Source: Mizuhopecten yessoensis
Lineage: Eukaryota
Direction of reading: 5' to 3'
NCBI RefSeq assembly: GCF_002113885.1
Contig: NW_018406394.1
Span: 112,073 to 176,072 of the forward strand
DNA length: 64,000 bases
In this document: positions 1 through 64,000 of the stretch, piece by piece
Layout: every line of letters starts with the position of its first letter
How positions within the stretch are numbered: position 1 is the stretch's first letter
The notes under the pieces: model-generated
Told to the model about the DNA's origin: nothing
What the model saw: the letters and a program-made list of their open reading frames with translations, nothing else
Databases searched by the model: none
Program-made: the position numbers and the translations under genes

Positions 1-4
1 CAAT

Positions 5-232
5 TCCAAGTATTGTCAGTATGGCAGGTGGTCGTGTGCGTCAGAGTCACACTTAACTATTCCAAGTATTGTCAGTATGGCAGGTGGTCGTGTGCCTCAG
101 AGTCACACTTAACTGTTCCAAGTATTGTCAGTATGGCAGGTGGTCGTGTACGTCAGAGTCACACTTATCTAATCCAAGTATTGTCAGTATGGCAGGTGGT
201 CGTGTGCGTCAGAGTCACACTTAGCTATTCCA
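5..232. repeat. 56-bp tandem repeat, ~4 copies (may extend left of the window)
   Basis: TCCAAGTATTGTCAGTATGGCAGGTGGTCGTGTGCGTCAGAGTCACACTTAACTAT recurs at 5, 61, 117 and 173. Confidence 0.95.
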
Positions 233-1823
233 CATGTCTCCTCGATACCAGTTTCCCTCAGCATGCCTTTAGATATTGTTATGCATTAGTTAATGTGTTT
301 TCATCCGAACGATTCTTTAATGTGGATCAGTTCCTAATCAAGGAAATCGGCATCCATAGTTTATAGTAGTAGCATGGGGTAATTGGTATTGATGATGCAA
401 TTTAAATAGATGCTCAAACTTAATTATATCTTCAATTTTTATAAAGTGATCTCGTAATTGTCACTTCTGTTCAAATAATTATTTTGATATTTTTCAACAA
501 CTGATTCATTTTCATCATTTTAGGAAAGATGCTGTCATGTTGTTCATCCGTACAGATTTTCTACACATCCCTTCAGTTTATATTTTGATAATGATCATCG
601 AAATCATTGATGAAAGCTACAAATAATTTAACTTTCACTTTGAAAATAAAATCAACTATTGTCATTTCTTTACATGCACTTGAATGCTTCTTTTTACTAT
701 TTTTTTTTTAATTTTTTTTTTTTAATTTTTTTTCAAAATCATCAAGATCCTAGTGATATAAAAACCGTCTTTACATAGTGTAAGTAAGTACCCTTTTTAG
801 AACTGTACGGTATAATATCATACTATAAATACTCGATATTTGGCGAAATCTTTGTTTTCCCGTGACTTACTGGGGAGACTAAATCGCCAATTTGAATGTA
901 TTGAGAACAACTTTTCAGACACTAGAAAAAACTATCATTGTTGATTTCACAAACTCAACTCCTAGCAGAAGGTATATTTTCGACAATTAAGTCACCCAAA
1001 GTAGTCAAATACATCAACAAATACGTCTTAATTATGTGCATCAGTATACGATATATAATTATTCTGTTAATTATTTAATCAAGTAATACTCAAAATGGAG
1101 TATTAACACGTTGCTATGTAAGTTAATACTATCAAAGTTGAATGAACTGCAACAATAAATACTAGTTTGTTTGCAGTGCAGGACAATGCTTATCTACTAT
1201 GTCATAATTGAAAATACAAAATTACTTTTAAAAAAGGAAAATCTTATACTAAAAATATCAGCTTAACTAGTTTTTTTGGGTGTTTTTTTTCCATTAAATA
1301 AAAAAAACTAGAGCGTTCGATCTCTTCGCTGATTTTTGTTTTGTATTAAAATTTAGTAATGTGTACTTACAACGAAAACGTGAAGTGTTTTAACACTCTG
1401 ACCAATAATCTACTTTAATACACCACAATCAATTGTATATAGCCTCATTAAACTTAATTTGGAGCAATCGTAGTCTTTGAATTAGAGATATGTACTTTAA
1501 TATAGAGGTTTGTAGTGTTTTAGCGTGTTGTCAATCAAAATTGATTTGAGGCATGTACGATGTTTGTATTTGTCGTGAGATTTGCTTAACCTTATATAAC
1601 TTCTTTGTTTTCTCGAAGACAATACTTTGAGTTGCTTTTAGAATTTATTAATAAAAAAAAATCTTTAACGCAAAACGTTTACGCACTAAGTCAAATGCTT
1701 GGTGACGTCCGACATGTTTTGTTTGTTGTCAGATACTATTTTAATTTTAATTTGCTACAAGACAATTTTTGAGGTGACATTTGATTAATATAAGACATTT
1801 ATTTGAATGCGACTGAGCCTTAC

Positions 1824-2004
1824 CTCTTGCAGTGGTTGTATGGTCCATCCTGTCCCGCTGAGGAAATGTTAAGGTCTTCTTCTCATGGCCTTCCCCTATG
1901 CGCTTCCAAGCTCTTTTTGGGGTTTCCAAAGTGTTAAAATTCCTTATCTCGTCGAGGAATTTGTCACGGTGCATGTTCAAATGAAATCCTTTGGTATCAG
2001 TCAT
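1824..2004 (-). CDS. Possible coding exon of an unidentified minus-strand gene (60 aa, phase-1 donor)
   Basis: ATG at 2004 opens MTDTKGFHLN...DHTTTAR and ends at a good donor (AGAG|GTAAGG, 1823). No recognisable domain and no downstream exon identified. Confidence 0.25.
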
Positions 2005-3874
2005 AACAAAATGCTCGGTCAATTGTCAAACATTGACAATAATAAAACTGTTAAAGTAACAGTGTTTAGTTGCTAATGCATCACGAAAAGATTTAAAGGA
2101 AATGAAAGTACAGCGATGGGCTGTTGTCAGCAAAGTGTTTCAAAGCAAAACAAACCAGGCTGGTATATCGTCCAATATTCTGCAGTGATCTATAAGACAC
2201 GACTATGACTGATCAATACCCATCTGAAGGTGTCTATATGCGCTGTACACCACCAACCGAGTACGCCCTTCTACTACCGGCACCACAACCAATGCGCCCT
2301 ATCTCTCTCATACCATTACATCAATACCGGCCACCGCTCCGTCACACCCAGGCTTCAGGTTCTCAGAACTCACAACACTATTCATTGAACACTGATGATA
2401 TTTTTGTTCGAGTGCCACTTGCAGTGTCCAGGATTTTTTCTCTCTATCGGCGGTCCGAAATTATGCACATTTCATAATTATATCTACAATTGCAATCAGC
2501 GCGGTATATAGATGCTATTTTCCGATATTTCTGTCAGACTCTCGAAAAGCGCATTCGATTAATTCAGATGGATCTCTTTGCCTTCAGTATTTCCGATAAC
2601 ATCTTATGTACATATCTTTACGTCAATCCATTTGATTAGCTTTGAAAACACTCTCAATGAAATGTCAACTGGTCGGAATACCCAACAAGCTTCTGGTTTT
2701 CCCCAAACAATTTCTTTAAGATAAGAATCTGACTCTATCTGAAACACAATATGTTTGATCATGAAAACATTACAAAATGCCTTGTTGCGCTACTCATGCA
2801 AAATTTAATTGCATCAACCGTATTATTCTGATTTGCATTCGATAATTTCCATACTTATTATATCATAATGTACCCCGCTTTATCCCAATTCCCTGATTAA
2901 AGCTAAAAATAAGGTTAGAAAATACAAGACACACGATTTCTTCTTTGCCTTGCATGTATGCAATAATTAACATAAACACTGTCGTGCTGTTTGCGACACA
3001 AATCGCTTTTATTTATCATCGGGAGTACAAGAACCCACTGGCAATTATGCTCTGTAGGTTGGTTGACAGAAGAGTTATTTCATTGCCTAACCTTGATAAT
3101 AAATCAAATCTCTAGTATTTAACTAAATAAGAAGGATAGTAAAAACGCATGTGAGCTGAGCATAACCTATTTCGTTCTCATGTCCTTCGTCCAGGCTCTT
3201 CCATTTTATTATTGGCCATGTATTCAGTGTGATCACAGCATTAGTACGTCTAAAATGCCGAGAAGCCCATCATCCTTTTACTGAATACTTTACCTCGAAA
3301 ACTCCTTAAAGTTTTAGATGTCTTTATCAGAAAACAGACAAAACGCACAAGTTTGTATTTTTTACTCTTGATGTGAAAACAAGAAACCTATCGAACCTTC
3401 GAAGTAAGTACGTGTATGTAGCCTCTCTAGCTGACAAATCTTCTAACATCATTAGCCTTGCTATCCTATTACGTAAGCTGACGTAATAAAGAGATAGGTG
3501 TGATGGATACTGTTTGTGATTCTACTTACACTTGGGTGTCACTCTATACAGACGAGATGCTGACCAACCGTAGACCATGTTGATCCTCTATATTGGATCT
3601 CTGAATTGCACAGAAAATTGTCGAAAAGCAGTATATTATCGCATCTTCCACTTGTTCAACTAAATCAATTCCCGTACTCTTACAACCAAACTTCGCTATA
3701 CAGGTTATACTTCCGCGTTAGTGTAAAGGAACGCATACATCATATGTGTAATCGAAATATTGAATGTGAAGTTACTTGACCTGAAATTGTTGTTGCAATG
3801 TTGAATTTGCGATCGTTAATTATTTTAAAAAGAGTTAAATATATCTTGTCAACAGCCATGGATGCAATAACAAC

Positions 3875-4680
3875 AGTAAAATAGTAGTGTATGTAATAGC
3901 AATAATAAAATAGTCTTGTAAGTAGTAACAGCAGTATAAATAGACTTGTAAGTAGTAACAGCAGTATAAATAGCCTTGTTTGTATTAACATCAGTATAAA
4001 TAGTTATGTATGTACAAAATGTAGTAACAGCAGTATAAGTAGTTGTGTATGATGTAACATCATTATAATTGCATGTAGCACTGTTTGTAATTTCAGCAAT
4101 AGAAATTAGTTTTGTTTGTAGTAACAGCAGTATATAAAGTCGCGTATATAGTAACAGCAATATAAATACAATTGTAGTCGTGTATATAGTAACAGCAGTA
4201 TAAATAGTCGTGTATATAGTAACAGCAGTATATATAGTCGTGTATATGTTACATAACAGCAGTATATATAGTCGTGTATATAGTAACAGCAGTATGAATA
4301 ATCGTATATATAGTAACAGCAGTATAAATTGTCGTGTATATAGCAACAGCAGTACTAGTATTACTAGTCTTTTAAATAGTAATACAATGTAGCATAACAA
4401 GTCTTGTACATTTTGTACGTACATGTAGTAACAGCTATATTAATAGTTGTGTACGTAGTAACAGCATTATAAATAGATGTGCATGTAGTAACAGCGGTAT
4501 AAATAGCCTTGTTTGTAGTAACAGCGGTATAAATAGCCGTGTTTGTAGTAACAGCGGTATTGATAGTTGTGTATGTACATTGTGTATACATAGTAACAGC
4601 AGTATAAATAGTTGAACATTGTGCATTGTGTATATATGGTAACAGCAGTATAAATAGTTGAACATTGTGCATTGTGTATA
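3875..4680. repeat. Degenerate ~30-bp minisatellite (core TAGTAACAGCAGTATAAATAG plus variable ~9-nt linker), grading into 46-bp units
   Basis: The core recurs at ~30-bp spacing; the last two units before the N at 4681 are 46-bp variants. Confidence 0.85.
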
Positions 4681-4681
4681 N

Positions 4682-7600
4682 TGTACATTGTGTATATATA
4701 GTAACAGCAGTATAAATAGTTGGACATTGTACATTGTGTATATATAGTAACAGCAGTATAAATAGTTGGACATTGTACATTGTGTATATATAGTAACAGC
4801 AGTATAAATAGTTGGACATTGTACATTGTGTATATATAGTAACAGCAGTATAAATAGTTGGACATTGTACATTGTGTATATATAGTAACAGCAGTATAAA
4901 TAGTTGGACATTGTACATTGTGTATATATAGTAACAGCAGTATAAATAGTTGGACATTGTACATTGTGTATATATAGTAACAGCAGTATAAATAGTTGGA
5001 CATTGTACATTGTGTATATATAGTAACAGCAGTATAAATAGTTGGACATTGTACATTGTGTATATATAGTAACAGCAGTATAAATAGTTGGACATTGTAC
5101 ATTGTGTATATATAGTAACAGCAGTATAAATAGTTGGACATTGTACATTGTGTATATATAGTAACAGCAGTATAAATAGTTGGACATTGTACATTGTGTA
5201 TATATAGTAACAGCAGTATAAATAGTTGGACATTGTACATTGTGTATATATAGTAACAGCAGTATAAATAGTTGGACATTGTACATTGTGTATATATAGT
5301 AACAGCAGTATAAATAGTTGGACATTGTACATTGTGTATATATAGTAACAGCAGTATAAATAGTTGGACATTGTACATTGTGTATATATAGTAACAGCAG
5401 TATAAATAGTTGGACATTGTACATTGTGTATATATAGTAACAGCAGTATAAATAGTTGGACATTGTACATTGTGTATATATAGTAACAGCAGTATAAATA
5501 GTTGGACATTGTACATTGTGTATATATAGTAACAGCAGTATAAATAGTTGGACATTGTACATTGTGTATATATAGTAACAGCAGTATAAATAGTTGGACA
5601 TTGTACATTGTGTATATATAGTAACAGCAGTATAAATAGTTGGACATTGTACATTGTGTATATATAGTAACAGCAGTATAAATAGTTGGACATTGTACAT
5701 TGTGTATATATAGTAACAGCAGTATAAATAGTTGGACATTGTACATTGTGTATATATAGTAACAGCAGTATAAATAGTTGGACATTGTACATTGTGTATA
5801 TATAGTAACAGCAGTATAAATAGTTGGACATTGTACATTGTGTATATATAGTAACAGCAGTATAAATAGTTGGACATTGTACATTGTGTATATATAGTAA
5901 CAGCAGTATAAATAGTTGGACATTGTACATTGTGTATATATAGTAACAGCAGTATAAATAGTTGGACATTGTACATTGTGTATATATAGTAACAGCAGTA
6001 TAAATAGTTGGACATTGTACATTGTGTATATATAGTAACAGCAGTATAAATAGTTGGACATTGTACATTGTGTATATATAGTAACAGCAGTATAAATAGT
6101 TGGACATTGTACATTGTGTATATATAGTAACAGCAGTATAAATAGTTGGACATTGTACATTGTGTATATATAGTAACAGCAGTATAAATAGTTGGACATT
6201 GTACATTGTGTATATATAGTAACAGCAGTATAAATAGTTGGACATTGTACATTGTGTATATATAGTAACAGCAGTATAAATAGTTGGACATTGTACATTG
6301 TGTATATATAGTAACAGCAGTATAAATAGTTGGACATTGTACATTGTGTATATATAGTAACAGCAGTATAAATAGTTGGACATTGTACATTGTGTATATA
6401 TAGTAACAGCAGTATAAATAGTTGGACATTGTACATTGTGTATATATAGTAACAGCAGTATAAATAGTTGGACATTGTACATTGTGTATATATAGTAACA
6501 GCAGTATAAATAGTTGGACATTGTACATTGTGTATATATAGTAACAGCAGTATAAATAGTTGGACATTGTACATTGTGTATATATAGTAACAGCAGTATA
6601 AATAGTTGGACATTGTACATTGTGTATATATAGTAACAGCAGTATAAATAGTTGGACATTGTACATTGTGTATATATAGTAACAGCAGTATAAATAGTTG
6701 GACATTGTACATTGTGTATATATAGTAACAGCAGTATAAATAGTTGGACATTGTACATTGTGTATATATAGTAACAGCAGTATAAATAGTTGGACATTGT
6801 ACATTGTGTATATATAGTAACAGCAGTATAAATAGTTGGACATTGTACATTGTGTATATATAGTAACAGCAGTATAAATAGTTGGACATTGTACATTGTG
6901 TATATATAGTAACAGCAGTATAAATAGTTGGACATTGTACATTGTGTATATATAGTAACAGCAGTATAAATAGTTGGACATTGTACATTGTGTATATATA
7001 GTAACAGCAGTATAAATAGTTGGACATTGTACATTGTGTATATATAGTAACAGCAGTATAAATAGTTGGACATTGTACATTGTGTATATATAGTAACAGC
7101 AGTATAAATAGTTGGACATTGTACATTGTGTATATATAGTAACAGCAGTATAAATAGTTGGACATTGTACATTGTGTATATATAGTAACAGCAGTATAAA
7201 TAGTTGGACATTGTACATTGTGTATATATAGTAACAGCAGTATAAATAGTTGGACATTGTACATTGTGTATATATAGTAACAGCAGTATAAATAGTTGGA
7301 CATTGTACATTGTGTATATATAGTAACAGCAGTATAAATAGTTGGACATTGTACATTGTGTATATATAGTAACAGCAGTATAAATAGTTGGACATTGTAC
7401 ATTGTGTATATATAGTAACAGCAGTATAAATAGTTGGACATTGTACATTGTGTATATATAGTAACAGCAGTATAAATAGTTGGACATTGTACATTGTGTA
7501 TATATAGTAACAGCAGTATAAATAGTTGGACATTGTACATTGTGTATATATAGTAACAGCAGTATAAATAGTTGGACATTGTACATTGTGTATATATAGT

Positions 7601-8262
7601 AACAGCAGTATAAATAGTTGGACATTGTACATTGTGTATATATAGTAACAGCAGTATAAATAGTTGGACATTGTACATTGTGTATATATAGTAACAGCAG
7701 TATAAATAGTTGGACATTGTACATTGTGTATATATAGTAACAGCAGTATAAATAGTTGGACATTGTACATTGTGTATATATAGTAACAGCAGTATAAATA
7801 GTTGGACATTGTACATTGTGTATATATAGTAACAGCAGTATAAATAGTTGGACATTGTACATTGTGTATATATAGTAACAGCAGTATAAATAGTTGGACA
7901 TTGTACATTGTGTATATATAGTAACAGCAGTATAAATAGTTGGACATTGTACATTGTGTATATATAGTAACAGCAGTATAAATAGTTGGACATTGTACAT
8001 TGTGTATATATAGTAACAGCAGTATAAATAGTTGGACATTGTACATTGTGTATATATAGTAACAGCAGTATAAATAGTTGGACATTGTACATTGTGTATA
8101 TATAGTAACAGCAGTATAAATAGTTGGACATTGTACATTGTGTATATATAGTAACAGCAGTATAAATAGTTGGACATTGTACATTGTGTATATATAGTAA
8201 CAGCAGTATAAATAGTTGGACATTGTACATTGTGTATATATAGTAACAGCAGTATAAATAGC
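4682..8262. repeat. Homogeneous 46-bp satellite, ~78 identical copies
   Basis: Unit GTACATTGTGTATATATAGTAACAGCAGTATAAATAGTTGGACATT repeats with no visible variant and starts right after an N at 4681. Confidence 0.98.
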
Positions 8263-8330
8263 CGTGTATGCAGTTACATGAGCACAACATAGCTCTGTAA
8301 TTCAGAAACTGCATTAATTGTTTTGTTTTA

Positions 8331-8555
8331 GGGCCGTGATGGCCAAGTTGTTAAGGCGTCTGCCAATCTGCTAGCACTAGCCCTCCACCACAGGGTCGCA
8401 GGTTCGAGACCTTCGTGGGGAAGTCGCCAGGTACTGGTCGTAGGTCGGTGGTTTTTCTCCGGGAACTCCAGCTTTCCTCCACCTCAAAAACCTGGCACGT
8501 CCTAAAATGACCCTAGCTGTTAATAGGACGTAAACCACAAACAAACCAAACCAAA
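8331..8555 (+). mobile_element. tRNA-derived SINE with V-domain-like core
   Basis: A-box-like TGGCCAAGTTG, B-box GGTTCGAGACC (8401), V-domain-like GGTTTTTCTCCGGGAACTCCAGCTTTCCTCC, 3' hairpin ACGTCCTA...TAGGACGT and an (AAACC)n tail. Confidence 0.85.
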
Positions 8556-11500
8556 CTCTTTTACACTAACTAGAGTAACAAAAACTCCATGTATCTCCAT
8601 TTGTATTTTAACATATGATCTGCTACAAATGTGTTTTTCCATATTTTATACCACTTTCATACTAAAGGTTAATCATGTCTTAAAAATTTTGTTTAATAAC
8701 TGTTATTTCTTTCTGAAAAGGCCAATGGTAACACAGAGAACTTGTTGTGAATACAAACGACACTAATTTGGATAAAACATCACACTATTTACATGTTAAA
8801 AAGACACAGATACCACCATGTCTGCATCATTAATGTTAAGTCGACAATATTTTCGTTGAATTTGATCAAATATGATTATCAAAACGCTACCTGCATTCCA
8901 AAAGGACATACAATGTACCAATGCACTAGAATCAGCCGATCTGTTTCTGTAGGAAGCTGTCTGTTTTAAATAGGAGCTATAAAGAATATTCTCCGATTTA
9001 TTTATGCCTTTTTCATTTTTGTTGTTATGATTTTTGTCCTGGAATAAAATGAACATCCTGTACAATACACAATCCCCATTGTCATCTACATCAAGTATGA
9101 TTACAATAGTCACCAAATTCTATGTAAGACGTGATCACATTAATGTGGCTATCTGTATCTTTCATTTCCATGGAAGAAACATTTCAGCCTTTTACATATT
9201 GCTCGAGATGCTGTAAATGTCCGGATGTGCATGATGTATAAATGTATGTACATCCAGCCTGTATAATACCAAATATAATGCGTAATCAGGGTTGTTAACA
9301 GGAGCAATTTTAATCTACGCCTGGAAAGGTGGGGTCAACATTTGGCCCCCACTTTGATTTCTTTTATTCTTTTGCCATATGTAGATACATACAAATGATC
9401 AATAACTGCATAAATGATTATTTGTAATCGCTACGGATAACCGTAGTGGACCTCCTTGCATAACACCAGGTTGAGGGACGGGGGTATCCTAACAAAGGGA
9501 CAGGTAAATGTTACAGGCTAGTGTTATTTTGAAAATGAACTATGATAGTGTACAGTGTATAAAATTACTGTTATTTTGATACTAAATATGTCACATTGGT
9601 ATACATGAAGTAAGCTTAGTGATACTATTAATTAGAAAAACATGCAAATTTTTCACAAAATATAAGATATAACCAACATTGTGAACTTGCCTTTATATAG
9701 TTACAATAGTAGTCTATATTTTAAACTTCTTTAAAAACTTTCCATATATGTATTCTGTCTACAGAATTATTTTTATGTAATATCAAAACCGGTTAAGTAC
9801 TTTTTTAGCATCTCCTTTAGACAACTCCTTCTAACGAAAGTTTCCAGATATGACAACTAGCAGTTGTGCATCCAGGTATACATTTTCATTCTGAACCTTT
9901 TTTACGGAGTAATGGCCCTTTGATGAAAAATACTTGTCCAGACAACTTCTCTAAAACTACGGGACCAACTTCAACGGAAGTTTACAGAATTTGTAACTGC
10001 CTCCTGACATTGTGCATCCAAGTAGTATGTTTTCATTCCGACCGTTTTAAAGGGAGTTTGGGCCTTTGTTGAAAAAAACTTTGTCTGCCTCATAAACAAC
10101 TGGGCCGATTTCAATGAATGTTTACAGATATGGTAATTACCCTCTGATGTCGTGCTTAAGGGTAGTATATGGCCCTTTGTTAAAAATCTTTGTCTTGACA
10201 CCTCTGTCTTAACTACTAGGACGATGGCAGCAAAACTGGTTCATCTGGGCTAACACGATTTGGTATGGAAGTATGTTTTGGCATGGGGCATGGGTAGTAT
10301 GTCAGTGACATATATACTTAAACAATTACTGGTGGGAGACTAGGGATTGTTTTGCAATGCTTGCCCTTAGTTAGCCTTTAGCTTACAGTTCTGGGTTATT
10401 TAGGAGCCGGGGTATAAGTAACAGTATCTTATATCGTAAACTTTTAACAAATAAAGCAAGGAAAGAAATCCTTGTCTGACTCCCCATACAAAATGTTTGT
10501 TTCAGCATAATTGATTTTTGTGACCGTGAACTAATGTCAAGGTCATCAACATTAACAAAACTTAAATTCATTCACATGAACAACCTACTTGCCAAATGTC
10601 AAGACCCAAGGACCTTCGGTAATAAAGGAAAAGTGGAAAGAAAGCTACGATTTTCTTTTTTTGAATCCAAAGGTATATATGATAAACATACCGGTTGTTA
10701 TTTTTTTGAAATTTGATAGATATTATTTGTAGCCAACTTTTAAGCAAGAATGAAAAATAGACTAGTAATAGACCTATATATATTAAAAATGGAAAAAAAA
10801 TCATTAGTAATGAAATTTCACATACTTTTTTGCTTAAATCTTAAATAAAAAGCATAACTCTTTCTTAGAATAGTGTAATATTCGGTATCAAAATAACAGA
10901 TTGAATATGTTGCACATGATGTTATCATTTTATAGTAATTGTGTCATTTTTTTAGGAGGAGTTGTATTACCGCGCCTTTAACATCCACACAGGTGTAAGT
11001 CAATGAGGTCCCATTTATCATAAAATGAATTCTGAAAATAACTGTTCCTGATTTAAGCTTCCTATACCCATACCTTTTTGTATTTATCTTGATTTGAAAT
11101 TCCAAGCAGCGGCCGACGCTAATGTTAAATCTCCATATACGTTGACCCTACCTTTTACGTTGATGGCCTTTATGCTTTCAACCTAATACATGTCAGTGTC
11201 TGATATGATAAAAGACAGGTCTTACCTATTTTTTGTCGGTGATGATGTGCAGTTTGTCGGAGATATCATAACGGGTGCCATATGTGTTGCAGAAATCAAT
11301 TGCCACACTGGGTTTTACATCCGACATTTTGTTGGTGTTCAAGGTGACATACGTTTTGTTTTAGCATTCCTGCGGTTCCTGCTGTTGTGTTTTTGTATCG
11401 AGTTTTAGAAAATTAACATGGATATAATGGAATTGGTGAGAAATTAACCGTAAGACTCAATAACTTTATCCTAATGTGCTTAATTCGTTTCTTTATTTTG

Positions 11501-12480
11501 TTCCCCTCACTCTAAAGCGCGTCTGCTGTCACAGAACTCAATTTATTTCTCTAAAATATCGTTGTTTCTGAGTAAAACACATTTTCCTGGGTGGATCCTG
11601 TCAGTTTGAACATTTTGAATCGGTACTATGGCATGTGAGAAATATCTATTCGATTACACCCAATGCAACAACCTACGGTACGCTGCCATGAAAGAAATGA
11701 CGCCTGTTGTATTAAGTTCGGTGCATCTGGCCTACGGTATTTCGCCATATGATAAATGCATGCCTGTTGTTTAACTCTCAGTGCAGCTGTCCCACTGAAC
11801 GCTATTCAATGAGACAGGCCTATTCAGCCACGATGTGAGACAACCCTTCTGAACTGAGCCGATTTAGACAGGCCCAATTGACTACGCCTACTAGAGATGT
11901 CGTCTATGGTGGTTCTATGACAATAACTATTCATTGATGGCTTTCATTGTATAGGAATGTTTTTTGAAAGCCTTCTATTAAGCTTATTACTTTTTCATTG
12001 ACATATCAGGTCGGCATTGTTCGATATCTACAATGTTACAGTAAAGATTTTGATCGTTAACGGGACAAATACATTATTTTATTGTCGATGTGATCAAAAT
12101 CTCACTAGTGATTGTTTAATAATAACAAGTGTGAGGTCGAAATTGCATATGAACTAGCTGCTATATTTTTCTGGTGTGAGAGATTCATTTCCGAGCGGTA
12201 TGAAAAGTGACTGGAACATGTTTTTGGACGTAGTATGTATGTGGGTTTTTTTCAAGTCTGAGGACGACCTATCTAAGATGAACCTACGGCGATAAATGTG
12301 AGACCTTAAGGACGTCTTGAACACAGCTAAATTATTTCAGACATCGATCAAGGTTGCTACTCAGTTCTCTTAGTACCGTAATAAACACACGATCTATATA
12401 GGTTTTCTATTCAGTATGGAGACATGGAGGTCGGAAAGTATTGTTATTTGACGTCCTAATTAGAAGTTCGGCCTATAAGT

Positions 12481-12537
12481 TCACTCCCAGAGTGTTACCC
12501 ACTAGTGGTCACTCCCAGAGTGTTACCCACTAGTGGG
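12481..12537. repeat. 28-bp direct duplication
   Basis: TCACTCCCAGAGTGTTACCCACTAGTGG occurs twice in tandem. Confidence 0.85.
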
Positions 12538-13194
12538 TTGCCGAAAATATTTACCAAATCTTTTGTGGCAGGTTTATCCAATTAGTCGGGGATGGGGCAA
12601 CCTATGGTGGAGAATTGGATTAAAAACAATAAGTAGTAATAATTGGGATCCTATTAAAAGCCTGTTTATTACTTCGACCACTGTATATGGGTACAATCTT
12701 ATCAAACATGCCCTTAAATAGATCGATGATATGTTATTGTGTAGAGAGGTTCATGCCATATCATCGAATTTGTCATAATAAATTAAGTTGTTTATCAATT
12801 CAGTACATCTCATAACTGTGAATGTCTTTTACCATTCCTACGATGTAATTGCAAATATCTGTAATGTATGCGTTTTTGTTAATACTTATTCATCGGTGTT
12901 TTTATTTCTATTTGCTTTTCTCAGATTGTCAATTAACTTGTCATAAATGCAAACTCCACGTTTTCTCTCATTTTGTCGTACCGCTCACATGATTTTCCGT
13001 TTTTGTTGGCCCTAGACACTTCCTATCTACGATATCTTTTGTTACAAACGACGGAATTTGAATGAAGTGTTAAGGTATTATTGTACCGCATATACACTGT
13101 AGTTGTTGTTATAGTGGCAATAAACAGGGAAATTACTCATAAAAAAACTCAAAGGCTCGAAAAAAGTAGTACGAATTTTCTAGTGTTTTTAGTT

Positions 13195-13875
13195 CTACGT
13201 TTTGCTGTCTTTTAAGAACAATTAATTTGCTTATCACGTCGACCGTAAATATCCACCTGAGCTTGAAATCAAGTACACCACAGCCTCTTTTACTTTTACA
13301 ACTGACTTACAGCATGATCAACAGGGACGGTTTACTTCTAAACTGTCTGATAAGCGGAATGTTTTCAACTTTTCAATTGGGATTTTCCCTTTCTTGATAG
13401 CAACACCTACGTGTGTTTATATGTCGCAGTTGATGCGGCCTTCCACGGCTTGGTCCGATTATCATGACTGCTGCGATAGATGTCTACTACTGACGGACAG
13501 ATGCACGTTGATTACTCTGTTTTGTGGTCACCATCGTGATGTCGTGGGGAAATACATAATGCATTCCATGTTATTGTTTGATATGAAGGTCAAAGTTTTT
13601 CTATTATGCTCATTGGTGAGCCTTGAGATTTTGTCACTACCCGAGTTCTGGAGGGAGGACGTGAAATCACTTGGATTTGACTTAGATTTACGTCGTATGT
13701 GTTGTAAATGACGCAAAAGACGCTTGCCTTTCCGGAACACCTGATTTTATTCTTATCGTAATTTTTTACAAGAACCTCAACGGATTACACTGTATTTCCT
13801 TTGTTAATATATCGCCAAAGGTGTGTTGATTTTGAGTTAGAGTTACGGTTTTGTTGACACTTCGCTATTCTGTTG
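13195..13875 (+). mobile_element. Penelope-like retroelement, decayed RT C-terminus and 3' tail
   Basis: Frameshifted translation YPPELEIK...SKLSDKRNVFNFSI...VYMSQLMR...SDYHD. The tail TTCCGGAACACCTG is shared with 17455. Confidence 0.75.
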
Positions 13876-15994
13876 TTATGTTTAGTACTCCAACTTTATC
13901 ACGACTCTGTCCTCAGCTTAATTAATGATAATGGTTTTAAAACGCAAGAAATCTTTCTAGTTAGCAATAATTAATAAACATTATTCGGGACAAGTATATT
14001 ACAATTACAAACTGGGGAAGAAGTTTAAGTCAGTCTTTTGTTTATCAAAAATCGGAAATAAAAGTGTCGAACAAAAATCTTCGGAGTGAGAAACTAATCA
14101 CAAAATCGATCCCCAGTGATGGCTTACACTGTCTGTTTCCTCCTTTTAGCTTTGATTGTTTATAAACATAACCTACCAGTAGTTTCCTTTTATATTGTGT
14201 TAAGAGCGATCGCATTTTAAATCTGTAACCCCCCGCCCAAGAAAAAAAAAGTAGCATACGTGGCACACATTTTCAGGTCTCAATAAACGATACGAAATGC
14301 TTCCGAAAACCTAATAACACTACTGGTATATTGTATTTGTAAAAGTACTATATCATGAATTTTATATGGAATATAACAGTTTTTGTCATAATACTGACGC
14401 CCGGTTTTCAACTAAGTATACCACTTATATATACACTATACCTTGGCTTTATTATTGATGTTTGTGCTGCCCTACTCAATGTATATGCAAAAAGTAGCGC
14501 CATTATCACAGGTAAGCGTGACGAAAGCACCGACATGTCCATGCCGTGCATGATGCTGCCGCCAAGAGACAAGGTGACCACACCGTTGGCGACTATGACG
14601 TTCCGTGCAAGGGTGTTCAGGCAATTTTAAACGATGACGTCAAACACGAAGGTCTCGTCGGCAACGTTTATGAAAACACGCGCATGAGCTCCAAGGTGCC
14701 ATACCTAACTTAATGATACGTAACGCACCAACCTCCATTATGATAACGCCACGCGCCAAGCGGCACACTTTTATCTAACTGTATTTGGCTGTCCATGTGA
14801 TATTCATTGATATGTATATACAGTATTGAGCAATATTCACCCAAGTTTCGATTTCAATAACCTATTATGCTACAATCAGCATTAAATGAATTTCTATCAT
14901 TGGAATTCAGTACAACAAATGGTTGCCGTGGCAAGGAATTTATCGGAGATTACACCTGATGCTGACACCGCTGATTGTAAAGCGTTTTTACCTTGGTTCT
15001 CCTGCTGTTAAACATGCTGAATATTTATTGAATTATCTTTTTAGATTTTGTTAATTAAATTCGCAAAACACTAACTTCTGCTCGGCGTCGTATATCGTTT
15101 GTGTTTTAATTGTGTCCCAATTGTTGAAAGTAGCAAAAATATCAATACGATGGCCTTGCTTTGGGCGTGTAATTAAACTGACATCACTTATATCTGGTAT
15201 GCCCTCAGTTGTACTCTCGAGTTTCCCAGATGTTTATTTGTTTGATTAATCAAATAACTTAATTGCGTTGTTTGATATACAGCCATTCTGTAGCACATGG
15301 CGCTAAGGCAATATGACGGCCATTGCCACATATGCAGTCATATGCAAAACATTAAAACTTGGCAGAACGAACCTGTTATTACTATATTGAGATTTATTGT
15401 CAGTATTTCCATGAAGTGATAGAATCAGAATGAAAATATAGGGCTTGTGATAATTATGTATTTAACAAAACACTTTGCATTTGTTACAGAAAGCTGACAA
15501 TCAGATCATTAGTGGCACGTGGGCGTGAGGGTATTCGATAGTCGTAGACACATTTACCGACACACACTTTCATCATAAGCATAATTATGATCGTTATCAT
15601 GATATTGGAATCAAAACCAAGATGGAATCACGGATATATATTTTCGAACATTGTCTTTGCTTTAAGTTCGCGCCTTACAGTTCTTTAGGAAATTTATTTT
15701 TAATACTGTTACTGATTTAGTTCTGCAAAGCCTATTCAGTTTCATTTTTTTTTTGAAATCACATGTAAATACATGTTATTGTCTAAAAAAAAAAAAAAAA
15801 AAAATGTTCTCGATTACCCTGTCACACGTGCAGAAATGAACGATTACTTTTTTTTGGCGAAGCAAAATGGTTTCATAGTTTTTTCTCCAACATTTTTCAT
15901 TCTTTAAAAAAAGTCAAATGTAATACTTTTGTCCAAACCTCGGTTGTGAGTATTTAAAAAAAAAACTGACTCTTATGTATGTTTAACTACGAAA

Positions 15995-17600
15995 AATCAT
16001 TTGTGTTTAATATTTCCAAATGTGGAACACAAAACCTGTAGTATACTTAGTACTGACAAGACGTGCAGCAAATCCCTCACAAATAAAAAGGATCGCACAA
16101 GGAGCTTTGCACCAGTGAACTGTAAAACCTCCAATGTTGTGTATGGTATTGAATGTGCTCTCCGTGGTTTGGCATGTTGGTGTGTAAAAAGACGTTTGTG
16201 ACATCGAATAAGTGTCCATCGTTCGGCAGTAAATCGTGGAGAAAACCAATGCTTATATAAACGTTTTAACCTCACTGACAGTTCTATTATGTCTATGACA
16301 ATTCGTTTGTTGGAAAACAATAACAACCTAACCAATAACCATACACTGAGTATTCCTACCGCAGACAACGAGAGGAGCATTACATACGGCACCTTTGCAT
16401 GGTTACACACAAACGGCGAAACGAGAGCGTGCTGAGTCGGGCTCATCTTCAGAGTGGGTCGCACCCGTCAGGCTCATCATTCAAAATAAATAAGACGTTT
16501 GAAATCTAAAGTTAAAACAAGACATAAGTCTGTATTTCTTGACCTCGATGTCCAAGCCACACTCAGCGATCTGCATGATGGGTATGTAGTTGTGGCTGCA
16601 GACACAAAGTTTCTAATAACTTAATCTGTGATGCGATTACGGTACCAGCTTGCAGCAAATATAGGCTTTCTACATAACCAAAGAAGCCCTACCTACGAAA
16701 TACTAGCAGATAACGCTACTTTATAACAATCAAATTGAATACCTCCTAATGATCAAGATTCGGACTTGTCTTTTTTGTATTTGATTCCAAAACTTCACAA
16801 GAACTCGTATAAAGATAATTTTATCGATGGCTTTTCTGGTTGCTCAACTAAGCTACTAACCAAACTTCTGACTACCATTCTCATACCATAAAATCAGGGC
16901 TAAAGTGTATTGCATACGGCGTACTTATGAAGTGGAATAAATGAAATGTGGATTTTGAAGAATTCAAAACTACTTTTGATCAATCTAGACGATCATCTTC
17001 TTAAAAATATTTCTTCCGTAAAAACTTTTGACCTTTTACTCTATCATGCCTTATACCAAACTTCTTGTTATGTTATGAGAGCTTCCTGTTCAAAGAAATG
17101 AGAACGGCGATATAAATATCTTTTTATAAATTATTTGAGCATATTTTATGAAAAGGAAAACAAAGGGCAAACTGAAAAATATTGCGGACGACATTGTGAG
17201 AATGATTGTGTTCCTGGTTGACAACGTCTTTATTGAGTACGATTGCAAGATTTTTCAGAAGACTGTAGGCCTCTCCTTGCCGATTAATTTTGACTTCATA
17301 AAAAACTGAATTTAGTGATAAGCTAATCAGGACTGGCGACAGTAACCTAGCAAAATCCTTCAATTTTACATTCAGATACACGTACATTGTATATCGAGGA
17401 TTTGGTTTCCTTGAACAATAAGAAATTCATTGACCACATCGGTCGTATTTACTCTTCCGGAACACCTGGACTTACTCTTCTTGTATCTTTTCAAGTACCT
17501 CCATGCAAATCTTTCTTTTATTCATATTTTGTCCTGGTTTTGATCGATTTTGAGTTCAAATAATGGTTTTGATGACACCTCAGTATTCACTTGTTTTTTT
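15995..17600 (+). mobile_element. Penelope-like element remnant with N-terminal GIY-YIG endonuclease followed by RT (Naiad/Chlamys-type order)
   Basis: CKTSNVVYGIEC...KRRL*HRISVHR (GIY-YIG) precedes LSDLHDGYVVVAAD, IPKLHKNSY, SGINEMWILKNSK, KSFNFTFRY (PLE RT). Many stops and frameshifts. Confidence 0.8.
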
Positions 17601-18184
17601 GTATGATTTGTTGTCTTCATTTTCATATGCTTCAGTAGTCACGCTATATCCTCATTTGTCGACGGTGTAAAATGAAGCATGATTAAAAGCATTATTTGAC
17701 CTTTGGATATTTATTTGAATTCTTTATATATTGTGGGATGTCATTGTACCAAACATATTATGCACTGCTTGTTCATGTAAACGGCGCACTGATAAAGCAA
17801 CAACTAGCTTCCAGTTTGCTAAAATGAATATGGCTGTCAGTCCATGCTTTTACGGCTCCATAATAAGAGACATGTCTTGGACAATTACAAATAAATTATG
17901 TCTATCTTGATTTACATATCCAATGTTTTGAATGTCCATAACACTGACTGTTGCATTGGGTAGATAGTATCAACAGTTACTCCAGCAATTTGTCAATCTG
18001 ATAAAACTAAGTCTCCATATCTCTGACTACAAAATAATGTAGGAAGATCTTAATTGGTAGACAACTGATCTTCAACTAATATTTATTTCCTTTTTGAGAA
18101 ACAGATTTTGATAAAAATCATATAATACGTCTGTTATATTTTTCTTTGTTAAAACGGAGATAGCCAATACGATTTTCACCAACA

Positions 18185-18305
18185 CGTGACAATGTATAGG
18201 ATCACTTGCCCGTTCACGCGAGTTTTTTTTCAAATCCTCCGGTTCCTTCCCATATCAAGGCGTCCGCACGCTTCTATCCATGCCAACTAGAGCGGTTAAT
18301 ATGAT
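18185..18305 (+). mobile_element. Decayed SINE fragment related to the 25648 element
   Basis: V-like TCCTCCGGTTCCTTCCC and GCTTCTATCCA-CCAAC motif shared with 25780-25800. Confidence 0.45.
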
Positions 18306-19266
18306 ACACCTGGTTCATTACTGTTGTAAAAGTAAGCTTTTAATGATCTGGTTCTCTCAGAAGGAATGCTCCGGTGCTTAAGTTTGCTATACATATCCCT
18401 AGCAGTTTTTAAGGGGACAGGTTCATTGGAAATTTTGATATCAAAAACCTGAAGAATGCTTTTGATAGGTACTTTTCAATATCAATGGAGAAATGAATTT
18501 CGACATGTGTAAAAAGTATAACAATACAGTTGCTTTCAATTGTCCTTGAATTCCTGCAAAATAACTTTGGCTGCTTCCCCAATGATAGACATTTTTAGGG
18601 TTTTATCGACATGTATAACCTTTACAAAATAGACAACACAAAATGACTTCGTATACAGCAATGTTTGGAATAATAGTACTGTTATTTCTAACGCCTGGTT
18701 GGTTTTCCGAGGATACAACTACAAAACAAAGTTTTGATTTTGTTAAATGCTTCGTAACTATCCAAAGTGAATAAGTTTTCACTAATACAATTTTTATAAA
18801 TGACTTGTTTGTGGGGTTTTACGGTAATGAAGGTAAAACTGGCTGCGCTATAGTACATGAAGCGCTCCGCAGGTTTTTGCAAAGTGCATAAAGTTTTTCC
18901 GGCAAATACGGTACAATGTACAACTTCAGAAATATTCCTGGTTATTCCTTATCAAAATTTAATGTTCATTTTTAAGAACAAAAATACTGTCGAGGTGTCT
19001 GGAATAAAAACACGTAAGTATTGGTAAATTGTTTTTCTTGCATGTCGCCAGATGTGGAAAAGACACTCAAACGAAATTACAAACTCAAAAAGCTTCCTAA
19101 ATATCTAAGGACTTTTGTTTACCAGCGTTCCTGTGGCATTTGTTTTAATTTGTTTTCTGTTCAATCTCTTTTCTTAATTAAGAAACCTGAAGTTTTTAGA
19201 TCATGTGATATCATTATTTTAACAACGTCATACAATTTATGAAAAGTGAGTTTAGTGTTAAATTGC

Positions 19267-19381
19267 CTTTATTGTTTTCCGTAGTTTGTAAACGTCTTAC
19301 TGTGTGTATTTTTTGTCATTCCCCTTTATTGTTTTTCGTAGTTGGTAAACGTCTTACTGTATGTATTTTGTGTCATTCCCC
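19267..19381. repeat. ~57-bp tandem duplication
   Basis: CCTTTATTGTTTTyCGTAGTTkGTAAACGTCTTACTGTrTGTATTTTkTGTCATTCCC occurs twice. Confidence 0.85.
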
Positions 19382-22154
19382 TGTTGGAACATGTATGATG
19401 TGACAACTGGGTAATATTTTAATATTTGACATTTGAACTCATAAGGAAAGTTTCGTATGTTTCTACTGAAGAAACGAAAATAACCTTTTGTTAAATCAAT
19501 ATCGTCTATTTATCACAAGTTTAATGTCATTATTGTCGGACTGTAGGTAAATATGAAGATATGAAACCGAGGAAAGACAATATATTTTTAAATTCTAAGT
19601 TTAAGTTTAAGAAAATGATGGATCTGGATTTTTTTTTGTTGCAGTACAATTTCCAGATCCTTGTTTGTCGTAATGTTATCTATACTGACCTATCTTTAGG
19701 AATTTGCACAATGCAATAATGAACGAAACAATTGATTGCAGATGTACCGGTTTAAAACGACCTTAACAGAAAAAGGCACATTATAGAATGGATTCGTGTT
19801 TCATTTCATACATGCTTTAACAAAAGGTATAAGTTTTCGAAAAAGAAAGGATTGATTTTAAACGGAAATAATTCGGGATGTCTGATAACATGACAAACAG
19901 ACAGTTAACGAGCCCGTTATTTCGTCTTCAAAACAATGCACAGACCATCACCCCGGGAATAGTTAACTTCATGAATTTCGATCCTTGTCTTACAGTTCTA
20001 TCTAAACTTTACCCATGCAAACATATTCCACCAGATAACTGTCGATCTTTGTCTCACCAATCACCCACAAAGAAATTTGGTGAAATTTCCATTATAAGGT
20101 CCGCCATCACAGAATAACAGAATAAAATCGAAAGGTGATGTACTGATGTCAACTGAGGTTAAAAATATGTATTCCTTTACAGATTACTAATCCCTGCTTT
20201 GATAACAACAAATGCAACTCTAAATGAACAAACAAAATTTGTATTCGTTTTATTTTCCATAACAAAACAGTTTTTGAGAACTGCTACACCATTTGCCCTA
20301 CATTGAATTGTGTACGCGTCATTGATTGTGTACGTGACGTGACATCTACCCTTTTATTATTCTGTTGTAACAGCTCGTTGCTTTACAGCATGATTGAAAG
20401 CACTTCGGTTCTCTAAAACGATGCGAGACACTCGAAATATCACGCCTGTCAAACTTAAAACATGGACTCAGTGTCTAAACACACTAGGTTTACACTCCTG
20501 AATGTGCATATTAACTCATTCGTTTTCATTTTGTAAAATATCTCAAGAACCCAAAACAGGATTGGGAGATAAAATACAAATATTTCCACAAAATTCGACT
20601 GAAGCAGATGATAAAATAGTATCTCATTACATTTTTACAAAAAACTCCGTGACAGAAATCGATGTCAGATATACTGATCGAGAACAAGGATGCCAGTTTG
20701 AGGTAAGTGGACAATTGGATTAATCAATTGAAACTAACAAACATACACACACAACAGTAAAAAAAGTCGATAGCATGATGGATTAGGCTACAGTCTCTGA
20801 TTTATAGCTATTGATCAGGGATGGATGACAGATGCGTGGGTGTCCCGTTAACAGAACGCAATCTCAGTCAGATTTTGGACAACACAATCCGCTGTCACAA
20901 TTATTTGCTTGGGTGCATTCTCTCTGTAAACCAGTTTTTGTACCGTTCGTACTGCTGATACACACAAAATAGTTTGGTCCTGTACCACAGTCGGCTGGAC
21001 ATCCAGTCAACTACAGTCGACTAGAGATTGAAGAGAAACAAAGTACCTACTAAATGGTGCTTTGCTTTCACACTCCACCAATGTCTTCCCGTCTTCACCA
21101 TGACGTCATCTGCCTTCCTATCTAAACTATGTATGTTCAATATCTATTGTTCATCCATAGTGCTGGTACACCAGTTTTAGTAACTTTGAAAGCTCCTCGT
21201 GTGTAACACATTTCTGCTCGCATTGTACAACATGTGAAATCAATCTACCTTATATCTACATATAGTTTGGTTCGGTTCCTGTATACGCTACTCTCTTAAT
21301 CGATAGCCTTGATTTGTTATATGACATCTCTCATTTTTAAAAAGACGTTTCAATGCCAAACATCACAGCTACCCCCATTGTCTTTCGTCTTGAAAATCTC
21401 CTACTATCAAATACTTAGCTAGGAAGACAAGCTAGCGATGCCTAAAACCGTTAAATGGAGAGTAAAGCAAAAGAAACTAGCCAGGGTAACAACTATAAAT
21501 AAAGATGTAAGTAAAAGCGTATTACAAAACATAAAAGTAGCGGTCCCTTTATCGATTCCGCCACCTCAATTACGGTCTTTATAACAATATAAACGTACAA
21601 TGATCTGTTTCATACATATATAACCCGGTAGACCTATGGGAATTCGCCCAGAGTAAAAAATCTTCTGTCACTTTTGATATACACTAAAGCAGTCCATAGA
21701 CAGTTTAACGGACGTGATTCATTCACAGATTGGGTTTATTTAGACAGCGGGAAAACCACAGGTCATATGTTGACACTGAAGTTATAGATGTGTCTAAATA
21801 TGGCCAGTTCTGCAGCTGAATCGATAACAGCAGAAGCCGGTAATACCGTGGATCAATTGAGGTTTCATCATTGTAATATTCCTATTTTGTTGCATGTACT
21901 CGGTAAGAATCACGGATTTACATTTAAGACATTTGCTTTCTGAAATGATATAGTTAGGCGTCGTATAGAATGGTTGTCATATACAATGTACGTTCAAGAA
22001 GCTTCCCATCAAATAGTTCTTAATTTGCTATAAGAAGAAACGCCCACTCGGATATTGTACATTAAACGTAAGAAATTCCATAAAATATTGAATGAATACC
22101 CACGTAAAGAAACGCATAAGTATTTTTTTATTAATTTCTCCGACACATATCAAC

Positions 22155-22279
22155 CTGGTGCTACATATCATACTGGTGCTACATTTCATACTGGTGCTAC
22201 ATTTCATACTGGTGCTACATTTTATACTGGTGCTACATATCATACTGGTGCTACATTTCATACTGGTGCTACATTTCAT
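22155..22279. repeat. 18-bp minisatellite, ~7 copies
   Basis: CTGGTGCTACATwTCATA repeated. Confidence 0.95.
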
Positions 22280-22329
22280 CAGCTTTCATGGATTAACATT
22301 ATGAGGTAGGGAATGCTTAGCCAAAGGAA

Positions 22330-22510
22330 GGCAAATGGTCTACTATGGTCTATTCAAGATGACCATTTTGCGAATTAGTAAATGTGAGCAGCACCATTCC
22401 TTTCCAGTTGCTGGTGTTCGTTAGATCTCCAGTCTTGGGCAGGCAGGAGGACTTTGGATGTTACTGCTTTCAGCTTCGGAGTATGCACTTGATCACCATC
22501 CCCTGCTCTT
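22330..22510 (-). mobile_element. RTE-type LINE RT fragment (decayed)
   Basis: Minus strand reads LPKTGDLTNTSNWKGMVLL, matching the LPKKGDLxxCxNWRGITLL RT motif of RTE-clade LINEs. Confidence 0.55.
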
Positions 22511-23252
22511 CAAGCTTTCCCTTTGTCTAGAGATTGGATAACATGTTTCACCTTTTTTAGAATCAATTGTTTTGTGCTGATTTATTGTGTAATATTTCCT
22601 GGATTGTTTTCGCATTAGACGCCTACCTTACATACCTGGTCTTGTTCTTCTTGTACTTGTTGAAGAGTCTATATACAAATAGACCTTCAACACTGCGTTA
22701 TTCCCTTGTGATTTGTGTTTTTGTTTTGTGTTGTTTTAGTTAGTTATGGTGGTTGTGTAATAACAGTCTTTACTGCTGAGTATTTTCCTTGTTAAGTACT
22801 CGTTCAAAATGGCCCTTTCAACAAGCTGGTACAGGACTGCGGGTCAGTTTTACGTATTCAATGTGATTCAATTTAGCTACCATTCAAACATAGAATGAAT
22901 ATTAATACATCTTATCCTGTCAATGATGTGAATGCTCTAAACTACCTTTAATAAGTATAGTTTTTAATACTTGATCACTCATCAGGCTTTTACAGAAATC
23001 AATCTCCGCTACCATTGGAGTGTTGACCGATATAATATGAGAGTGGCGCGCTAATGAACCTGTTTCTGACGTATAAATCAGAAAATCGGAGAATGATTTA
23101 TTTAGCTTCTACGTGATCAATTAAACGAGTTGACTAACCAAGTGCCATTGATTACTCAACTTTCATATGCTCGAATCATAAACACATTATACACATAACT
23201 TTCACTTTCTAGTCATTGTTTAAACTTTTAGTTTTGCTTTTTCTTTTTAATT

Positions 23253-23700
23253 TTGCTTTTGCTCGGCTACTGTTGTTGTCTGCCCTACTCCTGTTGCTTT
23301 TGTTCGGCTATTGTTGTTGTCTGCCCTACTCCTGTTGCATTTGCTCGGCTATTATTGTTGTCTGCCCTACTACTGTTGCTTTTGCTCGGCTACTGTTGTT
23401 GTCTTTCCTACTACCGTTGCTTTTGCTCGGCTACTGTTGTTGTCTGTCCTACTCCTGTTGCCTTTGCTCGGCTACTGTTGTTGTCTGTCCTACTCTTGTT
23501 GCTTTTGCTTGGCTACTGTTGTTATCTGTCCTACTCATGTTGCTTTTGCTCGGCTATTGTTGTTGTCTTCCCTACTCCTGTTGCTTTTGCTCGGCTACTG
23601 TTGTTGTCTGCACTACTCCTGTTGCTTTTGCTTGGCTACTGTTGTTGTCTGCGCTACTCCTGTTGCTTTTGCTCGGCTATTGTTGTTGTCTCCTCTACTC
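23253..23700. repeat. 41-bp minisatellite, ~11 copies
   Basis: TGCTTTTGCTCGGCTACTGTTGTTGTCTGCCCTACTCCTGT; period 41 (23255, 23296, ...). Confidence 0.95.
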
Positions 23701-23719
23701 ATGAACAAATGTGAATATA

Positions 23720-23936
23720 AAATCCCACCTGAGACCAAATCCTCATAGTTGCTTATAACCCATTTTAAAATCTCATGAAAATGCTTTTTCATGCCATATC
23801 TCATTGGGTTTAATGACGAGCGTTTTAATGACGTGCCGTCTTCTTTTTCTATCCCAGCGTAAAATTCGCCCAACCGCAGCTTGTCTAAAACTACCTTCCG
23901 AAATGTCTCAAACTCCTTCGAACGCTCTGTGACCAT
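23720..23936 (-). mobile_element. Crypton-like tyrosine-recombinase fragment (DUF3504-associated region)
   Basis: LGEFYAGIEKEDGTSLKRSSLNPMRYGMKKHF resembles the LxxFYxxxRKxDGxxYxxSSLxxIRYGLxRHF block of Crypton/ZMYM/QRICH1-type proteins. The downstream part is replaced by the 41-bp array. Confidence 0.55.
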
Positions 23937-25647
23937 TACAAAGTTTCAAAATGCAGCTATCGCTACGGAAACAACCGGTTTTGTGTTTTCTTCCCTGAAG
24001 TAGTAACTACAGTTCACCGTCGTTTGGCAAACGATACCTGTTACAAAACGCCATATTGTAAACACTATATTGAAAGGCCTCGGCGTTTAACACTTCCGGA
24101 AAGGCTACAGAAAACATTAATCGACTTTCGATGAATGCCAGTATGATAGGGCAACATTGGGGTATCTGAGTGAGGAATATTAAGCTCACGAAAGGGCAAC
24201 ATTGTATTTCTGGTTTACTCACAGACGATTTACGTTTTTTAGCGGATGACATACGTAGTTTAGAAGACCACGTGATGTTATGAAGAGAAACCAAAATTGC
24301 AAAAATCAGTTTGAGGTATGATATAATATATTTTCGGACAATATCTTGCACATAAATGTACAGATATCCAATAAATATGTAAAAATAATATACGGATACC
24401 GAACAGATAAATACACAGTTATCTACCTATCAAATACACCGAAACCATAAAAAATATATGTATTTATATCCAATAGATTAAGTATAGCAAACGAGGAATA
24501 TGTGATTTTCAGTAAACGACAACTTTGTGGTGTTAATGAAGATGAAATATAGGCGATAATCACATCAAAGGAAACTTTACAATTTTACTCGCGCTCAAGA
24601 GGGCTCAACAAAACTGACACCATTTCATGACACGCCTTTTAGTATTGGCGTTAAGTGGAAGCTATTATGACTCAATTTAAGAGCATTTTTTTGCGAAAAC
24701 AGCCATTGGATGAGTGAGTCGGTGTATTCAATATCAATAACAAGTATTATTATCAAAATGCCAATTTCATTAATAACTCGAACTGATAAAGTCCAGAAGA
24801 GGCAGTTTTCTTATGAAGTTTAAGAATATTGTGGAAAGCGTTTATTGGTGATAGTATTATGTATAATGAGGTTTGCTATTTAAATCATTCCAAAAACAAT
24901 TTCCTGCAGTTTAAAAACGTAGAATGAGCTTCTTCGAACTGAAGATTGGACACGACGCTTATGACATTTAGTAACACATTTTATTGTCTGCTCCAACCAA
25001 AGTACAGGCTGTTACTCCGAGCACTCAACATTCTGTCAGCTTACAATAGCACCGCATAAAATCTCCATTCTACAGAGCTATTAATTATGCATTTTGACTT
25101 CGGGAGGACAATTCCAATTCTGCATTGTGCATTATGATTTCATTGCAATTTTTAAAGATGTTAATACTGGTCATATTTTATACATTTCTATCAGAAAAAA
25201 TACCCAGTACTATGATGTTTGTTCAACTGGTTCTGCATTCGGATGTGAACGGAAAAGCACGTTCGCAAACACAATCCCAAACACACAGTTTGAGTGTCCT
25301 CAATTGATGTTTTCCTATGCAGTCGTGCGACGTATTCTGTGTAGGGACTTTGGCAAACACAATGGAGAGAAATAACAAGAATATGAGAGCAGGCTGTGTT
25401 ACAAAACGAAATACAGCAATAAGAGCAATTGCTCCGTTATCGTGTTTGTACCACGCAGACGACGTTGAATGTAAATAGGTGATTAGAATACAAGCTATTC
25501 TCACTATTGTACAAATCCTACGTGATATACGACGACGATTGCCATTCCATTTGCATCACTTTACTACATAGAAATCAATCGTCAGTAATTGTCTTTATAT
25601 ATACATATAAAGTGAACACATTATCAACATCAATCAAGCGTAGCAAT

Positions 25648-25820
25648 GGGGTGGTCGGGTGACGTAGTGGATAGCGCTCTCGCCATTCACCAAGACGGCC
25701 TGGGTTCGACTCCCCTATCGAATGGGAAAAGGTATGAGGTCACGTACCCGACCACGTTTCGTCTCACCTTATGACCTTGCGCTTCTATCCAAACCAACAA
25801 AAGTGTTTAATTAAGCATTG
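25648..25820 (+). mobile_element. tRNA-derived SINE (second family), internally deleted
   Basis: A-box TGACGTAGTGG and B-box GGTTCGACTCC, followed by a non-tRNA body. Confidence 0.7.
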
Positions 25821-26436
25821 AACTGCTTTTGTATGGTATTTATGATCTATTTGAATGACACAGCTTTGCAAGCAAACAACTCATAATGCGCTAGGTTGTA
25901 ACGAGATTGCTAATGTAATAAGAAATGCTATGACATTAATTGTTGCATTTACAACATTTCCTTTAAGAAATATTTCCTGGGTAAGAAATATTTGAGGAAA
26001 GGTGCCAATCATTATGCATGTATTCACGATATGAAAAGTTTACACTCGGGTGGGGTCAGAACCTGCCCCAACTGAATCCTCTGGTAAAATTTCCCTTTTC
26101 CCCATAACCGAATAGGCCATATTAGTTATTTGCCAATGTCTGATTTTATGGACATCCTGTGATAGAAGACTGTTTTGAATGGCCCCAAATGCTGGTTTTC
26201 TAATTATATACAAAATGTTGGCTAATTATGAATAGATAAATAAATAAATGAAAAATAACGATAAACACTGTGTCTTTCGTCTCCTTTCTCATTTCTAGCG
26301 GTTGAATTTGATGACTTATCAGACAATTACAGTTGGCCATTTTGTGTATTTAAGCACGTTCTTAAATATTTATGCATGCTCCTTACCATTCTCAAATATT
26401 GAGCCCGTTCTCAACTTAAAATTTGAGAATGCATAC

Positions 26437-26620
26437 TTAAGAACCTTTGAGATACACTTTTTTTAAGTATATGCTTAAAGATAAGCATATGCTTAAAGTT
26501 AAGAATTGAGAATGGTTAAGAACCTTTGAGATACACTTTTTTAAGTATATGCTTAAAGTTAAGCATATGCTTAAAGTTAAGCACTAAGAACGGGTTTAAG
26601 AAGTTTCGAGATTCCGGGGC
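26437..26620. repeat. ~80-bp duplication rich in TTAAG/CTTAA palindromic motifs (probable MITE interior)
   Basis: TTAAGAACCTTTGAGATACACTTTTTTAAGTATATGCTTAAAG.TAAGCATATGCTTAAAGTTAAG at ~26437 and ~26517. Confidence 0.6.
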
Positions 26621-26621
26621 C

Positions 26622-26740
26622 GGGTCATGTTGTCCGTTCATTGGTATCAGGCCATGTTGTCCTTTCACTGGTATCAGGTCATGTTGTCCCTTCATTGGTA
26701 TCAGGTCATGTTGTCCTTTTATTGGTATCAGGTCATGTTG
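26622..26740. repeat. 27-bp minisatellite, ~4.5 copies
   Basis: GGTCATGTTGTCCyTTCATTGGTATCA repeated. Confidence 0.9.
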
Positions 26741-28177
26741 GAATCAGTAGAAATGGACGAGCTGAAAATGCAGCAGAATCTGCGCTTACGAAACACCAAA
26801 CTAATATATAGTTTCCATACTCTGATTTCAAACCATACATATCTAATGACCTTAATTGAATCCTTTACAACATAAATAGCAAAAACGATGGACGGAGAGT
26901 ACTGATCATAAAGTTAGGAGTATACTTTATTAAAACGGAAAATACTATACTTCTACACATTCTCAACCTGTGATGACCTGACAATTAACAATTGTACATA
27001 AGTATGTGGGTTCTAAGAAATTAGTTCACGAGCATATTCCATTTTCTTTAATTTCATGCCACTGGCTCAGAAATGTAATCTCCACATACTCTAGCTTTCA
27101 AGTAGTACAATTCCTTCTCGAAACAAGAAGTTGGAACTTTCTAGTTTGCCTGAACTAAGCTAGCACTTGTCAAAATTTTCACAATATTTCACTCTTGTGG
27201 GTTAATTAAGTGATCATTTACAATCAAATATCACGTTTGTCTTGCCCTGTAATAGCACCAAAAGACGCCTGCATACATGTCTAAAATACAATCAAGCTTG
27301 GTTAACTTTTGTATGGGAATTCCGAGGCATAGGGTTTAAAACGCAAGCAACCAAGACATGGGCCTACTACGATAACACACAGTTAAATTGTTATTCGTGT
27401 CTTATGATGTTGACCGGCTTAATTATTATTGGACCAGAACCTGATTGACGTATCCAGGAAGGTAGTAAATTAGATTGATATTAAATAACGTTCTGGTGGA
27501 GAGCTGTGATGATTAGTTTAATTACAGAAGTGTCAGTTCCGGTCATTTCAGCCTTGTATAGTGGAAGATTGGGGGCATCAGTAGCCGACCTTGCCCGGAT
27601 AACTAACAGAATGAACATAACAAAGACGTTAGACCAAGAGGAGCTCCGTTCTTGCGGAAAACTCTAGTGTACTAAATATACATAGCAAACGATACATGAG
27701 AAATTAAATATTAAGTGGAACTATGAAATGAAGAACCGGGTCACCTTGTTCCACGGTGAAATTTGGCTCATTAAATACAGGATTTAACATACTTTCATGA
27801 ATCTGACAGGAGACGATTACTGTACAAATACATTGTATACATAACTTTTTTTCTGACCGTTCATGTTGTCTATGGGTAGCGATTTCACCTCTGCGTACTC
27901 TAGTACTTTCTTTTTAAAGTTAGTTTCCTAAATGCAAGTACGTGCTATAATGTGCGATAAGTATTGCAATTACTGATTGAAACTCCTTTGGTTCCACACC
28001 GTCCCGTTCACCCAATGTGACCTTTAGGTAGCGGTAGAGTGTAAACAGGAGTCCCAGACAACCTTATCTGCCCCCTGTTCTTTTCTGAGCTAGACAAGAA
28101 ATTGAAAATGCCTAGCTCTGATTTCTGAGCCGGACAATGGGCAAAATGAGAGCATACTGAGTTGGATTCACTGTTAG

Positions 28178-28280
28178 AGTGGGTCAAAGCTATCAGGTCC
28201 ATCATTTGGGTCAAATCTATCAGGTCCATCAGTGGGTCAAATATATCAGGTCCATCAGTGGGCCAAATATATCAAGACCA
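28178..28280. repeat. ~26-bp minisatellite, ~4 copies
   Basis: GTGGGTCAAATATATCAGGTCCATCA repeated. Confidence 0.8.
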
Positions 28281-28289
28281 TTATTCAAA

Positions 28290-29575
28290 AAATGGAAATT
28301 GCTTGAAATGTAAAATGAAAACAAAACACAAGTCATTATTTCTTGACTCCGATGCCCAAACAACACTCAACGATCTACATGGCAGCGAAAAAAGCTTGTT
28401 TTTTTTCGTTTGGTTTGTATTTGACGTCCTATCAACAGCTACTGTACATGTATTGTCATGTAATGGTATACCATGTGTTGGTGGTGGAGGAAAACCGGAG
28501 TAGCAGGAGAAAATTCACCGACCTGTTACGGGCTAGTGATGATAGACGATCAGGCGCCTTAACAACTCGGATAAAGCATCTAATCGCTTGCTCTTTTTGT
28601 TGCACAACCAAGCCATTATCCAAAATGTTCACTACCATACTTATTACATTAAATCAGGGTTCAATCGTATTGCGACACGGTATACTCCAGAAGTGGAACT
28701 AATGCATTGTGGGATGTTTAAGAATCCAAAAGATCTTTTGTCAATCTTGAACATCTTCTTCTATCAAAACGTTTGAATTTTCCCGCCTTAACATGCTACA
28801 ATAAATATACCTAAGAAGAAATTGAAAGAACGTCTTTGTTCTCTAATTATGAGAGTTTTCTTTTCCAAGAAAGGCGAACGGTGATAAATATTTATGATTG
28901 TACATTATTTAGGAGCATATTTTGTGAAAAGCAAAATAAAAGGCAATATGAAATATACTGTGGATGTAATCGAGAGAAATATCAAGTTTCTTGTTGACAA
29001 AATCTTGTTGGGTTCGGTGGCAAGATTTTCTAGCAGACTGAGGCACACACACCTGAGGGAACACACTGCGCTCCACTTCCAGCCGATTTGCTTTTGTTAT
29101 CATTTGAAGCTGAATTTATAAATGAGCTTATTAGGACTTGTAACAATACCCTAGGCAAGTCCTTCAATTTCACATTGAGATATATCGACGATGTGTTATC
29201 TTTGCAAAACATTAAATCTTTTGACCACATCGATCATATATAACCTCCAGAGCTTACAATCAAGGATAAGATGCTCTACTCGATCTTTACTAAAACCATG
29301 ACCAACAGAGACAGCTTACTACCGAGCTATATGATCAGCGGGACGTTTTGAATTTACGATCGCGAACTTTTTCTTTCTTGATACATGTAGCAACATCAGT
29401 GTTTCCTCTACCTACGGTCTTAACATGTCACAGTTAATAAGGTATTCCAGATCTTGCTCCGTATTTCATGACTTCCTACATAGATGTCGATTTCTGAAGG
29501 ACAAACATACTTCACAGGTTTATGTAGATGCAGGTTGACAATGGAAAAGCTTTAAGGTCGCCTTCATGATTTCAT
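28290..29575 (+). mobile_element. Penelope-like RT remnant (same family as 15995-17600), interrupted by a SINE
   Basis: KTKHKSLFLDSDAQTTLNDLH, CTTKPLSKMFTTIL, TVYSRSGTN, KSFNFTLRYIDDVLSL (catalytic YIDD at ~29181), PPELTIKD and MSQLIRYSRSC. Confidence 0.85.
28408..28572 (-). mobile_element. V-domain-like SINE (same family as 8331-8555), nested in the Penelope remnant
   Basis: Reverse complement reads GAGTTGTTAAGGCG...CACTAGCCC...GGTCGGTG...TTCTCC..TACTCCGGTTTTCCTCCACC...AGCTGTTGATAGGACGTCAAATACAAACCAAA. Confidence 0.8.
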
Positions 29576-32043
29576 AGGGAAAAATGCTATTTCTTTGTGT
29601 GTTATTAAGGTTGTATTTTTTTTTTTTTATATTTTCTATGTTGGTCCTTATAGTAATTTATTTATTTATTTTTCAGAGTCAGTCGAAACCGGTTCAGTCA
29701 CAGAAGACTCGAAGGACATTATCAATAAAATAGCATCAGCTAACGTTCAATATGTAGAATTGGCCTATTGGCACTAAATACATATTGTTTCTGTATTAGC
29801 CATACAGAGGTCAAGCTGATCATCATTGATTTTGAAATGTCACAATTGCAACAAAGTAATGACCTATCTTGTATTCCGAGTCAGTTCTAGAACCTGGTAA
29901 GGTTCATCGATGACCGTTGAACTGTACATGTAACACCAATCCTGACACTTTTTAATGGAGGTAGAGTAATTATTGAGGTCCTTGTTAAAATCTTAACGTT
30001 ACCTATTGATATAAATTACCGTATTTTTTCTTATTCTTCAATAAGATTTCCCATTTTTCCGCTGTGTTGTCACGTTGTATGAATATCACTATATGTAATT
30101 ACACTTGCTATGTCCTTGTTTTATCGATTAATATTATTGTTTTTAAATGTGTCTTTTGTCATCTCACTATCAACAAATCACTCGCTCGACAGGATTGCCA
30201 AATGTCTCTACCGTTGCCACCATTGTTAGACTTGTTGATGCATAGAAAGAGGAAGTCTACAATACTTCGGTCGTTCTGCTTTTGCCTTTACACACTGCTA
30301 GAGAGATAAGGACACCACTTCGGTATACGTACTAGACAACAGCCATATAAAATACTGTTGTCTTATAGTTGTACAAAAATGCAACTAAATTGCTGCCTGC
30401 ATAGTGGCAGATACCTTAACACTTCCGGTTACAAAACATGTGTAATTTAATATTGTCACTAAAACATTGTTGTATTATTGCATATCCAATTTAACCTTGT
30501 TAGGTTCCAGTTCTCCGTGTCTGCATTATTCACACAATTACCGCCTGGCTGCTTATTGTAATGTGATTTTGGTCGGACGTGGGAAATATCCATTAATCTT
30601 CCTTAAAGGCCAGTAATGTCGAACCCCTGGTTAACGGGTCCAAGTATCGCCTCGTAAATAAGACGCATCGCCTAGTTACATCACAAATAAACCGGATTCC
30701 ACTGGCTTTAGATCACCTCGATCATCGATATGGTTGTTATTGTTTTTGCAGTTTGACAGTAAAAGATAGTTTCTTGACTGGTGCTGCAACCTTTCGTAAT
30801 AAATAAAGCGTAGAGGTCACACACCTATAGTAACATGAATAGCCCAAGAGCAGCCGTGGACTAATTTTCTCAAGGGTTAATGAGCGCCATACGAGAAGTC
30901 AACACGAGGTGATGATTATTCATGTTTATCGCGCAGTAATACCATTTCCCCTAATTCTTCATCGCCGGAAATTGACTTGTTCACCGTTGTGTAGAATGAT
31001 TATCATGGCGAAAGATTCAAGTCAAATATTAGCATGCAAGCAATCTGTATTTCTCAATCACCTTTTTAATTAGTCATCAACTTTGGAAGCTAATTAGTGG
31101 CAATCAATTTTGGAATTGACAGTTCAGACCCACCTGCGTAAACAAAACTGACATGCAACGTGCAAACAAAAGGCGCAGATAGTTGGCAGATCTGAACATT
31201 AAGACCGGAACATATCCCGTCATTTGTGTCAAATATACGCTCTTCAATATGTGAAGTACCAACAAAATATCCACATAGGATTTCATTGCCTGAGTTGGTT
31301 TTTTCTGCAGGCGTTCTCTTAAAACATCGACATAAGTTTGTTATTAAGAGGGAAACATTACATCGGAATACTGACTAGACTATTTTGTAAATACCTACAT
31401 TCTAATATACATCTTGACACACTTAAACATCTGATATACAGATTCTTGAGTTTAATTTGGCAAACGCTAGTAATGTACGGTAAACAATAGTACATATGAA
31501 TAAATCGTTAGGAGTCTTAAGCTGATATATTTGTAATCGGAAAATGTGTGAATCTTTCTCTCGTTCATATGGTGACGTAACTATATCAAAATGGAAAGTA
31601 CATCATGTTTTTATATACGCATATGTGTTTATTTAAACAAGTGCGGTACATTATCTAATTTTATAAACAAGGGAGTTAAATGTCATGTATTTACATAAAA
31701 AAGTGAAGTTCATTATGAACATGTATGTTTAAACGATGCATGTTTATCTCCATTATGGGCGTTGGTTCTGAACAAACAAGTGTTCGTTCGATGCGTAATA
31801 CATATAAAGATATATAAGCAAAAGAGTACTAGCGACAGTGCAGACTAAGGAATATGTAATTGTTTGAGGCAATCCGATCCGCCCCTTTATCAAGACAGAA
31901 ACATAATTACAAATGTATGTATCACAACAGAGATAGTCAGCATAAAACAATGCTATATCACAAAATACATAACAGAAAACTAGTTAGTACGTATTCCGTC
32001 TTTGCGTATTGCAGAGTTATCTTCTCTTGTGAGCAGGTATTGA

Positions 32044-32129
32044 TTGTTACGTCATAGGTTTGTGTGAGAAAATGACGTCGTTTTCTCAACAATTGATGAC
32101 GTTACTCTCACAAACAAATGACGTAACAA
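32044..32129. repeat. Imperfect inverted repeat (25-bp arms, 22/25 match) with four TGACGT motifs
   Basis: TTGTTACGTCATAGGTTTGTGTGAG pairs with CTCTCACAAACAAATGACGTAACAA. Confidence 0.8.
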
Positions 32130-34360
32130 CGATGCTAAAAATTTTTAGAGATATGCGAAACACAGTTATTGACCTTGTAAGAGAAGCTAAGCAAAAATAT
32201 CTACTTAAACTCCAAAATTCCCTTATTGACAAATCTATTCCTCCAGGTAAGTGGTGGCGGGTTGCAAAGTCTATTATGAACATTAACAATAAATCAAACA
32301 ATGATGCTCCTCTTGTAATAAATGGTGAACTTAAATCACATCCTGTGGATAAAGCAGAATCTTTTAATTCATACTTCACCTCTGTCTCTACTTCTGACAA
32401 AACTGACCTTGACATTCCTCCTAATTGTCCTATCTCACAAGAAAAATTATCTTCCATTATTATCACTGAACAGGATGTTAATGATCAGCTCCAACTTATT
32501 AATGTAAAAAAAACTGCTGGTCCAGATGCACTTCCCCCTTATTTTATTAAAGGTATTGCTGACTCTCTTGTAAAGCCCTTACTGTTAATTTTTAACAAAT
32601 CCATATCCACTGGTTGCATACCTAATATTTGGAAGTGTGCTAATGTTACCCCAATATATAAGGGCAAGGGAGGAAGAGGTGACCCCAGTAACTATAGACC
32701 AATCTCTGTCACATCGTTATTTAGTAAACTTCTTGAAAAAATAGTTTTTAAACATCTCTTTAATTTTCTATCTGAGAATAATGTTATATCAAAAAATCAG
32801 TCTGGCTTCCTTCCAAATGACTCCACAGTTAACCAATTAATATATTTATATGATGAAGCTTCAAAACAACTTGATCAAGGAAAAGAGGCAAGGATAGTAT
32901 TTTGTGACATCAGCAAAGCTTTTGACAGGGTTTGGCACAGTGGATTGATTTACAAATTGAAGAAATATGGAATTTGTGACGACGTTTTGAACTGGATTCA
33001 TTGCTATCTTACTGATAGACAACAAAGGGTATTAGTAGATGGCTACAAGTCAAATTTACAAACATTAAAAGCTGGTGTACCCCAAGGCTCGGTTCTCGGG
33101 CCTTATTTATTTTTAATATTTATTAATGACCTAGAAGATGAACTCCAATCCCATGTCAAACTCTTTGCTGATGACACTTCTCTTTACGTTTTGATAGATG
33201 GTGACGGCAGACATGCTGCAGATATTCTCAATGAGGATTTAAGGAGAATGTCTCTCTGGGCTGATAAATGGGGAATATCATTTAATCCAAGTAAAACTGA
33301 ATCATTACTAATGTCTAATAAAAATAATTCTGAGACATCTCATCCAGATTTGGTATTCTCAAATAGTGTCGTTATAAATGTCAAAAATCATAAACATCTT
33401 GGTCTGCTTTTTAATAGTCGTGGATCATGGTCTGATCAAGTTAATTATATATATGGAAAAAGCTGTACAAAACTACAAATAATGCGAATGCTCAAACACA
33501 AGCTAGATAGAAAATCTCTTGAAATAATTTATAAATCTTTTATAAGACCAACACTTGAATATGCTTGTGCTGTGTGGAATAATTGCACCCAGGGTGAAAG
33601 TGACTTATTGGAATCAGTCCAATTAGAATGTCTCAGAATTATATCAGGTTTGAGAAGAGGTACAAGTCATAACTTAATATATAAGGAAGTTGGGGTAGAT
33701 AAACTAAAAATAAGACGTGATAATTACCAATGTATATTATTTTTCAAGATACTGCAGCATGACTGTCCTGACCATCTTTATGATTGTATCCTACCATATT
33801 TTAATAATGATATTAATCCTCGCCTTAGACATCATAGAAACTTTATTGTTCCCTTGTGCAGAACCAACTTGTATAAAAATAGTTTTTTTCCTAGAATGAT
33901 GTCTCTATGGAATAGGCCAGACTGTATTTTTCCAAAACTCACTACATTGAGCCAGTTAAAACTGGAATTACTTAAGGAAAGCACATACGTTTTGCAACCA
34001 TCTAACTGTACGGATATTTTTAAATACGGTGGCTCCAGGAAGTTGAATATAACTTTATGTCAACTACGGAATAAAGTCAGCCAATTAAAATCAGATTTAT
34101 ATAATGATCATCTTACAGATAATCCTAAGTGTGACTGTGGTTTTATTATTGAAGATGCAAATCACTTCTTCCTCAATTGCCCCAAATATATAGATGAAAG
34201 ACAAGTTTTATTCAATGCTTTATCTAATTACAACGAAATTGACAACATCATCTTAAATACAGTTACTTTCACTACGGGTGATATGAACCTTAGCAGTGAA
34301 TCAAATAAATTTATTCTCTCATGTGTTCTGGAGTTTATTGACAAATCTGGAAGATTTTAA
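32060..34360 (+). CDS. Non-LTR retrotransposon ORF2 (CR1/L2-type reverse transcriptase), 5'-truncated, no endonuclease domain
   Basis: Motifs KKTAGPD, NYRPIS, QSGF, DISKAFDRVWH, GVPQGSVLGP, LFADD, HKHLG and C-terminal CDCG..EDANHFFLNC; 766 codons without a stop. Confidence 0.95.
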   Translation: MCEKMTSFSQQLMTLLSQTNDVTTMLKIFRDMRNTVIDLVREAKQKYLLKLQNSLIDKSIPPGKWWRVAKSIMNINNKSNNDAPLVINGELKSHPVDKAESFNSYFTSVSTSDKTDLDIPPNCPISQEKLSSIIITEQDVNDQLQLINVKKTAGPDALPPYFIKGIADSLVKPLLLIFNKSISTGCIPNIWKCANVTPIYKGKGGRGDPSNYRPISVTSLFSKLLEKIVFKHLFNFLSENNVISKNQSGFLPNDSTVNQLIYLYDEASKQLDQGKEARIVFCDISKAFDRVWHSGLIYKLKKYGICDDVLNWIHCYLTDRQQRVLVDGYKSNLQTLKAGVPQGSVLGPYLFLIFINDLEDELQSHVKLFADDTSLYVLIDGDGRHAADILNEDLRRMSLWADKWGISFNPSKTESLLMSNKNNSETSHPDLVFSNSVVINVKNHKHLGLLFNSRGSWSDQVNYIYGKSCTKLQIMRMLKHKLDRKSLEIIYKSFIRPTLEYACAVWNNCTQGESDLLESVQLECLRIISGLRRGTSHNLIYKEVGVDKLKIRRDNYQCILFFKILQHDCPDHLYDCILPYFNNDINPRLRHHRNFIVPLCRTNLYKNSFFPRMMSLWNRPDCIFPKLTTLSQLKLELLKESTYVLQPSNCTDIFKYGGSRKLNITLCQLRNKVSQLKSDLYNDHLTDNPKCDCGFIIEDANHFFLNCPKYIDERQVLFNALSNYNEIDNIILNTVTFTTGDMNLSSESNKFILSCVLEFIDKSGRF

Positions 34361-34780
34361 CTTAAACTATACTAAAAATTACATTACAATGTGTTTGTAT
34401 TTGCTATGTTATAACAATAACTCTGGTGTAATTGGGAAGGATGGCACTGTGTATAGTGACAATTTCTTTGAAGTGCCTCCAACCAAACACTAGGCTATTA
34501 ATAATTGAAGTAAATAGACTATATTAATTGAAATGGTAAAATCTATGATATTCTAGTTACATGTATTATTTTTTGTGAACATGTATTAAATGGTTCTAGT
34601 ATTCTCCTATTAATTCGAACATATACTACATCTTCTCTATAATACTCTCTCTCTATATATATATGTATATATGAATGTATGAAATGTGTGTATTTTCTCT
34701 GGAAAGGGCTTTTATAGGCAATGCCTGTGCCTAATCCAATTGTATCTTTTTGAATACAATAAAATTGATTTGAAATGAAA
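32140..34780 (+). mobile_element. CR1/L2-group LINE, 5'-truncated, with ~420-bp 3' UTR
   Basis: RT ORF followed by a UTR ending in a stem-loop-like segment, AATAAA (~34758) and a short TGAAA repeat tail. Confidence 0.85.
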
Positions 34781-34782
34781 CT

Positions 34783-35920
34783 GCTGTTTATTTAACGGCT
34801 CATCCAGCAGAGGTTCAAGGAATGTTAAAATATATGCACATTGTTAGATTAGGTGCCAGTCGATATACTGGTCTGAGCTTCAAAGCTACGATGAGCAATT
34901 TCGCCTCAAAAAATCAAAAATTCTTACATTATCGTGGGGTTCCATAGACTCTGAACTTTGGCTTATATATATGTCGGGTAAACATGAGGGCCACAGTCAA
35001 AATGCAAATGTAGGAACAAACTCGGGTAAATCTCTGAAATGCTTTGATTACAACTACAAAGGGTCTTGTTTTAAAAATCCCTGTACTTAGCAGCATAGTT
35101 GTCTGAAATGTAATGGGATGCATGCCTCATGCATGTGTTATGCAAACAATTTTCAAAGGGTAAGCTCAAACAATTTTCGTAGTCAAGCCCCAAACAGATA
35201 CAGGTTTAATATCAACATCAAGCCCAGTTACCCAGCCCAGGCAGGATATATCAACAGATTTGGTGCTCCCAGGCAAAACGCCAATTAAACTGAGGCCACT
35301 TAAAAAAAATGTTATCCAATTATCCTAATCTGTTAGCAGCCAAGGAACTGTTTCAGGGTTTCAATCATGGGTTCAAGTTACAATATCAAGGCCCTCGTCA
35401 CTCTGTTATGTGTAAAAAAATTGCTGTCGGCTAAACAGCACCCTAAGGAATTAAATGAGAAAATAGAAAAGGAAATACAGCTTGGTAGAATGTATTGACT
35501 GAAAACAATAATTGTGTGGTCATTCTTAGTATAATTACCATTTCCTGCTTTAATAACAAAGTAATTGGACATTCGACATTTAATTTAGAACTACCGGTAA
35601 ATAGTACGGGGTTCAGAGTTTTAATTATTGATCTTTGTGTGGATACTGAAGTTCAGAGCTACCGGTAACTTGCACGGGGTTCAGAGCTTTATCATTTCAT
35701 CTATTTTCGTGAAATTTAAAATGTGTGATGATTGAATTATTGATTGATATTGATTATTGGATTATCGATTTGTATTGATTAATTGAAATTGATTGAATTA
35801 TTGATCTTTGTTGATTGGGACTTGCCATATACCTATGGAAGGGCGGCAGTCCAATTTAAAAAAGGAAGCTGTAGCCAAAACGTTATGCCATCAATAAAAA
35901 TATAAAGCTTATTTGGTTGT
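34783..35920 (+). mobile_element. DIRS/Ngaro tyrosine-recombinase retrotransposon remnant (gag, zinc finger, RT N-terminus, probable 3' end)
   Basis: AVYLTAHPAEVQGMLKYMHIVRLGASR / YDEQFRLKK...SWGSIDSELWLIYM; CFDYNYKGSC..C..H.C..C..H..C; YPNLLAAKELFQGFNHGFKLQYQGPR...KIEKEIQLGRM. Confidence 0.8.
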
Positions 35921-37649
35921 TGTAGTTTTCATTGGTACCTGAGATAATCAGTTAACGTTATGTAAGTATTTAGTCAGTATCAATGGACATCTGGGTTGAT
36001 AGGAGTAAACATTTACTCTAGGTATAATTTGCATTCTAAATTAATAATGGTTTCAGTGTAGGTGGTCACTTTCGATGACGCTCGTTTCTTACCTTTTTCT
36101 GACTAGTAACAGTCGACATCCATAACTTATTAAATGAGTGTGTCCTACTACAGCATTACTCGGACCGTTGTCATGTGATTGGTATACGCTGCGCACTCGG
36201 TAAAGAAATTGGTTCTATTTGATTTTGTTTCGACCAGATCGTACCCTATATTCGTCTCCCTGACGACCATACAGATAGATGTACATGATAGTATACATGT
36301 GGCCGATTTGGCCTTGCTTTTTTCATAGTCATATCTTTTATCCTGTCTTTACCTAAAATGTCATGCATGATATTGCTTAAGATAAATACTGAAGAAATCC
36401 ATCTTATTGAATTGTAAAAATCTAATAACCCGTCCATCTGGAGGGACTAAGAAACTATTTGCAAGTGGACACCTGAAACTTGAGAAATAAATGGTTTCAG
36501 AAAGCATTTTTAACAATTTCATGCTTGACTCCTTTCTGTTCATTTTACAGTCTATCGGTAACAACAGTATCTAGCACAAATGTTTGTTTTTTTAATTTAA
36601 ACGCCTTATGTTACCATCAATACTAATACTGGTTCATTTGGTTCATTGCAGGTGACACCGTTGTAAGCGTCTATTCGCTTCTTGAGGTGCTTCTTTATAT
36701 TATCCACTTCACTTCCGGTTGCATTTGGAGGCATTTGAAGAGGACTTTATTTCTCAAAAATTAGTGAAAATTAGGTACATGTGCACTGGGTGGTAACAAA
36801 AGTTGCATCCTGATTTATATAAAATAGGGTATTTATTACTGGTATATAAATAATGAACATTCTGCGGAACCTTTTTAAAAGATAAAAAAGTACATTTCAG
36901 GTTAAAACATAGAGTGGTATTTGTTTAATGAAATGTCTATGAATACTTTATAACTGTATATTGATTTGACTGTGTGTGCAAATGAAGAATGTAATAAATA
37001 AAATCATATCAATTCAGAGCAAAACCCACGTATACACTAGTGAAATAGCTGAGACAATAACTTTGGATCACAGTAAACGGAGATATACATACACAGCTGA
37101 CAATCAAAGTTGGGATGCGGTACGGCTGACCCCATGATCTATAAAGATCTGTAAATCTGATTACATTTTGTGGAATCACCCTGGCCATTTGTAGCTTAAC
37201 TGTGGCAGACGGAAGCAAATCAACGAACAGTGCTGAAACTCATCATTTCAAACAGTCCGTGAGTCAAAACATACCTACGTGTACACTTGTATCAGCGCTA
37301 TGGCGCAGTGTGGCGTTCAGACCAATACCATTACCAGTTCGCCTAGATCAATCTGGCGAGCTTTACACGGACTGCACATGGTACGACATGTTTCCTGCAG
37401 TGATCCCAATAATACAGGCGACGCAATGGCTTGTCCCCGCCATATCCCAGAGAATACGAATTAAAGTATTTCAGTTTCTGCGATGATAGAAACCGTATTC
37501 TTCGTGCCTTTTGTCATCTTTAGTGAACGACGTACTTTCCTCGATTGGGCAGAAATATGGCTGATGTCATATTGTTGTAGGACGCGCCAATAGGGTATAG
37601 TATCCGTATTTTAGTGTACTTCTATTTATATTTATATTTCTCCAAATCT

Positions 37650-39440
37650 CACACAGCGTTTACAATGTCCAAACTTTATATTTATCCACGTCCCACACAG
37701 CGTTTACAATGTTCAAACTTTGTATTTATCCACATCCCACACAGCGTTTACGTTGTCCAAACGTAATATATCTCCACATCCCACCCAGCGTTTACGTTGT
37801 CCAAACGTAATATATCTCCACATCCCACCCAGCGTTTACAATGTTCAAACTTAATAAATATCACATCCCACACAGCGTTTACGTTGTCCAAACGTAATTT
37901 ATCTCCACATCCCACACAGCGTTTACGTTGTCCAAACTTTATATTTATCCACATCCCACTCAGCGTTTACAATGTTCAAACTTTATATTTATCCACGTCC
38001 CACACAGCGTTTACAATGTTCAAACTTAATAAATATCACATCCCACACAGCGTTTACGTTGTCCAAACGTAATTTATCTCCACATCCCACACAGCGTTTA
38101 CAATGCTCAAACTTTATATTTATCCACATCCCACCTAGCGTTTACAATGTCCAAACTTTATATTTATCCACGTCCCACACAGCGTTTACAATGTTCAAAC
38201 TTAATAAATATCACATCCCACACAGCGTTTACGTTGTCCAAACGTAATATATCTCCACATCCCACCCAGCGTTTACAATGTTCAAACTTAATATATCTCA
38301 CATCCCACCCAGCGTTTACGTTGTCCAAACGTAATATATCTCCACATCCCACACAGCGTTTACGTTGTCCAAACGTAATTTATCTCCACATCCCACACAG
38401 CGTTTACGTTGTCCAAACTTTATATTTATCCACATCCCACTCAGCGTTTACAATGTTCAAACTTTATACTTATCCACATCCCACATAGCGTTTACAATGT
38501 TCAAAGTTTATATTTATCCACATCCCACACAGCGTTTACGATGTCCAAACTTTATATTTATCCACATCCCACATAGCGTTTACGTTGTCCAAACTTTATA
38601 TTTATCCACATCCCACTCAGCGTTTACAATGTTCAAACTTTATACTTATCCACATCCCACATAGCGTTTACAATGTTCAAAGTTTATATTTATCCACATC
38701 CCACACAGCGTTTACGTTGTCCAAACGTAATATATCTCCACATCCCACCCAGCGTTTACAATGTTCAAACTTAATAAATATCACATCCCACACAGCGTTT
38801 ACGTTGTCCAAACGTAATATATCTCCACATCCCACACAGCGTTTACGTTGTCCAAACTTAATATATCTCCACATCCCACACCGCGTTTACGTTGTCCAAA
38901 CGTAATATATCTCCACATCCCACACAGGGTTTACAATGTTCAAACTTAATATATCTCCACATCCCACACATCGTTTACGTTGTCCAAACGTAATATATCT
39001 CCACATCCCACCCAGCGTTTACGTTGTCCAAACGTAATATATCTCCACATCCCACCCAGCGTTTACGTTGTCCAAACGTAATATATCTCCACATCCCACA
39101 CAGGGTTTACAATGTTCAAACTTAATATATCCCTCCATCCCACACAGCGTTTACGTTGTCCAAACTTTATATTTATCCACATCCCACACAGCGTTTACAT
39201 TGTTCAAACTTTATATTTATCCACATCCCACATAGCGTTTACAATGTCCAAACTTTATATTTATCCACATCCCACATAGCGTTTACAATGTTCAAAGTTT
39301 AAGCTTTTTATTTCTCCACATCATCCCACGATGCGTTTACATTGCTCATACGTGGTACTTCTCAACATCCCACCAGTGTGTGTTTACATTGCTCATACGT
39401 GGTACTTCTCAACATCACACCAGTGTGTGTTTACAATTTT
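37650..39440. repeat. 44-bp satellite, ~38 copies plus degenerate end, with higher-order structure
   Basis: CCACATCCCACACAGCGTTTACGTTGTCCAAACGTAATATATCT and variants; a 175-bp superperiod is visible at 37797/37972/38147. Confidence 0.95.
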
Positions 39441-39818
39441 AAAACTCAGTACTCCTCCACAGCCTGCAGCATTGCTGGGTATCGTATTGTAAATCAAAAT
39501 ATCGATACATAATGGTATATTTCTTCACTCGCTTTCAAATAAAACAATACAAATTAACCTACGAATTGACCAATTTGTTTTCCAAATCGATAATTATTTT
39601 TATTCTTAGTATCGATCAATGGGTTCAATTGGCGCACTCGTGATGCGTAATGTGTGATAAAACTGACCACTTGGTACATATTCATGTAGGTGAATAAGGT
39701 ACCCAATCAAGGTGACCAGTCACACAGATGAACCCCTCTGTTATCGGTCGCTTCAAGGCTACAACCCCTCCCATTTTAACAGTATCTCACTTTCTTCTTA
39801 CCCCTCACAGTTTACTTA

Positions 39819-40080
39819 CCCGGCCTACAACCGACCTACAAAACTTCTAACCCATCCCAGACCACAAACAACCTACAAAACTTCTAACCCAACCCGGCCT
39901 ACAACCGACCTCCCAAACTTCTAACCCATCCCGGCCTCCAACCGACCTACAAAACTTCTAACCCCTCCCGGCCTACAAACGACCTACAAAACTCCTAACC
40001 CATCCCGGCCTACAAACGACCTACAAAACTTCTAACCCATCCCGGCCTACAACCGACCTACAAAACTTCTAACCCCTCAC
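39819..40080. repeat. 37-bp C-rich minisatellite, ~7 copies, inside a C-rich degenerate tract (39720-41060)
   Basis: CCCGGCCTACAACCGACCTACAAAACTTCTAACCCAT repeated. Confidence 0.9.
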
Positions 40081-40165
40081 AGTTTATTTACCCCTCACAG
40101 TCTCTCTTCCTCTCAATCTGCTACTCTCTTCCTGCTCTACAATTAAGCCCCTCCTAGTCTACACT

Positions 40166-40799
40166 CCCGACCCCTGCAGGTGGGGGATCGGGAAAAGATT
40201 ACACCTGCTGTTACCCACTGCATGAATCGTAGGAGGCGACTAATGAAGGGAATCCCCTGCAGAATTGGAGATTTGCTTTGGTGTCCTCAATTTGGGGACA
40301 CAAAGGCGACCAAAATAAATCTGCTGCACCCATTGCAATATTTGGGACCTTTATCTTTCTTTCTACTTCTAGCTATCTTTTATTCTCTAGTACCTTGCTT
40401 GGCAACACCTCACTTTTGGCCTTAATGTTGAACGTTCGCCAAGGTGAGGAAAGCAATGGGTTCTTTCCCCAGGCCGGAACATACCTAAGTCCTTAAAAAT
40501 GGTAGTTGTTATTCCCTGCTTAACGTTCAGCATTTAGGGGAATGGCAACAACTGGTTCACCCGTTGTCAGTATAATGTGAATGGGCGGAATGCTGTGCTG
40601 GGTGCCTTCGGCTTGGTATTTCAGTGAGAAAAACCTTTTAAGTCGGCATCAGATCCGCGCTATCACAAGGAGGCAAGCACACAGACATACCTTGTCTCCT
40701 ACATACACACATGCAAGTACGCATACACTTCACACATGGAGGCACGTCCTTAAATGACCTAAGCTGTTAATAGGACGTTAAAAAAAAAAAAAAAAAACA
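40166..40799 (+). mobile_element. Composite non-autonomous retroelement: structured RTE-like leader, decayed tRNA head, Meta-domain-like core, hairpin tail and poly(A), with 10-bp TSD
   Basis: TSD AGTCTACACT at 40156-40165 and 40800-40809; TCGTAGGAGGCGACTAA at 40227; degenerate A/B boxes ~40417-40470; AAAAATGGTAGTTG..TTCCCTGCTT..CGTTCAGCATT and GTCAGTATAATGTGA; tail CACGTCCTTAAATGACC.AGCTGTTAATAGGACGT(A)n. Confidence 0.8.
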
Positions 40800-43700
40800 A
40801 GTCTACACTTCCCCACAGTCTGCTACCTCCTTTCCACTCTAAAAACCCCTCCAAGTCAATAACCGACCTAAAAATCTACTAACCCCTCACAGTATATCAC
40901 CCTCTCAGTCTACTTCCCTCTTTTTACTCCGGCTACAAGCCCCTCCAGCTCCGCTCGTCCCCATCCTACCAGGCCCTTCCACACTACTGTACCAGACTTT
41001 GTACAACACCCTCTCAGTCCAGCAACCCCCTCTCAGTCAACCCCTTTCTTCATTACTTAGGTCACAAAATATAATTTCCTCTAATTCCATTTTCCCATTC
41101 AGTGTACGGTAACAATAAGAAGCTAGAATGGCCCCTGTCTCGAGAATATTGAATTATTTAGAAGAAAAAAATACTGTAATAGTTTTTGATCACTTGGATG
41201 TCTGATTAGGGGGAGATGCAAAGTAAGGTACATGTAGCTGTGAAATGCAGCTGAGAAATTCTTTATAAAAACTAAGGGTTGGTACATATAGCCAGTCTAA
41301 TGGAAGCTCGCACAGCTTACACAGTGTATACAGACAATGACAATCCGCAGCCATCCGTCAATACCGGTCCATGCATTAATTTACGATGAAAAACTCAATG
41401 TTATCCATAATTGTCTCGTTACTAATGTCATCAGATTACCTCGTATAGACAGACAGACTAAAACGTTCTACACGTAGAGCGTCCCTACACAATTGTGATT
41501 TATTTTCCCTAAGGAAATGTATGTCTACTGGTATTTTTTGTTAGAAAGCGCATGTCTATTTTTGGAATAGAAAAACGTATGGTTTTCAGGGTTCATAGTG
41601 ATACTAACGTGTACAGTTTGAGATGTTATAACAGATATTTTATATTGTGTATATAAGACTTTATGGTAAATGAGAATGCCGACTGAAAATTGCGAACTCC
41701 ACGAAGAGAATATTGAATTTGTAAATCGAAGGCATTCACATTAACTATACGTACTTTATTTTGTATTACATATTTTACTGGTACATGTACAATGACTGGA
41801 CAAATTACATACTTCAGTTATTTTTATGCAATGTTACGTTTCTTTTACTTTTTAAACGAATTTCGAATAAGTAGACATCAAAACAGTTTAAATAAAAGAT
41901 AAATCCATTGCAAGAAAAATATGAAAAACAACTATAAAAAATCGATATCTTGGTATTAGTTGCTGTACAATAAAAAGATGTTTAATGGGATATGGGAGAA
42001 TGATTCTACAATAACCACCAGTTTATATCAATCCATAGGCTGCATACTGTTTACCCTTATTTCTAATAAACCAGCATAATTAAACGAATTCCTGTCAGTA
42101 ACCGCGCCAATGGTTCAGGAACCAATCAAAACGGTGACCAAGTTAAATAAGGCTCATAAACCGACCTAGTCACGGACTGAAAAATCGACCGACTGTTTGT
42201 ATGTTTGTTCGAGTGGTTTTACGTCCATCGACCGATCAGTCACTAGGTTTATATATAGTAATTACAGGACTACTAAATAGCAGTATAAACTGTTAGTAAC
42301 CTTCCATCAACTCTACTGCTTAACCAGATTACGTGTGTTTAGTATATATGTTTCCTTTCAGTAACAATAGCTGTGTAGATGGGCTTTAAGTATAACCATG
42401 GTAAATGTGTATCGACTTCTGTCTTGAAGTTGTTCGTGATCCATAATCTTTGTATTGTATTTTTAACCAATCCTTGTTTACTAAGGTCAGCAAAAATACC
42501 ATTGTACAATTACAGCATAACGATGCGCTGTCGTTGGAAACGGAATTCCTGGTCCTTTATTTCATTTGTACAGTTCCTCATGCGACATGCCTAGACAAAA
42601 AGCAATAAAACATGACTTTTCAATGATAATTTTGTACGACAGGCATATGTACGGGAACAAACAAAAACGCCATTGCTCATAACAGAATGGTAATTTCCAT
42701 GCAAATACGGTGTATGTAATATCTGTTACAAGTCCGAGGACATGTATTTTTATATCTGTACAATTTTAACCGAGAAGTTCAAACAAAGGACAACTATCAG
42801 TAGGAAACAAAATTCTTTATATAGAGTTGTCATTTTGATTAAATTGCATGTGTCGTCATGGCGTTTCTAACGTGTCTTACGAACGTTTTCTGTTTTTTGA
42901 ATGGTTATACTCGAAATCTGAGTGATATTTCCATTAATTGGTTAGTGTTTCTGGTTTTGCGCAATATGTATTACAAGTATACAGTTAAGCAACAGAGATC
43001 AATAGCATACTGAACAAAGCGAGATAACTCTTACGAGTTTATATAACTATCTAAACACCACAGTACAACTACCAATGCATTTTGTTTTGAGTACAGATGA
43101 GGATTTCATAATATGTTTTTTTTAAATTGATCCACTAGACGGTTTTCCCACAATGCAATGAATTTTTCGAGAAAATGGTTTAATTTCTACAGGTGTTGTA
43201 TAATCTATTACACAGAATAGCTACAGTCGGAACATTTGGGTGGATGAAACTTTTCATTATTTTGTCAAACACAGCTGTTAATATTGGCTTCGTTATACTC
43301 TAATAATTTTATGTCAATCCATGTTGTTTCTGCTGGAGTAAGTAAAAATAATATCAAATAGGTTGACTTAAACGGTACATTTTTGAACTGCTATGTTCAA
43401 ACACAGAATTATTGAAGTCCGTGGTCATAATAGTAACCATCACTTTTGTATTTTATAACTGAAGTTTTTCCTACAACAGTGCCTTGATTAAATTGGAAGT
43501 TATATCACCGCATCATTCCTTTAGTAGAGGTATATTTCCGCCTTTATACACTGTATGACAAATCCGTATAATGTGATACACTGTTTACATGGAAAAGTGT
43601 GTAAGGCATGTCTATGTAAGCGTTTCTAAAACCTTGCTGACTTTGGTTAGAAATATCTTACCTATGTCTATACAATCCCGTTACAATGTTTTTAGAATCA

Positions 43701-44098
43701 AATGAAACTACAAAGAATATTAGATATTATACAATATGTAACTTTCGTTACCTGATAACTTTATTTAGTATATTATATTTTATAACATTTCAGCCCCTTT
43801 GAATTATTTTATTCATTTCGGCAAAATAACAAATAACAGATTAACTTTCCTCACAATATTAAGCATTATAACACTTTTTCATACAAAAACCACTGTCAAG
43901 TCACTTTGAGAATACCTGTATGCCTTATACGGAGTACAATAATTGTAGCAGAAATTTGAATTATAATTCTGTCCAAACGCATGTTTTCCTATGCCAGTTC
44001 GTAGACTTCATACTGTATACCCGAACTTAAAAACGAAATTCAAATATATATAAATATAAAACCAACTTGTGCCTTTTGTGACATACCTCGTCAATAGC

Positions 44099-44825
44099 AA
44101 CAAGAATTACGCATAATTATATGTGTCGCCTGTCCCTCTTTGTCAATATAATAAGCATTTGACATAGTTCATAAGGAAGCGGACCTAAACGCAAAATCAT
44201 AACATTGATTTTTTTTAAAGTCCATAAATTTCATGTTTTTATCCTAAAAAGTGCAGTAATCCATGAAATGTTTTTAAAGTAGTAGGCTCTACTACCCATG
44301 ATACATGTATGATTCAGGTTTGGTTGGTCTAGCTCTTATACTTTGTCAGAAAGAGCCTAATATGCAAGAGCTAAACGCAAAACCTTAACGTTGTGTTTTT
44401 TTCTAAGTCCAGAAATTTGAGGTTTTTAGCGAAAAAATACAGAAATCGTTGAATGCTAGTAAAGAGTGTAATGCATTCAGCTATACATCCCATGATACAC
44501 CTATGACCCAAGTTTGGTTGCTCTAGCATTTATACTTTGTCAGAAACAGTCTAATATGTAAGAGCTAAACGCAAAACCTTAACGTTGAGTTTTTTTCCAA
44601 GTCCAGAAATTTGAGGTTTTTGCCAAAAAAAATGCAGATATCAATGAAACGTTTTTAGTGCAGTAGGCTCCACTACCCATGCTACATCTATGATCAGGTT
44701 TAGTTGGTGTAGCTTTGTCAGAAACAGAGCTAAGGCAAAACCTTAACATTGTTGACGCCACCGTCACCGTCGGAAAAGCAGCGCCTATATGTCTTTCCGA
44801 CATCCGTCGTAGGCGACACAATACA
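44099..44825. mobile_element. Helentron-associated non-autonomous element (HINE-like) with internal ~165-193-bp tandem units
   Basis: Starts AACAAG; subterminal inverted repeat TGTGTCGCCT (44122) / AGGCGACACA (44811); GAGCTAAACGCAAAACCTTAACGTTG-like motif at ~44180, 44369, 44562 and 44727. Confidence 0.7.
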
Positions 44826-45460
44826 AACGACTTTTCAATGACGGTATTTTAGCAGGTATATTTCCACTAAAAAGAAAAAAATTGGCAAAACTTTCACAGA
44901 ATGGCGACGTCTGTAAAAGTCAAAATTATTTATAAGCAATATTTTCATCCCTAAACTGCCTTAGCTTGCATACTTTATAAGGATTGGCAGGTCCCTATAC
45001 ACATCTGTACAAAAAATCGTTTTATCAAACTGAGAAGTGCAAGCAAAGCAATGCTCCCTAAATGTCGAATTTGTATCTGATATGACCTTGGCGTTACAAT
45101 ACAGTCAGAGAAGAAATTGAATAATAGAACAACTTTTCCATACATGTAGGTAAGAATATGTACACAATGGGAGTTCTTGACACCATCGATCACATTGAGT
45201 CGACACTTTGTGATACCAGATGGTACATGTACTGGGCTTGATGTTGGCTACTGGTATCCTGATGATTCTAATATAAACGTTACCAATGTCCTCTTTCCTT
45301 GCTCCAATCCAAACTTTACCAATGGTTTTTCACAAGCCTTCCAATCCAATTGTGACACTTGTCTTCTAAGCTCAATATTGCTCATATTTAAAGACATTAG
45401 AAATCAACAAGGTTAGGAAAGAAAAAAAAAGTTGTCAAAATATAATATGTGCAAACATAT

Positions 45461-45466
45461 TTTATT
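45461..45466 (-). terminator. Candidate poly(A) signal (AATAAA) of the saposin-like gene
   Basis: TTTATT on +, ~1.55 kb downstream of the stop, followed on the minus strand by a U-rich tract. Confidence 0.45.
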
Positions 45467-46168
45467 GCAAACAATAAAAAATTATAATATTCTCACATGA
45501 TAACACACAATAGTACAGATATCTGTCTGTAGATTTAACAGCATGTTCACCTACAACTTGTAGAGATTAAAGATTGTATCACAATTAAGGTATATATTAG
45601 TATAAAAATAGAAAAAGATTTAATCAATATAAAAATGATCTCATTATTGTAATCACACAAAACATCACATACATTCTTAAATACAATGTACTCTGTTTTG
45701 TTTGATGCTGAAGAATAAAAAATCAACAAAACATTATTTTAAACTTTGATTATGACAAGAATTTGATTAAATTCTCAAAGATTAAATTTCAAAATTCACA
45801 TACTGTGATTATATGAAAATGAGTATTACAACAGAACGTTTTCTCCTACTATCAACATTTACCAGACAAAGATTGCACACAGTACCAGGATTTCATTTGT
45901 TATGACGTTTTAAAATTTCAGACAGGGTCCTATCTATAGTAACAAAATGGCAGATAAAAGCTGCGTAATAGTAAGTATAACTGGAATGTTCATTGTATAC
46001 AACATCAATGCACTTCAAATTCTCATCAATTTGAGAAGGAAAGGTGACTGTGAGATTAAATAGTTCAATTAAAAAGGTACAAGTATTTTGTAATAAAATT
46101 AAATTACAATAGAAAAAAATAAACACATAGTAATTTTATAAATTCTCAGTAATAAATCTTCATAATGT

Positions 46169-46258
46169 TTAACCCTTTCACCCCGAGGTTACTTTAGTAG
46201 ACTCTACCATACATTTATCGGGATGATTCCACATGGTCCACAGTGGTTAAAGGGTTAA
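46169..46258. mobile_element. Short TTAA-flanked MITE (piggyBac-like ends)
   Basis: TTAACCCTTT ... AAAGGGTTAA terminal inverted repeats. Confidence 0.6.
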
Positions 46259-46720
46259 AGCGTTTTTTTCTAGAGATGATGTGTTTGTTTTATTTTTAAA
46301 ACAACTACTGCATACCTCACATCTATTTTAGTGCTGTAGAAACATTCAAAAGACATTCAAACTTAATTCGTTGCAGTAATTCCCTTCAATTGGGATCTAA
46401 ATTTCTTCTTTGCATGTCTATGGTATGTTCAAGGTAAAACAGATAAAAACTATATGCACTCAATGGTTTTGTCTCGTTGATATGTAAAGGAGATATATTT
46501 GTATATGTACAACATTAACGACACAAGTCTACTATATATATATAGCTAGTTGCCTCCCTTTGAACCATTCTCCTCCACATTATGCCAAAGAAAACATTAT
46601 GCATTTATGTGACGTAAATAGTTGTTTTTTGCATAATATTTTTTTATGCAATATCACTTGTGAACTGGGACATTGACTGTTTAGTATACATGACTGATGT
46701 ACACCTGTGCAGGCTATATA

Positions 46721-46920
46721 CAGTGTTCTCCCCAGGCTGTTTTTGCAACATGGCACCATGCTACCATAATTTCTTGCCATGCTGCTATCCTAGATCTTCT
46801 CTGCTATATATTCATAGTAAATCTAAAGTTACCATGCTGCTTTGATTTTACATAGAGTGCTGCTTTAACAAAAATATAGAAATACCATGCTTCTTTCAAA
46901 ACATTCTGGGGAGAACACTG
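46721..46920. mobile_element. 200-bp MITE with 15-bp perfect TIRs (CAG...CTG, hAT-like)
   Basis: CAGTGTTCTCCCCAG ... CTGGGGAGAACACTG; internal CCATGCTGCT repeats. Confidence 0.8.
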
Positions 46921-47014
46921 AGTCTATACACTATACAACATGAAATGTGAGCTTTATATGGTTACTTAACATCAAGTCTACAACTACATTATTATTGCAT
47001 ATTGATGAGAGCTT

Positions 47015-47131
47015 CTAAAGTTCGTCTCTCTTTGGTGAATCAAACTCCCGGACAGGCTTCACCATCTTCACATTGTCCCCAAAGTGGATGTCAAAGTCAT
47101 CAGTGTCATCATTGTAGATAACCTTTCCCTT
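47015..47131 (-). CDS. Saposin-B-type ER protein, exon 5 (KGKVIYNDD...SPKRDEL*)
   Basis: Acceptor TTACAG, phase 0, 117 nt, ends RDEL-TAG. Confidence 0.9.
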   Translation of the reverse strand, partial: KGKVIYNDDTDDFDIHFGDNVKMVKPVREFDSPKRDEL

Positions 47132-47511
47132 CTGTAACACATAGCAATACATACATATACATGTAGGTCTTCAGCAACAGGTAAGAATCTTGCAGTAGAA
47201 GAAATAGTAATGCTGTATAACTGCTTTTTGTTTTCTATCGAAGAATTTTGTCACTTGGCCATTAACCTTTATCCCTTTGGCGCCTCTAGGGTCCGGAGTG
47301 ACTTAAACTTTAATTTAATATTTTATATCTATATTATATGACTGAAAACATGAAATTACTCAGTATCAATTGTTTCGTCTGTGAACCATTCACATTGACA
47401 TGAATAGCCATCAACTAGAAGCAGACGAGAGGAAAATTTAGACAATATGGTGGTACTACCCTCCTAGTGTTATAGTTGAATAGAAGCTATGTATATCATT
47501 CTTTGTCATGT

Positions 47512-47642
47512 CAGTGGCAGAGCCAGAGACCTATCTGGGGGTATTTCCAAATTTCCAGGTGGGGGATGTTTCCATGCGGTGAAAAATTGAGGAAAATGGT
47601 GGAAATACATGACTTTTAAAAAAAACTCTGGATCTGCCACTG
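47512..47642. mobile_element. Intronic hAT-like MITE
   Basis: CAGTGGCAGAGCCAGAG ... CTCTGGATCTGCCACTG TIRs. Confidence 0.7.
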
Positions 47643-47899
47643 CATGTATTTGGTGTAATGAACTGTAACGATCTTATGTTTGTGCCCTACAAAGGACATA
47701 TTTTCTAGACAAAGAAACAAATTACAGTTTATTTTGCCAACATTGTCGGTTATTTTACTCCTTTGAATACATGTACAAACTATATACAGTGTAGAAAAGT
47801 AATTTTGATAGCTGGGACACCCTGACAAAAATGTATATATAAAAACGTAACTCTGATAGGACACCCTGACAAATGATTTGTGTGACGTTAAATACTCAC

Positions 47900-48054
47900 T
47901 TTAGGATCCTCCTCCCCTTCTTCCTCTCCTCCTCCACAGGCAAATGTCTCCTTGTTACAAACTATGTGAGCGATATGCAGGTAGGAATGTCCCTTACGAC
48001 TCTTTTTACTATAGTAATCCCTTAACAGTGGTACCAGGTCATCCTGGTGGTTTT
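47900..48054 (-). CDS. Saposin-B-type ER protein, exon 4 (QNHQDDLVPLL...VCNKETFAC...EDPK)
   Basis: Acceptor TTTTATAG, donor GTGAGT, 155 nt, phase 1 to 0; contains the terminal C-x6-C. Confidence 0.9.
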
Positions 48055-48746
48055 CTATAAAAGATTTAGTTATGAAAAACATAGTTAAATAATATATCAT
48101 CACAGCTGTGCACACTCAGAATAGAAAATCCTTGTATCATTAATAGTACACATGTATCTTTAAATGAATTATTAGTCTGCACCTGGGATCACAGATTTTT
48201 AACATCTGTATATTTTATGTACATACATGTTTATGTATGAGAAATGTTTTAATCGTAATTGCTTTATAATTGCTTTTTAAATAAAAAAAACATTATTAAT
48301 ATTTTTTTATTACAATGCATGAACATAATATAATAACACAGATAATAAAACAATTGACAATAATAGATTACTTGATTACATTACTATTTATTTATAATTA
48401 TAATTTAATACCCTAAATTTTTTTAATTGACTACTCTATTTATTATTCCCTGATATTGTACAATGTGTACATGTTTGAAATTATTGTAAAAGAACACTTT
48501 TTATTTATTTCATTCTGCAATATGCAACAAAAAACAACATAAAGTACAACTATGAAAAATTATTTTCAATGACATAGCTAGTTATTTAAAAATATTTGGC
48601 AAACTGAACAATGTAAACACATACATATGTAGATAGCAAACACCTGGAAGGGAGCAGTGGCAGTGTTCTTCTGGACAACTCTTATATTATACAGGAGAAA
48701 TATAGCCTGAAACTAAAGTGTCTCGTACAAACTTGTAAGTACTTAC

Positions 48747-48893
48747 GCACTAAGTGTTCACAAGCTTTGACAAGCTTTTTAACGCTGTACTCGTAACTTA
48801 GAAAGCGTTCCTCATCACACACCTGTCCCAGCAAGTCACTAACTCTCTTCTCCATTTTCTCTGAGGTATGATACTGTAATGCCCTTCCTAGTT
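48747..48893 (-). CDS. Saposin-B-type ER protein, exon 3 (ELGRALQ...QVCDEERF...KACEHLV)
   Basis: Acceptor TTACAG, donor GTAAGT, 147 nt, phase 1 to 1, no stops. Confidence 0.9.
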
Positions 48894-49141
48894 CTGTAAG
48901 TACCAGATAAATTACATAAAACAGTGACTTCTACAGAGCCCTCGTGGACTATCTTTTTACACAGAGACTAAACCTACAATTTCAATACTGCACTATAATG
49001 TTACATTTTACTTAGACATTATCAAACTCATCAAATTATTTCCTAACAATATTTCAAGAACTTACTACTGTATCAGAAAGTCAGAATCATTTGATTTGGA
49101 TGACAATTTGTTTTATAAACAGCTCAGATGATACCAGTGAT

Positions 49142-49600
49142 AACAAGAGTACCGCGGGGCGGAACAATATACGCCCGTCGAATGCCATATAGTGCTATAT
49201 ACTTTCTTACATTGAAATAAGATCTGCATCATTCAAAGAGTGGTTTACTGATAAAAATGTAGGAGAAAATCTCCGGATAAAAAAATCAAATACTGAAATG
49301 AACAAAGGGCAATAACTTTTGCAAAAATCGTCATATCAAAATTCTTTTCAAGGAAACACAACAACATATCTTTGGTGGGGGGAAATTATAAATGTCCCAA
49401 TCTCAGAAAAGGGAAGAAAAGAGAAATTCTAAATATTGTTTGGATGTCAGAAAGTAGTATACATGTAGAACTGACATGACAATTCTAATTTATAAGTTCT
49501 ATATAAGGGCAAAAATCTATCTTTTTCTGAGTTTAAAATTTTGGGCAACACCCAAAATTAATTCTTGGGTCCCCCCCTGCACTCTCTAATATAAACCATA
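49142..49600. mobile_element. Probable HINE-like element fragment in intron 2
   Basis: Begins AACAAGAG followed by a GC hairpin (GGGCG..CGCCC) and an internal AAAGGGCAATAACT motif; right boundary uncertain. Confidence 0.4.
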
Positions 49601-49993
49601 TATAATCATTTGTTAAAATAAAATTTGGTATCTACCTACCTTCATGTTACAGGAAACACATTTTTTTTTTTGTCTGGCCTTATAGTTAAATCTGTATAAA
49701 ACTCATTCAATCCCAGTCTGGTCACAACCAACCTGAATGTGATCTTATAATTACAATAATACATGAAACTGTTTTATACTGGACAACAAGTAACTATTTA
49801 TTTGTAATGTATACAGTAAGTTAAAGGTAAGATCAGGAGAGCTATAATAGTTCTATAATACCGATTATTTTCTATGTTGGCTACAAATAATACATGTCAG
49901 AACTTGAAGCCTGACACACTATAGGGGTGTTACATGTTTGGTGATGTGGTCATTGTAAAGACCATTTTTAATGTTTGACCATTTTCAATTTAC

Positions 49994-50029
49994 CTTTTAC
50001 AGTGGCTTTGCAACCAGCACAGTACATTT
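49994..50029 (-). CDS. Saposin-B-type ER protein, exon 2 (36-nt exon, EMYCAGCKATVK)
   Basis: Polypyrimidine acceptor TTCTCTTTCAG, donor AAG|GTAAAT, phase 1 to 1; carries CxxC. Confidence 0.85.
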
Positions 50030-51372
50030 CTGAAAGAGAAAGAAAATATAATAGACATAATGTGTATATATGCATTAAGTAATGCAGAGTTTAAAAAAAC
50101 ACACAGACAAGACAGTTTAGTAAGATACAAAAATTATACTCAGAGACATCATTTTTTTGTCATGTTTTTCACATTTTCACATTTACCATATATAGCCTTA
50201 TAAGTATACAGACCTATATTATCAAATATATGCGCTTCCATTGATTTTCTTGTCGTTAAATTTATACATTTTTTCACTTTTTGTTGAATACTATGATAAA
50301 TACACCAGTCAGAAACTAAGTACCAGTGCCATGCACCGTGTCTCACCACACAAACACATATATAGGATGTGTTTATACTTTGCCTATTAGCATACAACTG
50401 TGGTAGTATTAAAAGTATATCATAATATAGGTTTGTGTGTCTTTGCATGTGGCACATGTTGTGTACCCATATATATATGCACACACATCATGTGAATTTG
50501 GTTTTGAAGTTTCCCAAGTATTTCAAGGCAGATAACGTCTCATATGAAAGTCTAAGGCCCTACCAGAGGTAAGAGCATAAAGGGGGTTGTTTCGCCCCAA
50601 ATCCTTGTTTCGCGCTAGGTTGTTTCGCCATAAAACAAAATATTTAGGGCAAAACATTGTTTGGTATTTTCTTTAAATTTTAGTAGTTTTAAGTCACAAA
50701 ACTTCTTAGTTTTCAGTTAAAATCAATTTTATAAAAAGAAATGTTTGTGATGTGTTTAAGCGCACTGACACACAGTTGCATATTTTTCACCAATGTAGAA
50801 AGTTATCAATAAGTTTAGTTGATATATTTAAATACTTATTATTATATTAGCGTATAAATTAAAATAATGATAAGAGCGAAACAAACCGTTACCATAAAGG
50901 GAGTGTGAATTTGCTCTCACAAATAAATTTTCAGAATGCCAATAGTGTGTACAAACATATCAGTGTAAATCATAATCCCCATCACCGCCGAGGTCTGGCA
51001 TTTTAATATTCGAATTAAGAAATATGTGAAAACGTAGTGTAAGTTTAGCTTTAAAGCTGAATGTCAGCATTTGAGTATTTAGTTAATTCTGACCTGCAAC
51101 CATTCTGTCGAATGTAATTGAACTAAGTTACATGTAATTATATGGAATCAAAAAAGATAGGCAGACGTGCCCATACACTGTATCTGTATTTTATCGTTGC
51201 TTTATATTATCTGTTTATTATATAAAGTGATGACATCTAGAAAAGAGAAATAAAATAAGAGAAAATACATTTTGACAATGATATCCATTAGGTGCTTTCG
51301 ACAATGAAGTGTAGTACATGCGTAGCGGTTGTTTACATTTTTCCATGATCAGCTGATCATACAGTACCGTAC

Positions 51373-51460
51373 CTTCAGATAAATCCTCAGGCAACGGATC
51401 GTGTGCCTTTGCAAAGCATACAGCTACGAATATCACCAGAATCTTGTACATATTCTCCAT
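51373..51460 (-). CDS. Saposin-B-type ER protein, exon 1 (signal peptide MENMYKILVIFVAVCFAKA-HDPLPEDLSE)
   Basis: ATG at 51460, hydrophobic core with an AKA cleavage motif, donor GAAG|GTACGG; 88 nt (phase 1), joins exon 2 in frame. Confidence 0.85.
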
Positions 51461-51544
51461 GCTAACGCTGACTTATCTGCTTGTAATCTGTGGTGATGAA
51501 GAAATACTTTTAACACAAGGCAATGCTAGCTACTGTAACCAGTC

Positions 51545-51650
51545 CAGGAGAGACACGTAGCGTCAAGTTACCGGAAGTGTTGTTATACAAATTGTCATTT
51601 TCGGCGTCCGAGTCAGAAAGATGTTTTGTCTAATATTGGCGGGAAATACA
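51545..51650 (-). promoter_or_regulatory. Proximal promoter region of the saposin-like gene
   Basis: CpG-containing stretch ~90-190 bp upstream of the ATG with ETS-type CCGGAAGTG (51571), E2F-type TTGGCGGGAAA (~51636) and a CGTCA half-site. Confidence 0.5.
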
Positions 51651-52009
51651 AAACGTACAGCTTAGATTCGGGTAATGAATAACCTAAGGGGTATAATCAT
51701 GATAATACAATACTTTCCTATTGCTCAAACCTGATTCGCTAATATTTTTCATTTTTTTTAACCTTATGTTGAGTTTTTTTGGTAATGATTATCCTAAAAG
51801 GATCCTAATGCATATCATTTCGATTAAATTCAAGTTTTGAGGTTTATATTATGTTTAAGCACGGACTAAGATAGCAAGTTACCGTAACACGTGTAGTCAT
51901 TATGATACGAATTAAAGTATGGTCCATACTACATTGCAAAGGGATACCTGTATATGTCTTTTCCATTGAATTATATAATGTAGCAGCGGCTTTCAATACA
52001 AAATTGAAC

Positions 52010-64000: not shown

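Follow-up and report, generated by a model that had tools for sequence, protein, structure and literature searches.

Structure of the SINE copy

The window, i.e., the whole stretch of 64,000 nucleotides of DNA that was analysed, carries a SINE copy at 40166-40799, which is located in a C/A-rich degenerate repeat region. Its parts are as follows:

40156..40165, + strand: left target-site duplication (TSD), exact 10 nt AGTCTACACT; if one difference is allowed, it extends to 40168 (about 13 nt)
40169..40252, + strand: LP head, predicted double pseudoknot
40171-74/40183-86, + strand: head helix S1
40175, + strand: single-U loop of the head
40176-82/40202-08, + strand: head helix S2
40196-201, + strand: A-rich linker of the head
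40209-10/40221-22, + strand: head helix S3
40214-18 with ~40245-50, + strand: head helix S4, whose pairing is decayed in the window copy
40227-29/40237-39, + strand: head hairpin S5, enclosing the invariant core
40240-43, + strand: CTAA of the head
40227-40243, + strand: leader motif TCGTAGGAGGCGACTAA
40254..40347, + strand: second head copy, decayed, identified by alignment to the head and not present in the ~535-nt sister family
40348..40409, + strand: CT-rich tract, in agreement with the published tract
40410..40481, + strand: tRNA-derived region, decayed
40417-40427, + strand: degenerate A box TGGCCTTAATG
40459-40469, + strand: degenerate B box GGTTCTTTCCC
40482..40660 (approximate limits), + strand: Meta/MESC core and the next bivalve-shared segment, from by-eye comparison with BivaMeta-SINE1 and pectinoid MESC copies
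40661..40747, + strand: CA-rich 3' body, also in the sister family
40748..40799, + strand: Nimb/I-type tail; its terminal A18CA, specific to the window copy, replaces the AAACC repeats of the family
40800..40809, + strand: right TSD AGTCTACACT, exact

Exact matches to AGTCTACACT occur twice in the window, at the two flanks only. This duplication, the degenerate boxes and the TCGTAGGAGGCGACTAA motif are present where the initial annotation had placed them, and the duplication does bracket the element; the start proposed at 40166, however, is replaced by 40169/40170, where the family begins. What had been described as a 250-nt leader is composed of three parts, namely the head, the decayed second head, and the CT-rich tract. 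Alignment of the second head to the head scored 53, which was reached by none of 1000 shuffles, with a narrow margin over the best shuffle (49). The second head keeps pairing like that of S1, S2, S3, and S4, has a hairpin inserted in the linker, and is without the invariant core. Elsewhere in the window, a 46-bp tandem array (4682-8261, 78 copies, 100% matches) and an open frame of 775 codons (32033-34360, + strand) were also observed.

The family in the window's genome

Leader and core were each searched against the window's genome (G000), giving 4261 and 4901 first-look candidates, respectively, which are not copy numbers. All of the 29 best leader matches (top-scoring only) cross the leader-SINE junction and start within 4 nt of one position, and 25 of them reach the tail. 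Among the 25 best core matches, the leader is complete to the start in 17, while eight begin inside the leader and none at the tRNA head. The family unit of ~631 nt runs from the leader through the decayed tRNA head and the Meta/MESC core to the tail, and the copies have a median identity to the majority sequence of 93.4% (92.6% for the window copy). TSDs were found in 14 of the 26 copies (of 55) that could be parsed at both ends, with a gap of -2 to +2 to the first base. The earlier proposal that leader and SINE were mobilised as one unit is borne out by the 29 junction-crossing matches and the TSDs of other copies. A chimera that arose only once, or two repeats adjoining by chance, as the C/A-rich surroundings might suggest, has a negligible probability and is refuted by this co-occurrence and by the independent TSDs.

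The 3' ends of the 54 other loci carry AAACC-type repeats in 44 cases and other sequences in five, while the tail is missing in five; runs of 12 or more A were found at none of these 54 ends. The A18CA run is therefore private to the window copy, so that the poly(A) tail noted initially is present here but is not a family feature. The A and B boxes lie 250 nt inside the element, not at its 5' end. GTTCRA is found in the B box of none of 55 copies, and no tRNA was called at any of seven loci; the Pol III boxes are dead throughout the family, as had been suspected from this single copy, and the intact 5'-end A and B boxes of canonical tRNA-derived (Pol III) SINEs are lacking. RNA-seq reads cover the element in all raw RNA runs mapped. 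In these unstranded, randomly fragmented libraries, read starts do not pile up at the 5' end of the element, and upstream flank is carried by 34-38 reads per run in two runs.

A sister family of ~535 nt with a single head was also observed, which is younger (copies 97-98% identical; L061-L063, L081, L083, L087), and several of its copies have 1-3 variable extra bases between TSD and helix S1. Small families with 2-3 tandem heads and a Nimb-like tail, but no tRNA part, are present at loci L096:440-900 and L097:340-850.

Relationship to LP-SINEs and other SINEs

The scallop MESC SINEs reported by Matetovici et al. (2016; PMC4758252), which measure 520 bp and were named LP-SINEs, consist of a LINE-derived head of 68 bp, a CT-rich tract of 88 bp, a tRNA region, and the MESC domain. 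The 68-bp head was reported to resemble Nimb-17_LMi, I-3_DR, and RTE-9_CPB, and was proposed to be a promoter, a proposal untested in that text. The window family likewise possesses a ~68-nt Nimb-17-like head at its 5' end, which aligns with the head of the sister family, followed in the same order by a CT-rich tract, a tRNA-derived region with the same B-box variant, and the MESC domain, and it has variable TSDs and terminal short repeats. Unlike the published SINEs (~520 bp, single head), it is 631 nt long with a second decayed head, the additional ~95-100 nt aligning to the head itself. The core motif has 2073 exact matches in G000 (control, 0), and the published 520-bp copies, as far as given in the available text, match by eye the ~535-nt sister family in several of 30 core-motif loci. 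We therefore assign the window element, with little doubt, to a long, head-duplicated subfamily of the pectinoid MESC/Meta LP-SINE; its length and second head are a subfamily difference. The match to the published SINEs also suggests a scallop-type bivalve as host.

The initial annotation had suggested an undescribed hybrid family and had itself named a catalogued element of this structure as evidence to the contrary; the SINE architecture is already in print, and the head-duplicated subfamily is a variant of it. Compared by text and aligned copies, the available text of PMC4758252 proposes the promoter and does not give structure, covariation, or viral copies.

The body of the element matches BivaMeta-SINE1 by eye (PMC4824008). 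With this member of the MetaSINE superfamily, as described in the text available, it shares a tRNA-like head followed by a Meta domain and a Nimb-type tail, whereas MetaSINEs start at the tRNA head and have intact boxes. The nine Pectinida rows of a 2024 bivalve table (PMC11481361) include no Meta element and no entry with a length close to 630 nt. The element is also distinct from an RTE-derived bipartite SINE (RTE 5' part plus RTE 3' tail), because the LINE that its tail matches possesses ORF1 and RNase H, and because its head is also found on Nimb-type LINEs. The idea of a LINE-type 5' module added to a SINE is thus supported, while its attribution to RTE is not: the module is not RTE-specific, and the tail matches a Nimb/I LINE.

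A probable partner LINE and an HDV-like fold in the same slot

A young, intact I/Nimb-type LINE family of ~5.95 kb was identified in G000 (loci L260-L279; copies up to 99.9% identical), encoding an ORF1 of 479-497 aa and an ORF2 of 1222 aa with APE, RT, and RNase H. An example copy is given below:

G000:C4108:125000-134800, - strand: Nimb LINE copy

Over its last ~50 nt, the SINE shares 75-77% identity with the 3' end of this LINE. Judged from the shared tail, the SINE is likely mobilised by a Nimb/I-clade LINE, and this intact family is its likely partner.

The first ~125 nt of the G000 Nimb LINE fit the HDV-like ribozyme descriptor (P1, 6/6 pairs; P2, 7/7 pairs), and the fold was not detected by Rfam. 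The full descriptor was found in 14 of 30 Nimb-LINE UTR loci (of 94 in total), and the LP head in none of these 30. The six ribozyme-bearing clades listed in the available text of PMC5786205 do not include Nimb.

The LP head precedes LINE ORF1 in loci L141, L326, and L330, and occurs in SINEs and Nimb LINEs of other animals. L326 and L330 are Nimb-type LINEs, the ORF1 of which is 41% and 37% identical to that of the G000 Nimb LINE. In both, the LP head directly precedes a UTR motif that follows the HDV-like fold in the G000 Nimb LINE; therefore, homologous LINEs have one or the other of two different RNA folds in one slot. In G000, no autonomous LINE with an LP head was found in 10 extended loci, in 30 of 55 variant-core loci (1.5 kb read each), or in 30 of 94 Nimb-UTR loci. 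At L111, L127, L130, and L139, a SINE of another animal has the head joined directly to tRNA-like sequence.

Conserved structure of the LP head

Scans with the 17-nt core returned at least 120 metagenome stretches, five and later four and 13 viral matches, and nine genome-contig matches. Heads were anchored on the A-rich hexamer and the core, by which 127 of 171 matches were parsed. Heads from unrelated families share one order of elements: S1 (4-5 bp), one U, S2 (7 bp, formed by the S1 loop with sequence downstream), a variable linker, S3 (2-4 bp) immediately after S2, S4, which crosses S3, and a hairpin of 3 bp enclosing an invariant loop. The head is predicted to fold as a double pseudoknot.

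In an unfitted MAFFT alignment of 20 heads, 39 of 40 S3 cells are paired with 16 double-sided changes, a result reached in none of 500 shuffles, and slid registers pair at 10-59%. S2 is 77.6% paired in 14 non-viral heads despite three misregistered rows among the 14, and four of its seven pairs have changes on both sides. The partner-swap test with 24 representatives gave 0/20000 permutations for each of S1, S2, and S3 and a weaker 327/20000 for S4, numbers to be read with the representatives and the S1/S2 register having been picked by eye, and with kinship of sequences inflating shuffle tests; an earlier, looser parse of 21 heads gave 0/20000 for S2-S4. S4 is weak in three viral copies. S5 never varies across heads, the core is invariant in all 20 aligned heads except for two purine positions, and the positions that vary least are found 45-60 nt downstream of the 5' end. 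The covariation argues strongly that the LP head is a conserved structured RNA, which we regard as highly probable.

Two Rfam searches returned no match to the head, only weak miRNA/snoRNA hits. HDV-like ribozymes have the nested helix order P1/P1.1/P2/P3/P4, P3-L3, and a G at +1, which the head does not share. An HDV-like reading was rejected, as there is no P3/L3 and any P1 assignment puts the cut 30 nt inside retained sequence. Twister and permuted twister were also rejected, the head having no matching helices. The head resembles the HDV-like and twister ribozymes of R2, L1Tc, RTE, and Perere-3, as described in the available texts, in being a structured RNA at the first base of the element, beside the TSD (PMC6765202, PMC8501958), but differs from them in helix order. 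In PMC10085705, no twister candidates other than circular ones are reported.

Occurrence of the head in viruses

With a model built from 14 retroelement heads only, six viral contigs score 38-65 bits, scores that are partly circular since all homologues were collected via the invariant core. Five are distinct, RNA-virus-like contigs with RdRp or capsid ORFs (Pfam hits in four, none in the fifth) and with the head in the 3' UTR of tombus-/noda-like viruses, the core lying 53-151 nt past the last stop, at a distance of 44-136 nt from the end of the contig; one of them has a second head copy in tandem. The sixth is a DNA virus contig of 212 kb, in which the head is intergenic, ~150 nt upstream of an ORF. 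Of the 13 matches of a looser viral scan, six, which score 15 bits or less, are matches to coding DNA by chance, and seven are contigs already found; a phage collection gave no head match. Because it occurs in the 3' UTRs of RNA viruses, besides the intergenic copy in the DNA virus, the head must act as RNA.

The head motif was also present in nine prokaryote genome contigs (L323-L331), two of which have LINE ORF1 downstream; these heads are likely eukaryotic host contamination of the assemblies. In L324 and L329, the head is followed by what we take to be a motif of RTE/Rex3 5' UTRs that lies downstream of twister ribozymes; this motif is found neither in G000 nor in the viral contigs. A swap of the LP head with twister may be considered a lead.

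In the searchable text of mainly open-access literature, the head structure, viral copies, and the HDV-like swap were not found.

Possible function of the head

In more than 10 unrelated families, the first base lies 0-3 nt ahead of helix S1, and the head likely sets where the RNA's 5' end lies, in place of a promoter. The initial annotation had the leader replacing Pol III initiation, which implies a promoter, whereas covariation and the RNA-virus copies argue for a function at the RNA level. On the same evidence, an internal Pol II promoter in the head, as put forward for LP-SINEs in 2016, with any pairing being incidental or secondary, is very unlikely: covariation in three helices would not be expected of a DNA promoter, nor would its retention in RNA-virus 3' UTRs. 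The position at +1 of LINEs and SINEs is consistent with a promoter, which was put forward but left untested in the available text of PMC4758252, where L1Tc Pr77 is described as both promoter and ribozyme.

Making or protecting a 5' end would be a function in keeping with both locations of the head, at the first base of a retroelement and where a viral 3' UTR starts. We tentatively propose, with somewhat less than even confidence, that the head fixes the 5' end of the element after transcription, most probably by stalling 5'-3' exonucleases. We infer that SINE copies are transcribed by read-through within host Pol II transcripts, for which a working Pol III promoter would be unnecessary. Decay from the 5' side would then trim the host sequence up to the first pseudoknot, where the head may resist the exonuclease. 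The protected unit-length RNA would be captured via its tail by the LINE reverse transcriptase and inserted with a TSD, yielding full-length copies that start 0-3 nt before S1.

An exonuclease block is favoured because xrRNAs sit in viral 3' UTRs, occur in tandem, halt Xrn1 at the first helix, and spare the genome. Tandem xrRNAs occur in flaviviruses. In the available texts, xrRNAs sit just after the stop codon in viral 3' UTRs (PMC8374639), and those of class 3 stop Xrn1 at the base of P1 (PMC12397905). Viral xrRNAs (classes 1-3 and coremin) are pseudoknotted, as is predicted for the head, and like it lie just after the stop and sometimes in tandem (PMC8374639, PMC12397905, PMC10520033). However, classes 1-3 are described as a three-way junction with double pseudoknot, or a P1/P2 stem-loop with apical pseudoknot (PMC12397905), from which the predicted fold of the head differs, as does its sequence, and the head also occurs in retrotransposons; the core strings are not present in PMC10520033. 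Also against a block, invariant letters 45-60 nt downstream suit a catalytic core or binding site as well, and the RNA-seq data have flank-bearing reads and no 5'-end start peak, in libraries that are weak either way. No precedent for a cellular xrRNA was found in the literature passages covered.

Alternatively, the head would be an undescribed self-cleaving ribozyme, its cut immediately 5' of S1 releasing the element from read-through transcripts in the manner of HDV-like and twister ribozymes in other non-LTR elements; we consider this rather unlikely. The head does fill the slot of the HDV-like fold in homologous Nimb LINEs, its core is nearly invariant, and the internal second head has lost exactly this core, which would be expected if cleavage inside the element did harm; precedents in the available texts are twister variants at the 5' ends of Perere-3 and ribozymes in linear RNA-virus UTRs, mostly 5' (PMC8501958, PMC6765202, bioRxiv 2024.05.16.594327). 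However, cutting in an RNA-virus 3' UTR would sever the end of the genome, and neither an Rfam match nor the P3/L3 segment of HDV-like ribozymes is present. Junction nucleotides at the 5' end are not conserved between families, and the junction is therefore unlike a typical cleavage site.

The location in tombus-/noda-like 3' UTRs and ~150 nt upstream of the DNA-virus ORF, together with the invariant loop sequence, would also suit binding of ribosomes or initiation factors, i.e., an element for cap-independent translation in the 3' UTRs of viruses and the 5' UTRs of LINEs. SINEs would then keep the head to dock near nascent LINE protein, as does Alu, which docks through SRP9/14. The HDV-like ribozymes of R2 and L1Tc are also thought to aid translation, according to the available texts (PMC8501958, PMC6765202, bioRxiv 2024.05.16.594327). 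We regard this explanation as unlikely, and alone it does not explain why more than 10 unrelated families start 0-3 nt before S1; it could be a second role of the head rather than an alternative.

Taken together, we lean slightly towards the LP head being an undescribed mobile RNA that defines 5' ends, by nuclease block or as a ribozyme, is common to SINEs, Nimb/RTE LINEs, positive-strand RNA viruses, and a large DNA virus, and is interchangeable with HDV-like folds.

Implications

How LP-SINEs, as well as many I/Nimb and RTE LINEs, acquire their 5' ends was left open in 2016; with a 75-nt structure defined, for which natural compensatory variants exist, this question becomes testable. According to the available text of a review (PMC8374639), a cellular xrRNA is still being sought. 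If the proposed function is true, the head would be a cellular xrRNA or a new class of ribozyme, a module of RNA that moves between retrotransposons and RNA viruses, and retrotransposons could drop promoters altogether; in the case of a nuclease block, an xrRNA would be encoded in animal genomes in thousands of copies.
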